Part shown: positions 1 through 64,000 of the stretch, piece after piece
How the letters are laid out: every line of letters begins with the position of its first letter
Numbering within the stretch: the stretch's first letter is position 1
DNA from: Candidatus Thorarchaeota archaeon
GTDB lineage: Archaea > Asgardarchaeota > Thorarchaeia > Thorarchaeales > Thorarchaeaceae
Assembly: GCA_029855935.1 (NCBI GenBank)
Contig: JAGSHN010000025.1
Location: forward strand, 32,001 to 96,000
Reading direction: 5' to 3'
Length of the DNA: 64,000 bases
The notes under the pieces: model-generated
The model's database searches: none
Seen by the model: only the letters and a program-made list of their open reading frames with translations
What the model was told of the DNA's origin: nothing
Made by a program: the position numbers and the translations under genes

Positions 1-922
1 CAAGTGAGTGCTCAATCTCCACAAGCAGGCCATCGTCAGACCAGAAGTCGTCCGTGGTGAGACCAAGGAGATGAGCCTCGGGCGTCGCCAGCCCCTCGAT
101 ATTGGCCAGCTCTATCGAGTTGGACTTTATCGTGGAGAAGATCCTCAGCGACCACGGCGACATGTCCACAAGGACGAGAATGGGAATCCCTTCATCAGCC
201 AGCCGTCGCACCCACGCCCTCATGTTTCGACCGGGCTGCCCGAACAGAGCACCGATGCCAATCCTGAGCTGCTCGGCCACGCCCAGCTCGATGAGGTTTC
301 TCGCCATCGCCTCCTTCTCCACAAGGACTGCAGCGTCTATGTTGGCCTCGTGAATCACCACATCGAAGGGACGTGACGATATGAACCAGCCGTACTCTCC
401 AACCTCGGCACAGTTCAGCCGTTTTCCAGAGAGGTCTGTGAGAGTGACATCGCCGTAGAAGGTGCCCTTTGGGGAGCTCACGACGCCGAACTCCTCTCTC
501 GGAACGGACTGGCCGCCGATGCGCAGTATACGTTCGCACAGGTTCACCAGCCGGTTAGTCTCGTTCTGATCGTGGATGCTCAAGACACGTTGCACACTGC
601 GCACCTTGTGCATGTAGTAGAAGTCCCTCAGGCTCATCGAGAGGCCCTGTTCGAGATGCTCTCTGAACCGTGTGAGACCATAGACTAGAAGTGCAATGGT
701 CCGCGCGCTGTCCACTCGGCAGCCGTCGATGAAGGAAGGCACCTCGTCCACAGGGCGATAGCCGTGCTCCTCGCTGTAGACGACGTTCTTCTTTGAAGAG
801 CCGTAATAGCCAATCTCTGGAAAGGCCCCGTCACTGATTGTGTCAGCGAGTGTCACCAGCACACTGTCGATCAGGTCGACGACACGCTGGCGCATTGCTG
901 TCGGTTCTGTCCTTGATGACAC
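1..922 (-). CDS. top6A: DNA topoisomerase VI subunit A / Spo11-like (runs off window start)
   Basis: Hand-translated; missing from the ORF track. GTG at 922 after GGAGG. Motifs LRDFYY (catalytic Tyr), VLVEKEA (Toprim Glu), GQPG, VDMSPW, LATPEA. Directly downstream of top6B. Confidence 0.88.
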   Translation of the reverse strand, partial: MSSRTEPTAMRQRVVDLIDSVLVTLADTISDGAFPEIGYYGSSKKNVVYSEEHGYRPVDEVPSFIDGCRVDSARTIALLVYGLTRFREHLEQGLSMSLRDFYYMHKVRSVQRVLSIHDQNETNRLVNLCERILRIGGQSVPREEFGVVSSPKGTFYGDVTLTDLSGKRLNCAEVGEYGWFISSRPFDVVIHEANIDAAVLVEKEAMARNLIELGVAEQLRIGIGALFGQPGRNMRAWVRRLADEGIPILVLVDMSPWSLRIFSTIKSNSIELANIEGLATPEAHLLGLTTDDFWSDDGLLVEIEHSL

Positions 923-926
923 GCCA

Positions 927-2492
927 TCAGCCTCCTTCCCCTCTTGAGGCAAAGAGCGAGTCCGCGTGTACTGGCCGGCCGAGCACATCCGAGAGAGTGC
1001 TAGCGATGAACTCGTAGTACTGACGCAGACGGTTCTGGCGCCTACGCCGTCTGTGCGCGCGATGGGCTCTGCGGACCGACTCGCCAATCCTCCGGAGACA
1101 CCACTTCAGACCGAGAGAGATCTCCCTCCGTACAGCGTCGACATCAGCAATATACTCCTTTCCAACGGTCTTGTAGGGCACACGAGTCGAGCAGATGTGG
1201 ACGACGAATGCCAGCGGGTCCTCTGGTCGGAGGCCGTAGTTGCGAAGGTTGAGTTGACGTATCACCCGCGTTGAGACATCAGACCCCTCATCATAGAGCA
1301 GAGGGATTCTGTTTGCGAATCTGTAGAGTCTGATGCCTGGCTGAAGTCCGCCTCCATACGCCACCGCGGTCTCGACTATGAAGGGGTGTCCCTCGTACAC
1401 GCTCGGCGCACGCTGGGTGACGGCACAGTGTTCAGGATTGAAACGTTGAAGGCCTGCTCTCAGGAACTCCACGCCGGCAGGCGACAGCGAGTCCGCAGTG
1501 GGTGCGGTGAACCCCCCGTAGGTGGCAAGAGCACGCATCAGGTTAACGAGCGCTTCATCGTCCAACGCCGCTGGAGAGAGGCTTGGGTCGAGACCAGCGT
1601 GACGCAGGAAGGCAAGGGCCGTCGTCTTTCCCACTCGCTGGAACGACCTTGTCATAAAGGAGAGCAGAGTCTTCGTGCGCGAGGTGGCTATCATCCTCTT
1701 CAGCGTCTCCACGTCAATCCCACGGGGATGAGGAAGGACCTCCCTCGGAGGACGTGGAAGGCCTCTGTAGACGCGGTCGAGGTCCAGCCGTGTTCCATCA
1801 GGACCGGTGAACCTCATCGATGCATATGGCACGATTATCGCCGTCTGGGTGAAGTACTCGAGAATCTTCGACTTGCTACGAAACCAGTCACCCTCGAGCT
1901 CGAAGGAGATCTCAGTCCCGTGCTCGCCCTCATCCTTCGGAAAGGCATCCTCAGCAAGGATGACAGGCTCGTTCCGCTCGATGTCAAGACGTATCACGAC
2001 ACGCACACCGGCGTCCTCTCCCGGCACAGAGCTCGTGACGACAATTGGGCTCTGGGTGGTGACCTGTCCGTACAACAATGCCAGGCTGCCGCCCAATCCG
2101 AACGTGCCACGGCTCTGACGGAGAGTGAACTTGGTCCCTGAGAGCATCTTTCCAATCAGCTGTGGGATAGCGCCTCGGGGAATGCCGGTACCATTGTCGC
2201 GCACAGTGAGCCGGAATACCTGAGGCGCAGACGTGATTGACAGCCTGCTATCGGAGGCGCCGTTCCGAGTCATCTCCAGTTGTACGGTGATGTCTGGCAG
2301 GACGTGGGCCTCATCACAGGCATCGAGGCTGTTCTCGACGAGCTCGCGGATGGAAACGTATAGCGACCTTGCGGGGTTATCAAAGCCTGCGATTGTCCTG
2401 TTTCTGTAGAACCAAGCAGATATCGACAGCTCGACGATCTCAGGTGCTGACCTCACGTACTGGTCTGTGCTGTGTTGTTGCAATGATTCCAT
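927..2492 (-). CDS. top6B: DNA topoisomerase VI subunit B
   Basis: GFDNP, RELVENSLDA, VRDNGTG and QSRGTFGLG GHKL motifs; RFANRIPLLYD and VPYKTVGKE transducer motifs. Confidence 0.96.
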   Translation of the reverse strand: MESLQQHSTDQYVRSAPEIVELSISAWFYRNRTIAGFDNPARSLYVSIRELVENSLDACDEAHVLPDITVQLEMTRNGASDSRLSITSAPQVFRLTVRDNGTGIPRGAIPQLIGKMLSGTKFTLRQSRGTFGLGGSLALLYGQVTTQSPIVVTSSVPGEDAGVRVVIRLDIERNEPVILAEDAFPKDEGEHGTEISFELEGDWFRSKSKILEYFTQTAIIVPYASMRFTGPDGTRLDLDRVYRGLPRPPREVLPHPRGIDVETLKRMIATSRTKTLLSFMTRSFQRVGKTTALAFLRHAGLDPSLSPAALDDEALVNLMRALATYGGFTAPTADSLSPAGVEFLRAGLQRFNPEHCAVTQRAPSVYEGHPFIVETAVAYGGGLQPGIRLYRFANRIPLLYDEGSDVSTRVIRQLNLRNYGLRPEDPLAFVVHICSTRVPYKTVGKEYIADVDAVRREISLGLKWCLRRIGESVRRAHRAHRRRRRQNRLRQYYEFIASTLSDVLGRPVHADSLFASRGEGG

Positions 2493-2708
2493 CCGGTCTC
2501 ATCCCCAGCGGCGGATCACGTTGGACAGAGGCTGGCAGCGCTATGAAGGACAGTATTGCCCGGGTAGTACAGGACCTGCTCTTTGACCAAGCGCCTCGCC
2601 ACCCCGGATTAGTGGCGTCGTGCGGTCAAGGTCACGTTCAGGAAGGCAAACGCTTAAGTGAGGCATGCGCCGAGCGCGCAACGGTCAAGGGCCTGAGAGT
2701 GTTAGCAG

Positions 2709-4100
2709 TTGGAGTATGATGTCGCAATAGTTGGTAGCGGTCCGGCAGGTATCCACTGCGCTCTCGAGCTGATAGACAAGCGACCAGACCTCAGGATTGC
2801 GATCATAGAGCGCGGCAAGCCCATAGAATACCGTCACTGCCCCAACTCAACAATTGCGAGAGGATGCAGGAAGTGCAATCCTTGTCACATCCTGGCAGGC
2901 TGGGGTGGTGCCGGCGCCTTTTCTGATGGAAAGCTGACCATCTCTACTCACGTTGGTGGCTGGCTCGATGAGATAATAGGCGAGGAGAAGCTGGCCGAGC
3001 TCATCGACTATGTGGACAAGAGATACCTCGAACACGGCGCCCCGAAGAAGCTCTACGGAGCCAGCCCGGACAAGATAGAGAAGTGGACTCGTAGAGCAGC
3101 TCTAGTGGAACTTCAGCTCATCCCACAGCAGATCAGGCACATGGGCCGAGAGGGCTGCATATCTGTGATGAGCAGCATGTACCAACAGGTCGCCGAAAAC
3201 GCAGAGGTCCTCTTTGATACTGAGGCGAAGGACATCCGTGTCGATGACAATACTGCCATTGGCATTGAGACAGGCAACGGGAGATTCATCAGCGCCCGGT
3301 ACGTTGTTGCTGCGCCGGGCCGTGTGGGAAATGAGTGGCTGGCCCAACAGGCGCGCCGACTCAGTCTGAGCACTGAGAACAACTATGTGGACATCGGCGT
3401 GAGAGTCGAGATACCAGCGCCAGTGATGGAGGACATTGCCAACGATCTCTACGAGCCAAAGCTCGTCTACTACTCGAAACGCTTCGACGACAAGGTCAGG
3501 TTATTCTGCTTCAACCCAGGCGGCGTTGTGACAACGGAGTACTATGATGAGATTCTGACGGTCAACGGGCAGTCGTTCGCCAATATGAAGACGCCAAACA
3601 CAAACTTCGCGCTCCTTGTCTCGACACGCTTCACGGCACCGTTTAAGCACCCAATCGCGTACGGCCAGCACATCGCCCGACTCGCCAATATGCTCGGCGA
3701 CGGAGTACTCGTCCAGCGTCTTGCGGACCTGCGCCGAGGGAAGAGGAGCACAAAGGAGCGGATCAGCAGGTCTACTGTCAAGCCCACGCTGCCCAGTGCA
3801 GAGCCCGGCGACCTTAGCTTTGCCCTGCCATACAGGCATCTCAGCTCGATTCTTGAGATGATTGATGCGCTCGACAAGCTATGCCCAGGCGTTGCATCCG
3901 ACAACGCCCTGCTCTACGGTGTCGAGGTCAAGTTCTACTCGGCACGAGTCAGGGTGAATGAGAATCTCGAAACGGAGATTCACAACCTCTATGCGGCTGG
4001 CGACGGGGCGGGTATAACACGGGGGCTGATGCAGGCCTCCGTCTCAGGCGTTATTGCTGCACGGGATATCCTACGCAAGGAGGGCAGCACCGACCAGTAG
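2709..4100 (+). CDS. FAD-dependent oxidoreductase (COG2509-like) with N-terminal Cys cluster
   Basis: GSGPAG Rossmann motif, C-x8-C-x2-C-x2-C, GGAGAFSDGKL, C-terminal GDGAGITRGL. Confidence 0.88.
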   Translation: MEYDVAIVGSGPAGIHCALELIDKRPDLRIAIIERGKPIEYRHCPNSTIARGCRKCNPCHILAGWGGAGAFSDGKLTISTHVGGWLDEIIGEEKLAELIDYVDKRYLEHGAPKKLYGASPDKIEKWTRRAALVELQLIPQQIRHMGREGCISVMSSMYQQVAENAEVLFDTEAKDIRVDDNTAIGIETGNGRFISARYVVAAPGRVGNEWLAQQARRLSLSTENNYVDIGVRVEIPAPVMEDIANDLYEPKLVYYSKRFDDKVRLFCFNPGGVVTTEYYDEILTVNGQSFANMKTPNTNFALLVSTRFTAPFKHPIAYGQHIARLANMLGDGVLVQRLADLRRGKRSTKERISRSTVKPTLPSAEPGDLSFALPYRHLSSILEMIDALDKLCPGVASDNALLYGVEVKFYSARVRVNENLETEIHNLYAAGDGAGITRGLMQASVSGVIAARDILRKEGSTDQ

Positions 4101-4183
4101 ACCCCCTGAGAGGGGTGTAACGAATAGCGTTATATTCAATTGGCGCACCCTCTGTCCTCTGAGCCCGGCGACGGTGAGTAGAT

Positions 4184-5083
4184 ATGGCAAGATGTTCGCT
4201 CTGCGGTAAAGAGGACCTGTGTTTCACCTGCCCCTATTGCAATGGCGTGTTCTGCGCCGAACACAGGCTGCCGGAGAGTCACGGCTGCGCTGGGATTCAG
4301 ATGGTCCAAGCACAGGCGAGGAAGAAGGCAGCTCAGGCGGTCGCGCCTCCTCCATCACCTCCGCAGCAGAGGAGATTCTTTGTGGTCCGGCCCCAGGCTG
4401 TGCGACCCGTGGCCGTACGGAGAGGAACTGGTCGGTTCTCGCAGACAGAGTTGAAACATCTTCTGATCTCAAGCGTGCTCGTCGTCTTGGTGGCAATCTC
4501 AATGATTGGCGGCCCACCTATGGGAATCGTGCGTGGCGCACAGCTCATCATCCTGTACGCAGTGCAGGGCTATGGCTGGTACCCTGCCATACTGATACTC
4601 GGTTTTCTGATCTCATTTCTCATTCACGAGTTCGCTCACAAGTTCACGGCTCAGCACTACGGACTCTGGTCGGAGTTCAGGATGATGGCTCAGGGCTATT
4701 ACCTCTCGTTGATTGCCATTCTTTTCTCCGTTCCCATCTTTGGCACTGGTGCCGTCTTCTCGGCCGGGAGCCCTACTCCCGAACAGGACGGGAAGATCAA
4801 TCTGGCGGGACCTGCATCGAATGCAGCAATTGCCATCTTCTGTACCATAGGGGCGGTCGTCTCGGCTGCACTTGGTGGTGGACTCAGTCCCGTTGCCGAC
4901 TTCGCCTTCTCCTATCTGATCCAACTCAATGCATTCTTGGGTCTGTTCAACATGATACCGTTCCAACCCCTTGACGGGGCGACCGTGATCAACTGGGACA
5001 AGAGAATCTGGCTGGCAATGGTCATTGTGCTTCTCGCGCTGTTGATAGTTGGCTACGTGGGGATATCGCTACTTGCCGCCTGA
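4184..5083 (+). CDS. AN1-type zinc finger fused to site-2 (M50) intramembrane metalloprotease
   Basis: N-terminal CxxC...CPYC...FCAEHRLPESHGC; HEFAH, LAGPASN and FNMIPFQPLDG motifs; several TM helices. Confidence 0.9.
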   Translation: MARCSLCGKEDLCFTCPYCNGVFCAEHRLPESHGCAGIQMVQAQARKKAAQAVAPPPSPPQQRRFFVVRPQAVRPVAVRRGTGRFSQTELKHLLISSVLVVLVAISMIGGPPMGIVRGAQLIILYAVQGYGWYPAILILGFLISFLIHEFAHKFTAQHYGLWSEFRMMAQGYYLSLIAILFSVPIFGTGAVFSAGSPTPEQDGKINLAGPASNAAIAIFCTIGAVVSAALGGGLSPVADFAFSYLIQLNAFLGLFNMIPFQPLDGATVINWDKRIWLAMVIVLLALLIVGYVGISLLAA

Positions 5084-5243
5084 ACCCTCAGGAGTGCCAG
5101 CATAGCGGTAGACTGCCTGTGGCGCCGAGGGCCCGCTGATTCAGGGCCCAGCACCTGAGATGTACCACCTGCTCGACGGGGGGCGGCCGTATGGTATGTC
5201 AGTTCGCGGGATGCCCGAGTCGGCGTGCGCCGTTTCGCAATGC

Positions 5244-5292
5244 TTATATACCAAATGGTCCCTAGCACTAGTGAACATCTAGTCCCTAGTGC
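5244..5292 (+). promoter_or_regulatory. TATA box plus inverted repeat upstream of hsp20-cdc48
   Basis: TTATATA at 5244-5250, then GCACTAG (5265-5271) and CTAGTGC (5286-5292) around the expected transcription start. Confidence 0.45.
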
Positions 5293-5375
5293 AGGATTAG
5301 ACAAGCACAGAAGCCCCTCGGTGACTCAGGGCGGTGCCACACCGCCCGGGGCTTCACTATGGAGGTATGTTCTGA

Positions 5376-5816
5376 ATGATAGAAGATGAGTTTGACAAGA
5401 TAGTACGCCAGATGTTCGAACACTTCTTCGGCACCACGATGCCGAAAGGCACCGAGGGGAGAGCAGTGTTCGAGTATAGAGCAATGGCCGTGCCACAGCC
5501 GACACCAAGAATGGACGAGAGGGACTCTGCTCAGCCAGAGGCCGAGAGGATAGACCTCGACGACCGTGTCGTGATTGTGGTCGACGGCGTTGAGGATGCG
5601 CATAGACCGGAGATAAGGGTCAAAGGTGGCAAGGTGACGCTGGACTTTGGGGGACAGGATATGGTATTCGACATACCCTTCAGCGTCGATGTTGATCAGT
5701 CCTATGCCACAGTCAGGAATGGTGTCCTGGAGCTCAATGTCGTGAAGTCTGAGGAACGGGGACAGGACGATTCTCACTCAGACACGGAAGAGGAAGGAAC
5801 AATAGGATACAGGTGA
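5376..5816 (+). CDS. Small heat shock protein (Hsp20/alpha-crystallin)
   Basis: VDVDQSYATVRNGVLEL alpha-crystallin signature; GGAGG SD; upstream of cdc48. Confidence 0.85.
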   Translation: MIEDEFDKIVRQMFEHFFGTTMPKGTEGRAVFEYRAMAVPQPTPRMDERDSAQPEAERIDLDDRVVIVVDGVEDAHRPEIRVKGGKVTLDFGGQDMVFDIPFSVDVDQSYATVRNGVLELNVVKSEERGQDDSHSDTEEEGTIGYR

Positions 5817-5838
5817 GTAGTTGGAAGGTGGTGAGAGA

Positions 5839-8025
5839 ATGAGCGAGCGAAAGGTGAGGCTCAAGGTCGCGGCGGCGATGCCGCGTGATCAGGGCAGATT
5901 TGTTGTGAGACTCAACGGAGAAGTCAGAAAAAAGCTGGGAATCAGTTCGGGAGACTACGTGCTACTCAAAGGCGCAAAGGAGACCGTAGCCGTCTGCTGG
6001 CCAGCCCTCCCTGAGGACGAGGTTCTCGAGATAGTGAGAATGGACGGTCTCATCCGTCAGAACGCAGGTGTCAAGCTCGGCGAGATGGTGGAGATCAGCC
6101 CAATCAATGTTCCGGAGGGCACCAGGGTTGTCCTCGCACCCAGCCAGCCAGTGAGGTTCCAGCGCGGCTTCGAGGAGTACGTCAAGCATCAGATAATGAA
6201 CAAGCCTGTCACGAGGGGGGACATCATAATGATTGCCTCTATCGGGCAGGGTCTGCAGTTCACGGTGACCGCAGCAGCACCAAGCAAGCATGTCAGGATT
6301 GGTCCTAAGACGACTGTCGAGGTGCTGACCAAACCAGCAAGGCCCGAGGAGGTTGCCGTCCCGCAGGTGACCTACGAGGACATTGGTGGCCTCGGGAAAG
6401 AGCTGCAGAAGATTCGCGAGATGATCGAGCTTCCCATGAAGAGCCCCGAGCTGTTCAAGAGGCTGGGGATAACTCCTCCAAAGGGAGTGCTGCTGTACGG
6501 CCCGCCAGGCACAGGCAAGACTCTGATAGCCAAGGCTGTTGCCAACGAGTCAGGTGCGACGTTCAAGGCGATCAATGGCCCAGAGATAATGTCCAAGTTC
6601 TACGGGGAGTCCGAGCAGAAGCTCCGCGAGGTGTTCGAGGAGGCTGAGAAGAACGCGCCAAGTATCATCTTCATTGATGAGCTCGACAGCATAGCGCCAA
6701 AGCGGGCTGAGGTAACTGGCGAGGTCGAGCGCAGAGTGGTTGCGCAGCTTCTGTCACTGATGGATGGACTTGCTGCTCGTGGCCAGGTCATCGTCATCGG
6801 CGCGACGAATCGACCTGACGATGTCGATGAGGCACTGAGACGTCCCGGTAGGTTCGACAGAGAGATCGAGATTCCAGTGCCCGACAAGAAAGGTCGCTTG
6901 GAGATCCTGCAGATTCACACAAGGTCTATGCCCCTGGAGGAGGGGCTGGATCTTGAGAAGCTGGCGGCACGGACACACGGCTTCGTCGGTGCAGACCTGG
7001 CCGCACTTGCGCGAGAGGCAGCAATGCAGGCCCTCAGGCGCGCACTGCCATATGTGGACCCTGAGACAGGCGACATCCCACCCGATGTGCTGAGCAATCT
7101 CTACGTCACAGAAGAGGACTTCGAGAAGGCACTTGCGGAGGTATCTCCGTCAGCGCTGCGCGAGGTCTTGGTTGAGAAGCCGAATGTCCACTGGGACGAT
7201 GTCGGTGGTCTGAAGAAGGTCAAGGAGCAGCTACGTGAGGCCGTCGAGGCGCCCCTGAAGTATCCCCACGTCTTCGAGCAGATGGGCATACGTCCGCCCA
7301 AGGGAGTCCTGCTCTTCGGTCCGCCTGGTACGGGCAAGACCCTCCTTGCAAAGGCGGTGGCAACGGAGAGCGAGGCGAACTTCATCTCAATCAGAGGACC
7401 CGAGATATTCAACAAGTACGTCGGTGAGTCTGAGAAAGCCATCCGGGAGATATTCAAGAAGGCGCGTCAGACAGCCCCGTGCGTACTGTTCTTCGACGAG
7501 ATAGACGCCATAATGAGCGCCCGTGGCCTCCGCGACGAGACCGGTGTCACACAGCGCATCGTGAACCAGTTTCTTGCGGAGCTGGACGGGATGCAGGCTC
7601 TGCGTAACGTACTCGTCATAGGTGCCACCAATAGGGCAGACATTCTTGACCCGGCAGTGCTACGGCCCGGCAGGTTCGACACGATAGTCTTCGTGCCTCC
7701 TCCCGACAGAGATGCAAGGGTGGAGATCCTCAAGGTTCACACGAGGAACATGCCCCTGGCCGATGATGTCGACCTCGCTGCGATCGCCGACAAGACAGAG
7801 GGCTTCTCCGGGGCGGACCTTGAGAACCTGTGCCGTGAGGCAGCAATGGCTGCCGTCAGGACCGACTGGAAGGTCAAGCCCGTACGGATGGAGCACTTTG
7901 AGATGGCCCTGAAGGAGGTGCGACCCAGCATCTCGCCAGAGGACATGAAGAGGTTTGAGGCGATGGCAGAGGTTGTCCTGAAACGGGACACGGGCCGGAA
8001 GGCAGAGCCCGCTGCGTACGTATGA
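5839..8025 (+). CDS. cdc48: CDC48/VCP (p97) family AAA+ ATPase
   Basis: N-domain plus two AAA modules (GPPGTGKT twice; IFIDELD and LFFDEID; RRPGRFD and LRPGRFD); C-terminal AYV HbYX-type motif. Confidence 0.97.
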
Positions 8026-8060
8026 ACGGACGGGTCTCAGCCTGAAGACTAGGAGGAAAT

Positions 8061-8110
8061 GCCAGCGGCGAGAACGGCCGTTGGCCCCTCCCCATCTTCC
8101 TCTCTTTTTC
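8061..8110 (+). terminator. Hairpin plus pyrimidine/U5 terminator after cdc48
   Basis: GCCAGCGGC/GCCGTTGGC stem followed by CCCATCTTCCTCTCTTTTTC. Confidence 0.55.
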
Positions 8111-8201
8111 CCACGCATTCCCTCTCCGGGTGAGATGAAATATCCCTATAAGGGAGAGTTCTAGTCGCTACAGTGCACGGTACTAGGGAGTGACACTGGC
8201 T

Positions 8202-10871
8202 ATGAGTCTCCGATGGGTCGTCAACCTCTGTCCGTTCCTCCACTTCGAGAACTCCGGTGTGAAGGACTACGAACACAATGTGAGCATTGCCTCTTGGAAC
8301 CTGAAGAGTTTTCTCGACTTTCTAGACGCGGACGAGTCGCACAGATTCTGCGTGGGTCAGGTCACACTTCTTGAGGGGTTCAAGAGGCTATTCCCCAACT
8401 ACTGGGACAAACTACACGAGGCCGTCCTCAAGGGACGTGTGGAGATTGTCGGCGGAGCCTACGTGATGCCAGACTTTGTCATCCCTGATGGAGAGTCCAT
8501 CGTGAGGCAGTTCCAGTACGGGCTGAGATTCATCCGCGAGGAGCTCGGGGTCGATGTCCGCACAGGTTGGGCAATAGACTCATCCGGCCAGTGCTCGCAG
8601 CTCCCTCAGATTCTCAGGCAGTGCGGTATTGATACCTTGTTTTTCTGGAGAGGCATGCCCCATGATGCGCCAACAGAATTCGTCTGGAAGGGCCTCGACA
8701 AGAGCAGAGTGAACGCTGTCTGGCTCGCAGCAGGATACGACCTCGCAGCGTGGCTCTCCGAGAACATCCGAGAGGCCTTCTCGACCTTGCTTGACATCAT
8801 CGAGAGGCTCGGTCCGCGTGCAGCCTCTCATAATCTGTTCGTCCCCGTCGGGGGAGCCCTCGTGCCACCGCCGCCTCATCTTGTGGATATTGTTCGAGAG
8901 TGGAACCGCGCATTCGCAGATATGCGAGCCGTCGTGGTAACGCCACGGGAGTTCGCAGACAAGGTACGCTCAGTTCAGTCCAAGCTATCAACGATTGCGG
9001 GGCCACTGATCAGCGGCCGGTTTGCCCCGGTCCGACTGGGCGGACTGAGCTCGCGAGTCCGGCTGAAGATTCTCAATCGCAGGCTTGAAACTCTGCTCTA
9101 CCTTGTCGAGCTGTATCTAGCCCTCAGCCAAGACAGGTCAAGAGCCACCGAGCTTGACAGCCTCTGGAAGATCCTTCTGTTCAATCAGGACCACAACATC
9201 ATCAGAGGTGTCATTGCGGACGGCCCTTATCAGCAGGCCCTGCGACGCTACGAACAAGCCATCAGTCAGGCGGAAGAGATCCTGGCAGACGCTGTCCCAA
9301 GGGCTGTCTCCGGACTGGTGGAGGGCGACGAGGGACTTTCAATAGTCGTCACCAACCCGGTGGGGTGGTCAAGAGATGGCATCGTCCGGGTGGAGATTGA
9401 CAAGTCTGCGATGGAATGTGACATCTTTCAGATAGTGGACTCCAGGGGCGTGTCGGTACCATATCAGATAGCCAACAGCAGAGATGACGGTACAGTGGAG
9501 GTCATCTTTGTCGCGTCTGGAGTGCCGAGTCTAGGTCACGAGGTCTTCACTGTCGCCCCCTGTGAGGAGGGACCCGAGTTCGAGACGTCAATCAAGACTG
9601 GTCCTAACTGGGTCGAGAACGACCGTTATGTGATAGAGTTTGACACATTCAGTGGGGCAGTGACACGCATTCTTGACAAGTGCAATCAGTTCGAGGTGCT
9701 GAGGGGACCCGGCAACTACATCCTCCTTGAGAACGACGTTGGTGATCTCTATCGCTACGACCGGAGCGACCTCGCACCGAGTCATCACGACCTGACCAGT
9801 CTCCGGACATCAGGCAATATCGAGATTGTCGAGAGCGGTCCTGTGAGAGCGGTCGTCAAGGTGACAGGTAAGGTCGGCCAGTGCACGAGAACCCAACTGG
9901 TCACAGTGTATCACGGTATCGACAGGATAGATTTCGAGACCACGATAGACTTCGATGGGCAGGACCAGAGAGTCTCGGTGGAGTTCCCGCTGACGGTGTT
10001 CACAGACAGGGTCACAGTGGGTGCACCCTTTGCCGCTGAGTCGAGAAACACCGGGGGCAACGACAGTGACTGGAGCGAGCCTAATGGTGGTGTGTTCCCA
10101 GCGCTGGACTGGGTGGATTGCACTGGCCCAGAGTATGGTGTGACCCTCATCGTGTTTGGACTTCACGAGTTCTCTTTCAGAGATGGTGTTCTGAAGATGA
10201 CTCTATTTCGCAGCGTGGACCATCTATCTCGTGGTCTTGATGACGAGGTCGTGGAGACAGACCTGAGCAGGGAGAGAGGGAGTCACAGGTTCACCTATTC
10301 ACTGCGACCACACGCCGGCGACTGGCGCGAGAGTCAGACGTGGCGGGCGGCAACGGAACACAGGCTCCCTCTAATTGCAGTTCTCAGGACAGGTCATTTG
10401 CGCTCAGGCGGTGAGCCGCTCTCTATGCTGACAATCTCTGGGGTGGATCTCGTTGTCTCCAGCATCCGTCCCGGCAACCGAGACGATGAGATTCTCCTAC
10501 GACTGTACGAGCCCGCAGGCGAAGATGGCGTGACAAGGCTGACGTTTGCAAGACCAGTCGATAGTGCGGTGTTGGTCGACTTCAGGGACCACGACATAGG
10601 TGAGCTACCTGTGGACGATTCGACTGTAACTGTGCCTGTCGATGGGTACTCCATCATAACGCTGAGAGTCAAATTGAAGAGCGCCCCACCCGCGACAATG
10701 AGGAGAGGCGAAATGACCTTCGAGGCAGGAACTGAAACGCACGCCGAGGAAACTGCCGCGAAGGAAACAGCTGGGGATGAGCGGACAGCAGAAGAAACCG
10801 AAGTGGCAAAAGAAACTGGGTCGTCCGAGGAAGATACTGGGCCAACACCAGAGCACACTGGGACGGGTTAG
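8202..10871 (+). CDS. GH38 alpha-mannosidase-like protein with altered active-site residues and acidic tail
   Basis: VEIVGGAYVMPD..IPDGESIVRQ, GWAIDSSG, FVWKGLD, LLFNQDHNIIRG, C-terminal LLRLYE. Alternative GTG start at 8190. Confidence 0.88.
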   Translation: MSLRWVVNLCPFLHFENSGVKDYEHNVSIASWNLKSFLDFLDADESHRFCVGQVTLLEGFKRLFPNYWDKLHEAVLKGRVEIVGGAYVMPDFVIPDGESIVRQFQYGLRFIREELGVDVRTGWAIDSSGQCSQLPQILRQCGIDTLFFWRGMPHDAPTEFVWKGLDKSRVNAVWLAAGYDLAAWLSENIREAFSTLLDIIERLGPRAASHNLFVPVGGALVPPPPHLVDIVREWNRAFADMRAVVVTPREFADKVRSVQSKLSTIAGPLISGRFAPVRLGGLSSRVRLKILNRRLETLLYLVELYLALSQDRSRATELDSLWKILLFNQDHNIIRGVIADGPYQQALRRYEQAISQAEEILADAVPRAVSGLVEGDEGLSIVVTNPVGWSRDGIVRVEIDKSAMECDIFQIVDSRGVSVPYQIANSRDDGTVEVIFVASGVPSLGHEVFTVAPCEEGPEFETSIKTGPNWVENDRYVIEFDTFSGAVTRILDKCNQFEVLRGPGNYILLENDVGDLYRYDRSDLAPSHHDLTSLRTSGNIEIVESGPVRAVVKVTGKVGQCTRTQLVTVYHGIDRIDFETTIDFDGQDQRVSVEFPLTVFTDRVTVGAPFAAESRNTGGNDSDWSEPNGGVFPALDWVDCTGPEYGVTLIVFGLHEFSFRDGVLKMTLFRSVDHLSRGLDDEVVETDLSRERGSHRFTYSLRPHAGDWRESQTWRAATEHRLPLIAVLRTGHLRSGGEPLSMLTISGVDLVVSSIRPGNRDDEILLRLYEPAGEDGVTRLTFARPVDSAVLVDFRDHDIGELPVDDSTVTVPVDGYSIITLRVKLKSAPPATMRRGEMTFEAGTETHAEETAAKETAGDERTAEETEVAKETGSSEEDTGPTPEHTGTG

Positions 10872-11358
10872 TCTCAGCTGTCACGGTTCCCGGTGGGCAT
10901 ATGTCACAACTCCGGCCTATCCAGAAATGGGAACATTGATGGTACTTGACTACGGACCCCCGACCTTAGACGGAAGGATTCGTTGGACCCAGCTCTCCAA
11001 CGCGTGGCAGGTTCCTGAGAACGGGCAGGGCTACGTTGGCGTGACCCGCCAGTTCGAGATCATCAGTGGAAGACTTCCTGGAGATACCCAGGTACTGCTC
11101 TCACCGGTCCGGCTGTCGCGGATGGTATTGTGACCATAGCGGTGCTTGTGACCACGACACGAAAAACCATGCCAAGGTGACGAGGCAGCTCTGGGCAGTG
11201 ACCTTATTGAGCACGGCCACACGGGCGGCACTTGACCCAAGATGCGAATGCCACGAAATGCGACTGGTGGGGGATGCTCCGGAGTTGTCCCAGATACGCT
11301 TTTGAGGTGATGTTGTCGACAGATATCTCCCAGCAAAGGGCACTTGGAGGACCAAAAC

Positions 11359-12258
11359 GTGAGTGACTTCTATCCTATCTCGCCCCTCATCGGGATCACC
11401 AACACGAGTTATGCTGCCCAGGCCGGAGTGATGGATGACAAGTGGGCCGTGAGGGTCGTCAGAGGCAAGAAAGTCATTGCAGAGAAGACCATCAACTCAC
11501 TTGACCTTGAGAGTGTGGTGGGAGTGATCTACGGCCACGCGCGGATAGAGGGTCTGAGCAGACATTCTGTGGCAATGACGGCAGGCAGGCTGATGCAGTA
11601 CGCACGAAGATACCAGCAGTCCGGGGTCTGTCCCAACTTCGAGGTCCCTGACCTTGTGCATCTTGATGGGACCACACATAGTGCGCCACATGACGAGACT
11701 CCGCAGACCGTGACTGCCCCTGGGGCAGGCAGCACACCGAATTCGGCGGCGGTCGACGAGAGCAGAACCGCACAGCAGGAGATCTCACTTGAGAAGCTGG
11801 GCACTGTTCCCGAGCTCTCGACGCCGGGCCTGAAGGATCTGTGGAGGTCGTGCGTAGAGGCACGCGCGCACGCGATTCTGGCTATGGCTCTATACGGCGC
11901 CTCGCTCCCTGAGGGCCACACTGCCGCGCTATTCGACATGGCCGTCGAGAATATCGTATGGGACTGGAGCAGGAGCGGTGACGCGGCCGAGATGATACGA
12001 CGATTCGCATCGTTCATTCAGAGCTGCTCAGGAGAGAGCCAGATTCCCGTCACGAAGGGGGCACGGACTATCGAAACAGGCACGTGCGAACTTCTTCGCA
12101 TGGCACGGGAGCTCGACCCAGAGGCGCAGCGCATACCAGCCGGCTATCCCTGCAAGTTCCACGAAGCACTGGCTCGACGCGTCAGCGAGATAACTGGCGT
12201 CAAGATACTCGTCAACGCATCATCAACAGGATGCAAAGTGACGTTTATGGTGGAGTAA
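11359..12258 (+). CDS. Two-domain hypothetical protein with a C-terminal V4R/MetOD-like Cys-containing domain
   Basis: GTG after GGAGG. A P/T/A-rich linker separates the domains. The C-terminal TCELL...YPCKFH...TGCKVTF pattern resembles V4R-type folds. Confidence 0.6.
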   Translation: MSDFYPISPLIGITNTSYAAQAGVMDDKWAVRVVRGKKVIAEKTINSLDLESVVGVIYGHARIEGLSRHSVAMTAGRLMQYARRYQQSGVCPNFEVPDLVHLDGTTHSAPHDETPQTVTAPGAGSTPNSAAVDESRTAQQEISLEKLGTVPELSTPGLKDLWRSCVEARAHAILAMALYGASLPEGHTAALFDMAVENIVWDWSRSGDAAEMIRRFASFIQSCSGESQIPVTKGARTIETGTCELLRMARELDPEAQRIPAGYPCKFHEALARRVSEITGVKILVNASSTGCKVTFMVE

Positions 12259-12355
12259 CAGGAGGACGTCGCCGACAATCTTAAATCAATCGGACAGGTT
12301 CAATCACAGAACAGACAGGTCTCAAAGAGACCGCCACAAATGGGAGATTGACCAT

Positions 12356-12631
12356 ATGGCGTACCTCACGTGGAGAGAACACGTTCGCTCAGGGCCGGTG
12401 TGCCTTGGGATTCTTCTTGTCATAGCGGGCGCAGTGATTGCGATTCTGCCCAGAATGGAGACATATCTTCTGGGACCACAGTCCGTACTCTACGGCGCAA
12501 TCATAGCCGTCATCGGGCTGATAATTCTAGTCTCAGGGTTCTTCTTCACCAAGAAGAAGCGTGACTCTGTCCTCGGGCCGGTTGACACCAAGCAGGAGGA
12601 CGTACCTCCGCCGCCACCGCCTCCGGACTGA
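12356..12631 (+). CDS. Small 2-TM membrane protein with C-terminal poly-proline (P7)
   Basis: Two hydrophobic helices, KKKR stop-transfer, ends DVPPPPPPPD. Confidence 0.75.
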   Translation: MAYLTWREHVRSGPVCLGILLVIAGAVIAILPRMETYLLGPQSVLYGAIIAVIGLIILVSGFFFTKKKRDSVLGPVDTKQEDVPPPPPPPD

Positions 12632-12684
12632 GAGCACGGCTGTAGCAGTAGCCGCGACACAACAATGACAATGAGAGAGGACCT

Positions 12685-12728
12685 GGGGCGAGCACGCTTG
12701 CCCCGAGGGTTCTCCCACTTCTCTTTTT
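12685..12728 (+). terminator. Hairpin plus U5 terminator
   Basis: GGGGCGAGC/GCTTGCCCC stem followed by TTCTCCCACTTCTCTTTTT. Confidence 0.55.
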
Positions 12729-12918
12729 GGCTGCACGATCAGCTGTTCTCGTGATAGTTAGGAATCCGGGCCCCATCACGGGTCAGTCCCCAGACTGGTA
12801 TGTCCAAAAGACTCCCACAGGCAGCTGGCGTGCTCAGCCGTCCGAAACACGGGCAAATCTAATATGCGACGAAGACGTGCAGATAGAACACCGAAACGAT
12901 TCAGGATGGTATCACGGT

Positions 12919-13209
12919 ATGACTGTTCTTGAATATCGCGACAGCAAGTTTCACGAGTGCAAGGGCGAACCAACGACCCCGATCACTCTGAAGGTCGACG
13001 AGTCGCAGAAGAAACTCATTCTCACCGTACCGAACGGTGTGAGTATGATTGAGCGTCGTGCAGCAGAGAGGAACGCCCGTGCCATCCAAAAGACGGGCTT
13101 CCAGACGGAGAGGCGGGGAAGCATTGGCAGGGGCTACGAGCTGGTGATTGAGGGTCACGGTGGGTCGCTGCCGGACAGGCTGACCCGTTCGCCGAGAGAG
13201 GTCTACTAG
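12919..13209 (+). CDS. Small hypothetical protein, possibly gelsolin-fold-like
   Basis: 96 aa from ATG 12919. Pattern LKVDESQKKLILTV-GVSMIERRAAERNARAI (strand-strand-helix). Confidence 0.6.
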   Translation: MTVLEYRDSKFHECKGEPTTPITLKVDESQKKLILTVPNGVSMIERRAAERNARAIQKTGFQTERRGSIGRGYELVIEGHGGSLPDRLTRSPREVY

Positions 13210-13286
13210 GCAGTTCATCCTGACGAGCGATAGCCGTTCAGGCCCGTCGTGAGAGTACCCGCAGGCTCAATGGAGTGTGATGGGAA

Positions 13287-15071
13287 GTGGCAGATGAAGG
13301 TGTGAGGCGACTCATTGAGGAGGCGACGAAGGAGTCACTCAATCAGTCGTTTATCGAGGCTGGAAGAAAGTACATAGCTGCAGCTGAGCAGCTGGAACAG
13401 CAGGGCAACCACGAGGAGGCAGAGCGCACGTATCGAAAGGCGGCCGAGGCCTACGAACAGGCCGCGAACAAGTATCGCAGCTCCAAGTCATACAAGAACG
13501 CCGCGCTGAACATGTGTCTCGCCGGTGACATCTATGCAGATCTGGCTGACTCTGACAGGGCAATCCGGGCATATGCCACCGCTGCCGAGGATCTGCTTGC
13601 GGCCTCTGGCGAATACCTGATGTGGGGCGAGGAGTCCGAAACCCGGAAGGGGACCGCTCTTGCAGTCACAGCGAGCATGATCTATCTGATGATTGGAATG
13701 GACGACAAGGCCTTCCAGAGCGCGAGAGTCTTTGCCTCCCAGAACGCGTCGAAGCTTAGATTCCCCGCGACCATTAGACTGAGCCAGATCCCCCAGATGC
13801 TCGAGGGCGCAATTCACAGCGTAGACATCCAGTCATTCAGCTCTGCGGAGAACGCGATAGTCACAGAACTGAAGGCGGCACTGAACAATGCGAATGCACA
13901 GGACTTCATCAAGTACGTTGACAAGGGACTGGAGATGGCGCGCGAGATACTGCGCGGCCAGCTGAAGATGCCAAAGATACGCGCCTCGCTCGACCTGCCC
14001 GTCGATGTGACATTCAAAGAGGAGTTCCCGCTCCGTGCAGTGATTCAGAACGTTGGTGATGGTGACGCACACAGGCTGAAGGCCGAGTGGGTGCTCGACG
14101 AGGGCCTTGTCTTGGTGAGAGGAGATCGGACGCAGAGCGTCGAGAAGCTCCCACCCGACCGGGAGATTGTGATGGAGATTGGGGTCAAGTGCGCAGACCC
14201 CAACCTTGAGGGAGTGCGAGAGTACCAGGTGCTTCTCCGCGGAACGTACGCTGACATGCTCAGCACAGAGTACACTCTGCAGGCGGGACCCGCATCACTC
14301 GTCGTCCGGGACTTCAAGGTGACAGAGAAGCTGCAACACGATGCAGACGTGACTGAGGGACGCATCAGCCTGTTGAGGTCGACCGTGGAGGCGGGTGACC
14401 TCGAGACCGAACCGCTGCTGAGAATAGTCGACAGTCTTGTAGAGTCGCTCAAGAGTGCAAGGGTACAGATACAGCAGGGTGAGCTCGATGAGGCGAAGGC
14501 CAAGATAGCGTTGATCAACAAGATGGTGGATACCGTCGACTCGACTGTCGGCGACGATGCTCTCGTTCAGCGGCTCAAGGTGGAACGCGAGAGGGCCAAG
14601 AGAGAGTTCGCCTCGCAGACAGTGAACACTCTCGAACAGGGCGTCACGAATGCGCTTGAGCGCACTCTCGGAAGGATACAGGCGGAGACTACAGCAGCAC
14701 TGAATCGCTGGGACCAGAGAGCCAGTGGCATCAAGGACGCGGCTGAGGCACTGCACGGTCTCCGGACTGCTCTCTCCGACATAGTGGCCGAGCTGGACCA
14801 GCTCTATCAGCAGCTTCCGACTGCGTCATCAACAGACGACCCGCAGGAGGCGGCGCGAAGAACAAAGGCAAGGAACGTGATCGAGCAGATTCGCAGCAGG
14901 GTCGCAGAGGTGCGTTCGAAGATAGAGACCATAGCGTCCTCGAGTACCTTCCAGCCCGGAACACGGCCGGATGTGCCCGAGGAGGTAAGATTGGCAAAGG
15001 ACCTTGTGGAGGAGCTCAGGCGCGACCTGGTGACGCTATTTCAGGGGAAGAAGAGCGAACTCACCAGATGA
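13287..15071 (+). CDS. SNAP/TPR-like solenoid + Ig-like domain + coiled-coil protein
   Basis: AAEAYEQAANKYRSSKSYKNAA repeats; CARDB-like LRAVIQNVGDGDA; long heptad-rich C-terminus. Confidence 0.75.
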   Translation: MADEGVRRLIEEATKESLNQSFIEAGRKYIAAAEQLEQQGNHEEAERTYRKAAEAYEQAANKYRSSKSYKNAALNMCLAGDIYADLADSDRAIRAYATAAEDLLAASGEYLMWGEESETRKGTALAVTASMIYLMIGMDDKAFQSARVFASQNASKLRFPATIRLSQIPQMLEGAIHSVDIQSFSSAENAIVTELKAALNNANAQDFIKYVDKGLEMAREILRGQLKMPKIRASLDLPVDVTFKEEFPLRAVIQNVGDGDAHRLKAEWVLDEGLVLVRGDRTQSVEKLPPDREIVMEIGVKCADPNLEGVREYQVLLRGTYADMLSTEYTLQAGPASLVVRDFKVTEKLQHDADVTEGRISLLRSTVEAGDLETEPLLRIVDSLVESLKSARVQIQQGELDEAKAKIALINKMVDTVDSTVGDDALVQRLKVERERAKREFASQTVNTLEQGVTNALERTLGRIQAETTAALNRWDQRASGIKDAAEALHGLRTALSDIVAELDQLYQQLPTASSTDDPQEAARRTKARNVIEQIRSRVAEVRSKIETIASSSTFQPGTRPDVPEEVRLAKDLVEELRRDLVTLFQGKKSELTR

Positions 15072-15078
15072 GGGAGTC

Positions 15079-16284
15079 TCACGTCCTCTTCTTCTCCATG
15101 AACTCCTCCAGCCTGTCCATCGCCTCGGATATTGTTTCAGGCGGTGGGAGGAAGACGCTTCTAAAGTGCGAGGCCCCATAGACCGGACAGAATCCGGAGC
15201 CAGGGACAAACACGACACCCGTGCTGTTCAGCACATCGAGGACGAACTCTGTGTCGTCCTTCCATCGTCCTTGCAGGTCAATCTTTGGCATGATGTAGAA
15301 TGCAGCCTGCGGAAGTCTAGTGGATATCGAGTCAATCTCATTCAGGCGCCGATAGATTAGGTCCCTTCTCTCCCGGAGCCTTCGCATCATCTCCTTCAGG
15401 TGGGAGCCTCTGCTCTTCAATGCTGCCGCGGCAGCGTACTGCGCTGGAGCATTCACGCATATCCTGACACGTGCCTGTCGAATCATGGCATCATGTATAG
15501 GATTGAGCTCACCGTCCTGGTCGTGGAAATAGATGTAGCCCACACGCCAGCCTGGGGCGAGATAGACCTTTGATATCCCGTTGAAACCAATGACAGGAAC
15601 ATCCTTGGCGACACGGGCTGTAGGCGTCTGAGGCCTGTCGAATGTAAGCTGGTCGTAGATCTCGTCCGTTATGAGAGGCAGGTCGAACTCACCAGCGATG
15701 TTGACTATCTCTCGAATCGTCTTCTCCTCATAGACGGCACCAGTTGGATTGTTGGGGTTAATCACAAGCAGGGCGACGGTCTTGTCAGTTATCTTGCTGC
15801 GCAGGTCGTCGGTGTCCGGGCTCCAGTCCTCCTCCTCGATTGTGCGGTAGGTGATCGGCTTGCCGCCAAAGAATGAAACAAAGGAGAGATATGGAGGGTA
15901 GGCAGGCCCCGGAAGAAGGAACTCGGCTCCGTCCCGAACTAGTGCTCCGGCGAGGAATTGGATGGCCTCTGAAACTCCCGCAGTGACGATTATCCTCTCA
16001 GCATCGATGTCTATCCCATTGACACGACGCTCCTTTTCGATAGCAGCCTCCTTCAGCTCAGGAATGCCGTCCGACGGAGAATAGAAGCTGGCACCTTGTC
16101 TCGCTGCCTCACACAGAGCATCCACCATCAGATCTGGTGTCTTCCAGTCGTACTTCAACGGATCACCGATGTTGAGGTAGAGTGGACGTGTCCCTGTTCT
16201 CTTCTCGTACTGCCGCGCAGCTACAACGATGTCCCGGATAGCGTATCTGAGATTCTTTGCACGTTCGGTTATTGCCGCCTTCAT
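15079..16284 (-). CDS. PLP-dependent class I/II aminotransferase (alanine aminotransferase-like)
   Basis: YAIRD, LNIGDP, INPNNPTG, DEIYD, GISKVYLAPGWRVG. Confidence 0.93.
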   Translation of the reverse strand: MKAAITERAKNLRYAIRDIVVAARQYEKRTGTRPLYLNIGDPLKYDWKTPDLMVDALCEAARQGASFYSPSDGIPELKEAAIEKERRVNGIDIDAERIIVTAGVSEAIQFLAGALVRDGAEFLLPGPAYPPYLSFVSFFGGKPITYRTIEEEDWSPDTDDLRSKITDKTVALLVINPNNPTGAVYEEKTIREIVNIAGEFDLPLITDEIYDQLTFDRPQTPTARVAKDVPVIGFNGISKVYLAPGWRVGYIYFHDQDGELNPIHDAMIRQARVRICVNAPAQYAAAAALKSRGSHLKEMMRRLRERRDLIYRRLNEIDSISTRLPQAAFYIMPKIDLQGRWKDDTEFVLDVLNSTGVVFVPGSGFCPVYGASHFRSVFLPPPETISEAMDRLEEFMEKKRT

Positions 16285-16399
16285 TGCTCGGGTACCCGGT
16301 CGGCCACCCGGCACACGCAGTATATCTTATTATCGGAATGCGAGACCGACCTACTGAGGAGGTTGCAGTTGGCCCTGATATACCGACCAGCGGGCAAGA

Positions 16400-16789
16400 C
16401 TATCCCGTCAACAGCTTGCCTATCTCACGGGCATATCTTCTCATCTGGGTGACTGCCAGGCCCATCGATGTGATGTCCTTGGCCGACCCCATAAGCAGGA
16501 AATCGCCTGCGTGCGACAGGACCACAAAACCATTCTTGCCGCGGACAACGACTTCGTAGAGATCGTCGAGTCCCAACTTCTGAGCGGCCATCTCGCCCTG
16601 CACAAGCAGTGCGGCGCTGACGGCAGCCATCAGGTCGGGATCTGCGTCCGAGTCCTCAGTTGCAAAATACGAGAGCTTGACGCCCTGCTTGCTCACGACA
16701 GCGATAGCGTCAAGGTCTGCGATGTCTGTCAGTCCCATCAGAAGCTCTATGAGTTCTTTCTCCTTGGCCGGGTCTAGCTGTATTGACAT
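16400..16789 (-). CDS. Roadblock/LC7 domain protein
   Basis: AIAVVSKQG, LMAAVSAALL...AAQKLG, EVVVRGKNGFVVL, MGLA; 129 aa. Confidence 0.88.
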   Translation of the reverse strand: MSIQLDPAKEKELIELLMGLTDIADLDAIAVVSKQGVKLSYFATEDSDADPDLMAAVSAALLVQGEMAAQKLGLDDLYEVVVRGKNGFVVLSHAGDFLLMGSAKDITSMGLAVTQMRRYAREIGKLLTG

Positions 16790-16893
16790 AGTCCCTTCCT
16801 CTAATGTCCTCTGTTCAGAGCATCACCGCTAAAATAGATTGTTCATCCGTAGTACCGGATGCTGCACTCTTGGAATCGCAGTCACGCGCACAT

Positions 16894-17865
16894 CTATTTG
16901 GCGACCAGCTTCTTGCGCCGGGCCTTGGACTTGGGCTTTGAACCCTCCTCCATCTCTGACTTGAAGAAGCTGATGAGATCGCTGAGACGCTCCTTCATCT
17001 CGGCCTTGATTGGAGTCAGAATTGCGTCCGGAGTGCCTTTGAGGAGCTCTATGCCGAGGACCTTCCCATCCTTCACTATCACCCGGGGAACGAATCCCTC
17101 CGCCATGAAGGTGCCCTCGGGCGGGTCCTTCACCAGCTCCAGTTTGCGCTCTATCTTCTCCTGCCCAAAGATCGAGGTCCTCCGTTCTGTGACCGTGTAG
17201 AGCTGGTTGTAGACTATCAATAGCTCTCGCCTGTAGCCCTCCGGTGGCTCTGTCTGCTCCAGCTCCCGGATCATCTCTTCAATCTCTGCGGGGGTGGCCA
17301 TGCCTGGAGCGGCAGCACGGGCCGAAGCGGCTGGTGCCGCCCTGCGTGGGGGCGGAGCCCTGGCCGCAGAGGTCGTGGGAGCAGGCGCGGGTGCGGCCTT
17401 ACTCGGGGCCGTTGCTGCAGCACTCTTTGGCGGAGGCGGCGGAGGCTTTGCCGCGGACTCGGGCGGAGCCTTTGCCTTCGGCGGAGGCGGCGGACGGGAT
17501 GCGGGTGCTGCCTCAGACTTGCCTGCGCTAGCCTTGGCGGCAGGAGGCTCCGGGGGCTTCTCGCCGGGCTTCAGGACCCTTGTCGCAGCCGTAGTGCCAT
17601 CCAAGGCAGAGAAGAACGTCGGCGGCTCTTCGCCCTCGTCTATGGGTCTGACCTTGAAATGGAAGCCATATTCCGATCTCAGGTTGGTAGCGACTCTTGC
17701 GCCGACAAACCTCTTTCTGATTCCAGCCTGACTGCCCTTCCACAAATAGATGCTCTTGGTCTCATCATCCACCACGCACAGCACCCTGGTGGAGTCGAGA
17801 TCGTCTTTTGAGAGTTCAATCTCCTGAAGAGTTCCGTCCTCGGAGACCTCGTAACCTACGACCAT
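16894..17865 (-). CDS. Asgard gelsolin-domain protein (1DGelX type) with Pro/Ala-rich linker
   Basis: LDSTRVLCVVD..KSIYLWKG...IDEGEEPPTF gelsolin repeat; poly-Pro linker; separate C-terminal domain (PPEGYRRELLI...). Confidence 0.85.
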   Translation of the reverse strand: MVVGYEVSEDGTLQEIELSKDDLDSTRVLCVVDDETKSIYLWKGSQAGIRKRFVGARVATNLRSEYGFHFKVRPIDEGEEPPTFFSALDGTTAATRVLKPGEKPPEPPAAKASAGKSEAAPASRPPPPPKAKAPPESAAKPPPPPPKSAAATAPSKAAPAPAPTTSAARAPPPRRAAPAASARAAAPGMATPAEIEEMIRELEQTEPPEGYRRELLIVYNQLYTVTERRTSIFGQEKIERKLELVKDPPEGTFMAEGFVPRVIVKDGKVLGIELLKGTPDAILTPIKAEMKERLSDLISFFKSEMEEGSKPKSKARRKKLVAK

Positions 17866-18169
17866 ATCTATCCACGACCGCCTGTGGACCCCGGATGAAC
17901 TCCGAGGTTAGTACCTAGCAGGTGTTCCACACATATGTCTGTCGTTCAGACTTCAAAAACAACCCTCACCTGAATCCTTTATTACTGTTTGTCCAACGAA
18001 CCACCTGCCCCAGTTCAGACCCAATCTTCGTTGAGGCCACAGTAAGGATATCAGACTCGTTTCTCTCCCTGTCGCATCGTGGGGGTGGAAGTGGAAGATG
18101 AGTCGAAACACCATACACACTATCCTTATCAGCCACGAGAGGAACAAGAAGTGTTGCGAGTGATTTGGG

Positions 18170-19342
18170 ATGAACGAGGATGAAAATCCCCTGTCATTCT
18201 ACGTGAAGCAGTTATCCGAGACGCGACAGCTGTCCATCAGCGAGATAGTTGCGGGCATAGTGGTCTCATTTCTGCTGATGGGGGCGTCCACATTTGGGCT
18301 GCTTTTCTACGTTGCATCTCTGACACCAATCAGCTTTGCAATGGACCAGATCATCAGATACACTCTGTACCTTGTTGTGGGCCTTGCGGCGGCCACTGTC
18401 ATTGGAATTGTCATCTGCTACGTGATGTACAAGAGGCCCCGGACCATCACACCGCTGCTCAAAGTCCACTCGTACCTGAAGAGGGGTACGGGGGAATATT
18501 TTGTCTGCCCAGAGTTAGTCGACCAGTCATGGGACACGGTGATCAAAAGATCGCTCTATGGGTCAATCCTCGTAGTCGGCATTGCCCTCACAATCCTGAG
18601 CTTCGACCTGATGGGGACTGCGACCGAGGGTGACATCCTGCTCTTCGGTACATACGTGATGATAGCGAGTATTGTCGTACTACCTATCACGGTGATGCAG
18701 CTCTATTTCGCCCCGTGGGTGATAAAGGACTCCGGATTGTTCCATCTCGACGTACGCGACAGATCGCTGAGCAATGTTGGCGACGATCTTGAAGACCTGC
18801 TCGAGTTCGTTGCCGGGATTGACATAGTACTTGTATGGATTGAACTGACGATAAACACCGAGCTCTGGGTGGCGCCGTTCGTCATTCTGGTCATGATAGG
18901 GCCGCTGTTCTCCATTATGCTAAACTTCACACTCGTCTTCATGGCCGTCAAGAACCGGGCCGTTCTTGCAATGATCCAGCTGCTCATCGAGAGATATGGC
19001 GTGCCTGACATGGTCAAGTCACCGTCGTACATACGCGGGCGTGTTCTGAGCCTCGTGGAGAGTCGGATGCTGGCGGAGAGGGCGGTTGAGGCCGCGCAGG
19101 CAGCGGCCGCTTCGCTCACACCGACTGGCGAGGCACAAACACCCGTTGAATCGCTGATAGAACAGTACGAGGATGCCCGACGCGAGGTCGCAGAGAGCGG
19201 AGAGCGAGCAATAAGGGATGCACGGGAGAGCCTTGCAGAGAGTGCTGAGGCAAACGAGGAGCAGACCGTCAGAGTACTGAAGAGTAGCACCACACAGGAA
19301 GACGGGGAATCCAGTCCGGACGCTGAAGAGAAGGACCCTTGA
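18170..19342 (+). CDS. Multi-pass membrane protein with acidic coiled-coil tail
   Basis: About 6 hydrophobic segments and a charged C-terminal region of about 100 aa. Confidence 0.75.
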   Translation: MNEDENPLSFYVKQLSETRQLSISEIVAGIVVSFLLMGASTFGLLFYVASLTPISFAMDQIIRYTLYLVVGLAAATVIGIVICYVMYKRPRTITPLLKVHSYLKRGTGEYFVCPELVDQSWDTVIKRSLYGSILVVGIALTILSFDLMGTATEGDILLFGTYVMIASIVVLPITVMQLYFAPWVIKDSGLFHLDVRDRSLSNVGDDLEDLLEFVAGIDIVLVWIELTINTELWVAPFVILVMIGPLFSIMLNFTLVFMAVKNRAVLAMIQLLIERYGVPDMVKSPSYIRGRVLSLVESRMLAERAVEAAQAAAASLTPTGEAQTPVESLIEQYEDARREVAESGERAIRDARESLAESAEANEEQTVRVLKSSTTQEDGESSPDAEEKDP

Positions 19343-19378
19343 CCCAAGCGACACGGCGGACCGACTTGCCGATTTGAC

Positions 19379-20467
19379 TCAGCAAGTGCTTGTGTGCGGG
19401 CGCGAGGGCGGGATGACCACAGCATCTGAGGGCGCAAACCCGAACCAGACAGGATTGTCCCCTGACGAGCGTAGCGATCGTGCCAGCGAGGAGTCCCTCA
19501 CAATCGCCACCACCTGCTGGGCATCAAGCTGAAGCGTCACTCTGTATGAGCCTAGCTGGGGAACAACACTGCGAACACGTGCCTGAAGCATCTCGCCATC
19601 CTGTTTCTCCAGTGACACTACCACATCTTCGGGCTTGACAGAGAACGCCACGACCTCACCCTCCTCGGCCTCGCCCGCCACTGAGAAGACCGCACTGCCG
19701 ACACTCACCCTGATCGTGCCGTCGGAGGAGCCGACAACCGTCCCCCTGAAGACGTTGCCGCCTCCCAGAAAACGGGCAACAAACTCGTCCGCTGGATGCT
19801 CATAGATGTCCTCAGGGTCGCCGACCTGTACTATGATTCCGTCCCGAAGAATGGCGATCCGGTCCGAGATGGCAAAGGCCTCCTCCTGACTGTGCGTAAC
19901 ATAGATGGTTGTGACATTCAGTCTCCGCTGGATTCGCCGTATCTCCACCTGAAGGCGTTCCCTCAGCTCGGGATCGAGTGCTGAGAGAGGTTCGTCAAGA
20001 AGAAGTAGCTTCGGGTCACGGGCAAGCGCCCTCGCGAGTGCCACACGCTGTGCCTCGCCGCCGCTTATCTGGTCCACCCTTCGTCTGAGAAGGCGCTTTA
20101 TCCGCAGCATCGACGCCAGCTCCTCAACTCGCGCCACTACGTCCTTGTGTTGCCAGCCAGCCATATCCAGTGAGAAGGAGATGTTTTGAAAGACGGTCAT
20201 ATGGGGGAACAGAGCGGTGGACTGAAAGACCATCCCAATGTTACGCTCTCTGGGCGGAATGCTCAGGACTGACTGGCCGTCGAAGAGCAGGTCCCCCGAG
20301 TCTGGGGTGATGAAGCCCGCGATCATCCTGAGGGTCGTCGTCTTGCCTGCGCCCGACGGTCCAAGCAGAGTCACAAACTCACCATCCGCGATAGAAAGGT
20401 CGATGGGACCGATACTCGTCCCGTCTGCAAATACGCGCCTGAGCGCCAGAATGTCGACCCTGACCAT
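19379..20467 (-). CDS. thiQ: ABC transporter ATP-binding subunit (thiamine, ThiQ-like)
   Basis: GPSGAGKT, ISGGEAQR, LLLDEP, C-terminal TOBE-like region; in an operon with thiB/thiP. Confidence 0.85.
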   Translation of the reverse strand: MVRVDILALRRVFADGTSIGPIDLSIADGEFVTLLGPSGAGKTTTLRMIAGFITPDSGDLLFDGQSVLSIPPRERNIGMVFQSTALFPHMTVFQNISFSLDMAGWQHKDVVARVEELASMLRIKRLLRRRVDQISGGEAQRVALARALARDPKLLLLDEPLSALDPELRERLQVEIRRIQRRLNVTTIYVTHSQEEAFAISDRIAILRDGIIVQVGDPEDIYEHPADEFVARFLGGGNVFRGTVVGSSDGTIRVSVGSAVFSVAGEAEEGEVVAFSVKPEDVVVSLEKQDGEMLQARVRSVVPQLGSYRVTLQLDAQQVVAIVRDSSLARSLRSSGDNPVWFGFAPSDAVVIPPSRPHTSTC

Positions 20468-22134
20468 CAGATGGTGCCTCCAGCGGACTCGCCCGACACC
20501 CTCTCCATCACGAGGAAGGCGACGAGGCAGACGACCACCAGCACGAGTGCTGCGGCCCCCGCCTCAAGAAACTTTCTCACCGACAGGTATTGATAGATTG
20601 CCACTGCAAGCGTGTAGTTCTGTGGCAGCGCGATGAAGAGCGTCGCGGACATCTCCCCAATCGCCATCGCGAATGCAAAGACACCGCCGACCAAGATTCC
20701 CGGGGCGAGCAGCGGCAGCTCCACGAAGAAGAGCCTTTGAAGGCGAGTGGCACCCAAGATGTCAGCCTGTTCGAGAAGCTCAGGATCGATGTTGCGGCGG
20801 GCAACCTCTATGGCACGGGCACTGAAGGGAAGGCCAATGATCGTCTGTGCAATGACGATGAGAGGCCACGGGGTGATACTGAGGCGCAGCGGAACGGCAA
20901 TGGCTCGCATCAGCCCGTAGGCGATTGTGATTGACGACACACCGAGCGGTAGCAGTGTCATCGCTGTTGCGACGCCGCGCACTCCTGCTCGCTCTGAGAG
21001 CTGGGCATACGCCAGTGGGAGCCCAAGGACCAGAGCAGAGAGAGTCGCTAGGCCAGCGTAGACTACCGAGTTGATCAGCGCCGTGAGGCCCCCGCCCACT
21101 CCAGTGCGCAGCAGATTGGCGAAGCCTTCTGTACTGAACTCCCGCGTCACCGGATCATAGATGGCGCCGAGCACTATCGATGCGATTGGGCCGACCATCA
21201 GAATCAGCAGCAGGATAGCGTATACAGTGACGAGCAAGCGAGCCGACCGCGGGAGCTCCCGGAAAGATACTGTCTTGATTCTTGCCGACCGCCCTCCGTT
21301 CGCCACACCGCCGCTGAGGTACACATATGCGACAGCCAAGACCAGTGTGACGCCAAGCTGTAGCAGGGCCAGTGCACTTGCCTGTCCGTAGTCGAAGTAT
21401 CTGAATGCCGACCAGATCTGGACCTCGATAGTGGAATAGCGCCCCTGGCCGAGGGCCAATACTATCGGGAATGACATAAAACAGAACAGAAACGTGAGGA
21501 CTGCAGAGGCACCAAGCGCCGACCTGATGTGTGGTAGGATGACATAGCGCCACTTCTGCAGCGTAGTGGCCCCGAGAAGTTCAGCCATCTCCTCGACCTC
21601 TGGAGGCAGGGTCTCAAGCGACGAGGAGACCATCAGCGTGACAAGCGGGATATTGTAGAATACGTGAGCGAGGATGATGCCGGTCAGCCCGGTGGAGAGA
21701 TCAAAGACGGAGATGGCGGAACCGCTCATCGCCATCGCCACTGTGTCGATGACACCGTAGGGGCCAAACATACGGAGGAAACCAACAACAACCACAATTG
21801 GCGGCAACACAAAGGGGACAATCATGGCAGCGCGGACTACTCCCTTCCCTGAGAACTCCAGTCTGGCGAGAAGTGCGGCTGCAGGTAGACTCACAGCCAC
21901 AGTGATCACGGTGCTCAAAAGGGCCTGTTGGAGAGTGAAGGCAACAATCCTTTGTGTGACTGGCGAGAGTACCGTTTCTGCGAAGGTGGACCCGGGCCCG
22001 TACAAGAGGCCAGCAATCAGCACGTAGGTGACGGGATACACGACAAAGATCAGGAGGAGGAGTATCGGTGAGGCGATTACAACTGCCGAGAGGACGCTAC
22101 GTCGCCTCACCTCCACTCCGACCTCCGTCAGCAT
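20467..22134 (-). CDS. thiP: Thiamine ABC transporter permease (two fused TM domains)
   Basis: FTLQQALLST, PFVLPPIVV, ILAHVFYNIPL and two EAA-like loops. Confidence 0.88.
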   Translation of the reverse strand: MLTEVGVEVRRRSVLSAVVIASPILLLLIFVVYPVTYVLIAGLLYGPGSTFAETVLSPVTQRIVAFTLQQALLSTVITVAVSLPAAALLARLEFSGKGVVRAAMIVPFVLPPIVVVVGFLRMFGPYGVIDTVAMAMSGSAISVFDLSTGLTGIILAHVFYNIPLVTLMVSSSLETLPPEVEEMAELLGATTLQKWRYVILPHIRSALGASAVLTFLFCFMSFPIVLALGQGRYSTIEVQIWSAFRYFDYGQASALALLQLGVTLVLAVAYVYLSGGVANGGRSARIKTVSFRELPRSARLLVTVYAILLLILMVGPIASIVLGAIYDPVTREFSTEGFANLLRTGVGGGLTALINSVVYAGLATLSALVLGLPLAYAQLSERAGVRGVATAMTLLPLGVSSITIAYGLMRAIAVPLRLSITPWPLIVIAQTIIGLPFSARAIEVARRNIDPELLEQADILGATRLQRLFFVELPLLAPGILVGGVFAFAMAIGEMSATLFIALPQNYTLAVAIYQYLSVRKFLEAGAAALVLVVVCLVAFLVMERVSGESAGGTI

Positions 22135-22136
22135 GC

Positions 22137-23258
22137 TCAACCAGTCATTATGGCATCGTATTGGTCCAACCAGTCAGTGAGGTTGGCCTGTATCAGTGAC
22201 CTGTCAAGCAGTGTGTTCAGGGGCGCCACGTCGTCGGGATGTACGGCATACTGGTAGGCGTCGGGCAGAGTTGTGGAGGACGCCGCAGGGAACATCCACT
22301 GATTGAGGGCGATATGACTCTGCACCGCATCCGTGAGACAATAGTCGATGAAGGCCTTGGCGATGTCAGGATGCGGTCCGTTCTTGACAAGTCCAATGCC
22401 CTCTACCTGTAGCCACGCATAGTCAGCGTCATTGTAGTGGAACAGGGCAATGGCTGTGTGTGGAGCGGTTCCCGAGTAGTAGGCCGAATATGCCGGGTCC
22501 GTTCCATAGCTGACCATTATGTTCCGTGTCGGATCCTCGCTCCACTTCGACCACGCCTCCGACCACCCCTCCTGGACATCGATCTTATCACGCACCTGGT
22601 ACCACCAGTCGCGCCAGTCCTGACTCAGGATGGAATGATAGACAGCAACCTCGCTGAGGAAGAAGGCCAGTCCGGGGCTGCTCAGGCGAGGATTCTCAAT
22701 GACGAGCGAGGACGCGAGCGCGGGCTGGGCGAGATCGGCAAACGTGAGGTTGCCCAGCTCGGGGTTTGTGGTCTCGTTGATGAGGTTCCGTTCGTAGATG
22801 AGTGCCACTACTCCATAGTCAAACGGTGTCAGATAGTGGTCGGGGTCGAGAATGTTCACGAGCTCGGATGACACTAGGTCAAGGTTGGATGGAGTATAGG
22901 GAGTGAGTACCTGCCTCGCCTGCTCCTGCAGAATCAGTATGTTGTCAATTCCAATCACAACGTCAGCAATCGGATTCTCAGCCTCTGCGACCAACCGCGA
23001 GACAATCCCGCTCGCGTCGGTATTGAGGCGCACAATCTCTATGTCAACGCCATACTGCTGTTCGAAGGGGCCAAAGACCACATCATCGATGGTGTCAGGG
23101 TTGTCACCCCACATGAGCAGGCTGTCATAGGTGTAGACATAGATCTTGGGCTTCGGAGTCGCAAAGAAGGCAAAGGCTGCGACGACTATCGCAACGACGA
23201 CGACCAGTGCGAGTACAATCTTCCGTGGGTCTCTGCGACGGGGGTACTCGTCCATCAT
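22137..23258 (-). CDS. thiB: Thiamine ABC transporter substrate-binding protein
   Basis: VYTYDS, ADVVIGID, PRLSSPGLAF, GWSEAW, VSYGTDPAY, QVEGIG, NQWMFP; N-terminal TM anchor. Confidence 0.92.
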   Translation of the reverse strand: MMDEYPRRRDPRKIVLALVVVVAIVVAAFAFFATPKPKIYVYTYDSLLMWGDNPDTIDDVVFGPFEQQYGVDIEIVRLNTDASGIVSRLVAEAENPIADVVIGIDNILILQEQARQVLTPYTPSNLDLVSSELVNILDPDHYLTPFDYGVVALIYERNLINETTNPELGNLTFADLAQPALASSLVIENPRLSSPGLAFFLSEVAVYHSILSQDWRDWWYQVRDKIDVQEGWSEAWSKWSEDPTRNIMVSYGTDPAYSAYYSGTAPHTAIALFHYNDADYAWLQVEGIGLVKNGPHPDIAKAFIDYCLTDAVQSHIALNQWMFPAASSTTLPDAYQYAVHPDDVAPLNTLLDRSLIQANLTDWLDQYDAIMTG

Positions 23259-23267
23259 CAATCACCT

Positions 23268-23301
23268 TATATCTTAGTTATACAACCGAGTTATCGATAA
23301 C
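23268..23301. promoter_or_regulatory. Candidate ThiR operator between divergent thiB and thiR
   Basis: Tandem imperfect ATAAC-N3-GTTAT boxes (ATATC-TTA-GTTAT, ACAAC-CGA-GTTAT) and a perfect palindrome GTTATCGATAAC at 23290-23301. Confidence 0.6.
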
Positions 23302-23337
23302 AAGGCAGATAAATACATTACTGTACGTGGGACAACG

Positions 23338-24270
23338 ATGAGACCACCCTGTGAGATAGTCCAGAAGGAGTACCTGCCGGCAGTCAGGTCGATGCTCGCC
23401 ATCGCGCTTCACGAGCGAGGGATGTCTCAGAGCCGGGTTGCAGAGCAACTAGAGATCACGCAGGCGGCGGTCAGTAAGTACTTCAGTAGCCCGATCTTGC
23501 CAATGATTGGAAGAGATGCAATAGAGCACTTGGTGGATGACCTCGTCGACAGCATAGTGAGGGGCGAGGCCACAAGTGATCAGATGGTCCAGGCCTTGTG
23601 CTCGACCTGCATGATGCTGCGTGTAGGAGGTGACATCTGCCGCAGACACCGCGAGGTCGTCAACTCGCTTGAGAGAACAGAATGCACAATCTGCACACAT
23701 CTGCTCGGTGGTGAGGGACCCCTGAGGGGTCGTACTCAGGTCCTTATGGAGATGGAGAAGGCTGTACAGACGATAGAGCAGTGCAGAGAATTCGTGAGAC
23801 TGCTCCCCGAGGTGAGAGCAAGCCTCGTCGCGTGTTCTGAGAACGCTACCACGCCGGATGAGGTCGCCGGCGTACCGGGGCGAATAACCGACGTGGGAGG
23901 ACTTCCACGCGCGCCGGCTAGACCCGCGTTTGGGGCGTCACGGCACACAGCGGAGATACTGTTGAGGGTGAAAGAGAACCTCCCACAGGTACGTGCGTGT
24001 ATGTGCGTAGCAGCCGATGACGAGATCATCAATCTCGTGAAACGAGCGGGCTACAGAACATCTCTGCTCGACAGGCCAACCGGAGATGCTGATGAGATTG
24101 GCCGGGCCGCTGGCGACGTTCTGAGAGGGACACGAGCCAAGAAACTGGCTGTGCAGGTCCCTGGTGGGATGGGGATCGAGCCTGTTCTCTACCTCTTTGG
24201 AGAGTCACCCCAGACACTCGCTACGGACTGCGTGAGAATCGCCAAGTTGCTGGCCGAAGACCAACAATGA
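23338..24270 (+). CDS. thiR: ThiR-type regulator (HTH + ThiN-like domain)
   Basis: MRPPCE...SQSRVAEQLEITQAAVSKY HTH; LLPEVR, VAGVPGRI, PAFGASRH and GGMGIEP ThiN motifs; divergent from thiBPQ. Confidence 0.85.
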   Translation: MRPPCEIVQKEYLPAVRSMLAIALHERGMSQSRVAEQLEITQAAVSKYFSSPILPMIGRDAIEHLVDDLVDSIVRGEATSDQMVQALCSTCMMLRVGGDICRRHREVVNSLERTECTICTHLLGGEGPLRGRTQVLMEMEKAVQTIEQCREFVRLLPEVRASLVACSENATTPDEVAGVPGRITDVGGLPRAPARPAFGASRHTAEILLRVKENLPQVRACMCVAADDEIINLVKRAGYRTSLLDRPTGDADEIGRAAGDVLRGTRAKKLAVQVPGGMGIEPVLYLFGESPQTLATDCVRIAKLLAEDQQ

Positions 24271-24743
24271 GGGGCTCCCTCTCGGCGTTATGTGCAGGAA
24301 TGACTCTCGCACGAAGGGCGTGTATCGCACAGCTTTGATTATCAATCTGCGAAGCCACTGTTTCTTTGAGGACATGAGGCGAAACAGGTCGCACCGGTAC
24401 AATTCTGTAGCGTCGTTCTCAACAACTGCTCCAGCTCAGGCGCTGGACACCTCGCATATCCACTGCGAAAAGCAGTCCAGAGTTCGCACAGTAGGCTTCA
24501 ATTTCGTGCAGTGAGAACAATGACGGCATGGACATCTCAGAGCTTGGGGTCTGAACGCTTCTCATGCAATGCCGGTTACTCTCGATGGAGCATCATCCAC
24601 ATTTGGATTAGCTAGTAGCGGAGAACATACGCGAGATGCTCCAGATGCTTGAGTCTGCGTGGGATAAACAGGATATTTAATAAGATGCGTGTGGAGGAAA
24701 GGGCAGAGGTGAAGACATACCAAGCGCCCGGAGGAGTCGCTCT

Positions 24744-25139
24744 ATGCCGGAGGAGCAAAAGAAGGAAATCATCTTTGAATACGTGACCGGACCCGACTAC
24801 AGGGAGTTCTACGTGAACGGGGCGCGAGGGGGCATCCAAAGCGCATATCACTTGAGGATGGAATTCTACGTAGAGAAGCTGCGCATGCCCTTTACCAAGG
24901 AGAAACTTGAGGTGCTTCCTGACGGCACACAAAGGCGTGTTCCGCTTGATGGGGAGGACAAGAAAGTTGTCGAACGTGAGTTCAAAGTTGGGATTATGAT
25001 GCCCTTCTACGCGGTAAAAGAACTGTTCCGCTGGCTCAGTCAGCGCCTCCCGGAGATAGAGGCGATCGAGAAGGAAGCACTAGCCAACCCTCCGGCTTCC
25101 ACGAATCCGCCAGAAGAGGCAAAGAGGGATGATGAGTGA
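24744..25139 (+). CDS. Hypothetical protein (DUF3467-like)
   Basis: YREFYVNGARGG...LRMEFY...VVERE..VGIMMP..VKELFRWL pattern; TTTAATAA upstream. Confidence 0.6.
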   Translation: MPEEQKKEIIFEYVTGPDYREFYVNGARGGIQSAYHLRMEFYVEKLRMPFTKEKLEVLPDGTQRRVPLDGEDKKVVEREFKVGIMMPFYAVKELFRWLSQRLPEIEAIEKEALANPPASTNPPEEAKRDDE

Positions 25140-25576
25140 TGCTTCAAGACCCCGAGAGCATACTGACTAGGTATCCCGAAACATCCACCGACGAGTCGGT
25201 ACCATTTATTTACGAACTTGAAACGACTGGCGATCAAGTCATACTACTCGTCCGGGCTTCAGAGGCTTCGACGACGTCAATTCCCGCAGGACTGACGACC
25301 TTCGATGTTTCGGTGCTCCGTGAAGTTGCTCGGCTCAGACGTGAAGTGGAAACGATCAAGGGCCTGATTATTCATGAGCTTGATGAGATGCCGAAAGAGG
25401 AGCTAAAGGAGGTCATTCTCAAGCATGTGCAAGAGCATGGGGCGTTTTGGCCTGACGAGCTGGCCGATGAACTGAATCTAGACCCGTTCGACGTAATAGA
25501 TGCCTGCGAGGAGCTTGTGAACGAGGGGCGGTTGAAACCGCTGAACCCGGAGGAGGTGCCACGCGCGGATGAGTAA
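25136..25576 (+). CDS. Protein with C-terminal winged-HTH (antitoxin/regulator-like)
   Basis: ILKHVQEHGAFWPDELADELNLDPFDVIDACEELVNEGRL; overlaps the upstream stop codon. Confidence 0.7.
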   Translation: MMLQDPESILTRYPETSTDESVPFIYELETTGDQVILLVRASEASTTSIPAGLTTFDVSVLREVARLRREVETIKGLIIHELDEMPKEELKEVILKHVQEHGAFWPDELADELNLDPFDVIDACEELVNEGRLKPLNPEEVPRADE

Positions 25577-25736
25577 GCCGGGCGATGTGATTACGGCTAA
25601 AGAAGCCATCGTAAAGTATCGCGAATCCTCGCCACCACAGATACCGAAGTCTGCGCCTACGCCCGCATACGAGTGGGTGATATTCAAGCACAACGTCAGA
25701 ATCAGGACTGTTAGGCCTTACGGCGAAACGGATTGA
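25569..25736 (+). CDS. 55-aa microprotein 1
   Basis: Hand-translated MSKPGDVITAKEAIVKYR...RTVRPYGETD; GGAGG upstream; overlaps the wHTH gene end; resembles the next ORF. Confidence 0.45.
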   Translation: MSKPGDVITAKEAIVKYRESSPPQIPKSAPTPAYEWVIFKHNVRIRTVRPYGETD

Positions 25737-25742
25737 TGACGA

Positions 25743-25910
25743 ATGTACCACACGAGGGACTACGGTCCTTACGAGGCAGTCAAGAGCCAGTATCGTAAGA
25801 AACGCCGTGTGCGTCTCATTGGCAAGCGAGGGACTCACCCATATCTTGAGGCTAGGTTGATTGACGCGTTGATCATTGTAGAGCGTGTTCGTCCCTACGA
25901 TAAGACCTGA
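25743..25910 (+). CDS. 55-aa microprotein 2
   Basis: Hand-translated MYHTRDYGPYEAVKSQYR...ERVRPYDKT; same length as, and similar to, the preceding ORF. Confidence 0.45.
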   Translation: MYHTRDYGPYEAVKSQYRKKRRVRLIGKRGTHPYLEARLIDALIIVERVRPYDKT

Positions 25911-26138
25911 CGGGAAGGCCCGAAGTAGGGAGAACATAGAATCACACTTGCGAGAATAGCAACGTGAGAGAACAGTGTTCACCTCGGGCCCTCTGCGTCG
26001 TAGAAGGGACTATTCGTTCGGTCTGCATATCAGTACAACACTTCGCAACGGAGCGTGTGTGCTTGGCTTATCGAGGTTCTGTCCTGCCGTTTTCCCGGGG
26101 GAAGTCTTTTTACCGACCCATCAGGATGATGTGTAAGA

Positions 26139-26639
26139 ATGCCTGATGAACCAGCGTCTGATGATTCAGAGTTGAAATGCAAGGAACTACTACGTCTAGT
26201 GGACCTTTACATAGATAGAATCAAGAGCGAGTATCAAGAGAGAGCGCAAGCTAGGCTCTCAGGAATGGCCGTCTTGTACGGACTCTTTTTCGTTCTTGCA
26301 AATGCATTGGTAGGACTGCTGAAACTAATCATTGATACTGGCCTGCAATTTGTGTGGGAGTTCTACCTCTTGCTGTTCATGTTCTCCCTGAGTCACTCAA
26401 TAGTCGGAGGTCTAATAGTCTTCGAGTCGTTCATAGCAGGATACTCCAGAGCATTTAGGTTGGGCATGGTAATAGTGTTGATTTCAGTTCCGCAGCTCTT
26501 TCTCTATGTCTTCGGATTGCTGCTCGGGATTGATAGACCCCTAGCTACGGCGAGTCTCTTCCTAAACTCCGCTATGAGTGTGCTCGTTGCACGTCGCTGG
26601 GGCGCACCGAGAGATTTCGTCAGTGATTCGTACCCGTGA
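26139..26639 (+). CDS. Hypothetical membrane protein (about 4 TM)
   Basis: Charged N-terminal helix followed by four hydrophobic segments; lower GC than the flanking genes. Confidence 0.6.
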   Translation: MPDEPASDDSELKCKELLRLVDLYIDRIKSEYQERAQARLSGMAVLYGLFFVLANALVGLLKLIIDTGLQFVWEFYLLLFMFSLSHSIVGGLIVFESFIAGYSRAFRLGMVIVLISVPQLFLYVFGLLLGIDRPLATASLFLNSAMSVLVARRWGAPRDFVSDSYP

Positions 26640-26961
26640 CTTGGACACATCACCATACCATCCAACCCCCTGCCCTATCCGCCCCAACCACCATCCATAC
26701 AATCCACCCGTCCCCTCCAGCCATTCTTCTCCCGTCCAGATGTCCGAACTTGTTTGCCTGCTCTGCCCCCTCCGGACTGGTTCGGGATGGCGCGGAGGGC
26801 GATTCTGACTCAAAGTTTGTGGCCGCCTATTCCTCACTCCGAGGGGAAGATGCATAGAAGTATCAGCGGGGCACAGAATCTCTCCACCGAGGCGATGGTG
26901 GCAGCATTCTCAGAACACCGTGTTACACACCCTTATTTCCAGTTCTCCGGAACTCGAGATT

Positions 26962-27834
26962 ATGACTGCCGTGGTCAGCTGCCCCGCCGAGATTCGTCGT
27001 GGTACCCTCCACGACTGCCGCGACCTGCTGACGGTCTATCAGACGACACGATGGTTCTCCCGCCAATACAGTACTGTCGAAGAGGTGAAGAGCGAACACA
27101 GGGGTCGGCTCTTCAACAGACGAGAGTGGCGTGTAGCTGTTATGGATGACAGGGTGGTCGGTGAGACTGTGTTCCGGAACGAGGAGACATCGTGGGGTGG
27201 CCTCATAGGGATAATAGACAGCATCGACGTGGACATCCGTTATCAGAAGCAACACATTGGCACGGGACTCGTCAGGAACGCAGAGCAAGAGCTCGCCCAG
27301 AGAGGAGCAACAAGAGTAGTGACCTACACGGCCCCAGAGAACTACAACTTCTGGATGAAGCTCGGGTACTTCTCCCGAGGCTCCATTGTGAGGCTGCGGT
27401 GCAGACTCGCAGATGTGAGGACCAGGGGGACTCTCAGCGTCAGAGGGAAACCACTCGCAGAGTTCTATCATACGCCCCGCATCTTGAGGTACTCCAATGT
27501 TGCCACCCCGGGACTTGTGGGAAGACTAGCGTCAGAGATAGTCGATCGGGGGCACCGAGGCCGCGTGCTTCAAGTGGTCAGGGACGAGAAGACCATCGGT
27601 GTGGCTGTGGTGCTGAAGAGAGACCCGGTCCGGGGCGAGATAGCTGTGGATGTCTATCCTGGTAATGAGAATCTGATGCAAGATGCAATCATCCTTGCAC
27701 TACGGGCATCATCGAGATACAGGGTGAGTGAGGTGGAGTGCCTTGTGCCTAGTGACAGGACACACTACTTTGAGGAAACGGGGTCGTGGCGAGTTGAGGA
27801 CCCGCTTCTTGTGCCCGTCACAAGACTCCTATGA
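26962..27834 (+). CDS. GNAT family acetyltransferase (probable tandem GNAT)
   Basis: IDVDIRYQKQHIGTGLV acetyl-CoA motif and NFWMKLGY; degenerate second domain. Confidence 0.85.
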   Translation: MTAVVSCPAEIRRGTLHDCRDLLTVYQTTRWFSRQYSTVEEVKSEHRGRLFNRREWRVAVMDDRVVGETVFRNEETSWGGLIGIIDSIDVDIRYQKQHIGTGLVRNAEQELAQRGATRVVTYTAPENYNFWMKLGYFSRGSIVRLRCRLADVRTRGTLSVRGKPLAEFYHTPRILRYSNVATPGLVGRLASEIVDRGHRGRVLQVVRDEKTIGVAVVLKRDPVRGEIAVDVYPGNENLMQDAIILALRASSRYRVSEVECLVPSDRTHYFEETGSWRVEDPLLVPVTRLL

Positions 27835-29415
27835 CTCCTCCTCGGCTTGTGCCTGAAGCACCATGTGATACAGCCAGTTGGTGAATATCAATGCCACACC
27901 CACAGACCATATGCTGGCAAGATTGAGATGCCAGACAATGAGCTCTGGGGTGTTCACACCGAGAACGAAGAACAGGCCAAGGGTGACGACAAAGAACAGC
28001 CCATCGACAAGAAGCATGCTCCTGACAGGCAGCCCCCTCTTCAGGCGGATGAGAGGAATTGAGAACGCCACAGCGAGTAGGACTATGCCACTCGCCATCT
28101 CCTCAATCTTCAGCGAGGCAAAGCCAAAGTCGCGGCTTGTCTCGGCCGTTAGACCCTCTGGAGTTTCGACCACTACTTTCACTGTGTGCTGCCACTTTGT
28201 GTAGTTGCCAACGTCGATTGTGAAGTTGAACAGACCGGGGGCCGCCGAAACGCCGACAAGTCCCGGCACAGGTTCGTCGTCAACATAGACCGTGACATTG
28301 ACATGGTCCCACGTTGACTCGATACGCACCGTGAACTCGGCAAGGCCGACCACAACATCGCTGCTTGGTCCGACAAAGGAGATCTCGGGGGACCCGTGAT
28401 TGTTGACGATCAGTATGAGTTCCACGGTCCAACTGTGTCCATAGGGGTCGTAGGCAATGAAGGTGAAGTTATGCTCGCCCTCAGAGAGATATGTTGTGTC
28501 CATAGTGAACGTCGAGATGCCACTAGGAACGGTGATATTGGCTACATCGGGGGCGAGGTCGCCGTCCACGTAGACCGTGAGGTTGACAGTATCGTAAGGG
28601 GTGAAGACCTTGATCCTGAACTCCTGCTCTCCTGACACCTCGGAGTACTGGACAGTCTCAAGCAACGCAAATCTCACATAGTCGAGGAAGTTCACCTGAC
28701 GTGATGCGCTTGCCGAGAGACCCTCCTCCGTCCAGACTGTGACATCCACGAGATTCTCTCCGTTCTCGTACCGACTACCGTTGATAGTGTAGTTGTTGAG
28801 GCCGACGGGAACCTTGGTGCCGTTGAACTCCGGCGTGATCTCTCCATTCACTGATACGTTGAGATAGACCTCTGGATAATCAGCCGTGATGTTCAGGGTC
28901 AGGTTATCGAGCCCGGTAAAGAAATCGTCAACGCCAGGGCTCACTATTGTAACGTGTGGAGGACCGTGATTGTTGACTTCGAACACAAGATGGTAGGTCT
29001 CCCGGTCAGGAGGCGTGAAAGTCTGGTTCTCGAAGAGTAGCGTGAAGTTGCGGAGGCCCTCCGAGAGGGTTGTCGTGTTGACTGTGACGTTCTGCACGCC
29101 AGTCCCAATCAGGGTCCTGTTATAGTCCGGGTATATCATACCATCAACGAAGAGCGTGAGGTTGAGAGGACCGTTCGCCGACGTGATGTTCAACGTGACG
29201 TTGACGGTGCCGACCAGCTCAGACTGGTTCGCCGGGCTCAGCAGGGCTATGGTTATGTTTGGAGAGTCGTAGCCCGCTGGATTGAATGTCGCCGCCTTCG
29301 CAGCGCAATCAGACGTGGCATTGACAGTGGCTCCGGGGGCCGCCGGGGCCACAACAGCCGCACCCACCATCATGACCGTCACGAACAACAGTACCAATAG
29401 ACTCGATTTCCTCAT
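27829..29415 (-). CDS. Cell-surface protein with about 4 Ig-like repeats and a C-terminal multi-TM anchor
   Basis: Signal peptide; repeated V-x-VDG/VNG, LSEG and VNNHG units; many N-x-S/T sequons; 3 C-terminal TMs. Confidence 0.8.
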   Translation of the reverse strand: MRKSSLLVLLFVTVMMVGAAVVAPAAPGATVNATSDCAAKAATFNPAGYDSPNITIALLSPANQSELVGTVNVTLNITSANGPLNLTLFVDGMIYPDYNRTLIGTGVQNVTVNTTTLSEGLRNFTLLFENQTFTPPDRETYHLVFEVNNHGPPHVTIVSPGVDDFFTGLDNLTLNITADYPEVYLNVSVNGEITPEFNGTKVPVGLNNYTINGSRYENGENLVDVTVWTEEGLSASASRQVNFLDYVRFALLETVQYSEVSGEQEFRIKVFTPYDTVNLTVYVDGDLAPDVANITVPSGISTFTMDTTYLSEGEHNFTFIAYDPYGHSWTVELILIVNNHGSPEISFVGPSSDVVVGLAEFTVRIESTWDHVNVTVYVDDEPVPGLVGVSAAPGLFNFTIDVGNYTKWQHTVKVVVETPEGLTAETSRDFGFASLKIEEMASGIVLLAVAFSIPLIRLKRGLPVRSMLLVDGLFFVVTLGLFFVLGVNTPELIVWHLNLASIWSVGVALIFTNWLYHMVLQAQAEEES

Positions 29416-29594
29416 TGTCACGCCTTCCTGACACCCAGGAGTCTGTTAGTCGGGCGACTGAGCCGTCAACCAGAACCCCATTTTTAAAGCTAGCGCAAGT
29501 CGTGACGCTGTACTATCGGTCGAGTGGCTACGAGAATGTGTTCACACCACAACTGTTTTTGAAGCGACGTGCAGAACTGTGCACGGTCACAAAC

Positions 29595-30131
29595 GTGAGA
29601 AAGTGGGAATTCACCAGCACTGACGGTAGATCCATCACTGTGAGGGAGGCGTTCCCCGAGGACGCCCAGAACATGCATACGGGTTTCTCGGATGTCGTCA
29701 GAGAGGGCAAGTGGCTCCCCACGTATCGTCCCAACGGAACGATATCTGACTGGGTGTCGTGGATCCATCGGGCGAAACGCAGCCGAGAGATACTGCTTGT
29801 TGGCGAGGTCGATATGAGGTACGCTGGTCATCTCAGCATCCAGCCTGAGGAGTGGGATGCATCTCGTCACGTTGGTCGGCTGGGCGTCATAGTGGTACAG
29901 CCGCTCAGAGGGATTGGCGTGGGGAGAGCACTGCTGCAGGTCGCAGAGATGGTGGCCGCGGAGAAGGGCTATGAGAAGATAGTCCTCTCGACCTTCAGCA
30001 ACAATTGTATTGCCAGACACCTCTATGAGAGTGTAGGATATCGAATGGTCGGAGTCAGAGAAAAACACTTTGTGATGGGCGGAAACTATATCGATGAGAT
30101 TCTCTATGAGAAGCTGCTTGAGCCTTTCTAG
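29595..30131 (+). CDS. GNAT family acetyltransferase
   Basis: HVGRLGVIV..LRGIGVGRALL, NCIARHLYESVGY; start taken at GTG 29595. Confidence 0.88.
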   Translation: MRKWEFTSTDGRSITVREAFPEDAQNMHTGFSDVVREGKWLPTYRPNGTISDWVSWIHRAKRSREILLVGEVDMRYAGHLSIQPEEWDASRHVGRLGVIVVQPLRGIGVGRALLQVAEMVAAEKGYEKIVLSTFSNNCIARHLYESVGYRMVGVREKHFVMGGNYIDEILYEKLLEPF

Positions 30132-30161
30132 GTCCTAACGAGAGACGATGGCTGTGATTCA

Positions 30162-30671
30162 ATGTGGCAACGTATGGTTGAGGTTCTCGGTGACTCTCCG
30201 CAGAGACTGATGGTCGGGCAGGGCATCGTCCGACACGGACTCAGAGTGGCTGGCCCAGGCGACATCAGATGTGGTGAGATTAGAATTCCTCTGAAGTCCG
30301 TGGGGAGAGCGCTGGGCGTGGACCGACGAACGGTCCGAGCCACCACTGAGGCGATATGTGCAGATGAGGACCTCTTCAGGTTCTTCTCCAGACTCAGTCC
30401 GGCTGGACCCTCGCTGGAGAGGGTGAGTGACGTCTTCGGATACGGAGTTGTCATAATCTATGTCGAGAGCCCAGAGAATCCCGGCATTCTGTCCCAGGTC
30501 GCTTCTGTGATCGCAGACCATGGGGTGGCCATCAGACAGGTTATCGCCGAGGACGTGGCCATCTATCCCGAGCCGTGCCTGCGAGTCATAACGCAAGAAA
30601 CACTCCCGGGCTCCCTAATCAATGTCCTCGCGTCCATTGAGGGAGTCAGCAGGGTCGTCATTGAGAAGTAG
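30162..30671 (+). CDS. ACT-domain regulator of amino-acid metabolism (COG2150-like)
   Basis: GRALGVDRRTV HTH-like segment; PGILSQVASVIADHGVAIRQ ACT domain. Confidence 0.88.
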   Translation: MWQRMVEVLGDSPQRLMVGQGIVRHGLRVAGPGDIRCGEIRIPLKSVGRALGVDRRTVRATTEAICADEDLFRFFSRLSPAGPSLERVSDVFGYGVVIIYVESPENPGILSQVASVIADHGVAIRQVIAEDVAIYPEPCLRVITQETLPGSLINVLASIEGVSRVVIEK

Positions 30672-30757
30672 TATCGGCGCCCACGGCCTCCTCCTGTAAG
30701 TGAGGGGGCTTCGTGAAAGGATGGACACAATGCCTCGTCCTGAAGAACACTAGAGCC

Positions 30758-31588
30758 CTACACTACCTTCTTGAGATATGCGTACAGAGCGCCCCAGCCT
30801 AGGACAGCGACCAGTGGCACCGTGAAGAACACCAATGCGCGAGCCAGAGCCACAAATAGCAACACAGGAGTGCCATTCCGGCGCTCATTCCACAGGATGA
30901 TTGTGTCGAGGACGACTGCAGGAATCGAAAACAGGAACGGATTCGTAGCAAGCGTGAACTGAGCCGCTGACTGGAAGAATTCGACGGGAGGGTACGGACT
31001 GGCACCGAAGACGAGTGCCATCAATGCGAGCAACAACGCGCGCAGAATGACGATCAGTAACACAATTAGGTATCCAATCGCTGCAAGCCAGGCGATACTG
31101 CTGCGGTTGCCCCTTCTGTAGGCATTAAACCCTCGGAAGATCTGCAAGAAACCATATACGTACAGAAACACAGAGAAAACAGTGGCAAGCACGGCAGTAG
31201 CCGTTGGGTAATGGACGTATACACCAAAGAGCCACGCGAGTGAGGCACCCACCGCGATGACGAACGATCCGGAAGAGATCCTCCCCACAACATAGGGATC
31301 CAGCCCTGCCGAAGGACGTGCCCACTCCTCACGTCGAGGCGGAGCGATGACTGGCTGCACGGCCGGGGCATAGGAACGTTGCGACGACAATGTCGCGGGC
31401 TCGACCATCGGAGACTCCGGTTGTGACACCGCTTGAGGTTCGCTCACCGATATCCCAAATCCCCTCGCACAGTCTATGCAGTAGGCGACTCCGGATACCG
31501 TATGCGTGCACTCCTCACATAGGGGTCTTCCGCAAAAGGCGCAAGTGTTGACGGCTTCTCTGTCCGGATGGTAGAAACATGGGTCCAC
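30758..31588 (-). CDS. B-box zinc finger membrane protein
   Basis: CFYHPDREAVNTCAFCGRPLCEEC...YCIDC, then a Pro-rich linker and about 5 TMs. Confidence 0.8.
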   Translation of the reverse strand: MDPCFYHPDREAVNTCAFCGRPLCEECTHTVSGVAYCIDCARGFGISVSEPQAVSQPESPMVEPATLSSQRSYAPAVQPVIAPPRREEWARPSAGLDPYVVGRISSGSFVIAVGASLAWLFGVYVHYPTATAVLATVFSVFLYVYGFLQIFRGFNAYRRGNRSSIAWLAAIGYLIVLLIVILRALLLALMALVFGASPYPPVEFFQSAAQFTLATNPFLFSIPAVVLDTIILWNERRNGTPVLLFVALARALVFFTVPLVAVLGWGALYAYLKKVV

Positions 31589-31928
31589 TCGATACTTCCT
31601 CCGTGTGCCGAGTCATCAGAGTTATCTACTACGCAACGTCCAGCCTAGAGACGCCACACATCTGCTGAAATAGCTTACTGGTCTAGACTAGCCAACACTG
31701 TGCCCCCCCCGGCGTCTGGCCATATCGTTTCCGCAGTATGTCTTGAAACATCACTATGCCAGTCCGAGGACACTAGGATGGGGCACGGGAACTAGCTGCC
31801 TCTGCTGGAATACGAACGCCCAGAGCGTAAGCGCTCTGCAGCAGCCACCTGCGTTCGAAACTATGCCCCCTCCGCGACACTAAAAAGAGAGCTCTCGGGG
31901 CCTGATGTCATTCCGGGGGTTGATAGAT

Positions 31929-33212
31929 ATGGCAGTGAACACAACCGGGAATGGCGGTCCGCACGACATCAACCCCTCTCAGATTCAAGCGTCAGATATG
32001 GGCCAAGTGTGGATGCTGGCGCTGTCGCTCGCCATTCTGCAGGTCGGCTTCGGGATAGTGGTGCCGATATTTCCATTCTACATTGTCGAACTTGGCGTCG
32101 GCGCCACCGAACTAGGAGTCTTGGCATCGGCCTTCGCAATCACACGTGTCGCTCTTGCGGGCCCTCTCGGTGGTCTATCGGATCGCACGGGGCGGAAGCG
32201 TGTGATGCTCGGCGCTCTGATTGGCTTTGCCGCTGCCAATCTTGTCTACGCTGCAGCACAGGACATCATCCTAATGATTGCCGCACGAGCAGTCGAGGGT
32301 GCTGTTTCGGCCGGATTCTTCCCCGCGGCCAACGCTTTCGTCTCGGACGTGACAACACCCGAGAATCGTGGCACTGCTATGGGCTACCTCAACACGGGGA
32401 ACATGGTGGGCTTTATTCTCGGCCCCGCGCTCGGCGGTGCTCTCGCACAGTTTCTTGGCGTCAGGCTGCCCTTTGTCATCGCCGCAGCCATCACAATGGC
32501 GACATTCTGTTCGGTGGCGCTACTCGTCAGAGAGCCTGAGAAGAACGTGGATAGGATGCGCAACTTCGAGGAGGTGTCACTGAGGGAGGTCTTCGGCGTT
32601 CGGCCTCGAGAATACTCCGCGCTGGCCGTGGCTATGTTCGCCAACATGTTCGCCATTGGTATTCTTGAAGTTGCATTCACAATGGACGCCGTCATCAGGC
32701 TTGAGGTGACACCAATTGAGATTGGTCTGTTCTTCGGCGTTCTGGGCCTTGTGATGATGGTGGGCAGTGTGGTGTTCGGCAAACTCTCCGACATACGGGG
32801 ACGTAAGTGGCTCATAGTTCTTGGTGCTATTGTAGGCGCAATCTCACTGTATATGTTCACAATCGTCACCGATCCTGTTGGCCTGTATATCGCGGGTAGT
32901 GTTCTCGCTCTCGCAATCTCGATGCGTGGGCCGACAATTCAGGCTCTTATTGGCGACCTCACGGATGAGCGTGCGTACGGTGTCGTGATGGGGGCCTTCG
33001 GCGCCATCAGCAACGGCGCCTATGCTGTCAGCCCACTACTCGGGGGAGTGATGTTCGATGCCACGGGCAATAGCGTGTCTAGCCTTGGCCTCGCAGCCCT
33101 TGTGACACTGGCTGGAGGAGCTGCTGCGGCAGTTGGGCTTCCCGGAGGCCCACCTGCGAAACTTACGCTGAGCGAGGACGTGGACATTCAGGCGGGTGTG
33201 CGTGAGTTCTAG
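31929..33212 (+). CDS. MFS transporter (DHA1-like)
   Basis: GGLSDRTGRK and GKLSDIRGRK motif A; 12 TMs. Confidence 0.93.
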   Translation: MAVNTTGNGGPHDINPSQIQASDMGQVWMLALSLAILQVGFGIVVPIFPFYIVELGVGATELGVLASAFAITRVALAGPLGGLSDRTGRKRVMLGALIGFAAANLVYAAAQDIILMIAARAVEGAVSAGFFPAANAFVSDVTTPENRGTAMGYLNTGNMVGFILGPALGGALAQFLGVRLPFVIAAAITMATFCSVALLVREPEKNVDRMRNFEEVSLREVFGVRPREYSALAVAMFANMFAIGILEVAFTMDAVIRLEVTPIEIGLFFGVLGLVMMVGSVVFGKLSDIRGRKWLIVLGAIVGAISLYMFTIVTDPVGLYIAGSVLALAISMRGPTIQALIGDLTDERAYGVVMGAFGAISNGAYAVSPLLGGVMFDATGNSVSSLGLAALVTLAGGAAAAVGLPGGPPAKLTLSEDVDIQAGVREF

Positions 33213-34048
33213 ACCATCTCAGCAGCCACGTAGGCAACGACACTCTCGGGCGAGCCTGTCACAACTCCAGAGTTTGTGTACTTGAGCAGGTTGAAACTCG
33301 TCGCTCCGCGCTCCTTGGCGAAGACCATTGCTGCTGCTATCGGCCCAGCACCGCAGATGGAGATATTGTGGTTGCGTACGAACTGAAGGAAACCTCTCGG
33401 ATCCATCATCTCAAGATACTCCATTGCCTGGTAGTCCTTTCGCCGGGCGGCGTCCGCGTGCTCAAAGTGTGTAAAGTCGGAACTCGCAATCACAAGTATG
33501 TCGAACTCTTCGGCCAGTCTCGCCAGCGTCTTGCCAATACTCTCACACACCTCGTACCTCTGGTCGCTGACACATATCGGGACGAAGGGCACACCGTCTC
33601 CGAAGATGTATTGCAGAAAGGGAAGCTGTACCTCGATTGAGTGCTCGCGCGCGTGCGCCAGACAGTCATAGGTCGCGATGGGGTCTGCATTGACGATCTG
33701 CGCACCGAGCGCACGGTCAAACATCACGGTCCCCAGTGGAGTCTCCCAGTCCTCGTTGCACACTGCGAGCCGTGCGCCCAGCCCTGTGTGATTCGGCCCG
33801 AGAATCACAATGTGTTCCGGTTGACCGTCCTCAAAGAGCCTGAGATAAGAGTGGGCCGCTGCAGCACCCGAATAGACGTATCCAGCGTGAGGACTCACAA
33901 GAGCCTTGATTGAGCGTGATGTCCCTGCCTCACCTGACGGTAGCCGTCCCGGCCCTTGAGGGTCGAGAAAACACTCCTCAATCCTCTTCAGGAGGAGGTC
34001 GCGCTTACCCTCGTAGAACGAACCAGCAACGACAGGCATCCTCACCAT
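33209..34048 (-). CDS. AmmeMemoRadiSam protein B / MEMO1 family
   Basis: RMPVVAGSFY, PHAGYVYSG, GPNHTG, EHSIEVQLPFL, SSDFTH, SICGAGP. Confidence 0.93.
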   Translation of the reverse strand: MVRMPVVAGSFYEGKRDLLLKRIEECFLDPQGPGRLPSGEAGTSRSIKALVSPHAGYVYSGAAAAHSYLRLFEDGQPEHIVILGPNHTGLGARLAVCNEDWETPLGTVMFDRALGAQIVNADPIATYDCLAHAREHSIEVQLPFLQYIFGDGVPFVPICVSDQRYEVCESIGKTLARLAEEFDILVIASSDFTHFEHADAARRKDYQAMEYLEMMDPRGFLQFVRNHNISICGAGPIAAAMVFAKERGATSFNLLKYTNSGVVTGSPESVVAYVAAEMV

Positions 34049-34175
34049 AGGTCATCCCGCCGACAGGTATGTCACCGTCGGTCAAAAGGTTTGCCAACTG
34101 TCGACAGCCCGTCTCGGATGGTAATGATTGGTATAAGAACAATTCAAGTATTAGGGAGTGACAACGTGTCTTGCA

Positions 34176-35510
34176 ATGTGCGACACGATCATCGCGCTAG
34201 GGAAGGCCACGAGTGACGGACGTACTTTGTTTGGGAAGAACAGCGACAGGCCACCAAATGAGTGCCAAGTCGTAGAGTATCACCCAAGCCGTCAGTACGA
34301 CCCCGGCACCGAGTTGAGGTGCACGTATGTCACCATTCCTCAGGTGGAGAGAACGAACGCCATCATCATCTCTCGTCCTTTCTGGATGTGGGGCGCCGAG
34401 ATGGGATGCAACGAACACGGTGTGGTGATAGGCAATGAGGCTGTCTTCTCCAATGAGGAGGTACCGGAGACTGGTCTGCTGGGAATGGACCTCCTTCGTC
34501 TGGGGCTGGAACGTGGGGACTCTGCGACAAGTGCTCTTGACGTGATGGTCGAGCTTCTCGAGTGTCACGGCCAGGGAGGAATCTGCGAGCTTGGGGGAGC
34601 AATGATGTATCACAACAGCTTCATCATTGCTGACCCAGATGAGGCGTGGGTTCTTGAGACATCTCAGCGACGATGGGTCGCCCTCAGGGTGAGAGATGTC
34701 TGGTCAATATCGAATGGGTATACGATAACCACCAAGTGGGACCGAGGGTCAGACGACGTAGTCGAGCACGCCGTGGAACAGGGCTGGTACGATGAGGACA
34801 GCGAATTCGACTTCGCCGCGGCCTACGGAAATGAGGCGATGCGGTATATTTCAAGGTGCGACGACAGGCTGAGCTGTACAAGAAGATGGCTCAGGGATGC
34901 GCACGGGGAGATCGACTTCTTTACCATTGCTGAGACCCTGCGTGACCATCCGGATGGCTGGACCCCTTGGTCACAGGAGCAGGCTGCGGTCTGCCAGCAT
35001 GCGAGTCACGAGAACGCCTATGCGACAACCGGAGCGCAGATCTCCGAACTTGGAAGCGACCCCGTGCACTGGTTCACTGGCTCGTCCACTACTTGTATGA
35101 GCGTCTTCTGGCCCATCTCGTTCAACCGACACGCATTGTATGATGGCTTTGATGTCGGAGGAGAACGCTATACCGAAGACTCCTACTGGTGGAAACGCGA
35201 GAGAGTGAACAGGATGCTCACACTCAGATTCACAGACGCGTTTCCGAGGTATCGAGAGATCGTGAGCGAGATACAGGGCAGGACATACGACCTCTACTAC
35301 TCCGGTGGAATGACCGCAGACTTCGAGGAACTCATTGAAGAACATAGCGATGCCCTGACCGTGCTCTCCAAGAAGATTTCGGAACCCAGCGGCCTTCCGG
35401 GAGAGTTCGTTGACTACTGGGAGAAGAGGAGCAAGGAGACAGGGGTCAGTCTAGACTGGGCTGGGTCAAGGGACCAAGAGCAGAACCACGGCTCCGCTTC
35501 TGACTCGTAG
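34176..35510 (+). CDS. C69 family dipeptidase / secernin-like Ntn hydrolase
   Basis: N-terminal MCDT nucleophile, GKNSDR, WMWGAEMGCNEHGV.IGNEA, GMDLLRLGLER. Confidence 0.92.
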   Translation: MCDTIIALGKATSDGRTLFGKNSDRPPNECQVVEYHPSRQYDPGTELRCTYVTIPQVERTNAIIISRPFWMWGAEMGCNEHGVVIGNEAVFSNEEVPETGLLGMDLLRLGLERGDSATSALDVMVELLECHGQGGICELGGAMMYHNSFIIADPDEAWVLETSQRRWVALRVRDVWSISNGYTITTKWDRGSDDVVEHAVEQGWYDEDSEFDFAAAYGNEAMRYISRCDDRLSCTRRWLRDAHGEIDFFTIAETLRDHPDGWTPWSQEQAAVCQHASHENAYATTGAQISELGSDPVHWFTGSSTTCMSVFWPISFNRHALYDGFDVGGERYTEDSYWWKRERVNRMLTLRFTDAFPRYREIVSEIQGRTYDLYYSGGMTADFEELIEEHSDALTVLSKKISEPSGLPGEFVDYWEKRSKETGVSLDWAGSRDQEQNHGSASDS

Positions 35511-35578
35511 CTTCATTTCGCATAGACGTAAGAGGCCGACTTGTTGATTGATTCCTTCCGGGGCTACGGCAGCAGGAG

Positions 35579-36952
35579 TCACCATCCTAGTGGGTCCTCG
35601 CGACGTGTCGCGGGGGTTTCTCTCGCCGTTCTACCCGTGGTTTCTTGATTCAGCAGTGCGCGTATCTCGTCGACGAGCCGCTCCAGAGGCACTACGGCCG
35701 TGTCCTTAGTTTCCATGTCCCGCACACTTACATTTCCCGCCGCGAGGTCCTTAGCTCCCACGATGACCACGAGCCGCGCCCTTCGTGAGTCCGCACGCTC
35801 GAGCTGCTTCTTCAGGGAGCGCTCCATTATGTCAACTTCGGAGACTAGGCCAGCACGCACCAGTTCCTGCTGGATTCTCATCGCGTGTCTGACCATCGCT
35901 CTCTTGATTGGTGCCACGAAGACATCAAGACGGGGACGAAGCTCCTTGTCCTTCCCGCGAGCGATCAGGACATCGATGAAACGACTTATGCCCAGAGAGA
36001 TTCCGGTTGCTGGTGTGTGCGGGCCACCAAACCTCTCAATCAAGTTGTCATAGCGTCCGCCGCCGAGAACCGAACCCACGTACGGTTGTCCGAGGTACCT
36101 GCCCTCGAACACGGGGCCGGTGTAGTAGTCGAGCCCCCTTGCGAGGGATAGGTCGAACTCCACGTACTTCTCAACATCCACCTCGGCGAATATCTCCGCC
36201 ATAAACTCCAGCTCGTCGACGCCCTCAAGACCCACCTCTGAGCCGTTCAGCACCCCTCTGAACTCGTCCAGCGCAGCGGTACCTGTTCCTCGAATCTCAA
36301 TAGCACTCAGGAGAACCTCACTCGCCTCTCGGTCAATGCCGCGCTCGGACAGCTCTTCACTGACTCCGTCGACACCTATCTTGTCGAGCTTGTCGATGGC
36401 CCGGAAACACTCGTACGTGAGGCTGTCGGGAACGCCCGCTCGCTCTATGAGCCCTCGAAGTACCTTTCGACTGTTGATCTTGATCACGTAGTCCTTTCCC
36501 AATACCCTGCGCAGAAACTCAAGTGCCACAAGAACAACCTCGGCGTCCGCAGCGGGACTGGATGATCCCACAATATCCACGTCTGCCTGCATGAACTCTC
36601 TATAGCGTCCAGCCTGCGGACGATCGTACCGCCAAGCCTTGCCTATTGCGTATCTCTTGAACGGCTTGGGTAGCGTCGGATTGGAAGCAACAATCCTTGC
36701 GAGAGGGACTGTCAGGTCGAAACGAAGGCCGACGTCACGGTCCCCCTTGTCCTTGAACTTGAAGGTCTCAGCCTCCACCTCCTCACCACCCTTCGCACTC
36801 AGGGTCTCCCAGAGCTCCATCACCGGGGAGTCCAGAGGCTCGTAGCCGTACTGCCTGAAGACGCTCACAGCAGTCCGCACAAGATAGTCCTGAACCCACA
36901 TCTCGGGCCCCATCAGGTCCCTCGTACCACGTACAGTACGCATCTCACCCAA
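35579..36952 (-). CDS. hisS: Histidine--tRNA ligase
   Basis: VRGTRD, LRFDLTVP, RYDRPQAGRYREF.QAD, ARGLDYYTG, GGGRYDNL. Confidence 0.97.
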   Translation of the reverse strand: MGEMRTVRGTRDLMGPEMWVQDYLVRTAVSVFRQYGYEPLDSPVMELWETLSAKGGEEVEAETFKFKDKGDRDVGLRFDLTVPLARIVASNPTLPKPFKRYAIGKAWRYDRPQAGRYREFMQADVDIVGSSSPAADAEVVLVALEFLRRVLGKDYVIKINSRKVLRGLIERAGVPDSLTYECFRAIDKLDKIGVDGVSEELSERGIDREASEVLLSAIEIRGTGTAALDEFRGVLNGSEVGLEGVDELEFMAEIFAEVDVEKYVEFDLSLARGLDYYTGPVFEGRYLGQPYVGSVLGGGRYDNLIERFGGPHTPATGISLGISRFIDVLIARGKDKELRPRLDVFVAPIKRAMVRHAMRIQQELVRAGLVSEVDIMERSLKKQLERADSRRARLVVIVGAKDLAAGNVSVRDMETKDTAVVPLERLVDEIRALLNQETTGRTARETPATRREDPLGW

Positions 36953-36972
36953 AAGTCAGGCCTCCAACAAGT

Positions 36973-37057
36973 CTCCTCGGCGACGAGCATCTGGACTGGC
37001 TCATTTCAGCAGGGAAGATGAACGGGTCCACCAACCATCCAGATCGTCACCCAAGAG
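36973..37057 (-). promoter_or_regulatory. Structured 5' leader of hisS
   Basis: Begins about 20 nt downstream of TTTAAA (37077-37082); nested helices of about 13, 6 and 5 bp. Confidence 0.4.
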
Positions 37058-37253
37058 GCAACCTCAGCCGGCCGACTTTAAACCTTGCGATTGACAGGAG
37101 TCTTGCAGAGAGCCACAGGATATTGTAGGGCAGAGTGACGGTTCCGGGTTCCACCATCTAGTCCAAGCCTGCCCCGCCCTGGGGCTTCCAGCACAGGTCA
37201 TCCGCGATTCGGGACAGCCCGCGCCTCTTGGTCAAACACCGGAACAACACGCT

Positions 37254-38588
37254 CTACACGAGAGGAATGAGGTCAAACGCCAACAATAGCAGGTAGACCA
37301 CAACACCCGTTGCCATCACCAGTGAGTCCTTCACGACCCGCCTGGCCAGTGTGCCCTCGCGGTCGGCCACGTAGACGTAGATGATCTTGTTGAGCACAGA
37401 CGTGGTCGTGGTGATGATGACCGCGAAGACGGCCGTCTGAAGTGAGATGACGCCACTGACGTACAGCGGTACAACGGCAGCAACAACAGCACCCGCAGAG
37501 GCGAATCCTCCGAAGATTGCGGCGACCAGAGTGCCAACGTCCGCAAAGACCTGCTGCAGGAAGAGGGATACGAACGATACGGCCGTGAAGACAGCGGCGA
37601 AGCGTATTGCCGCACCAAACTCGAATGGCGAGACAAAACGCATATCTATCTCCTGCTCGTCGTGCTCACGCACATCGTGACGTTCAATGGCGAGCCGGAC
37701 GAGGCCCATAATGACAAGAATGCCAAGCGGAAATAGATAGTAACGCATTATCTCAAGGGAGGGATCGAGGAGGACGATTATCACGCCATTCCTGAGGACC
37801 ATAGCAAGATTTGCGAAGATTGCCGCCAGAGACATCCGACCGGGAAACTTGCGCTCTGTCTTAACGTGAAAGTCCGTGAGACTAGAGACGGTGGCCTCAC
37901 TGTTAGCGAATCCGCCGAAGAAGCCGAAGAAGTACGGACCACGATGCCGATACTTCTTGACAAGGATATAGTTGCCGAAGCTGATTGCCAACAGCAGCAC
38001 TATCAACCAATAGGTCTGGAAGATTGGGAAGCGAATCGTCCCGACCTGCAGATACTCGGGCATCAGAGGCCACAGAAACAGTATGAGCACACCAAGCTCG
38101 ACAGCGCTGATCATCTCATCCCGCGTTATCACTGCCACAGCTGCAGCCAATTCTTCCTTGAAACCAAGGATGAGAAAGACGAGGAACGATATCGTCATTG
38201 CCAAGACTGACAGGGGGCCGACCAGCTCCGGTGGCGTAGGGGGCGCATCAAGCCCCACGAGGGCCCCCAGCACGAAGGACATGGCGAACACTATTGATGT
38301 AGTCATCCCCTTGCGCATAGTCCTGAAAATCTTGTAGATTATCTGTGCTGTGACGAGGATCACCGAGATGACCACCGCATAGACGAGAATGACCGTGTTG
38401 CCCGTGACCGTGTAGGAGTACGCAGCAAGTGTTCCGAGAAGGCTGTGCAGACCAAACGAACGCACACCAATTGCATCTGCCTGTGTCATCCGCTTCTGGC
38501 GCTCAAGCCCAATGAGAGCACCCACTGCAAAACCCAACACGGAACGCACTATGAGGTCTGGAGGTAGTAGCTCCTGCACGGTCATCAC
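37254..38588 (-). CDS. MgtC/SapB family membrane protein (DUF4010)
   Basis: GALIGLERQ, GVRSF, GMTT, FGGFANSEAT, SPFEFGAAIRFA. Confidence 0.88.
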   Translation of the reverse strand: MMTVQELLPPDLIVRSVLGFAVGALIGLERQKRMTQADAIGVRSFGLHSLLGTLAAYSYTVTGNTVILVYAVVISVILVTAQIIYKIFRTMRKGMTTSIVFAMSFVLGALVGLDAPPTPPELVGPLSVLAMTISFLVFLILGFKEELAAAVAVITRDEMISAVELGVLILFLWPLMPEYLQVGTIRFPIFQTYWLIVLLLAISFGNYILVKKYRHRGPYFFGFFGGFANSEATVSSLTDFHVKTERKFPGRMSLAAIFANLAMVLRNGVIIVLLDPSLEIMRYYLFPLGILVIMGLVRLAIERHDVREHDEQEIDMRFVSPFEFGAAIRFAAVFTAVSFVSLFLQQVFADVGTLVAAIFGGFASAGAVVAAVVPLYVSGVISLQTAVFAVIITTTTSVLNKIIYVYVADREGTLARRVVKDSLVMATGVVVYLLLLAFDLIPLV

Positions 38589-38691
38589 CCCTTTGGAGTT
38601 CTAGGTGACGGAGGCCGTTTGCATTTAGAGCTTACGCTGACCGCCACGACGTCAACAGAAAAAGAGAGGATGAGGGTGGACCGAGGTGCAC

Positions 38692-39354
38692 TCAGTCCAG
38701 CCTTGTGTGCTTCAGTAGGGCAGAGAGAGGAATGTCAGCGTACTCGCCTGTGGGGAGCGTTCTCCTCACCGTCATCGGCAGAACCCCCGCCCTCAGCTCG
38801 ACCTCCGCGAGAGCGAACAGACCCTTGGGCGCCTTTGAGCGGTCAATCAGCGTGGGCGCACCCATTGCAATCTGGAGCGCTCTGGCACCGATGATGCGGG
38901 CCTTCTCGAATCTCGTCAGCCACTTTGGGCCGATTGGAATACCGAGCTCCTTCTTCTCCCGGTCAAGACCAGTCTCAAGGCGGACGACCTCTTCGGTCTG
39001 TCGTACCTCCTCTGCTGGTGGGAGCGATATTCTCACGGGTTCTGGTGCCGGAGGCTTCTTTCGCTTCGTCTTCCGCCCCTCGGACAGGTCGACGGCCCCC
39101 GCCTTCACCGCCTCGAGGAGTGACGATGCCTCGGCAATGACAGCCTCGGCCTTCGAAACACTCAGACCCGCAACCGCCTCTGCAAGTTCCTCAGGCTGAG
39201 CAGCTGCAAGGCGTTCAATCGAGTCGTAGCCGGCTGCCACCATCTTCTCCGCAGTCCGGGGGCCTACTCCTGGCACGTTCGTCAGGAGCGAGGCCTTCTC
39301 CTCCGGTGTCATCTCCTCTGTCGTTGTCTTCCTTTCGTCAGGGCCGTTCGACAT
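38692..39354 (-). CDS. rpo6: RNA polymerase subunit Rpo6 (RpoK) with N-terminal helix-hairpin-helix fusion
   Basis: [22 protein letters not shown]...[10 protein letters not shown]; N-terminal [17 protein letters not shown] HhH. Confidence 0.93.
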
Positions 39355-39391
39355 ATGTTCCACCTTTGACGGGAGTCTGTGTCATCAGCTC

Positions 39392-41023
39392 TCAGTCCTC
39401 GTCACCGAGGTCCCGGTCCGGAGGCGTCTCGCCGGGGACTGGCGCAGACTTCGAGCTAATAACATCATCGATTTTGAGTATCATCTGCGAGCACTCAGCC
39501 GCGGAGGCTATAACCTGCCTCTTGACCACTGCAGGCTCGACAACACGTGTCTTCTTCATGTCACGGACCTTGCCCTTGACGATGTCGATACCTGCTGTGA
39601 TCTCCCCATCTGCGTGCGATGAGCGCAGCTTGACGAGAATATCGATAGGGTCTATGCCCGCGTTCTCGGCCAGCGTGGCAGGCAGCGCCTCAAGCGCATC
39701 AGCAAACGCGTTGACAGCGTACTGCTCTCTACCCTCGAGTGTTGACGCGAAGTCGCGGAGCCTCAAGGCAATCTCCGTCTCCACCGCGCCACCGCCATAG
39801 AGAATGTACGGGTGCTCGACAACGTCCTTGACCACATACAGCGCATCACGAATGGCACGGTCAACCTCGTCGACGACGTGCTCGGTACCTCCCCGAATCA
39901 GAATCGTGGCCACTGCTGTCTTGGGCGTTCCCTCTATGAAGAGTAGCTTGTCATCACCAATCTTTCTCTGCTCGACAAGGTCAGCAGTACCGAGGTCATC
40001 CGCCGTGAGGTTCTGAATCTTCGACACGATTGTGGCGCCAGTTGCCTTGTGAATCCGCTGAATGTCGCTCTTCTTGACCCTGCGGACAGCAAGGATGCCG
40101 TGCTTTGCAAGGTAGTGCTGGGCCACGTCATCAATGCCCTTCTGGCATATCACGACATTGGCACCAGCCTCGACAATCTTGTCTACCATCTCCTTGAGCA
40201 TCCGCTGTTCCTCGTCGAGGAATGCCTGCATCGAGTTCGGGTCTGTGATGGAAATCTTGGCATCAAATTCGGTCTTGATTATCTCAAGAGCACACTCCAA
40301 GAGCGCAATCTTGGCCTTCTCGACTCGCTTCGGCATTCCCGCGTGAACGACCTCCTTGTCAAGAACGATGCCGTGGATGAGCTCGGTGTCCTGGATGTTC
40401 TCACCGTACTGCTTCTGACGGGGAATGTAGTCCAGGTTGATCTCCTCGTCGTCCGCACGAGCCTTGGCTACCGAGAGGACCGCATCAACAACCACGTCGG
40501 CAAGTTGCTCCTTCGCGGTCGCCACGAATTTTGATGACATCGCAGTCTTTGCAACATCCTTCAGGACCTTCTTGAACTGAGGAGTTGCAGGATCGACCTT
40601 CTCGGCAATCTCGTCGATTATCTGGGCGGCCTTCTCAGCAGCCTTCCTGTACCCGGTGATCACCGTCGTCGGGTGGATGTTCTGCTCCAGTAGCTCCTGA
40701 GCCTTCTTGAGCAGCTCACCGGTGAGGACCGCTGCTGTTGTCGTTCCATCACCGACCTCCGAGTCCACGGTCTTCGAGACATCAATCACCATCTTTGCAG
40801 CAGGGTGAGCGACGTCCATCTCCTTCAGAATTGTGGCACCATCATTGGTGACCGTCACATCGCCGAAAGAGTCCACGAGCATCTTGTCCATACCGCGAGG
40901 ACCCAGAGCAGACTTCACGGCCTCGGCAATCACTATGGCCGCCATAATGTTGGTCCGCTGGGCATCGCGGCCCTCCGTGCGCTCGGTGTCTTCCTTCAGC
41001 ACTATCACGGGAATCTGACTCAT
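39392..41023 (-). CDS. ths: Thermosome (group II chaperonin) subunit
   Basis: LGPRGMDKM, TNDGATIL, GDGTTT, GGGAVE, ILKIDD. Confidence 0.97.
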   Translation of the reverse strand: MSQIPVIVLKEDTERTEGRDAQRTNIMAAIVIAEAVKSALGPRGMDKMLVDSFGDVTVTNDGATILKEMDVAHPAAKMVIDVSKTVDSEVGDGTTTAAVLTGELLKKAQELLEQNIHPTTVITGYRKAAEKAAQIIDEIAEKVDPATPQFKKVLKDVAKTAMSSKFVATAKEQLADVVVDAVLSVAKARADDEEINLDYIPRQKQYGENIQDTELIHGIVLDKEVVHAGMPKRVEKAKIALLECALEIIKTEFDAKISITDPNSMQAFLDEEQRMLKEMVDKIVEAGANVVICQKGIDDVAQHYLAKHGILAVRRVKKSDIQRIHKATGATIVSKIQNLTADDLGTADLVEQRKIGDDKLLFIEGTPKTAVATILIRGGTEHVVDEVDRAIRDALYVVKDVVEHPYILYGGGAVETEIALRLRDFASTLEGREQYAVNAFADALEALPATLAENAGIDPIDILVKLRSSHADGEITAGIDIVKGKVRDMKKTRVVEPAVVKRQVIASAAECSQMILKIDDVISSKSAPVPGETPPDRDLGDED

Positions 41024-41184
41024 TGCTTCTTCCTCCAACATAGTCTGGTGACTCTCAGACTAGTCCAACAAAACTGTACATGGACTTCGCTCTGATATCC
41101 CCATTTAAAGATTGAGTTACCACTCTTGAGTTGGACCGTTGGCGCCGGGCCGTCCATAAAAACGTTGTCGAATAGCAGTACCGT

Positions 41185-42120
41185 CTATCCACCCTCCACG
41201 GCCAAGACAACGTTGTCACCGGGGCGAGCACCGATCGCGCCCGCGATGTTGGCACATTTGGCCCGTAGCACATAGAACGTCAGCACACCAATCTGGTCCT
41301 GAATGCGCGGAAACGTCTCGATGTTAGACTGGCCCTTAGACACAACAAGGTCTGCCGACCTCACTGTGACGAGGAACTCGCTGCTAACGAGGTCGGGGGG
41401 AACACCGTGAGACTGCACTCCTGTGTCAGAGATCTCGGCAAGCTGTTCGATCTCCGTCCCTGCCACATCCTCACGGGTGGCGTCATTAGCCATCGGGCCG
41501 CCCTTCACAACGTACGTGACCGACCAGCCGAGACTGTTGAGTAGGCGTAGTAATGGGATGTCGAAGATTGTCTCGCCTGCGTTATCAGCGAGAAAGACCA
41601 GACGGCGATCTTCTCTGGGTTCCCGTGTGAGCTCCTCCCACAGTCGGCGGGAATGATCAATGGCGAACCCATCCTCAAGGATTCGTTCAAAGTCCTGATA
41701 CAGTGTCTCGAGGTCGGGCCTATGTGCGGCGGTGTTGTAGTCAATCAGATTCCCAGCTATCGAAGCGCCCAGACACGCACGGAGCCGTTCGTAGCCAGTC
41801 AGCGATGAGATGAGTTCCTCGACCTGCGGCAGAAGCGACATCGCGACCTCGTTGCTCTTGCGTTTGATCTCGCGGAACGGATCGTCCACGTCGCCCATTG
41901 AATAGAGTTCCTGATACATGTCCACCGACAGAGGGTGTGGTGCGATACCCTCATCGAACCCCTTTGCAAGATACTCGAATGCACGTCTGAACATCCGGAA
42001 CTGGAGATCGGGGTCTGACGTCAGGAGCGGTATCAGCATCTTGAGGCTGTGCGTGATACAGGGTGCGCACTCAGGGACAAGAGGGACACGAATCGGATCT
42101 CTCGGCACGGTCGTCATCAC
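41185..42120 (-). CDS. ARMT1-like / DUF89 damage-control phosphatase
   Basis: ECAPC, IAGNLID, LADNAGE, NDAT, SKGQSN.ET, AKC. Confidence 0.9.
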   Translation of the reverse strand: MMTTVPRDPIRVPLVPECAPCITHSLKMLIPLLTSDPDLQFRMFRRAFEYLAKGFDEGIAPHPLSVDMYQELYSMGDVDDPFREIKRKSNEVAMSLLPQVEELISSLTGYERLRACLGASIAGNLIDYNTAAHRPDLETLYQDFERILEDGFAIDHSRRLWEELTREPREDRRLVFLADNAGETIFDIPLLRLLNSLGWSVTYVVKGGPMANDATREDVAGTEIEQLAEISDTGVQSHGVPPDLVSSEFLVTVRSADLVVSKGQSNIETFPRIQDQIGVLTFYVLRAKCANIAGAIGARPGDNVVLAVEGG

Positions 42121-42132
42121 GCTCCTATCAGG

Positions 42133-42603
42133 TCACGCCCGACGCACCATTAAGAACGCGTCCTCTCCGTCGCGGTAGTAGCCGCGGAGGACACGTTTGA
42201 CCTCGAAGCCCAGCTGCTCGTAGACCTGAATCGCAGTCTCATTGGACCTCCGGACCTCAAGAAATACTTCAGACACTCCGTACTCCTTCATCCCCTCGAT
42301 GCCGCGCCTTATCAGCTCTGACCCTATTCCTCTGTTGCGATACTCGGGAAGGACTGCGATTGAGACGACATGGCCCTTCTTGACAGGCAGTGGCCCGAAA
42401 CTCGAGATGCCTCGCTCTATCCGGCACATGATGTAGCCGACAACAGAGCCGTTCGCCTCGGCCACCAGAAAGGCTCGCGGGGCGTGCTGATAGAGAACGA
42501 GAAAGAATGAGTCCGGGTAGTTCTCTGGCAGACAGGTCTTGTTGATCTCGGTCACTGTTCTGAGGTCGTCCTGTGTGAACTGCCGAATGGTGTAGTCACT
42601 CAA
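42133..42603 (-). CDS. N-terminal acetyltransferase (Ard1/RimI-like)
   Basis: CLPENY, GHVVSIAV, LEVRRSN, YYRDGEDA. Confidence 0.93.
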   Translation of the reverse strand: MSDYTIRQFTQDDLRTVTEINKTCLPENYPDSFFLVLYQHAPRAFLVAEANGSVVGYIMCRIERGISSFGPLPVKKGHVVSIAVLPEYRNRGIGSELIRRGIEGMKEYGVSEVFLEVRRSNETAIQVYEQLGFEVKRVLRGYYRDGEDAFLMVRRA

Positions 42604-42719
42604 GGATGATCACGTTCTGCCTATTCGCTGAACGCTCCGAGAGCGACTCATCTTTTTAGAATTATCGTGGGCTGTCGCTCGGGTGTGAGGACCGGCCACG
42701 GAGGCCCGCCAGGTCACGT

Positions 42720-43484
42720 CTACCTGCGTCTCCGCCGGTCGAACAGACTGGACGCAGCATCTGCAAGCACCTTGTTCGCACGGCGTATCCAGCCGTCCGC
42801 AAGCTCATGCAGATACGCCAAGTCTGACTCGGAGTCATAGACGTCTCGCCAGGGACCATTCTGAATCATGTCCACTATCTCATCAGGAGTCAGCATAGCG
42901 AGCTCCATCAGACTCTCAATGCCCGCGCCGTAGCGAAAGAGATTTGCCTCCAGAACAATGTCTTCGGCGTCTTCCTCCTCGATTCCAAGATCCTCGGCAA
43001 GCTCCTCAGGAGGCGAATCAGCCAGTTCCTCCACGGAGAATATTCCAGCCCGGTCAAAGTCAAGGTCACCGTAGGAGTCAGGATCCGCGACAACAGTCGG
43101 CGGTATCGGGATCTCGGCGCCGCCGTGAGCCGAGGGCTGACTGAGAGGGTTGGGATCGGGGTCGAAGGCTGCGTAGTCCTTCACGAGCCTGGCATCGGCC
43201 AGACGCCTCATCTCAGCGAGGAACGCCGAGTGACTCGCTGGGGGCGGGTCGGCATTCAGAATACGCACGCGGCCTGTGCCTACCGTGTTTCTTGAGAGAA
43301 CCCACCAGAGATGAGCTTGTGACCTCACCTCGGGAAGGCCCAAGATGACAAGATGCACAGCCAATATGACAGCCAGCAACGACAAGAGCGGTCCATACGG
43401 CCAGAGCAGCACTGCCATCAGCAAGGCAAATACCGCGAGAGCAACCACCAGGGCGTCTCGGTTGACTATGTCCGGTCTGTGCAT
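42720..43484 (-). CDS. Membrane-anchored protein with HhH/DUF4332-like repeats
   Basis: Two N-terminal TMs; RAGIFSVEELADSPPEELA and GAGIESLMELA repeats. Confidence 0.65.
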   Translation of the reverse strand: MHRPDIVNRDALVVALAVFALLMAVLLWPYGPLLSLLAVILAVHLVILGLPEVRSQAHLWWVLSRNTVGTGRVRILNADPPPASHSAFLAEMRRLADARLVKDYAAFDPDPNPLSQPSAHGGAEIPIPPTVVADPDSYGDLDFDRAGIFSVEELADSPPEELAEDLGIEEEDAEDIVLEANLFRYGAGIESLMELAMLTPDEIVDMIQNGPWRDVYDSESDLAYLHELADGWIRRANKVLADAASSLFDRRRRR

Positions 43485-43639
43485 CTGATCTTTTCCCCGC
43501 CCTAGGTCCTGTATCGGTAGCCTAAAGAACCTTCACCTGACGGAAAGGTCCGTTGATGCATGCGTCCAGCTAGACATAGGACATCTGTCGCCTAGCCGGG
43601 AGACGCAGCAGACAAATCATTGCAGGCGGTGGACAACAG

Positions 43640-44212
43640 TTGTCGGTCATAGCCATCGGAGGCACTCCAGGCACCGGGAAGAGTCAAGTCGCAAGGATAC
43701 TGGGCTCACTGCTATCCCTCGAGGTCATATCTCTTGGTGAGCTTGCCCGGAGGGCGGGATGCATCAGCGACCACGATGGAGAGAGAGACTCTGACATAAT
43801 TGACGAAGACTGTCTTGTGGAGGCCATAGTTGACCTTCTTGATGAGAGAGAGGGAAAACAGATGATTGTCGAGGGTCACTATGTAGACCTGCTGCCGAGC
43901 AGGTCCGTTAGGCTCGCAGTCATCCTCCGTACCCATCCAGAGACCCTTCGGACAAGGCTCAGAGAGCGAGGGTATTCCGAGCCCAAGGTGAGAGAGAACG
44001 TGGAGGCCGAGGTCATAGGCGTCTGCCAGATGGACGCCATCGAGTCCTTCGGCGAGGACCGCGTGGTCGAGATTGACACGACCGACTTGACACCGGAGAA
44101 CACGGCGAACAACATCATCGAGTTTCTCAGGAATGGTCCGCCCAAAGACAGAATCGACTGGATGGAGATGCTGGAACGCGAGGGGCGCCTTGATGATTAC
44201 CTTGAGCCCTGA
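43640..44212 (+). CDS. Adenylate kinase, AK6/Fap7 type
   Basis: GTPGTGKS, VEGH, RLRERGYSEPKVRENVEAE, EIDTT. Confidence 0.92.
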   Translation: MSVIAIGGTPGTGKSQVARILGSLLSLEVISLGELARRAGCISDHDGERDSDIIDEDCLVEAIVDLLDEREGKQMIVEGHYVDLLPSRSVRLAVILRTHPETLRTRLRERGYSEPKVRENVEAEVIGVCQMDAIESFGEDRVVEIDTTDLTPENTANNIIEFLRNGPPKDRIDWMEMLEREGRLDDYLEP

Positions 44213-44221
44213 ACTCCGCGA

Positions 44222-44818
44222 CTACAGACGCTCTCTCATCGCTATTGCGAGAAGGCTGAGTGCAGCTACGAGGTACATCGTCAGTGGAGTACCAGTCGCA
44301 TACACTCCCACGTCAGGCGAAACACTGTTGGCAAACGAGACCAAATAGTAGACAGCAGAACCACCCATCGCGGTCATCAGCCCGGGGATGAGCGAGAGAT
44401 AGGTAGCGCGGGGATCTCTGTATGCCAAGACCGCCAGAACCACAAAGAGGCCCCCAGCCACCAAGGGGAGAACAAAGAAGGGGCTTCCAGTACTCACAAA
44501 GACCTCGTAGAAGGTGTCAAACCCCACACCGGGCGGGTGAACCATCACTACCGAGAACTCGCTCCAGACTGACAACATAGCAGCAACGAGAAGAATGAAT
44601 GCCGGCCAGCGGTAGGTCACGATTCCCACGCCACGCGCCTTCAGCCGTTTCCTGAGCTCCTCTCCCTTCCGTCTGCGCTCCTCCTCTCGTCGGAGCTCGA
44701 TCTCGCGCTCTCGCTCTGTGAGGCCGTCCCCCTTGCCTTGGTCTTCACTGCTCACCGCTCGCACTATCTCCTCGGCCATCTCCTCAGCAGTGTCTTCTTC
44801 TCTATCGGTGCTTGTCAT
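44222..44818 (-). CDS. Hypothetical membrane protein
   Basis: Charged N-terminal helix and 4 TMs. Confidence 0.7.
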   Translation of the reverse strand: MTSTDREEDTAEEMAEEIVRAVSSEDQGKGDGLTEREREIELRREEERRRKGEELRKRLKARGVGIVTYRWPAFILLVAAMLSVWSEFSVVMVHPPGVGFDTFYEVFVSTGSPFFVLPLVAGGLFVVLAVLAYRDPRATYLSLIPGLMTAMGGSAVYYLVSFANSVSPDVGVYATGTPLTMYLVAALSLLAIAMRERL

Positions 44819-44889
44819 CCGTGCTCGATCAACCGCTCGAACAGAGGCATATAAGCCTCAGGTTCGAAGAGCTGATGCCATCGAACGCG

Positions 44890-47280
44890 TCACTCACTCA
44901 GGCATCTCCGTATTCTCTGACTCTGCACGACCTCCCTCACAGCATCACGCACATCGGAACGCGTGGCGACCGACTCAATCGTGTCAGCCGTGTCGGACCC
45001 GTCCTTAGCATATGAGGACAGTAGCTGGTGCAGTCTATCATCATCCGAGAGATAGAGCTCATAGACCAAGGCATCAGCAAGATCATCTAGCGCTCCGAAT
45101 GTTTTCGATGACACAACAGCTTGATCCGCCACTCGGGCCAGTCTGTGCAAGGCACGACCGATCAGGCTGTAGACCTTAGGGTTGGGTGGTGTGGCGACCG
45201 GCAGATCCTCCATCATTCCCGTGTTCAGACAGGTGGTGAGCTGGGAGCGATTGGTCAGGAACTGCACGCACACGTTCCTTATCAATCGAGAGTTGAGAAT
45301 GACCGCAAGGCCATAGGCATCGAGCGGCAGTCCGCTATGTCTGACTCTCACAAGGCCTCCGCCGTGAATCATCCCCTGCGGTTTCACGACACATCGAGGA
45401 TAGGGCAGATTCTTGGTCGCAACTAGGAACTCGTTCTCAAACGACACCCTCAGCAGGCGGTCATCGTGGAACGACCAGTCAGTGTAGTTGAGGTGACTGT
45501 TGTTGAACACATAGCGCCCACTGCTCCTGCCGGTGGAAGCATATGGCACGGGAAACTCGTCCGATTGTCTCACCGATACATGACGGCGGGGGATGTCGCG
45601 GCCACGGCTTGCACTGAGCACTCCGGTTCTTCCAGCGGAGAGAATGCGCTCAAAGACATCGTCGGCATATATCACCATCACGTTGCCTCTGAAGAGCAAG
45701 TCACGACTAACGGTGGCGACACGCCGAACTCCAGGACGCCGCGACAATACTCGAACTGAGGACGGCCTCTCGGAAGGAACGGCGCTGGCGTAGAGCGTCA
45801 CCACCTCAAGGGTCACCCCATCAAAGAGAGCACCCTCGTCGGTTATTTGCCACAGGGTGAGATGGTCTCTCACAAAATGGCGCGTCTTAGCGAACTGTCG
45901 GGTTCTCAGAAGACTGTTGGGCAGTAGCAGGCCCAGTTGTCCTGAGCTGTTGAGCAGCATCTTCGACCGAAGAATGAACAGCGATGCACTGTTCCACGTC
46001 CCGGTCCGCCCGCCACTGACTGACCATGGATACTCTGTGCTGATGTACTCACGTTCGCAGCGGCTCGTGACATTCCCATATGGAGGATTCGAGATCACAA
46101 CGTCAAAGCCCGGGTCAGAACGATTCATCACGTGAGGAAAGGTACGCGGCCAGTCGAGAGGCCTGCTCATCGCATCCGCCGATGCCTGCTCCTCGTGGGA
46201 ATGAACGTGCCGTCCGACAAGCGAGTTACCGACAGCGAGGTTCACAGGTAGGTGACGAGGAAGAGGGCCTTGAGTGTGGCTCAGCGCCCAGAGACGCAAC
46301 CGTACTGTTGAGCATCTCACTGCTGACTCATGTATGTCGACTCCATAGAGGTTCCGGCGGAGTATGGTCACTGGAAGCGATCCATCCATCTCCTCTGTGG
46401 ACCTCGATAGAAGGGAGAGGAGCCAGCTAGCAGCCGCCTCCAGAAAGACTCCTCCACCCAAGGCTGGGTCGAGCACGGTCACCGAGGCCAGGAGCTCCGT
46501 CTGAGCTGTGCGGGGGACCGGCCGAGGGGGCCACAAGGAGGGGGGCTCCTCACCGGTAAGTGTGTGATCAGGGGCCGTAGCGCCAATAGCGATGTTGGCC
46601 CAACGTGAGAGCACCGTTGCCGATATCTCGCGAGCGATGGCCTCAGGAGTGTAGAAGGTCCCTGTCGAACGGTTATGCGATCTCCACCTTCTCGCGACAA
46701 CGCGGAGCGCATTGGACACATCGCTCCCGACCACGGACGCCGCGGACAGAACAGGCAGATACGTCTCGTGCAGGACCTGAAACGGCGAGAGCGACAGGGA
46801 CCACCGTGGCGCAGAACACAGCACATCTCGCACCGTGCGAACAAAGTCGGAGATCACGTGTCGAGAGAGATGGACTGGTCCGGTTGGCTGAGGAATACCC
46901 TCGTAGACGATGCCGATGAGCTCACACGGAGAGAGGCCGTATTGTGCGCTGTCAACAAGGTCTGAGCCTGTACCGTACAGCGCGTCGAGAATCTCATCGG
47001 CGGAGAATGGGCCCATCTCGATCTCCTGAAGTAAGTGATACTGGCCCTCCGAGCCCGTGTGGCCCGCCGATTCTAGAAGGCCTGCGCCTATTGAATACAG
47101 TAAGACGAAGAGCCTCTCAGCAATATCGTGGGCCACGACGATGCTGTCGCCAATTGGGAGCGAATCACCCAGTGCCGTGACAATGCGAAGTCGTGCACGG
47201 CTCAGGCTGTGCCCAACAGCGGATGATGGCCGTGCACGGGAATACAATGAACTCTCTGCACACGACCTCACCACGCGCAT
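44890..47280 (-). CDS. N6-adenine DNA methyltransferase (Eco57I/TaqI-like); start uncertain
   Basis: GTFYTP, VLDPALGGGVFL, LYGVDI, GNSL, FDVVISNPPY, ILNSRL in a TaqI_C-like region. Confidence 0.85.
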   Translation of the reverse strand: MRVVRSCAESSLYSRARPSSAVGHSLSRARLRIVTALGDSLPIGDSIVVAHDIAERLFVLLYSIGAGLLESAGHTGSEGQYHLLQEIEMGPFSADEILDALYGTGSDLVDSAQYGLSPCELIGIVYEGIPQPTGPVHLSRHVISDFVRTVRDVLCSAPRWSLSLSPFQVLHETYLPVLSAASVVGSDVSNALRVVARRWRSHNRSTGTFYTPEAIAREISATVLSRWANIAIGATAPDHTLTGEEPPSLWPPRPVPRTAQTELLASVTVLDPALGGGVFLEAAASWLLSLLSRSTEEMDGSLPVTILRRNLYGVDIHESAVRCSTVRLRLWALSHTQGPLPRHLPVNLAVGNSLVGRHVHSHEEQASADAMSRPLDWPRTFPHVMNRSDPGFDVVISNPPYGNVTSRCEREYISTEYPWSVSGGRTGTWNSASLFILRSKMLLNSSGQLGLLLPNSLLRTRQFAKTRHFVRDHLTLWQITDEGALFDGVTLEVVTLYASAVPSERPSSVRVLSRRPGVRRVATVSRDLLFRGNVMVIYADDVFERILSAGRTGVLSASRGRDIPRRHVSVRQSDEFPVPYASTGRSSGRYVFNNSHLNYTDWSFHDDRLLRVSFENEFLVATKNLPYPRCVVKPQGMIHGGGLVRVRHSGLPLDAYGLAVILNSRLIRNVCVQFLTNRSQLTTCLNTGMMEDLPVATPPNPKVYSLIGRALHRLARVADQAVVSSKTFGALDDLADALVYELYLSDDDRLHQLLSSYAKDGSDTADTIESVATRSDVRDAVREVVQSQRIRRCLSE

Positions 47281-47397
47281 GCGATTCCTCTCTCTTCGGT
47301 CAGGTGGGAATCAGATTGTGTCACTCCGAGATAAAACGGATTCGGCACTCTGACGATGAGAGAGAGAAAAAGGGGTAGAGGGGAGGTGGCGCTGCGC

Positions 47398-48270
47398 CTA
47401 TCCCACTCTTGTACCACAGTTAGGACAGAACTTGGCTCCGTTGAGCTTGGTACCGCAATTAGGACAGAACTTGGCTCCAGCTGGTGCTGCGGGTTGCTGT
47501 CCACCCTGCATAGTCCCAGCCACTGCACCCATAAAGCCCATCCCTGCGCCGAATCCAGCACCTGGACTCCGGCCGAGTGCCTCAGCGGTCTCCTTCACCG
47601 TCTCCATCCCAGCCAGCTGCTGGCCTCCCACGCCACCAGTCCGCAGCCAGAAGAGCCTCTCACGGTACTTCTCCGTCGTGTCAATACCCTCAAACTTGAG
47701 ATCCACGAGCTCAAGACCAATCCGCTCGAAGTTCATACGGACCTTTGTCTTCACCTTCATTGATGTCTCGTCGAGCTGTGTGAAGACGGTCTGAAGGTCG
47801 TAGTGAGCGAACTCGTCGATGATCCTCTCGTTCATAAAGGCGCGCAGAAAGTCGTTGATTGCCTTCGTGGTGTAGGCGTTCTGATTACCAACGACCTCCG
47901 TCACGAAGATCTTCGGCTCCTTGACGCGGAACCAGAAGACGCCGTGGAACATCAGTGGGGCAAGGTCGCTGGTCTGACCACGACCACCAAACTTACCCTG
48001 GAACTGGCCTCTAGACACGAAGATACAGGTCGCCTCAAAGACGTCCCCCTTGATCTTCTTCTTGAGCCAGCCCGCAAGGCCCGGCATGCTACTCGTGGTG
48101 AGCTTGTGGCGGCCGGCGTGGAACACGTCCAGAGCCATCCCATCACGATAGAAGATTGCGACTTGGTTCTCCATCACTATGAGCTGAGAGCCCCATGCAA
48201 TCCTGTTGTTGGGGTACCTCCACACAATCTCATCGGGGGATGCATTCGTCCACTCTATTGCATCTGCCAT
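47398..48270 (-). CDS. SPFH/band-7 domain protein with C-terminal double zinc ribbon
   Basis: IVWRYP...GSQLIVMENQVAIF.RDG; AKFCPNCGT twice. Confidence 0.9.
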   Translation of the reverse strand: MADAIEWTNASPDEIVWRYPNNRIAWGSQLIVMENQVAIFYRDGMALDVFHAGRHKLTTSSMPGLAGWLKKKIKGDVFEATCIFVSRGQFQGKFGGRGQTSDLAPLMFHGVFWFRVKEPKIFVTEVVGNQNAYTTKAINDFLRAFMNERIIDEFAHYDLQTVFTQLDETSMKVKTKVRMNFERIGLELVDLKFEGIDTTEKYRERLFWLRTGGVGGQQLAGMETVKETAEALGRSPGAGFGAGMGFMGAVAGTMQGGQQPAAPAGAKFCPNCGTKLNGAKFCPNCGTRVG

Positions 48271-48427
48271 GTATCTGCACTCTCGTGTTAGTCGAGTCTG
48301 GTGCTGAGTACTACGCCTTTTGTTTTAAACATTGACGTGGTCTACTACGTCCATTCCGCACTGTCGTCGCGAGTATGCCATCAGCACCAGATTATTAGGT
48401 GGGGCAGAGGATAGAAGAACGGTCTCA

Positions 48428-48877
48428 ATGGACGAGAGAGGTAGCGGCAATGGCGACGGGAGATCCGTCACCCCCGAGGTCGCTATGAGAAGATACTACA
48501 ACCCGCTGGCAGTCTACTTCTACATCGGTGTCGCGATCCTGTTGTCGTACTCTCTGTTCTACGTGTTCGGCTATCGTGCGATTGTGATTGTGATGATGAT
48601 CTTTCTGATAGACGCGATCAATAGCACACGTTTCATCCTGCGCAACTCCGACAACAATATTGCACGTCGCGCGGCGTACTTCAATGTCATCCTCGCGATC
48701 GCCGCCTTCGTCCTGTTAGCGGTAAACGGAATCACCTACGAGAGTCAGGGATACTACCCGATTCTTCCGCACGTGGAGAACTTCACTCTTGCAATGCCAC
48801 TTCTGATTCTGTCAACGGAGTTCGGGCTCAGGAACATCGAGTCAATGTACGTGCAGAGAACCCGGAGCGAGTCATAG
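48428..48877 (+). CDS. Hypothetical membrane protein
   Basis: About 4 hydrophobic segments. Confidence 0.65.
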   Translation: MDERGSGNGDGRSVTPEVAMRRYYNPLAVYFYIGVAILLSYSLFYVFGYRAIVIVMMIFLIDAINSTRFILRNSDNNIARRAAYFNVILAIAAFVLLAVNGITYESQGYYPILPHVENFTLAMPLLILSTEFGLRNIESMYVQRTRSES

Positions 48878-48920
48878 CCGAACCTGAGAGGACCTGCTGC
48901 GCGAGATGAAGCAAGAGAGA

Positions 48921-49036
48921 GCAGGACAGCCTTCGACCCTCCCACCTCGCTTTCCCTAGGGGGGTCCTGAGGATTCGCGCGGCGTGAACGCCATGCGAGA
49001 TGGAGTTATCAGTGGGAGGACTGCCGGCAGCCCTGC
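48921..49036 (-). ncRNA. Candidate structured small RNA
   Basis: Closing stems GCAGGGCUGCC/GGCUGUCCUGC and CCUCCCAC/GUGGGAGG with inner hairpins; TATA-like element about 23 nt upstream; pyrimidine tract downstream. Confidence 0.3.
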
Positions 49037-49085
49037 AGGTCTACATACGCTGGCTTTGTTATTAAGTCGTATTATGATATCATAA

Positions 49086-49841
49086 CTACAGTTCCAGACG
49101 CATCAGGTCGCTTCCGATGAGGACCTGGGTGTCAGTCCCTCCGCGGACTATCTCGACAACGCGGTCAGCAGCGGCGACGACCTCCGGAGAGAGGTGGGTG
49201 AGAACAACGCGTCTCGGGTGTGCCCTGCGGACAATCTCGCGCAGCTCGCTCGGGCTGGTGTGAGCGCCCTCAGGATGATCACCGTCCAGCCAGTTGCACT
49301 CGTGTATCAGCAGGTCAACCCTATCAGCGAGGGAGACTATGTCGTTGCTGGGTGCAGTATCGGACGTATAGAGGAGGGAGGAATCGTGTGAGGTGAGATG
49401 AAACGCACGCGAGTCCAAGCCTCCGTGAACTGTCGGGCAGGTGCGTACGATCACATCACCCAGAGTCGCCTTGGAGAAGGACTCGAGGACAACGGTCTCA
49501 ATCTCGACCTTCCCCTTCAGGTATGGATATGCTCCGTCAAAGATGCTCTCAATCCATTGTTCAAGAGGCGGAGGCCCGTAGACCTTCAAGGGTCCGTTGA
49601 AGCCCGACATCCACAGCGTCTGCACAAGAGAAGCGAGGTCCGAGCAGTGGTCCACGTGAAAGTGAGAGATCAGAACATGGCGCAGTGACGAGGGGTCTGC
49701 ACCCACCTGGTTCAGACGCCACAGAACGCCAGAGCCCACATCGAGCAGAATTGACTGTTCACCAGTTTCGACGAGAATGCCCGACTGCACCCTGTCAGCA
49801 TTTGGATGGGATGTGCCAGTGCCAAGCAGTGTGACTCTCAT
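49086..49841 (-). CDS. MBL-fold metallohydrolase (RNase Z/BN-like)
   Basis: LLGTG, SHFHVDH, YTSDT, LIHEC, HTSP, LTH. Confidence 0.9.
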   Translation of the reverse strand: MRVTLLGTGTSHPNADRVQSGILVETGEQSILLDVGSGVLWRLNQVGADPSSLRHVLISHFHVDHCSDLASLVQTLWMSGFNGPLKVYGPPPLEQWIESIFDGAYPYLKGKVEIETVVLESFSKATLGDVIVRTCPTVHGGLDSRAFHLTSHDSSLLYTSDTAPSNDIVSLADRVDLLIHECNWLDGDHPEGAHTSPSELREIVRRAHPRRVVLTHLSPEVVAAADRVVEIVRGGTDTQVLIGSDLMRLEL

Positions 49842-49882
49842 CAGCCATCACTATGAACAGTCTGCACGCCCCATAATCAGTC

Positions 49883-50269
49883 TTACCTCGCGCACGAGGA
49901 CGGCTGGCCAAGGCGTGGAGCACGCGGACACACTATTTGCGTCAGCATGTTCCGAATCAGTCTCACCTCACGGAGAATGCCTGTCACATCGGGGCGTGGT
50001 GACGATATCAGATACCAGAGGTCTAGACACTGCACATTGCGCAGGGCCCGGAGGACCGGCATCGAGTCGACACGAATTCGTCCGTTCCTGACAGCCAACC
50101 ACAGATCATCCAGGTCCCGGACCAGCCGGTCGTGAAAGGAGAGGAGACCCATCCGTGTGGAATGGGTGATTGGATACTCGTCAACAAGTGCAGTCATTGC
50201 GTCGATATGACGGAGCGCACGAGCAACGGGCGCCGGGAGGCCGTCTAGCTCACCGTCCGAAGTCATCAT
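49883..50269 (-). CDS. Hypothetical protein
   Basis: Fills the gap upstream of the MBL gene; helical-looking; no recognised motif. Confidence 0.4.
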   Translation of the reverse strand: MMTSDGELDGLPAPVARALRHIDAMTALVDEYPITHSTRMGLLSFHDRLVRDLDDLWLAVRNGRIRVDSMPVLRALRNVQCLDLWYLISSPRPDVTGILREVRLIRNMLTQIVCPRAPRLGQPSSCAR

Positions 50270-50369
50270 TCCCGCCGTTCTACTATGCTGGAGCCTGCTA
50301 TTTAAGACCCGATAACACTCAGTGGCACCAGTCAAGTCCTTTATAAAGAACTCAGGTCTGCGGTCGGCT

Positions 50370-51041
50370 ATGGTCGAAGCTGAGGAGTACCTCCGCGAGG
50401 CAAGGGAGCTACACAGGAAGGGCGAGTACAAGAAGGGACTGAAGGCTGCACGCAAGGCGCGAAAGAGATTCCTCAAGGCCGGGGACTACCTCAATGCGGC
50501 TGAGGCTCTTCGCATTATGGCCGACTGTGCACTCAATGGTGGTGACATCAACGAGGCCAAGAGGCTGTACAAGGAGCTCCTCGAAGAGGGCACCGGGGCC
50601 TCGTTACCCCATCTGGAGAGCGCGGGCAACTGGGGGCTTGGAGAGGCGGCAATACATCATATGGACTTCCAAACCGCAGAGGCTCACTTCAGGCTCGGCC
50701 TGCAGCAGGCCAGAGACTCCTCCAATATGTGGTTCATAGCCTGGAACTCGTTCGGTCTGGCGAAGGCCCTTCGCGGAATGGGACGGGTGAAGGAGGCACT
50801 AGCACTTCTTGATGAGGCGGAGAGACTCTTCGTGCGCCTAGGAATGGCCGAGTACGCAGCCTGGACGAAGAAGATGCGTGATGAGATGTCTGCAGAGAAA
50901 GATGCCACGGTGCCTGAACAGGAACTGAGAGTATGGTTATGTCCGATGTGTGGCTGCAGGTTCGCACCTGATGTCGCCAAGCGACTGAGCTCCGGGGAAG
51001 TTGTCACGTGTCAGTACTGCGGAACGAGCGTGGGGGCCTAG
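50370..51041 (+). CDS. TPR protein with C-terminal zinc ribbon
   Basis: TPR-like repeats; CPMCG...CQYCG. Confidence 0.82.
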   Translation: MVEAEEYLREARELHRKGEYKKGLKAARKARKRFLKAGDYLNAAEALRIMADCALNGGDINEAKRLYKELLEEGTGASLPHLESAGNWGLGEAAIHHMDFQTAEAHFRLGLQQARDSSNMWFIAWNSFGLAKALRGMGRVKEALALLDEAERLFVRLGMAEYAAWTKKMRDEMSAEKDATVPEQELRVWLCPMCGCRFAPDVAKRLSSGEVVTCQYCGTSVGA

Positions 51042-51348
51042 AGAGATCCCAACTGTACAGAAGAGGACATTCCGGGCTCTGAAACAGTGTAGTGTGGGAC
51101 AGTCACATCGTCTGCCTGAGCAAGAAAGATGCGGTGAGTCTGTGGAGTGCGCCCCGAGGCCCACAGGTCGTCAATCTGATCTCAACATCGTCAGCCGCAT
51201 TGAGGACCTGAAGCACACGGCCGCGTCTTCACGTAGAGGCCGTAGGCTGTGTCCGAGCAACGAAACACAGAGGGGAGTAGGGAAGCAGCCTGTGGCCCCA
51301 GACAGACTGACGGCGCCACAGGACCGGGTCTGGCCAGAACAGATCAAT

Positions 51349-51909
51349 CTAGTCCTGGTATCCCTTCATGTAGCCGTCGCGCTGCTTCCACTTCTCCTCA
51401 AGACGCTGCATAATCGTCCACAGACGATATGTGTAGTTCCATGCCTCATCAAACTGGCCCTGGTTCATCTTGTCCAAAAATTCCTCGACGACGTCGTTTA
51501 TCTCGCCGATGTCGTCGATGATCGTGGCATCGAACTCGTACATCCTGTCGAGTTCCTTCTCGTTGATCTTCTCCTTTGAACCCCACGCGGCGTAGCCATA
51601 GTCGGCGTAGCGCATAGCCGACTCAATCTTGTCCGTGAGCGCAAGGAGTCGGTCAAAGGTCTCCCAAGTCCGCGTGAGATTGTAGTCGACCATCATCATC
51701 TGAAGCTTCTCCAAGTCCTGTTTGACCAGCCTCAACTGATCGGCAAGGAACTCTCGGAGAACTTTGTCCGCGGCGCGGCGTTCCTCCTTCTCCTGATAGC
51801 CGTGCCAGCCAGGAATATAGTGGGTGATCTTACCGAAGATGCCACCCTTGATGTCCTTGGCTGCCTTCTTTCGGATGCGCTTAGCAATCGGGTCTGTGAC
51901 TTTACCCAT
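51349..51909 (-). CDS. Conserved-looking helical hypothetical protein
   Basis: IPGWHGYQEKEERRAADKVLRE, RYADYGYA, LDRMYEFD; codon usage like highly expressed genes. Confidence 0.75.
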   Translation of the reverse strand: MGKVTDPIAKRIRKKAAKDIKGGIFGKITHYIPGWHGYQEKEERRAADKVLREFLADQLRLVKQDLEKLQMMMVDYNLTRTWETFDRLLALTDKIESAMRYADYGYAAWGSKEKINEKELDRMYEFDATIIDDIGEINDVVEEFLDKMNQGQFDEAWNYTYRLWTIMQRLEEKWKQRDGYMKGYQD

Positions 51910-52037
51910 CCCAAGTGTTCTCCTTCGTGAATTGTACAACCCGGCTCACAAGGTGGTGGGTTGTGCTACTTCGGACTATGCGGCTACGCTTAAAAAATCA
52001 TTTACGGCGGTCCTGCATCCTAGCCGGCCGGGCATCG

Positions 52038-52853
52038 TCAGGACACATCGAACACCGACAATAGTTCTCGCCCCAGCTCTCTTCGCGGGAGCACTATTGA
52101 AGAGATTCTGTCAAGAGCAGATGCGAGATGCTCGGCCGCGTCAATCTGGCGCTCACTGTGACTTACGTCTCCCATCCCGTCAGTGGCAGACGAAGACTCA
52201 GATTCCGAGAGCTGTGTCAGGCGTATGGCCTGAGCGAACGATCTGCCAAATGGCCGCATTTGCTGTGCAAGAGGCAGGGCCCACCCTGCGACAAGTGCGC
52301 CGCTCACGGCACACGAGCCAGCGAATGCCAAGATTCCGCTCTCGTTGTGTCCCCCATACGGAAAGACAGAGTCATTGTCCGTTGTCGCATCACAAGCCTC
52401 CCCTCTGGCGCCTGCCCTGACGAGATGTCTCAGACCCTCACCCAGCAGCACAAGTCCGACAGGGGATCTCAGTCTACCCATTATACGTGTGGCCTCAGAG
52501 AGCATCAGGTCCCCGGCTAGGATGACAAGGCTGGTCAGGTCTCCGTCAGAGGGCATTGATTGCTCCTCGGCCATTCTGTGTAGATCCACGGCAGTCCTCA
52601 CCAGCAGGGCCGTCGTTCCCACGTCTAGGCAGTGCTCATCAGCGCCGCCAGCTAGTTCACACGAGAATAGAGCAACAATCGAGGACGGCTCTACAGGTCG
52701 GATCGTGAGAAAGTCCCGGGCCACTCCATAGAGACCCGTACCGAGGTGCCCACTGGTCTCAAGCAGTGAGAGAGCGTGCTGTGAGATCGCCCGAGAGCGG
52801 GTACGTAGAATCGAGATGTTCAATCGAACGTCTTGGCGGGGCCGCAATTCCAA
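52038..52853 (-). CDS. Degenerate polyprenyl diphosphate synthase-like protein (no DDxxD)
   Basis: Keeps IRP, VILAGDLMLSEA and FGRSFAQAIRL, but the Asp-rich motifs are replaced (LHRMAEE, RLTQLSE). Confidence 0.6.
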   Translation of the reverse strand: MELRPRQDVRLNISILRTRSRAISQHALSLLETSGHLGTGLYGVARDFLTIRPVEPSSIVALFSCELAGGADEHCLDVGTTALLVRTAVDLHRMAEEQSMPSDGDLTSLVILAGDLMLSEATRIMGRLRSPVGLVLLGEGLRHLVRAGARGEACDATTDNDSVFPYGGHNESGILAFAGSCAVSGALVAGWALPLAQQMRPFGRSFAQAIRLTQLSESESSSATDGMGDVSHSERQIDAAEHLASALDRISSIVLPRRELGRELLSVFDVS

Positions 52854-53078
52854 TCATTCACCACTCCGAGAGGGCTATGGCCTGCACCTAACGAGGTCAA
52901 GCAAGACCTAGAATGATGCGGCCATTCTAGCGTCGTAGAAACACAGGCGCTCATAAGTGCAATCTTTTGACATCGTAAGCGGGTTACTGATAGATTACTC
53001 AATGATTTCTAAAGGAGAACCGAAATATGGTGTGGCAGCGTCCGGTACAGAGGACTATGGTCACGGGGATTGTGAACA

Positions 53079-53765
53079 ATGGAGAAGATACTCAAGAGAA
53101 TGGCCGTTCTGGCAGCCATCGCAGGAGTCCTGGGAGTCATAAGTGCATATGGGAGCACGTGCCCGACTCTCAGTCCGCCGACCGATCCGACGAGCAAGCT
53201 GTACATCATGTATACGCTCAATTGGGTCTTCCTGATAACGACGTCACTGACGTGGGCCGTGGGCTTCGCGTGGTTTCTCTTGTTGTGGGGACTGATGACA
53301 CGGAGGAGCTGGTCATACATGGCCAGCGTTCTCGTGAGCGCCGTGGGCGCAGCCAGTGGTTTCATACCTGCAGCTCTTGTAATGGCGAACGGTATGCCAT
53401 TCAGTCCGTCGTTGATGAGGGCCTTCCTCAACCTGTTCATTCTCATCTACCTGCTACGGCCATCCGCTGCTGGTGAGATGAAGACGGCCCTCTCCCTTGA
53501 GGCCCCGGGCACCGGAATCAGTGCAGACGTTGTCACATACATACTGGTGGCCGTTGGCATCCTGCTGATGCTGCAGCCAATTGTCGTACCGTGGACACAC
53601 GTCATCGACGGGAGATATGAGTACGGCTATGAGGCACTGCAGTTCTTTGCAGGCCTGTTCTCTCTCATGCTCGGTGGGTCAATCCGAATCTCCGAGAGAA
53701 TGAGACTTGCACAGCTCCAAGCCTCGGCGGCTGTGGAGCAGCAAACAGAGGTCAGACCTGAATAG
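53079..53765 (+). CDS. Hypothetical membrane protein (about 6 TM)
   Basis: Hydrophobic segments; GSTC motif. Confidence 0.75.
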   Translation: MEKILKRMAVLAAIAGVLGVISAYGSTCPTLSPPTDPTSKLYIMYTLNWVFLITTSLTWAVGFAWFLLLWGLMTRRSWSYMASVLVSAVGAASGFIPAALVMANGMPFSPSLMRAFLNLFILIYLLRPSAAGEMKTALSLEAPGTGISADVVTYILVAVGILLMLQPIVVPWTHVIDGRYEYGYEALQFFAGLFSLMLGGSIRISERMRLAQLQASAAVEQQTEVRPE

Positions 53766-53800
53766 ACAGGCGGTCGAGACCTTGTGGGCTCTGTCTCGAC

Positions 53801-54322
53801 TCAGGCCTCGACATCTCTTCCCGTCGCGGAGCCGTTCTGACCAGACGGACCGTACTCCAACATAGACTCAAGCTTGTCTATGTCAATCATGCCAATCCCG
53901 TTGTGGACACACGTGAAGGACTTGCACAGTTTCTGATCTATGTCACCCCACTTTATGCCCCAGCCCTTGAGAACACCGAGGATGACCTTGAGATCGCGTC
54001 CCTTCTCTGTAAGAGAATACCGAACTCTGATGGGCATTGTGTCAGGTTCCACGACACGTGCCACCACGCCCTCTCGCTCCAGCAGGCTGAGAGACTCGGA
54101 GAGCACCCGGGCCGAGATCTGTTCACCTGTCACATCAACGACACGTCGCAACAGGTCGCTGAAATAGAGCTCTTCCGCGACTACGAGCTCACATAGTATC
54201 CACGGGACCCATTTGCGACCAAGAATCTTCAGGGCCCGCAGGACGGCGCATCTGTCCCTATCTTCTCGACCCAGCTTCAAGATCCTCCATTCAGCTACGC
54301 GCAAGTTAACAGCTCGGCGCAC
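53801..54322 (-). CDS. HxlR (MarR/DUF24) family transcriptional regulator
   Basis: CAVLRALKILGRKW, ISARVLSESL..LE, P.RVRYSLTEKG, WG; additional C-terminal CxxxxC-x-H. Confidence 0.92.
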   Translation of the reverse strand: MRRAVNLRVAEWRILKLGREDRDRCAVLRALKILGRKWVPWILCELVVAEELYFSDLLRRVVDVTGEQISARVLSESLSLLEREGVVARVVEPDTMPIRVRYSLTEKGRDLKVILGVLKGWGIKWGDIDQKLCKSFTCVHNGIGMIDIDKLESMLEYGPSGQNGSATGRDVEA

Positions 54323-54470
54323 CTGTATTTTACGGTTGTGCTGCGTAATCTACTGATGGCAACAGAATCAGGTTACATCGATGAAATGACCTTACGTTTC
54401 CTTCAGCAAATGCTTTAGTATTGCCGAAACACCACTCACAGCACGTGACAATGTGAGGAGAGATGTACTG

Positions 54471-55112
54471 ATGGATCTGGTTTCACTCGTCTTGCTACTC
54501 ATCACCGGAATCATCGCTCTGGTGATGACGATCTTCCTGTTCAAGGACTATGCGGCGAACAAGAAGCTCTACCATATGTGGTGGGGCCTCAGCTCGCTCA
54601 TCCTGTTCTTGGCTGGCGTGCTAATTGTCGCCTTCGACTTTGCCGTACTGGGCAATCCGGCAATACCCATCGTGGCCACATTCATCCCGGTCGGACTGGC
54701 CATCGGTTTGCTATACGCCGTATGGGATGACAAGCCCTATGGACTGTACTACACTATCTACGGCATTCTGATGGTGATCATCCAGATTGTGGCGAGGTAT
54801 GTACCAATCGAGAGCGTAGCCACGCCGTCGCTCCTCGCCGCACACATACCTAGCGGCCTCATTATCGTCCTTGTCCCGCTGATGACGACAATCCGCAAGG
54901 AAACAGAGGCGAGCGCGATACTCTTCAGTCTTGGGGGTATCGCAATCTCACTGGGAGGAATGCTCCTGGCTGCCCTCAAGTTCGACGCTCCTATACTCCC
55001 AGCGGCGACGATCTTCGCTGTCTTGCCCCTTCTCCTGCTGATAGTGAGCGTGCTGTTCTTCCTCGGAATATTCCTCCCCACCAAGTGGAAGGCAGGCCTT
55101 CCGGTCGGATAG
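54471..55112 (+). CDS. About 7-TM membrane protein with two His residues
   Basis: Highly hydrophobic; YHMWW and AAHIPSG. Confidence 0.78.
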   Translation: MDLVSLVLLLITGIIALVMTIFLFKDYAANKKLYHMWWGLSSLILFLAGVLIVAFDFAVLGNPAIPIVATFIPVGLAIGLLYAVWDDKPYGLYYTIYGILMVIIQIVARYVPIESVATPSLLAAHIPSGLIIVLVPLMTTIRKETEASAILFSLGGIAISLGGMLLAALKFDAPILPAATIFAVLPLLLLIVSVLFFLGIFLPTKWKAGLPVG

Positions 55113-55201
55113 TCTCAGGAACAGGTTCAGTATCGTGACACGGGGCGCAACACGAGGAGCGTCACTGCTCCTCCGCCCCCTCTTTGTCATTCTGACGAGC
55201 G

Positions 55202-55219
55202 AGTTATCTACAGGTAACT
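55202..55219. promoter_or_regulatory. Palindromic candidate HxlR operator
   Basis: AGTTATCTACAGGTAACT upstream of TTTTAA; related boxes at 52982-52999 and 54371-54388. Confidence 0.5.
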
Positions 55220-55286
55220 TGCTATCCACTTCTAAACTCACGTGCTTTTAAGCAGGAATTCCACTCGGCACTAGGGTGGTTGCTGA

Positions 55287-56717
55287 ATGACTGAAGAGAG
55301 TACTGCCGAAGGCCCTACCAGCAAGTTTCAGCAGTTTGTCACTTGGCTTGGAAGCTACAGGGGACTCATCACTGCCACAATTGTGTATGAGTTCCTGATC
55401 GTCGTCTTTCTCACGACGTTCTCCGAGCCAGTCACTCAGATGCTGGGACAGCCTCTCATTCCAATTACTCTGGAAGATAGCCACAGGATAGCCAGAATCA
55501 TCATGGTCTATCACTCCCTCGGGATAGTGTTCCTCGGGGCAGTGGTACTCTTTGCTCTCGACCTCTTTGACGTGAGGCCCAAGTTCGAGCCACTGGTCAA
55601 GTGGTCGATCATCCCTGGCTACGTTCTCACCTCAGTCTCAGGGATGACCTTCGCATATCTTCTGCCTGAGAACTGGATTGCACACGCACTGTTCATCGTG
55701 GGACTCACTCTCGTATTCATCAGTGGAGTGCTTCTGTTGATGGGAACGTGGCCAACGAAGAACTTCCCCGAGAAGCAGCCAGAGGGACCCTACCTGTTCG
55801 GAGTCAACTGGGCCCAATGGGCAGTTGCGTTGGTCGTGATTGCCCTGCTGATATCGGCAATGCTGGGAGCAGGTGTCGGCGCCTACTTTGGCAACGGATT
55901 CAAAGCCATTCTCGCCGAGGACTTTCTCCGAGTGGAGGACAAGGACCTCTTTGTGCGTGCCGTTGTTGGCCACCTGCACATCATGCTCGCACTCATCGAT
56001 GCAGCAGTGATGCTCATCGTGTTCAGGTACACCAACCCCGAACAGCGAGGGAAGTGGTACCTTGCCGGGATGATCCTCTCGATCCCCGGAACACTGATCA
56101 TCTCAATTGGCGCGTGGCTCGTCCCCGTCGGCTATGAGAAGGCGCACATGGTGATCAATGTCGGCGCAGTCTTCGCTCTGCTTGCGGCATTCATACTGGC
56201 AATCTGGGGGTGGAAAAAGACTGTCAGAGACGTGCTCGGGGAGGAATACGAGAGCGCCGGCATAGGTCGACGTATTATCGCACTGTTCAAAGATCCCGTG
56301 AAGTTTGGTCTCTACTTCCAGTTCATCTGGGTGAACATTGTTGTCACAGCTCCCGGAATCTATGTTGCCATCAATCTTGAGCACTTCAGAACAGAGATTG
56401 GTGCTGATGTCGAGCGGGCGTTTGCCGTCGGACACTGGCACGTCCTTGGCGTTCTGACTGCTGTGATTGCTCTTCTGCTTGCCTTCGACTACCTTGACGT
56501 CGGCGGTTGGACCAGACAGATTGTCGGGTGGTCGCTGACGCTGGGGAGTATCATAGGTTTCGGCTTTGCCAACGCGTACATGCTTGAGGAGATTGGTATC
56601 GCCACTGGCTTTGCATTCTCGATGATAGATGTCGGTATCATCCTCCTTGTAATCGGCATTGCAGTCTTCTGTATCTATATGCTGGTGCAGATACTGAAGG
56701 GCAGAGCGGTGAAGTAG
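55287..56717 (+). CDS. 12-TM His-rich membrane protein with a heme-copper oxidase subunit I-like layout
   Basis: His in TM2 (YHS), TM4 (IAHA), TM6 (GHLH), TM8 (KAHM) and TM10 (GHWH); 3 bp upstream of heme O synthase. Confidence 0.7.
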   Translation: MTEESTAEGPTSKFQQFVTWLGSYRGLITATIVYEFLIVVFLTTFSEPVTQMLGQPLIPITLEDSHRIARIIMVYHSLGIVFLGAVVLFALDLFDVRPKFEPLVKWSIIPGYVLTSVSGMTFAYLLPENWIAHALFIVGLTLVFISGVLLLMGTWPTKNFPEKQPEGPYLFGVNWAQWAVALVVIALLISAMLGAGVGAYFGNGFKAILAEDFLRVEDKDLFVRAVVGHLHIMLALIDAAVMLIVFRYTNPEQRGKWYLAGMILSIPGTLIISIGAWLVPVGYEKAHMVINVGAVFALLAAFILAIWGWKKTVRDVLGEEYESAGIGRRIIALFKDPVKFGLYFQFIWVNIVVTAPGIYVAINLEHFRTEIGADVERAFAVGHWHVLGVLTAVIALLLAFDYLDVGGWTRQIVGWSLTLGSIIGFGFANAYMLEEIGIATGFAFSMIDVGIILLVIGIAVFCIYMLVQILKGRAVK

Positions 56718-56720
56718 ACA

Positions 56721-57689
56721 GTGGAGATCGGGATTGGCGACGCAGACCAGCTGGAGGGCGGGGACAACAACTCCTCGTCCTCCTTTATCTCACTCCTGGG
56801 CGAACTCATCAAGAGCAAGCAGACAGCCCTCCTGGTCTACACCACAGTGTTCACGTACCTCTTTAGCAGCTGGAATATGGGCATTGACTTCGGCTTTGCC
56901 CTGCTCCTCATTGCCAGCCTTGTACTGGCGGTCTCGGGTTCCACTCTGCTGAATATGTACATCGACAGGGACATCGACGCGGTGATGATTCGGACCAAGA
57001 ACCGGCCTATACCGAGTGGCAAGGTCTCTCCAACGTCGGTGGTGGTGAACGGCGCTGTGATGGTCGGGCTGGGCCTAGTCCTCAGCTGGTTATTCATCAA
57101 CCCCGTGACAACCGCTGTCATTGCAGCTGGATTCGTACTTGATGTTGTGGTCTACTCGGTGTGGCTAAAGCGCAAGACCCCAACATCGATCCTCTTTGGC
57201 GGCATTGCAGGGGGGATGCCTGCTCTTGCTGGCCGGACGGCTGTTGTCGGTCAGGTTGACCTAGTCGGCGTGCTTCTCGCGCTCTTCGTGATAGCGTGGA
57301 TACCACTGCACATCCTCACTCTGGCGATGCTGCCAGAGAACCTTGAGGGCTACCGCCGCGCAGGAGTCCCAATGTGGCCAGTCGTCAGGGGAACGGGTGA
57401 GACGATGATCATCGTGACTCTCTCGGCCATTCTCAGTGCTGTCGTCGTAGTGATGACCGGAGTTGTTCTGAACCTTCACTGGTTGGCTCTGCTCCCGCTG
57501 CTCCTGTTGAGCGCAGCCATAGTCATTAGGGCGGCCGAGAACCTGCGCGCCCCCGACCAAGACAAGACCTTCTGGATCTTCAAGGCGGCATCGGGGTACA
57601 TGGCCTTCGCCTTTCTCTGGCTCTTTATCGGCGTTGTCTTGACACAGGCCATCGGAGACGGCTCCTTGGTACTACAACTACCATTCTAA
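56721..57689 (+). CDS. cyoE: Heme O synthase (protoheme IX prenyltransferase, CyoE/CtaB)
   Basis: NMYIDRDIDAVMIRTKNRPIPSG, YSVWLKRKT, GGIAGGMP.L.G, WIPLH, YRRAGVPM.P. Confidence 0.93.
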   Translation: MEIGIGDADQLEGGDNNSSSSFISLLGELIKSKQTALLVYTTVFTYLFSSWNMGIDFGFALLLIASLVLAVSGSTLLNMYIDRDIDAVMIRTKNRPIPSGKVSPTSVVVNGAVMVGLGLVLSWLFINPVTTAVIAAGFVLDVVVYSVWLKRKTPTSILFGGIAGGMPALAGRTAVVGQVDLVGVLLALFVIAWIPLHILTLAMLPENLEGYRRAGVPMWPVVRGTGETMIIVTLSAILSAVVVVMTGVVLNLHWLALLPLLLLSAAIVIRAAENLRAPDQDKTFWIFKAASGYMAFAFLWLFIGVVLTQAIGDGSLVLQLPF

Positions 57690-57756
57690 TGCCCCGGGCA
57701 CAGGCAGAGGACTCCGCTCCCGCAGACAGTCCTGTCTGGCCATATCAACGATTGGC

Positions 57757-57793
57757 GGAGAAAAAGATAGAGTGGGGCGGTTCTTGACCGCCC
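57757..57793 (-). terminator. Hairpin plus U5 terminator after mat
   Basis: On the minus strand: GGGCGGT/ACCGCCC stem, then CACTCTATCTTTTTCTCC. Confidence 0.55.
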
Positions 57794-57806
57794 AGAGATC
57801 GGTTGC

Positions 57807-59015
57807 TCACCATAGCTGGTACTCGCGCTTGACGAAGCCCTTCCAGACATGTGGAAGCGTCTCGACGACCTCGGCGGCGATGCTCTCAATTGAGCTTCGT
57901 ACGGCATTGAGGTCCACGTTTCCGAAGACCTCGATATTCAGCGCCTTCGGTTCGGTGATTGGAGCCCCAATCTGACTGACGATATAGCAGTAGACCTGCT
58001 CGATGTCCGGATACTCCTTTGTGATCCTTGTGACTATCTCGCGGGCCGCGACATTGTAGGTCTTTCCGACGTGGGAGACCGGATTCTTCCCAGCCGCAGC
58101 CTCAAGCGTCATCGGCCTGTATGGAGTGATGAGACCATTGGCCCTGTTGCCGCGTCCGACCTGGCCATCATCTCCGTGCTCGGCAGAGGTGCCAGTGACA
58201 GTCAGATAGAACAGGCCCTGCTCTGGGTCGTCGGCCGTGTTGACATCCACCTCGACGGGAATGTCCGTCTTCTTTGCAGCAAGATCAAGCAGCATGTTCC
58301 TGATGGCGTCCATCACGTTGGCGTACTCGTCAGCGTCGCGGGTCTCGGTGGAGATTATGGCGGTTGCAACCTGCAGATGTATATGGTCCCCAACACGGGT
58401 GCCCATCACCTTGATGTCCTCACCAATCTGGGGCCACTTTCTCTTTGTCGCGGGGTCGTTGAGCAGCTGTTCTGACTCAAGTACAATCTGTTCCGTCGGT
58501 GACAGAGGGGCGTATGCAACGCCGAAGCTGGTGTCGTTCGCGCGCGGTACTTCGACCTCGGCATCGAAATTGCCCACAAGGTCCGTGCTGCCAGCTCGAA
58601 TCTTGTAGTCGATGATGATGTCTGAGTTGACATCAAGATGCGGTAGGTCCTCGCTGAGCCACTCTCTCGTGTGCTCGACCGCGAACTTTCCAACGGGCAC
58701 CTGTCGGCTGTAGTCCTTGCCGACAACGTCGACGGCACGTCCGCTGAGGAGCAGGTAGATGGGCTCGATGACATCACCGCCACCGAACCGAGCATTCGAC
58801 TGACCACCGACGAGGAGCACCTTGTCAACATTATGGTGCTGGACTCGTCCAAAGGTCTCAAGATAGTATTCGCTGAGTCGGACTGACAGCTCCTCCGCTG
58901 CTTTGTCGCAGAGAGTGTCGGGGTGGCCCTTCCCCTTGCGTTCTACGATCTCGACCTTTCTCTTGGCCACAGGGAGGCCGTCTCCTCGTGTGACTTCAAT
59001 CTTCATTTTCATCAA
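57807..59015 (-). CDS. mat: Archaeal S-adenosylmethionine synthetase
   Basis: [52 protein letters not shown]. Confidence 0.96.
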
Positions 59016-59062
59016 CTCTAGTGCCGCGGCTGTGCGCAGCGCTTATATACCTTTCTCCCCCC

Positions 59063-59092
59063 ATTACTCTCAGTAATTAATAACGGCGTTAC
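59063..59092. promoter_or_regulatory. Twin palindromes between divergent mat and the HTH-CBS regulator
   Basis: ATTACT-CTC-AGTAAT (59063-59077) and ATAAC-GGC-GTTAC (59080-59092). Confidence 0.6.
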
Positions 59093-59134
59093 AAATACCC
59101 ACCAGTAAGAAACGTCAGAGAAAGGTGACGCGGC

Positions 59135-59674
59135 ATGAGGGTGCTCCCAGAGACCATTACACGAATGCGGAAACGAAGAGGAATGACTCAGGCCGAGCTG
59201 GCACGGGCCGTAGGAGTGTCGCAGGCATACATTGCCAGGCTTGAGAACGGCACACTTGATCCCAAGCTGTCCGTCGTCAATAGAATACTCGACGTCCTTG
59301 AGGGATCAACACTGACGTGTGCCGACGTGATGAGCACCAACCTCGTTGTTGCCGATGCTCGCGACTCCGCACTGGAGGTCGTCCGCGACATGCTGAGGAA
59401 TGGGTTCTCTCAGATCCCGGTATTGCGCGCGGGAAAGATTGTGGGGATGGTCACCGAGAGGGACGTGGTGCGGAACATAACACGTGACCTCGAGCAGATG
59501 TCGGTGCAGGCAATAATGGAGACGGTGAGCCCTCCGCTGGTCGACGAGCGGACAAAGATAGAGGAGGTCATCGCGCTGCTAGACACCTTTCAGGCAGTGC
59601 TCGTCCATCGCGGTGGCAGACTCGTTGGCATAGTTGCAAGGTCAGACATAATGCGAGCGCTGGCGCTGGACTGA
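59135..59674 (+). CDS. XRE-HTH transcriptional regulator with C-terminal CBS pair (COG3620-like)
   Basis: MTQAELARAVGVSQAYIARLENG..DP HTH; FSQIPV and LVGIVARSD CBS motifs. Confidence 0.92.
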   Translation: MRVLPETITRMRKRRGMTQAELARAVGVSQAYIARLENGTLDPKLSVVNRILDVLEGSTLTCADVMSTNLVVADARDSALEVVRDMLRNGFSQIPVLRAGKIVGMVTERDVVRNITRDLEQMSVQAIMETVSPPLVDERTKIEEVIALLDTFQAVLVHRGGRLVGIVARSDIMRALALD

Positions 59675-59696
59675 CGTGAAGACGACCGGGGCCTCA

Positions 59697-60356
59697 TCAA
59701 GATGAGAATACCTTGCGCGAGAACAGGTTGACGTCAATGCCGACCTTGCCCGCAAAGAGATCACGCAACAGTTCGAGGTGTTCGTCAATCTCTTTCAGAA
59801 GGCGCTCCAGTGAGTGCGGGGAGATATTCGGCTCTGCTGTCCAGACAGTGAGGTAGTTGCTGACGACGCCTATGTCGACACCGCCCTCCTCAAGGTCCTT
59901 GAAGATGGTTATCTTGACAAGGAACTCGGACTCGTACATATTGAGGACCTCGTTGGCACTCATCACTATCAGGTCCAGATAGCCAACTATGTCCTCCAGG
60001 ACTTGGACATCGCCGACATTTCCACGGAGGCTCTCGACAAAGGTCTGAATCCGGCTGACCCGCTGTCGGAGACCCTCGAACATCTTCATCAGCTTGGTAA
60101 ACTCCTTGATTGAGGACTCCAGTGCGGGGACAAGCCTATCGTACAGAGTGACGAGGAGCTTCCCCCGTGTGTTATCGCGGATGTCCTGGAATCCCTCTAG
60201 TTTCCCCAGGGGTCCATCAAGGTGTTCAATCTGAACCAGTGTGTTGGTGACGGCCTGAATAGACTTGACTGAACTGCGCTGAATCTTGGCCCATCTCTCA
60301 ATGAAAGTATCAATGCCCTCTCGTAGGTCCTCAAGCTCGTCCAGCGGGTCGTCCAC
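59697..60356 (-). CDS. Helical protein resembling the CINP/C1orf109 family
   Basis: RWAKIQ, NMYESEFLVKITIFKDL and YLTVWTAEPNI motifs; amphipathic helices. Confidence 0.6.
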   Translation of the reverse strand: MDDPLDELEDLREGIDTFIERWAKIQRSSVKSIQAVTNTLVQIEHLDGPLGKLEGFQDIRDNTRGKLLVTLYDRLVPALESSIKEFTKLMKMFEGLRQRVSRIQTFVESLRGNVGDVQVLEDIVGYLDLIVMSANEVLNMYESEFLVKITIFKDLEEGGVDIGVVSNYLTVWTAEPNISPHSLERLLKEIDEHLELLRDLFAGKVGIDVNLFSRKVFSS

Positions 60357-60450
60357 AGCTCATTCTCCAAGACCTTCTGTCAACTCTCCACATATAACTT
60401 ATTCTGCGGTGGCAGCAGATATTAACGCTCTTAACGGCGTCAGAGGCCAT

Positions 60451-62055
60451 CTACAGGCCCTGTTGCAACGCCCTACGGCGGTTCTCAAGCTCCTCAATCT
60501 CGGCCTCTATCTCCCGGACCTGATCTTGAAATATCGAGTCCTCAATCTTTCCGTCCTCGTAGAGCCTCTTGAAGTGGTCGAGCTTGGCCCTAAGAACCGA
60601 CTCTCGCACCTCAAGCTCCCTCAACCGTGCCCGCTTCTCAGACACGAGCTGCCTCAGCTCGTCCTCAAGCCTGAATATCTCCTCCTCAAGCTCGGCCTTC
60701 AATCTGGAGTAGAGAGAGGAGTCAACCTTTCCCTCAGTGTAGAGGTCTACGAGATGGAGGAGCGCCTTTCTCGTTGCATCTCGTCGAGCCATTATCTCCT
60801 GTGCGAAGTCGTGGGACTCTACAAGACCGAGCCGCGTAGCAAGGTGTGGGGTCGTCAGACCCTGCAGAAGCAGACTTGTCATCAGAACGAGAAAGACAAT
60901 GGCATTCAGATCCCGGCCCGACTGCTCAAAGCCGGTGATCTCGTAGCTCGTTATCGCAGCCACGACGATTGCTGCCAACGCTGCACTTGCAACCCCCTTG
61001 ACCCCTGCCCAGCTGACAAAGAACCTGTCCCGCCACGACATACTTCTGTCGTGGGCTGTGACAAGGAACACAGCCACCGGGCGGGCGACGAGGATGACCA
61101 GTACCGATGTCATCAGGCCAAGGGCCACAATGGCAGGACTGTTCATCAGATACTGCAGGTCCACAGTGGCGCCAAGGAGTATGAAGACCACTATCTCGAA
61201 AGCGAAGGAGACGTTCTTCATAGCGCCGCGCATCGACTTCTGCGGGAGGGGCTCCATACCCATCCGCCGGGCATTAGCCATAAAGATCCCTGCGAAGACC
61301 GACGCGAGTGCACCAGGATGAATGCCGAGCTGAGCAAAGATCTCTCCGAGACCGTAGGCAAGGATTGGTGTCGTGGCTGTCAGGATGGAGATGGTCGTGT
61401 CCTCAGCCGTACGGATGATGATTCGACCGATGACGTGAGCAATGGCAAATCCAGTCACGACACCAATTATCATGCTCAGAAGGAACTCCTCGATGATGAC
61501 GTACCAGGCCACCGAGAGAGCGGGAATCACGAGCGGCATAAAGACAGTGATGACAAGGACCACAGACGTCGCGTCATTGAATACTGCTTCGCCCTCAAGA
61601 ATAGAGAACAGGCGGCGCTTGACACGTACACCACCAGACTCCAGAACAGAGAACAGCGCAGCAGGGTCGGTGGGCGACAAGATCGCGCCGATGACAAAGG
61701 CCATCAGGCCCATTGCCGAGAACAGCCCAATGGTGATGCCGGCGACTATCGACGTGATGACGACACCCAGAGTTGCCAGGAGCATGACATTAGTCAGCGA
61801 GAACCGCAGCTCTCGGATATTCATCGTCAGCCCAGCATAGAACAGTACAGCCGCAAGTGTCAGCTGCGCAACAACATCCAAGCCCACAACCTCGCCGTAG
61901 ACCGATCCGAGCGGCATCACCTGACCAATGATGACGCCAGCGAGGATGAGCGGGATTGGGTACGGGAACCGATATCTCTCCGCGAATTTTGCTATCACCA
62001 CGCCCCCAATCAGGACGGGCGCAATCACGTAGAGGTCGACGGCCACACCATCCAC
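60451..62055 (-). CDS. CPA1 Na+/H+ antiporter with C-terminal coiled/SHOCT-like tail
   Basis: LFYAGL, LSPTDPAA, LEGEAVFND, ARPVAV, WAGVKG, LQGLT. Confidence 0.92.
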   Translation of the reverse strand: MDGVAVDLYVIAPVLIGGVVIAKFAERYRFPYPIPLILAGVIIGQVMPLGSVYGEVVGLDVVAQLTLAAVLFYAGLTMNIRELRFSLTNVMLLATLGVVITSIVAGITIGLFSAMGLMAFVIGAILSPTDPAALFSVLESGGVRVKRRLFSILEGEAVFNDATSVVLVITVFMPLVIPALSVAWYVIIEEFLLSMIIGVVTGFAIAHVIGRIIIRTAEDTTISILTATTPILAYGLGEIFAQLGIHPGALASVFAGIFMANARRMGMEPLPQKSMRGAMKNVSFAFEIVVFILLGATVDLQYLMNSPAIVALGLMTSVLVILVARPVAVFLVTAHDRSMSWRDRFFVSWAGVKGVASAALAAIVVAAITSYEITGFEQSGRDLNAIVFLVLMTSLLLQGLTTPHLATRLGLVESHDFAQEIMARRDATRKALLHLVDLYTEGKVDSSLYSRLKAELEEEIFRLEDELRQLVSEKRARLRELEVRESVLRAKLDHFKRLYEDGKIEDSIFQDQVREIEAEIEELENRRRALQQGL

Positions 62056-62056
62056 C

Positions 62057-62677
62057 TCAGTAGTCGATCAGGACCTCAGCAATCTCCTTCAGTGAGTCGG
62101 AGATGTGCTCCATCTCACTCACGATCTTTCTCATTATGTAGCAGACGAAGGTGGAGTCACCGCCCGTGGCCACTGAGACCTGTCGACAGATGACAATATT
62201 GTCCTCGTCTATCTCACGCTCCAGACGCATCACCGCCTGGTACGACTCGGTGGCCGACTCTGGGTCCTCTACAGTCGAGGCGAGTGCAGTTCCGAGGGCC
62301 TTGAACTGAGAGTTGACCTTTGATGCGATGGCCGACAGGGAGTCCATATACACCTCTTGGAACGAACCGCCCCGAATCATGTCTATCATCACAACAACCA
62401 GAGAGAACGAGTACTCGATACGCAGCAGATGACTGATGACAGAGAGGACCAGCACTCCTGTCTCGTCCTGAGGTAGCCTGTCACTGAACGCGTAGCGAGA
62501 TACAAGGTCCTTGAGGCGGTCAAGAATCCTCTCGCGTTTGTCCGACCACTCTGGATCCTCGACTCCGCACTCACGGCAGAGCTTTGCACTGACCACCTCA
62601 CTAATGTCACTGAGCTGTGAAACTATGTCTGACAGGTAGGAGAGAATCTCCGTTCGTGCAAGGTCCCGGGTTGTCAC
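62057..62677 (-). CDS. PhoU/DUF47-like helical protein
   Basis: RLEREIDE and EMEHISD motifs; coupled to the antiporter gene. Confidence 0.6.
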   Translation of the reverse strand: MTTRDLARTEILSYLSDIVSQLSDISEVVSAKLCRECGVEDPEWSDKRERILDRLKDLVSRYAFSDRLPQDETGVLVLSVISHLLRIEYSFSLVVVMIDMIRGGSFQEVYMDSLSAIASKVNSQFKALGTALASTVEDPESATESYQAVMRLEREIDEDNIVICRQVSVATGGDSTFVCYIMRKIVSEMEHISDSLKEIAEVLIDY

Positions 62678-62931
62678 TCCTCTGTCACCTCCTCACGCGG
62701 CCGCGACCACGAGAGATCTATTCGTAGGTGGATGAATTGCCTCCTGAAGCTGACCTCGATGCCCGTCTCAACGGGCTCTCCCAGGGGGAGCGCGATGGTA
62801 CCTTCTTTCATGCTCGGCATCGGCAGTTCGAGAACGTCACCGTTCCGGAGTTGCTCTGCGATTGCCGCGAAGAGTTCGCTCAGGCTGAGGAGGGTCTTCT
62901 CCTCTTCAAACTCATAGTCGTCGATTCGCAT
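62674..62931 (-). CDS. Amphi-Trp domain protein
   Basis: FEEE.......ELFAAIAEQLRNG...LRIDLSW; 85 aa. Confidence 0.7.
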   Translation of the reverse strand: MRIDDYEFEEEKTLLSLSELFAAIAEQLRNGDVLELPMPSMKEGTIALPLGEPVETGIEVSFRRQFIHLRIDLSWSRPREEVTEE

Positions 62932-63199
62932 CTGCTACACCTCTGGGAGCTAAGACTCCTACATAGGACTCTCTGGACCCTTTTATGCGTGACTGCGGCG
63001 ATACCTGAGCCTGTCCCACCATACGATTGGGTCGAGCGGCGACCGAGAGAGACGAGGTCATCGACCCGGTCTTGGATGTCTGTTGGCACTTCACCAAGAT
63101 CTCCCGCGCTGATTTGACCACCATCCTTAATTGTGATACCACGGGGAGCAGACAAGACTCCTCACGTGCATCGTGAATCGCCAAGGAGTTGATACCGAG

Positions 63200-64000
63200 A
63201 TGAATGAAGAAGATGAGATGGTTGTGACCCCCTGGGAGGTCAGGGGAAGGATTGACTATGACCGACTCATCAAGGAGTTCGGCACTCAGCACATCACAGA
63301 GGAGCTGAGAGCAAGAATCCGGGCTATTACTGGTGAGGACCACTTCTTGCTCAGGAGAGAGCTGGTCTATTCGCACAGAGATCTCGACTGGATACTGGAC
63401 AAGTACGAGAGCGGCGAGAAGTTCGTCCTGTACACTGGGAGAGGCCCCAGCGGTCACACGCATCTGGGCCATCTTGTACCTTGGCGATTCACAAAGTGGC
63501 TTCAGGACCACTTTGAAACACGGTTGTACTTTCAGATGACGAATGATGAGAAATTCCTGTTCAACCAAGACATATCGATAGAAGATGTTCACAGATACAC
63601 GTACGATAACACGCTAGACCTCCTCGCACTGGGCTTCGAGCCGGAGAACACCTACATCATTGACGACATCAGGCACATCGACCTGATGTATGAGATAGGC
63701 ATCCGTGTGGCCAAGAAGGTCACATTCTCCACTGCGCGTGCCGTGTACGGTTTTGACAACAGTATGAACATCGGCGCCATCTGGTACACCGCTCTTCAGG
63801 CGGTCCCAGCATTCCTCCACTCCGAGATCTATGGGGTCAAGACCCCGTGCCTGATCCCGTGTGCCATCGACCAAGATCCGTACTGGCGAGTGGCCAGGGA
63901 CGTTGCAGAGAGGCTTGGATATTACAAGCCCGCCTCCATCCAGAACAAGTTCGTACCAGGGCTGGCGGAGGGCGGCAAGATGTCGGCCTCGGACCCCGAC
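63200..64000 (+). CDS. trpS: Tryptophan--tRNA ligase (runs off window end)
   Basis: Hand-translated; missing from the ORF track. VVTPWEV, YTGRGPSG, HLGH, QMTNDEK, IDQDPYWR, KMSAS. Confidence 0.96.
   Translation, partial: MNEEDEMVVTPWEVRGRIDYDRLIKEFGTQHITEELRARIRAITGEDHFLLRRELVYSHRDLDWILDKYESGEKFVLYTGRGPSGHTHLGHLVPWRFTKWLQDHFETRLYFQMTNDEKFLFNQDISIEDVHRYTYDNTLDLLALGFEPENTYIIDDIRHIDLMYEIGIRVAKKVTFSTARAVYGFDNSMNIGAIWYTALQAVPAFLHSEIYGVKTPCLIPCAIDQDPYWRVARDVAERLGYYKPASIQNKFVPGLAEGGKMSASDPD

Follow-up and report, generated by a model that had tools for sequence, protein, structure and literature searches.

Which protein does a heme O synthase serve in an Asgard (Thorarchaeota-type) anaerobe that encodes no canonical oxidase? 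The question is raised by a locus within the 64-kb stretch of DNA analyzed here (the window), for which the sequence-only reading had proposed a new prenyl-heme membrane redox system controlled by an HxlR regulator. All six open reading frames underlying that proposal are present at the stated coordinates, and the locus holds an apparently regulated four-gene membrane module. Its core, a 476-aa protein with 12 transmembrane (TM) helices, on balance appears to be a deeply divergent, unannotated member of the structural superfamily of heme-copper oxidoreductases (HCOs). Given its predicted oxidase-like fold and its own heme O synthase, this protein is probably an unannotated heme enzyme handling O2 or NO.

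Gene content, conservation and proposed regulation of the module

The heme O synthase, a CtaB/CyoE-type UbiA prenyltransferase (56721..57689, plus strand), matches TIGR01473 with 214.2 bits (cut-off 210.3), and the remaining UbiA models reach at most 64 bits. Its GTG start lies 3 nt past the stop of the gene encoding the 12-TM protein (55287..56717, plus strand). The heme O synthase signature is intact, with conserved motifs N78-M-x2-D-x-D-I-D-x2-M-x-R-T-x2-R-P and W193..H197. Phylogenetic analysis placed 44 of 44 linked synthases in one clade (SH-aLRT 99), which is separate from COX1-adjacent synthases, occurs only beside the 12-TM protein and, with other UbiA proteins as outgroups, nests within heme O synthases (SH-aLRT 98). 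Genomes harboring both the module and a canonical oxidase contain a second, separate synthase for the oxidase.

The 12-TM gene adjoins the synthase gene in most Asgard and many bacterial loci (~48 of 80, distributed over Asgard archaea, Chloroflexota, Aminicenantes and Bacillota), and two further membrane proteins are kept alongside this pair in Archaea and Bacteria; these genes co-occur outside the window too. One of these partners, a 219-aa protein with 7 TM helices (54453..55112, plus strand; translation may in fact begin at ATG 54471), is present in 31 loci and contains a single invariant histidine, H131. Its AF2 model (pLDDT 94.1, 7 helices) retrieves generic 7-TM proteins only (Z 12-14). 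The fourth conserved component, a 228-aa protein with ~6 TM helices (53079..53765, plus strand), was identified in 17 Asgard loci and is homologous to a ~238-aa protein encoded at the ends of bacterial operons (hhalign probability 98.7%, E 1.7e-16, 194 columns). Invariant in both families are G25, C28, Y80, G90, P128, H174, G192 and G199. Bacterial operons begin with a Crp/Fnr-type regulator in place of HxlR and also include an exported FGE-fold lipoprotein, which in one locus (L066) is fused to the 12-TM protein via a 13th helix.

A 271-aa soluble protein (52038..52853, minus strand) is peripheral. It has no Pfam match even at E 10, and its language-model features place it with polyprenyl-diphosphate-synthase-like Atlas clusters (polyprenyl_synt, score 0.94-0.95; PF00348 in 15-47% of their members) and, at 0.88, with a heptaprenyl synthase component 1 cluster. 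Since these features coincide with the loss of both DDxxD motifs, “degenerate prenyl enzyme” is a fair label; the “degenerate prenyltransferase” of the sequence-only reading was right about the degeneration, but the protein resembles a prenyl-diphosphate synthase and not a UbiA transferase. Among the 80 loci, a homolog was found only in L001, the closest relative (29% identity), so the gene is probably outside the conserved core and its proposed membership of the system is not upheld.

Among 301 Asgard genomes, 51 carry the 12-TM protein. A heme O synthase is encoded by 49 of these; COX1 is missing from 37 and HemB from 44. Thorarchaeota-type genomes are rare within the family (3 of 76 sampled members). 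The host genome is a MAG of 32 contigs with an estimated completeness of 97.3%, in which COX1, COX2, CtaA, Sco and cytochrome bd were not found. The absence of oxidase subunit II, CtaA and Sco genes that had been noted for the window therefore extends to the whole 97.3%-complete genome, and no canonical oxidase in it accounts for the heme O synthase.

Between the two accessory genes lies an HxlR-family winged-helix regulator (53801..54322, minus strand; PF01638, 61.1 bits), which adjoins the module in at least 14 Asgard loci. It contains invariant C25 and C133 and conserved C138 and H140, weakly resembles the redox regulators RrpB/RrpA and likely senses oxidants or electrophiles for the cluster through its thiols. 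Two palindromes are candidate HxlR operators: GTTACTGATAGATTAC (52983..52998) precedes the 228-aa gene by 81 nt, and GTTATCTACAGGTAAC (55203..55218) precedes the 12-TM gene by 69 nt and lies upstream of a TATA-like TTTTAAG. The pattern GTWAY-N6-RTWAC occurs in 2 copies in the 64-kb window compared with 0.13 expected. Related palindromes had been reported before three transcription units; two are full sites, but the third, GTAATCTACTGATGGC (54345..54360) in the divergent spacer between hxlR and the 219-aa gene, matches in one half only, and evidence for it is weak because the pattern was derived after the sites had been seen. Palindromes recur at orthologous cluster promoters, in seven Asgard loci including the window: in L009 and L014 they precede the 228-aa gene, in L015, L002 and L003 a full site lies in the hxlR/219-aa spacer, and in L001 one is found 33 nt ahead of the 12-TM gene.

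Predicted fold and histidine pattern of the 12-TM protein

No Pfam or NCBIfam model matches the 476-aa protein, not even Pfam COX1 at E 10. When an HMM of the 12-TM family was run against 1.84 billion proteins, just 292 clusters were retrieved, none extending to COX1, and hhalign alignment of the family with canonical HCOs gives a probability of 0.3%. With a sequence-level link to HCOs absent, homology rests on predicted structure. The AF2 (AlphaFold) model contains 12 helices (pLDDT 90.8, pTM 0.91). Its top 50 Foldseek matches are all HCO subunit I proteins (bo3, ba3, aa3, cbb3 and qNOR; best E 1.4e-4, TM 0.46-0.59), and the top 10 of an exhaustive VIA structure search are all HCO/NOR catalytic subunits, among them cbb3 3mk7_A (Z 21.3, 394 residues aligned at 4.0 Å), cNOR 4xyd_A (Z 20.8) and 1fft_A (Z 19.3). 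The next unrelated fold scores Z 10.6, and all 12 helices are matched only by HCO subunit I. A COX1 cluster of the ESM-Atlas likewise shows structural similarity (TM 0.69). The protein further contains a three-fold internal repeat that is detectable in sequence.

Seven histidines are invariant in 40 sequences: H76, H133, H229, H231, H287, H383 and H385. In HCOs, a helix II histidine and an HxH motif in helix X are the ligands of the two hemes; in the AF2 model, H76 is located in TM helix 2 and H383-W-H385 in TM helix 10, and the sole local hhalign match to canonical HCOs places VGHWHV on the helix-X motif VGHFHL. The H...HH plus Tyr pattern of the CuB site is replaced by HxH in helix VI and a single histidine in helix VIII, with M233 at the His+4 position and the cross-linked Tyr missing. 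In remote subfamilies (22-29% identity), invariance is limited to H76, H229, H383 and H385, and H231 and H287 co-vary, being both kept or both lost. As the HxH residues on one helix face different sides, a three-His site is not assured. The earlier description as a multi-His protein is incomplete, as the protein has a predicted HCO subunit I fold with heme-ligand histidines in place. Fold and ligands together point to the adjacent gene as the oxidase-like partner of the synthase.

Proposed mechanism and alternative readings

We propose that the heme O synthase, co-translated with the 12-TM protein, would farnesylate heme b. HemB and HemC were not found in the host genome, so heme b would have to be scavenged, making the enzyme reliant on heme import; a heme importer was not identified. 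In the 12-TM protein, H76 of helix II and H385 of helix X would hold a low-spin heme between them, and H383 would lie over heme O as the high-spin heme. The CuB/Tyr center would give way to a non-canonical distal site, in which H229, conserved throughout, may combine with H231 of helix VI and H287 at the start of helix VIII, the two histidines that co-vary. Accessory or assembly roles may fall to the 7-TM protein, with its H131, and to the 6-TM protein, with its C28 and H174. The Cys-containing HxlR would bind the GTWAY-N6-RTWAC boxes ahead of three transcription units and, when oxidants or electrophiles impose stress, turn the module on. At the membrane, the enzyme would then remove O2 or NO, by reduction or in another way, in a role of protection (aerotolerance or NO tolerance) and not of energy-conserving respiration. 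A cupredoxin or cytochrome c subunit was not found, nor were cytochrome b, cytochrome c maturation or MqnA/D in the host and its genus; an electron donor is thus not evident.

The lack of a visible donor would suit a heme-handling module that takes up heme from outside, farnesylates it and keeps or relocates it within the membrane for storage, free-heme detoxification or delivery; the oxidase-fold protein would then hold or chaperone heme O without catalytic turnover. The missing HemB in the host and 44 of the 51 Asgard carriers, the MFS transporter gene that follows the synthase in several Asgard loci and the CcmF/CcmE-like heme-handling genes abutting the module in others are consistent with such a role. 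However, a full oxidase-like histidine set with a co-varying pair exceeds the needs of a carrier, bacteria that make heme and own canonical oxidases also retain the module, and an oxidant-type regulator in Archaea and Crp/Fnr in Bacteria fit a gas or redox response. We regard heme handling as unlikely.

NnrS (PF05940) is a 12-TM NO-stress protein with heme and copper, and a sensor or protective protein of this kind would bind heme and possibly a metal and would signal or protect when NO or O2 causes stress, leaving the gas unreduced. The stress-type regulators, the missing active-site Tyr and an ESM-Atlas cluster with PF05940 in 33% of its members (TM 0.67, compared with 0.69 for the COX1 cluster) speak for this reading. 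Against it, no sequence or profile similarity to NnrS was detected (hhalign probability 0.2%), no output domain or signaling partner is conserved nearby, and a dedicated heme O synthase, which NnrS is not known to have, is typical of oxidase active sites. It is accordingly rated as rather doubtful.

It is improbable that the UbiA protein makes no heme O and prenylates another aromatic compound or tetrapyrrole that the 12-TM protein uses or transports. The TIGR01473 score barely above cut-off, the many linked homologs below it (195-210 bits), a host without a tetrapyrrole pathway and the nearby prenyl-diphosphate-synthase-like gene would allow for this, but the invariant signature motifs, the low scores of other UbiA models, the position of the clade inside heme O synthases and the heme-ligand histidines of the partner protein argue for heme O. 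That a canonical oxidase elsewhere in the 32-contig MAG, or in its unassembled 2.7%, is the true client and the adjacency incidental is highly improbable and already close to refuted, considering the genome-wide search, the missing COX1 in 37 of 51 carriers and in three single-chromosome Heimdallarchaeota-labelled assemblies with the pair, and the second synthase in genomes with both systems.

Comparison with known systems

The favored reading, a divergent O2- or NO-handling enzyme, can be set against four known systems. With NnrS, the 12-TM protein shares a His-rich 12-TM architecture and stress-type regulation, but no Pfam or profile similarity, and a linked heme O synthase is not known for NnrS. 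Its best structural matches are CcoN (cbb3, 3mk7) and NorB (cNOR, 4xyd), with all 12 helices matching over 382-394 residues at ~4 Å; it shares the helix II His and the helix X HxH and, like the C family and NORs, has no helix-VI Tyr at His+4. Unlike CcoN and NorB, it shows no detectable sequence similarity to these proteins, has HxH in helix VI plus one helix VIII His in place of H + HH, an extra invariant helix IV His and a sequence-detectable three-fold repeat, and comes without a CcoO/NorC-type cytochrome c partner. It is accompanied by a dedicated heme O synthase, whereas heme b is the cofactor of cbb3 and cNOR.

Divergent HCO families (eNOR, sNOR, gNOR, nNOR, NOD and a putative N2O reductase) have been described that lack the active-site Tyr, have altered active-site ligands and are proposed to perform NO rather than O2 chemistry (Murali et al. 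2024, PMC11214002). The 12-TM protein shares both active-site features with them as described there. Yet those families lie near the B family, qNOR or cNOR, and CuA-type second subunits are retained in eNOR, sNOR, gNOR and nNOR, which are related to the B family (PMC11214002). The 12-TM family, by contrast, goes undetected by the COX1 profile, lacks a CuA-type subunit and was not found by name in a search of that article's main text.

Compared with cytochrome bo3, the module lacks CyoA, CyoC and CyoD, the 12-TM protein has no CuB/Tyr motif, no sign of a quinol site was seen, and the host genus has no futalosine-pathway MqnA/D gene. CyoB (6wti, 1fft) is nevertheless the top Foldseek match (E 1.4e-4; VIA Z 19.3), and, as with CyoB and CyoE, an oxidase-fold subunit, here predicted, and a heme O synthase are encoded in one operon.

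Fold and conserved histidines of the 12-TM protein

The 476-residue protein with 12 transmembrane helices (12-TM protein, P0001) encoded at 55287-56717 on the forward strand has approximately 200 word-sharing homologues from Asgard archaea, Anaerolineae and other bacteria, all annotated as hypothetical and none with a Pfam domain. AlphaFold2 modeling on a 40-member alignment yielded 12 long helices (pLDDT 90.8, pTM 0.91). The top 50 Foldseek matches of this model in the PDB were subunit I of heme-copper oxidoreductases (HCOs) or qNOR throughout (best E 1.4e-4; TM 0.46-0.59). An exhaustive VIA search returned HCO/NOR catalytic subunits at all top ten positions, with 380-417 residues aligned per match and Z scores of 15.6-21.3, the next fold following at Z 10.6. 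By structure, Z was 21.3 for cbb3 (3mk7_A), 20.8 for cNOR (4xyd_A), 19.3 for bo3, 17.8 for ba3, and 15.6-16.1 for qNOR. The model and both structure searches agree on the core typical of HCO subunit I, 12 helices arranged in three four-helix units. The PF00115 COX1 profile did not match the protein up to E 10, and hhalign comparison of its alignment A1 with four canonical HCOs was not significant (probability 0.3%), the sole local match pairing VGHWHV with the helix-X motif VGHFHL. An HMM search of 1.84 billion representative proteins recovered just 292 clusters, none reaching into COX1, and a sequence-profile search of the PDB gave only a chance-level Mrp antiporter match (E 0.0095). The 12-TM protein is therefore predicted, on its model, to have the oxidase fold, in a relationship invisible to sequence methods. 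One of its three top ESM-Atlas feature matches (score 0.91) has been auto-named [quoted passage not shown] by UniProt. The same atlas also contains a cluster without a name whose 226 proteins come mostly from Thermoproteota; with TM 0.78 to the 12-TM model, it may represent another branch of the fold family.

Seven histidines are invariant among the 40 aligned members (H76, H133, H229, H231, H287, H383, and H385), together with R70, Y75, Y124, E211, W277, R368, and E376. In HCOs, histidines of helices II and X are the heme ligands, with bis-His ligation of the low-spin and single-His ligation of the high-spin heme. In the AlphaFold2 model, H76 lies in the second helix (64-93) and H383/H385 lie in the tenth (373-402), reproducing the axial-ligand arrangement of one helix-II His and a helix-X HxH, and these residues are invariant even at 22-29% identity. 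The CuB/FeB pattern, to which helix VI contributes one His and helix VII or the VII-VIII loop a further HH pair, was not found: helix VI carries H229-L-H231, the single H287 opens helix VIII, and the HH pair is absent. Likewise, the 12-TM protein lacks the cross-linked active-site Tyr of oxygen reductases, with M233 at position His+4 and no invariant Tyr in helices VI and VII. Exactly H76, H229, H383, and H385 are invariant in 14 remote members (22-29% identity), where H231 and H287 are jointly kept in 11 and jointly lost in 3, and H133 is lost independently. From these patterns we infer that H229 may correspond to the CuB ligand of helix VI, and that H231 and H287 probably form a pair serving a single site. 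In our reading, the loop charges fit the positive-inside rule with a cytoplasmic N-terminus, a topology in which all invariant histidines would lie on the outer side of the membrane, as they do in HCOs.

Among the readings considered, we favor as most likely, with reasonable though limited confidence, that the 12-TM protein belongs to the HCO structural superfamily as a redox enzyme that binds heme O and has a non-canonical distal site. It would serve oxidant-induced disposal of O2 or NO in a heme-scavenging anaerobe. A second reading starts from a three-fold internal repeat detectable in the 12-TM sequence. Units 172-325 and 334-474 align with a probability of 88% (P 3.5e-7), units 20-160 and 334-474 with P 1.7e-5, and units 20-160 and 172-325 with P 1.4e-3, values that are optimistic because they derive from forced global alignments of membrane sequence. 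The repeat brings H76, H231, and H385 into one register and H133 and H287 into another. Conceivably, although with clearly lower probability than the favored reading, the 12-TM family forms a relic-like lineage, sister to all HCOs, that has kept an ancestral three-fold repeat and acts as a copper-independent, heme-O-dependent O2/NO scavenger in heme-importing strict anaerobes. A role in heme handling or storage also comes into consideration; we regard it as unlikely. Slightly less likely still is a non-catalytic, protective role like that of NnrS. In the ESM-Atlas shape comparison, a COX1 cluster at TM 0.69 was about as near as a partly NnrS cluster at TM 0.67, and judged from this one model-based match a distant NnrS relationship may exist. 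At the sequence level, the NnrS profile PF05940 gave no match up to E 10, hhalign against four NnrS-like proteins was not significant (probability 0.2%), and the A1 HMM did not match NnrS-like ORFs.

A conserved gene module and its regulators

The sequence-only reading had placed six ORFs in the cluster at 52038-57689, and all six were recovered at the same coordinates. Pfam and NCBIfam name just two of them, the HxlR regulator and a UbiA-family enzyme, the heme O synthase at 56721-57689 (+), whose GTG start lies 3 nt past the stop of the 476-residue gene. For the cluster genes, the best homologues carry the label Candidatus Thorarchaeota. An archaeal-type SAM synthetase gene comes next after the cluster, and the cluster is bounded, since its flanks hold unrelated housekeeping and restriction-modification genes. 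The SAM synthetase gene is divergent from a gene for an HTH-CBS regulator (57807-59674), an arrangement adjoining the module in the window and in its nearest relative, locus L001. On the other flank, 44890-47280 encodes a 796-residue Eco57I-type restriction-modification methylase amid housekeeping genes.

Conservation was analyzed in 80 loci from species-representative genomes, out of at least 585 matching stretches. Bacterial relatives of the module occur in Symbiobacterium, Thermoactinomyces, and Anaerolineae. The proposed neighborhood analysis did reveal co-occurrence elsewhere, the synthase gene directly following the 12-TM gene in Asgard archaea. In many bacterial loci it follows directly or one gene on; the intervening gene encodes a lipoprotein with the FGE-sulfatase fold in which the Cys pair after RGGS is missing. 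A Symbiobacterium MAG harbors a natural fusion of 848 residues comprising the 12-TM part, a 13th helix, and an FGE-fold domain (L066, 2048-4594). The search of representative proteins also returned three proteins of 777-858 residues matched over the 12-TM part (P0126, P0183, and P0221), which may be similar fusions. The 219-residue protein (54453-55112, +) was found in 31 of the 80 loci, in both domains. It is modeled at pLDDT 94 as a 7-TM bundle and contains a single invariant His. The model matches only generic GPCR/rhodopsin-like 7-TM structures (Z 12-14, Foldseek E > 0.02), and no HCO subunit III was among the matches listed. Two complex-prediction runs pairing it with the 12-TM protein (alignment A1) each gave a score of 0.00, which has no bearing either way. 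The 228-residue protein (53079-53765, +), present in 17 Asgard loci, is homologous (hhalign 98.7%, E 1.7e-16) to a protein of ~238 residues encoded last in the bacterial operons, and the two have an invariant Cys and an invariant His in common. C28 of the 228-residue protein was considered as a lipobox cysteine and rejected, because in the homologues from bacteria the Cys is retained behind an ordinary TM helix. With these partners recurring in Archaea and Bacteria, four genes are conserved across the domains. The gene for a prenyl-diphosphate-synthase-like protein of 271 residues (52038-52853, −), once counted as part of the system, is no core component, being seen only in L001.

Two further associations were observed outside the window. 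A gene for an MFS transporter (~408 residues) lies directly after the synthase gene in most of L008, L011, L013, L019, L010, and L078, and upstream of the module in L010 and L078; it is a candidate module-linked importer or exporter, and the window lacks it. In several Asgard loci, among them L002 (926-5943) and L011 (3376-4893), the module adjoins genes for CcmF-like and CcmE-like proteins and for a multiheme cytochrome c of 505 residues, possibly an electron donor or a link to heme handling, an association absent from the host genome.

The module is joined by a regulator, of the Crp/Fnr type and located upstream in Bacteria, and of the HxlR type in Asgard archaea. The HxlR protein (53801-54322, −) matches PF01638 with 61.1 bits (cut-off 20.8), and combines the winged helix with a conserved N-terminal cysteine, C25, a putative redox sensor that is invariant in 15 orthologues; C133 is invariant as well, and the C-terminus holds C-x4-C-x-H. 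The window contains two copies of the palindrome GTWAY-N6-RTWAC against 0.13 expected, each in a promoter of the cluster. In ~1.2 Mb of loci together with the searched part of the window, 8 of the 16 matches fall in cluster promoters; since the degenerate positions of the pattern were fixed after the sites had been seen, this enrichment is suggestive. The stronger argument is the phylogenetic footprint: the palindrome recurs upstream of the 228-residue gene, in the hxlR/219-residue gene spacer, or in the 12-TM promoter in L001, L002, L003, L009, L014, and L015. Of the related palindromes claimed before three transcription units (candidate operators at 52983, 54345, and 55203), the two full sites stand, and the one at 54345 carries little weight, resting on a pattern built from the sites.

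Heme O synthase and its distribution in Asgard archaea

The synthase, which would farnesylate heme b, passes the cut-off of TIGR01473 narrowly (214.2 against 210.3 bits), and all other UbiA models score 64 bits or less. It carries N-x3-D-x3-D-x2-M-x-R-T-x2-R-P and the W..H helix motif, which we take to be the canonical heme O synthase signature, and each of N78, D82, D84, D86, M89, R91, T92, R95, W193, and H197 is retained in 90% or more of 44 linked homologues. In a quick LG+G4 tree of 71 sequences with few canonical rows, all 44 linked synthases fall with 8 others into one clade (SH-aLRT 99) that splits into an Asgard (100) and a bacterial (99) subclade and stands apart from synthases encoded beside canonical COX1 genes. 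Seven of these eight come from genomes with the 12-TM protein, and the eighth, G099, has no match at E 1e-10. Genomes with both systems keep two synthases. On this tree, the heme O synthase is part of the module. A UbiA enzyme with a non-heme substrate, to which the narrow pass might point, is improbable, as the heme O synthases including the module clade are separated from other UbiA outgroups (SH-aLRT 98). Two side observations concern paralogues and relatives. Three synthase paralogues of the module type lie within 25 kb (~1572000-1597100; L088, L092, and L095) on the Heimdallarchaeota-labeled chromosome G003/G264, which has no COX1. Genomes of the Asgard family f20, genus g40 (G047, G064, G071, G077, and G100), harbor a distinct heme O synthase clade without COX1; four have no match to the 12-TM family and G047 only a weak one (77 bits), which hints at yet another divergent partner.

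The host genome comprises 2.97 Mb in 32 contigs and is 97.3% complete. The only data set listed as containing the stretch is a hydrothermal vent metagenome, its probable source, and no RNA data set is listed. A genome-wide search for canonical oxidase genes extended to the genome the absence of COX2, CtaA, and Sco noted in the window, and found no COX1 or cytochrome bd either. No cupredoxin or cytochrome c partner of the subunit II kind was found for the 12-TM protein: COX2 is absent, CxxCH motifs do not exceed two in any host ORF, and the gene neighbors encode 6-TM and 7-TM proteins. FGE, HemB, HemC, and cytochrome c maturation were not found in the host genome either, and MqnA/D and cytochrome b were not found in the host genus. 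Among 301 Asgard genomes, the 12-TM protein was detected in 51, heme O synthase (E < 1e-40) in 62, COX1 over the cut-off in 22, and HemB in 18. The synthase is present in 49 of the 51 carriers, COX1 is missing in 37, and HemB is missing in 44; conversely, 49 of the 62 synthase genomes encode the 12-TM protein. The host and most Asgard carriers are predicted heme auxotrophs. The host's own taxonomic family has it in just 3 of 76 other genomes. A canonical oxidase hidden from the search, for which the fragmented host assembly might leave room, is highly improbable, with the gene pair present and COX1 absent in three single-chromosome Heimdallarchaeota-labeled assemblies. Among bacterial carriers, canonical HCO-family genes are often present in addition (4 of 5). 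Separately, in the Asgard family f22 canonical COX1 occurs in 10 of 21 genomes and HemB (ALAD) in one, so that even oxidase-bearing Asgard archaea look like heme auxotrophs or use an unrecognized route.

Significance and relation to known systems

Heme O biosynthesis has been reported in all Heimdallarchaeia lineages (Appler et al., 10.1101/2024.07.04.601786), and the presence of heme O synthase is used to infer aerobic capacity in Asgard archaea, with Imachi/Nobu et al. cited in the same context. These Asgard papers take heme O synthesis as an oxygen marker and leave the 12-TM partner unnamed. With the 12-TM protein in 49 of 62 synthase genomes and COX1 in 22, annotation misses the likely heme O client in most Asgard genomes. 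If the favored enzyme reduces O2 or NO, it would be an unrecognized gas-detoxifying enzyme in many “strict anaerobes” of the Asgard archaea, Anaerolineae, and Aminicenantes. The wide lack of HemB in carriers turns heme exchange in sediments into a testable dependency. Its small size of four genes and the existence of bacterial versions make the module directly amenable to tests by expression and spectroscopy.

A literature search of partial coverage found no paper describing the 12-TM family, and none of the new HCO families presented in the main text of Murali et al. 2024 (PMC11214002) corresponds to it. Should the family be a sister of all HCOs, this would explain the spread of heme O synthase through “anaerobic” Asgard lineages and bring an O2/NO-handling enzyme into the discussion of oxygen tolerance in eukaryote origins. 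An ancestral repeat would bear on the origin of the oxidase fold itself: the 12-helix core of known oxidases would then have arisen from a three-fold repeat that is still visible here.

Follow-up and report, generated by a model that had tools for sequence, protein, structure and literature searches.

The window analysed here, a stretch of 64,000 nucleotides from a contig of a Candidatus Thorarchaeota archaeon, contains a gene cluster whose central member encodes a protein with 12 transmembrane helices (referred to below as the 12-TM protein). The features of the cluster are listed in Table 1. A gene of the UbiA family starts 3 nucleotides past the stop codon of the 12-TM gene. On the other side lie the gene of a 7-TM companion protein and that of a transcription regulator. 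The table also includes the three internal repeats of the 12-TM protein and the codons, each of which was checked, of the seven histidines on which much of the interpretation depends.

Table 1. Genes, internal repeats and histidine codons of the cluster (positions are those of the window)
Feature	Positions	Strand	Details
HxlR-family transcription regulator	53801..54322	-	PF01638 9.6e-17; divergent from the cluster
7-TM companion protein	54471..55112	+	213 aa from the M at 54471; conserved beside the 12-TM gene
12-TM protein gene	55287..56717	+	476 aa; ORF translates without stops
Repeat 1	55356..55748	+	TM1-4, residues 24-154; H76 in TM2, H133 at the outer end of TM4
H76 codon	55512-55514		TM2, motif YH
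H133 codon	55683-55685		TM4
Repeat 2	55809..56246	+	TM5-8, residues 175-320; GHLH in TM6, H287 at the outer end of TM8
H229 codon	55971-55973		TM6, GHLH
H231 codon	55977-55979		TM6, GHLH
H287 codon	56145-56147		TM8
Repeat 3	56295..56696	+	TM9-12, residues 337-470; GHWH in TM10
H383 codon	56433-56435		TM10, GHWH
H385 codon	56439-56441		TM10, GHWH
CtaB/CyoE-like haem O synthase, UbiA family	56721..57689	+	PF01040 6.7e-48; TIGR01473

The 12-TM protein belongs to a narrow family: among 1.84 billion proteins it has 292 representatives, which come from Asgard archaea and a small number of bacterial groups. A search of the literature found no account of it. Searches of Pfam, NCBIfam and (with phmmer) the PDB using the protein returned only noise. 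PF00115 (COX1) gave no match even at E<=10, nor at this threshold did the Pfam model of NnrS (PF05940), a 12-TM protein that contains haem and copper. A profile built from 40 members retrieved no chain of a haem-copper oxidase (HCO) from the PDB; its single match, to an Mrp antiporter, was spurious.

Twelve transmembrane helices had been read from the sequence in an earlier note on this DNA, and the AF2 model (pLDDT 91.2, pTM 0.91) does contain 12 long helices (residues 24-43, 64-93, 101-125, 130-154, 175-198, 221-249, 256-277, 286-320, 337-362, 373-402, 407-432 and 440-470). The loops on the N-terminal side carry 12 lysines and arginines versus 5 in the other loops. This argues for an N-in topology, as in HCO, and places all seven histidines in the outer half of the membrane.

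The model was compared with known structures; the earlier note had proposed such a comparison with COX1 and NorB. The best ten VIA-align matches were exclusively subunits I of HCO and nitric oxide reductases (NOR), from ten families, with Z 15.6-21.2 (rmsd 3.9-4.8, 387-426 residues aligned); the first different fold had Z 10.7. Among the best 50 Foldseek matches, 50 were HCO subunit I. The HCO/NOR subunit I fold is therefore matched strongly, and it is the only one that is. The predicted structure is a 12-TM core with a pseudo-threefold arrangement of three 4-helix arcs. Its closest matches are CcoN of the cbb3 oxidase (3mk7_A, Z 21.2) and NorB of cNOR (4xyd_A, Z 20.9), both with an rmsd of 3.9-4.0 over 387-389 residues.

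The protein includes nine histidines. When 40 Asgard and bacterial homologues are aligned (mean column identity 36%), seven of these never vary and account for 7 of only 30 invariant columns; a member that is 24% identical (L053) retains all seven. Both their placement in TM2, TM4, TM6, TM8 and TM10 and the conservation that the earlier note wished to see checked are thus upheld. H76 is preceded by Y75. H133 and H287 sit 1-3 residues from the ends of their helices and look too shallow to serve as axial ligands at the depth of the histidines in TM2, TM6 and TM10. TM12 has no histidine but D448 instead, and a further histidine is found at position 219 in 32 of the 40 family members.

In HCO, the CuB/FeB site is formed by one helix VI histidine (in HPxxY or its NOR equivalent) together with an HH pair on helix VII. 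The HxH of helix X supplies ligands to the high-spin and the low-spin haem, and the helix II histidine is the second ligand of the low-spin haem. To our knowledge, every member of the superfamily has a three-ligand copper or iron site next to its catalytic haem. The 12-TM protein lacks the canonical CuB motifs, as had been remarked from the sequence: TM7 (residues 256-277) has no histidine at all and there is no HPxxY after any histidine of the protein. A non-canonical metal site, which might contain copper, could form from H229/H231, H287 and the histidine at position 219.

Profile alignment connects the last repeat of the protein with the haem ligands of HCO. Over the full length, hhalign places GHWH on the helix-X GHFH of eight Asgard COX1 proteins (E 0.0027). 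Repeat 3 by itself aligns with COX1 TM9-12 (Prob 66.5%, E 5.4e-5), with GHWH again on GHFH, the ligands of haem a3 and haem a. H76 falls on the TM2 haem histidine of COX1 in a near-global alignment of low confidence (Prob 7%) and also transitively, through the matches of repeat 1 with repeat 3 and of COX1 TM1-4 with TM9-12. H287 falls on the helix VII HH pair in a low-confidence alignment only, and the alignment of TM6-TM8 to HCO is unreliable.

The three 4-TM repeats that the earlier note had proposed are borne out by comparison of their profiles. The hhalign score is 42.6 for repeats 2 and 3 (Prob 89.5%, E 2e-6), 37.0 for repeats 1 and 3 (E 1.6e-5) and 26.1 for repeats 1 and 2, versus 12-13 for column-shuffled profiles (sd 2-3, maximum 20.4) and 13-21 for unrelated membrane families. 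H229 is matched with H383, H231 with H385 and H133 with H287. When the thirds of canonical COX1 are treated in the same way, two pairs do no better than the nulls (12.1 and 10.4), and the remaining pair reaches only 25.5. The description of the protein as more symmetric than canonical COX1 consequently holds, in that all three of its repeat pairs are detectable in sequence. The register of TM2 is, by eye, ambiguous by two residues: H76 corresponds to H385 if the downstream residues are followed and to H383 if the spacing from a conserved arginine is. For this reason sequence symmetry cannot assign the histidines to pores.

CcoN and NorB are minimal 12-TM members of the HCO superfamily and resemble the 12-TM protein in their N-in topology, in a TM2 histidine and a TM10 HxH at the outer third of the membrane, in their similar size and in having no extra helices. 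They differ in that sequence identity is about 10% and that PF00115 misses the 12-TM protein, which also lacks the TM7 HH pair, a TM6 histidine in an HPxxY or NOR context and the cross-linked tyrosine. It has a second HxH in TM6, extra invariant histidines where TM4 and TM8 end on the outer side, and three repeats that are still recognisable in sequence. A subunit II-type partner is also missing, as no cytochrome c or cupredoxin domain is encoded among the cluster neighbours. The HCO families eNOR, bNOR, sNOR, gNOR and nNOR are recognisable as COX1 by sequence. These families, which were introduced by Murali et al. (2024; PMC11214002), were found by genome mining and are likewise divergent HCO-fold enzymes without the active-site tyrosine; according to that paper, they keep a three-ligand metal site, with an aspartate replacing one histidine in gNOR. 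The 12-TM family differs in having neither the motif for this site nor a COX1 signature, and no mention of it was found in PMC11214002.

The strongest functional clue, which the earlier note had missed, is the gene directly downstream. Judged by its sequence, this is a CtaB-like haem O synthase dedicated to the 12-TM family. It scores 214.2 bits with TIGR01473 (cut-off 210.3), and the runner-up NCBIfam models are also those of haem O synthase. Among 400 Asgard genomes, the 12-TM family is present in 61, the CtaB-like gene in 72 and COX1 in 27; in about 48 of the 61 the CtaB-like gene lies immediately downstream of the 12-TM gene. In the Asgard lineages without an oxidase, the CtaB-like gene is found almost exactly where the 12-TM family is. 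For example, 30 genomes of five COX1-less families (f1, f7, f8, f21 and f22) have both genes, the exceptions being one genome with only a 60-aa remnant of the 12-TM family and one with CtaB only. The linkage is looser at the bacterial loci (three of the eight contexts seen).

A tree of CtaB proteins provides further support for this association. All 14 CtaBs encoded next to a 12-TM gene, two of them bacterial, fall into one clade (22 rows, SH-aLRT 98) that includes no COX1-linked CtaB. With a midpoint root only, this clade is sister to the COX1-adjacent CtaBs, both being contained within a wider CtaB-like set. The A-family COX1/CyoB of Heimdall-group Asgard archaea (PF00115; L016-L025) has TM9-12 in register with repeat 3 and shares with the 12-TM family the use of a CtaB-family haem O synthase. 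It differs in occurring independently: most carriers of the 12-TM family have no COX1, and the CtaBs that go with COX1 and with the 12-TM family belong to different clades.

In the genome itself, which is 97.3% complete, COX1, CtaA, cytochrome bd (PF01654) and CcsA/CcmF were not found. HemB and HemC, which act early in tetrapyrrole synthesis, are missing as well, and haem would therefore have to be imported; no importer was identified. MqnA was not found in the genome, which holds three further UbiA genes.

The 7-TM companion adjoins the 12-TM gene in other contigs also (L003, L006, L007, L011, L013, L014, L015 and L028). Its family comprises 18 clusters and has two invariant histidines, H35 and H125 (the latter in HIPSGL). 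The AF2 model has 7 helices (pLDDT 91.3). The fold search returned only generic GPCR-like 7-TM matches (Z about 14; 290 chains reached a Z of at least 8), and the companion is neither COX3 nor CtaA. A co-fold prediction of the 12-TM protein with three haems and the companion gave an ipSAE of 0.00 and no contacts or ligand positions, and speaks neither way.

The HxlR gene is similarly placed in a Heimdallarchaeota contig (L003). The bacterial members have a variety of neighbours: AhpC/Redoxin genes (L027, L069 and L067), genes for hemerythrin-PAS sensors (L027, L069 and L066), NDH-2 together with COX1 (L027 and L069), a Crp/FNR regulator (L026) and menaquinone genes (L066). A CopD gene occurs in the Anaerolineae cluster L026. 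An FGE-sulfatase domain, which has a copper-enzyme fold, is fused to one family member (P0125) and encoded adjacent to another (L028). The search for fusions found no family protein of more than 834 aa, which is weak evidence. In shorter fusions the added domain is FGE-sulfatase or a PD40 propeller, and neither CtaB nor a cytochrome domain is among them.

We conclude that the 12-TM protein is the core subunit of an undescribed family with the predicted HCO/NOR subunit I fold and is probably a haem enzyme. We infer its haem binding, its use of haem O, its substrate and its electron donor. The explanation towards which we lean, with a confidence somewhat better than even, is that the family, in which the canonical CuB/FeB motif is missing, uses electrons from the membrane to reduce an oxidant derived from oxygen. 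A low-spin haem would be held by H76 (TM2) and H385 (TM10), and a second haem, most likely haem O, would be bound to H383 (TM10) at the position of the catalytic haem. The co-transcribed haem O synthase that is specific to the family would produce this haem O, with scavenged haem b as its starting material. H229/H231 (TM6), H287 and H133 would line the third pore, which is normally empty, and the site that CuB occupies in HCO, where they may bind a third haem or a non-canonical metal. Electrons would come from the membrane, probably from quinol or through the 7-TM companion with its two histidines, and O2, H2O2 or NO would be reduced, protecting an anaerobe that has no ordinary oxidase. The gene contexts count in favour of such an enzyme: the HxlR regulator here and in L003, and peroxiredoxin, hemerythrin-PAS, NDH-2 with COX1, Crp/FNR and menaquinone genes in bacteria. 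Several points count against it. Without CuB and a cross-linked tyrosine, canonical O2-reduction chemistry is unavailable. The hhalign probabilities between the family and HCO are weak (7-66%), PF00115 misses the protein, and the TM6-TM8 alignment is unreliable. The cluster encodes no subunit II-like partner, the genome lacks HemB and HemC and has no identified haem importer, the CtaB linkage is looser in bacteria, and H133 and H287 look too shallow.

A more far-reaching version of this idea, which we consider unlikely, is that the protein is a quasi-symmetric, copper-free tri-haem relative of HCO that preserves a pre-CuB state. Three haems, one in each pore of a copper-free relative, had been suggested in the earlier note. 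The protein would consist of three copies of a 4-TM unit whose second helix carries histidine, with a haem at each of the three helix II/VI/X interfaces, and its third pore would be occupied and possibly catalytic (H229 with H133). We know of no oxidase in which this pore is not blocked. If the protein does hold three haems, the closest functional precedent is cytochrome bd, a copper-free tri-haem quinol oxidase with which anaerobes and haem auxotrophs scavenge O2, although it is unrelated in fold and sequence. The architecture expected of an untriplicated ancestor is that of styrene oxide isomerase (8pnu; PMC11374702), a homotrimer of 4-TM subunits with three haems b at the interfaces and one histidine for each. 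Unlike a redox enzyme, however, this protein catalyses an isomerisation. In the structure comparison its monomer aligned with residues 333-468, in repeat 3, at Z 10.2 over 133 residues, a Z of 10 being in the range of generic 4-helix bundles, and a merged profile of repeats 2 and 3 matched neither styrene oxide isomerase nor HCO in an hmmsearch of the PDB. Were the tri-haem arrangement true, the origin of the oxidase fold from a triplicated haem-binding 4-helix protein, trimeric like styrene oxide isomerase, would have direct support from sequence.

It is also conceivable, but decidedly unlikely, that the protein handles haem as an importer, chaperone or store, its outward histidine cluster catching external haem, with the haem O synthase either receiving haem from the protein or supplying it. 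A genome without HemB and HemC must obtain its haem from outside; all seven histidines are in the outer half of the membrane, the canonical catalytic metal site is missing, and no other haem enzyme was found in the genome to explain a need for haem. This last point cuts both ways, because haem O then has no recipient. Moreover, the HCO fold is known from redox enzymes only, the helix-X HxH is a hallmark of permanently bound haems, and bacterial operons with NDH-2, COX1 and peroxiredoxin suit a redox role.

We think it improbable that the protein merely keeps the oxidase fold as a transporter or sensor of a non-haem metal (copper, iron, zinc or nickel), with a UbiA-type neighbour that prenylates another substrate. 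The CopD gene in L026 and the FGE-sulfatase fused in P0125 and adjacent in L028 point in this direction, as does the TIGR01473 score, which is barely above the cut-off here and falls below it for many members of the linked clade. Against this, the tree places the linked UbiA clade within genuine CtaB lineages and not with other UbiA subfamilies, the runner-up models are haem O synthases too, and the helix-X HxH and the TM2 histidine align with haem ligands. Least probable of all is a role analogous to that of haem A synthase, in which the protein would turn haem O into another haem species: the tight linkage to a haem O synthase (as is often seen for CtaA and CtaB), the absence of CtaA from the genome and the His-rich, repeated 4-helix units resembling those of CtaA would fit, but the fold is that of HCO subunit I and not of CtaA/Cox15, haem A synthesis requires O2-dependent chemistry, and the product would have no consumer in a genome that lacks a recipient oxidase.

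What is new here is that the repeats are seen by profile, that the family co-occurs with a CtaB that forms its own clade, and that repeat 3 aligns on the helix-X ligands. New too are the absence of COX1, CtaA, cytochrome bd, HemB and HemC from the genome and the peroxiredoxin, hemerythrin-PAS, NDH-2 and COX1 genes next to bacterial homologues. The threefold repeat, being detectable in sequence, makes the long-assumed origin of the oxidase fold by triplication directly testable. If the 12-TM protein binds haem, then the same fold, haem ligands and dedicated haem O synthase without the three-ligand site would widen the known roles of this scaffold. The family would explain the 'haem O synthase' of anaerobic Asgard archaea and Anaerolineae that have no oxidase, an annotation that on its own otherwise invites the wrong inference of aerobic respiration. 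It would also bear on the debate about oxygen and eukaryogenesis, by adding a possible haem enzyme handling O2, reactive oxygen species or NO to Asgard lineages that have been counted as strictly anaerobic.

The product of the unannotated 12-TM gene (476 amino acids on translation) is most likely a haem-binding redox enzyme with the fold of the haem-copper oxidoreductases (HCOs), a reading that we hold with reasonable though far from complete confidence; all the evidence is computational. Searches of Pfam, NCBIfam and the PDB sequences with this protein returned only noise, and a profile of 40 homologues reached no HCO chain in the PDB. The AlphaFold2 model, for which the alignment of the same 40 homologues served as input, contains 12 long helices (pLDDT 91.2, pTM 0.91). 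In an exhaustive VIA-align search the first ten ranks were occupied by ten different HCO or nitric-oxide reductase (NOR) families: cbb3 CcoN (3mk7_A, Z 21.2, rmsd 3.9 over 387 residues), cNOR (4xyd_A, Z 20.9) and others including bo3, caa3, ba3, mitochondrial COX1 and qNOR, with Z down to 15.6, compared with 10.7 for the best other fold. The best 50 Foldseek matches were all HCO subunit I. The modelled fold is unambiguously that of HCO/NOR subunit I, which bears out the resemblance proposed in an earlier note on this DNA. Profiles point to a weak but correctly placed link to COX1. When the family was aligned with eight Asgard A-type COX1 sequences using hhalign, TM9-12 were matched with GHWH on GHFH (E 0.0027), the motif through which helix X binds the high- and low-spin hemes. 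The last third alone scored 34.4 (Prob 66.5%, E 5.4e-5), with reversed-sequence nulls at 18 or below.

Coordinates of the 12-TM gene, its neighbours and related features in other genomes (window positions unless a locus or genome is named)
Feature	Position	Strand	Remarks
12-TM gene	55287-56717	+
CtaB-like gene	56721-57689	+	UbiA family
7-TM companion	54471-55112	+
HxlR regulator	53801-54322	-
GGTTAC / GGTAAC boxes	52982-52998, 54371-54391, 55203-55218		Precede three genes for membrane proteins around the HxlR regulator
Na+/H+ exchanger	60451-62055	-	PF00999 at residues 20-406; C-terminal stretch weakly matches CdvA-like coiled-coil PF18822 (E 6.8e-5, below cut-off)
219-aa protein	59697-60356	-	Sub-threshold match to C1orf109-like ribosome-biogenesis family PF15011 (E 3.9e-5)
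12-TM remnant	G016:C1:790953-791135		60 residues, profile positions 69-128; closed genome
Very divergent subfamily, Asgard group f26 (G287-G291)	e.g. L053:2140-3546	-	24% identity to window protein
558-aa COX1-like protein	L065:67-1740 (G051, C135:4712-6112)	-	PF00115 over whole length, 160 bits; adjoins CtaB gene
FGE-sulfatase gene	L028:4194-5132		Between 12-TM gene and UbiA

Seven of the nine His residues are invariant across the 40 sequences (one Asgard and one bacterial clade, 32-69% identical to the window protein), where they account for seven of 30 invariant columns, and all seven are kept in a 24%-identical member from a different Asgard family. They are H76 in TM2, directly preceded by an invariant Y75; H133, three residues into TM4; H229 and H231 in the GHLH of TM6; H287, the second residue of TM8; and H383 and H385 in the GHWH of TM10. 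Translation and model place them in the five helices named in the earlier note, and their conservation holds. Its observation that the TM7 HH pair and HPxVY are absent was also correct: TM7 carries no His and there is no HPxxY motif in the protein. A positive-inside count of 12 versus 5 gives an N-in topology, as in HCO subunit I, and locates all seven His in the outer membrane half. In the model H133 and H287 lie at extreme helix ends, shallower than the His of TM2, TM6 and TM10, a depth at which they would more plausibly bind propionates or a metal than serve as axial ligands.

The canonical CuB ligand set is absent from the window protein and, as read from its sequence, the CuB motif is missing. 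In a near-global COX1 alignment of low confidence (Prob 7%), H287 falls on the first His of the HH pair and position 219, which is His in 32 of the 40 members and Lys in the window protein, on the His of HPxVY. A non-canonical metal site formed by H229/H231 with H287, and sometimes H219, is therefore possible.

For analysis of internal repeats, the alignment was divided into TM1-4, TM5-8 and TM9-12 (R1, R2 and R3) and the sub-profiles compared pairwise with hhalign. R2-R3 scored 42.6 (Prob 89.5%, E 2e-6), R1-R3 37.0 (79%, E 1.6e-5) and R1-R2 26.1. Column-shuffled targets (30 each) gave means of 12-13 (sd 2-3, maximum 20.4), reversed sequences 14-18 with one at 25.6, and unrelated membrane families 13-21. 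The thirds of canonical COX1 scored 12.1, 10.4 and 25.5, which gives quantitative support to the proposal of a more symmetric relative. The register pairs H229 with H383, H231 and H76 with H385, and H133 with H287, and the plan of each repeat is a 4-TM unit with His in the second helix and at the outer tip of helix four; TM12 lacks an equivalent of H133/H287, with D448 nearby. The TM2 register is ambiguous by two residues and the pore faced by H76 is consequently not assignable from sequence symmetry alone. R2 also resembles COX1 TM9-12 (score 24.8) more than COX1 TM5-8 (10.5), which fits either an ancestral state that disappeared from COX1 with the evolution of its CuB site or internal re-duplication at a later time. 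That the protein represents a tri-haem, pre-copper ancestor seems to us unlikely, if worth keeping in mind. A structural precedent exists in styrene oxide isomerase, whose 4-TM subunits form a trimer with three hemes at the interfaces (PMC11374702); the similarity of this enzyme to one 12-TM repeat (Z 10.2) is unspecific, and no relation to the repeats was found in sequence.

The UbiA-family gene begins 3 nt 3' of the 12-TM stop codon and scores 214.2 bits against TIGR01473, the haem O synthase equivalog (cut-off 210.3). Among 400 Asgard genomes, the 12-TM family (E<=1e-10) is present in 61, the CtaB-like gene in 72 and COX1 in 27, the last of these only in four Heimdall-group families. Within COX1-less families the first two occupy essentially the same genomes: the same 3/85 in group f1, plus the window genome, and the same 17/135 in f22, with counts for the two genes of 1 and 1 in f7, 5 and 4 in f8, and 4 and 5 in f21. 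Across these families 30 genomes have both, one has CtaB only and one has only a 60-aa family remnant. This last genome, G016, lacks the CtaB-like gene, as if both genes had been lost together. In about 48 of these 61 carriers the CtaB gene immediately follows the 12-TM gene on the same strand, exceptions being mostly at contig ends. In a tree of 34 CtaB-like proteins, all 14 adjacent copies (two bacterial) fall in one clade of 22 (SH-aLRT 98) that excludes every COX1-adjacent CtaB, and a genome that carries both systems encodes one CtaB of the COX1-linked and one of the 12-TM-linked kind. The f26 CtaB-like gene, on a different contig from its 12-TM gene (all seven His kept), is the deepest branch of this clade. 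The 12-TM family itself (292 representatives in 1.84 billion proteins) splits cleanly into Asgard and bacterial clades (SH-aLRT 100).

The window genome (97.3% complete) contains no COX1, CtaA, cytochrome bd or cytochrome c maturation protein family, and searches for other respiratory haem proteins found none. HemB and HemC are also missing, so the organism is probably unable to make tetrapyrroles, yet the haem O synthase-like gene coupled to the 12-TM gene is retained. The simplest reading would be a self-contained module in which scavenged haem is farnesylated for the 12-TM protein alone. Haem-auxotrophic lactic acid bacteria likewise activate cytochrome bd with external haem.

Neighbouring genes provide hints of function. 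The 7-TM companion, with two invariant His, lies upstream of the 12-TM gene and adjoins it in eight other loci, one bacterial; beyond it is a divergent HxlR regulator, an arrangement shared with a Heimdallarchaeota contig. In bacteria, a conserved cluster on contigs L027 and L069 contains NDH-2, proteins of 34 and 140 aa, COX1 (as two separate genes in L027), AhpC/Redoxin, the 12-TM gene and a sensor of the DUF438-hemerythrin-PAS type, and resembles a compact module that responds to oxygen or peroxide. At other bacterial loci the gene occurs with UbiA and AhpC (L067), beside menaquinone (futalosine) genes and a divergent gene for hemerythrin-PAS (L066), behind a Crp/FNR regulator, cupin and CopD (L026), or with FGE-sulfatase, UbiA and 7-TM companion genes (L028). 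One member (P0125, 785 aa) carries a C-terminal FGE-sulfatase domain, which has the fold of the copper-dependent formylglycine-generating enzyme, and PD40 beta-propellers are fused to P0184 and P0226. The nearby peroxiredoxins, sensors of the O2/NO type and regulators of the FNR and HxlR types are circumstantial indications of oxygen-derived oxidants as substrate, and the quinone genes of quinol as electron donor. Separately, the 558-aa protein of a Heimdall-group genome lacks both the HxH of helix X and the HH of helix VII, with H-x4-H-x2-H in TM6 and H-x5-H in the TM10 region, and may be another aberrant HCO.

In the redox enzyme that we favour, a low-spin haem would sit on H76/H385 and haem O on H383, the TM6 HxH with the TM4 and TM8 His would form a remodelled distal or third site, and O2, H2O2 or NO would be reduced. 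A haem-handling protein is a good deal less probable; a non-haem metal protein, whose UbiA-type neighbour prenylates another substrate, is improbable, and an enzyme that modifies haem O slightly more so. The families by which the HCO superfamily was recently enlarged retain a metal site with three ligands (PMC11214002), whereas the 12-TM family lacks the canonical set; no description of it was found in the searchable literature. With a non-canonical metal site as a caveat, what is new here is the quantified internal repeat of the family, the conservation of its 7-TM companion, bacterial gene contexts related to oxidants, the CtaB clade tested with bacterial members, and the phylum-wide table of co-occurrence.
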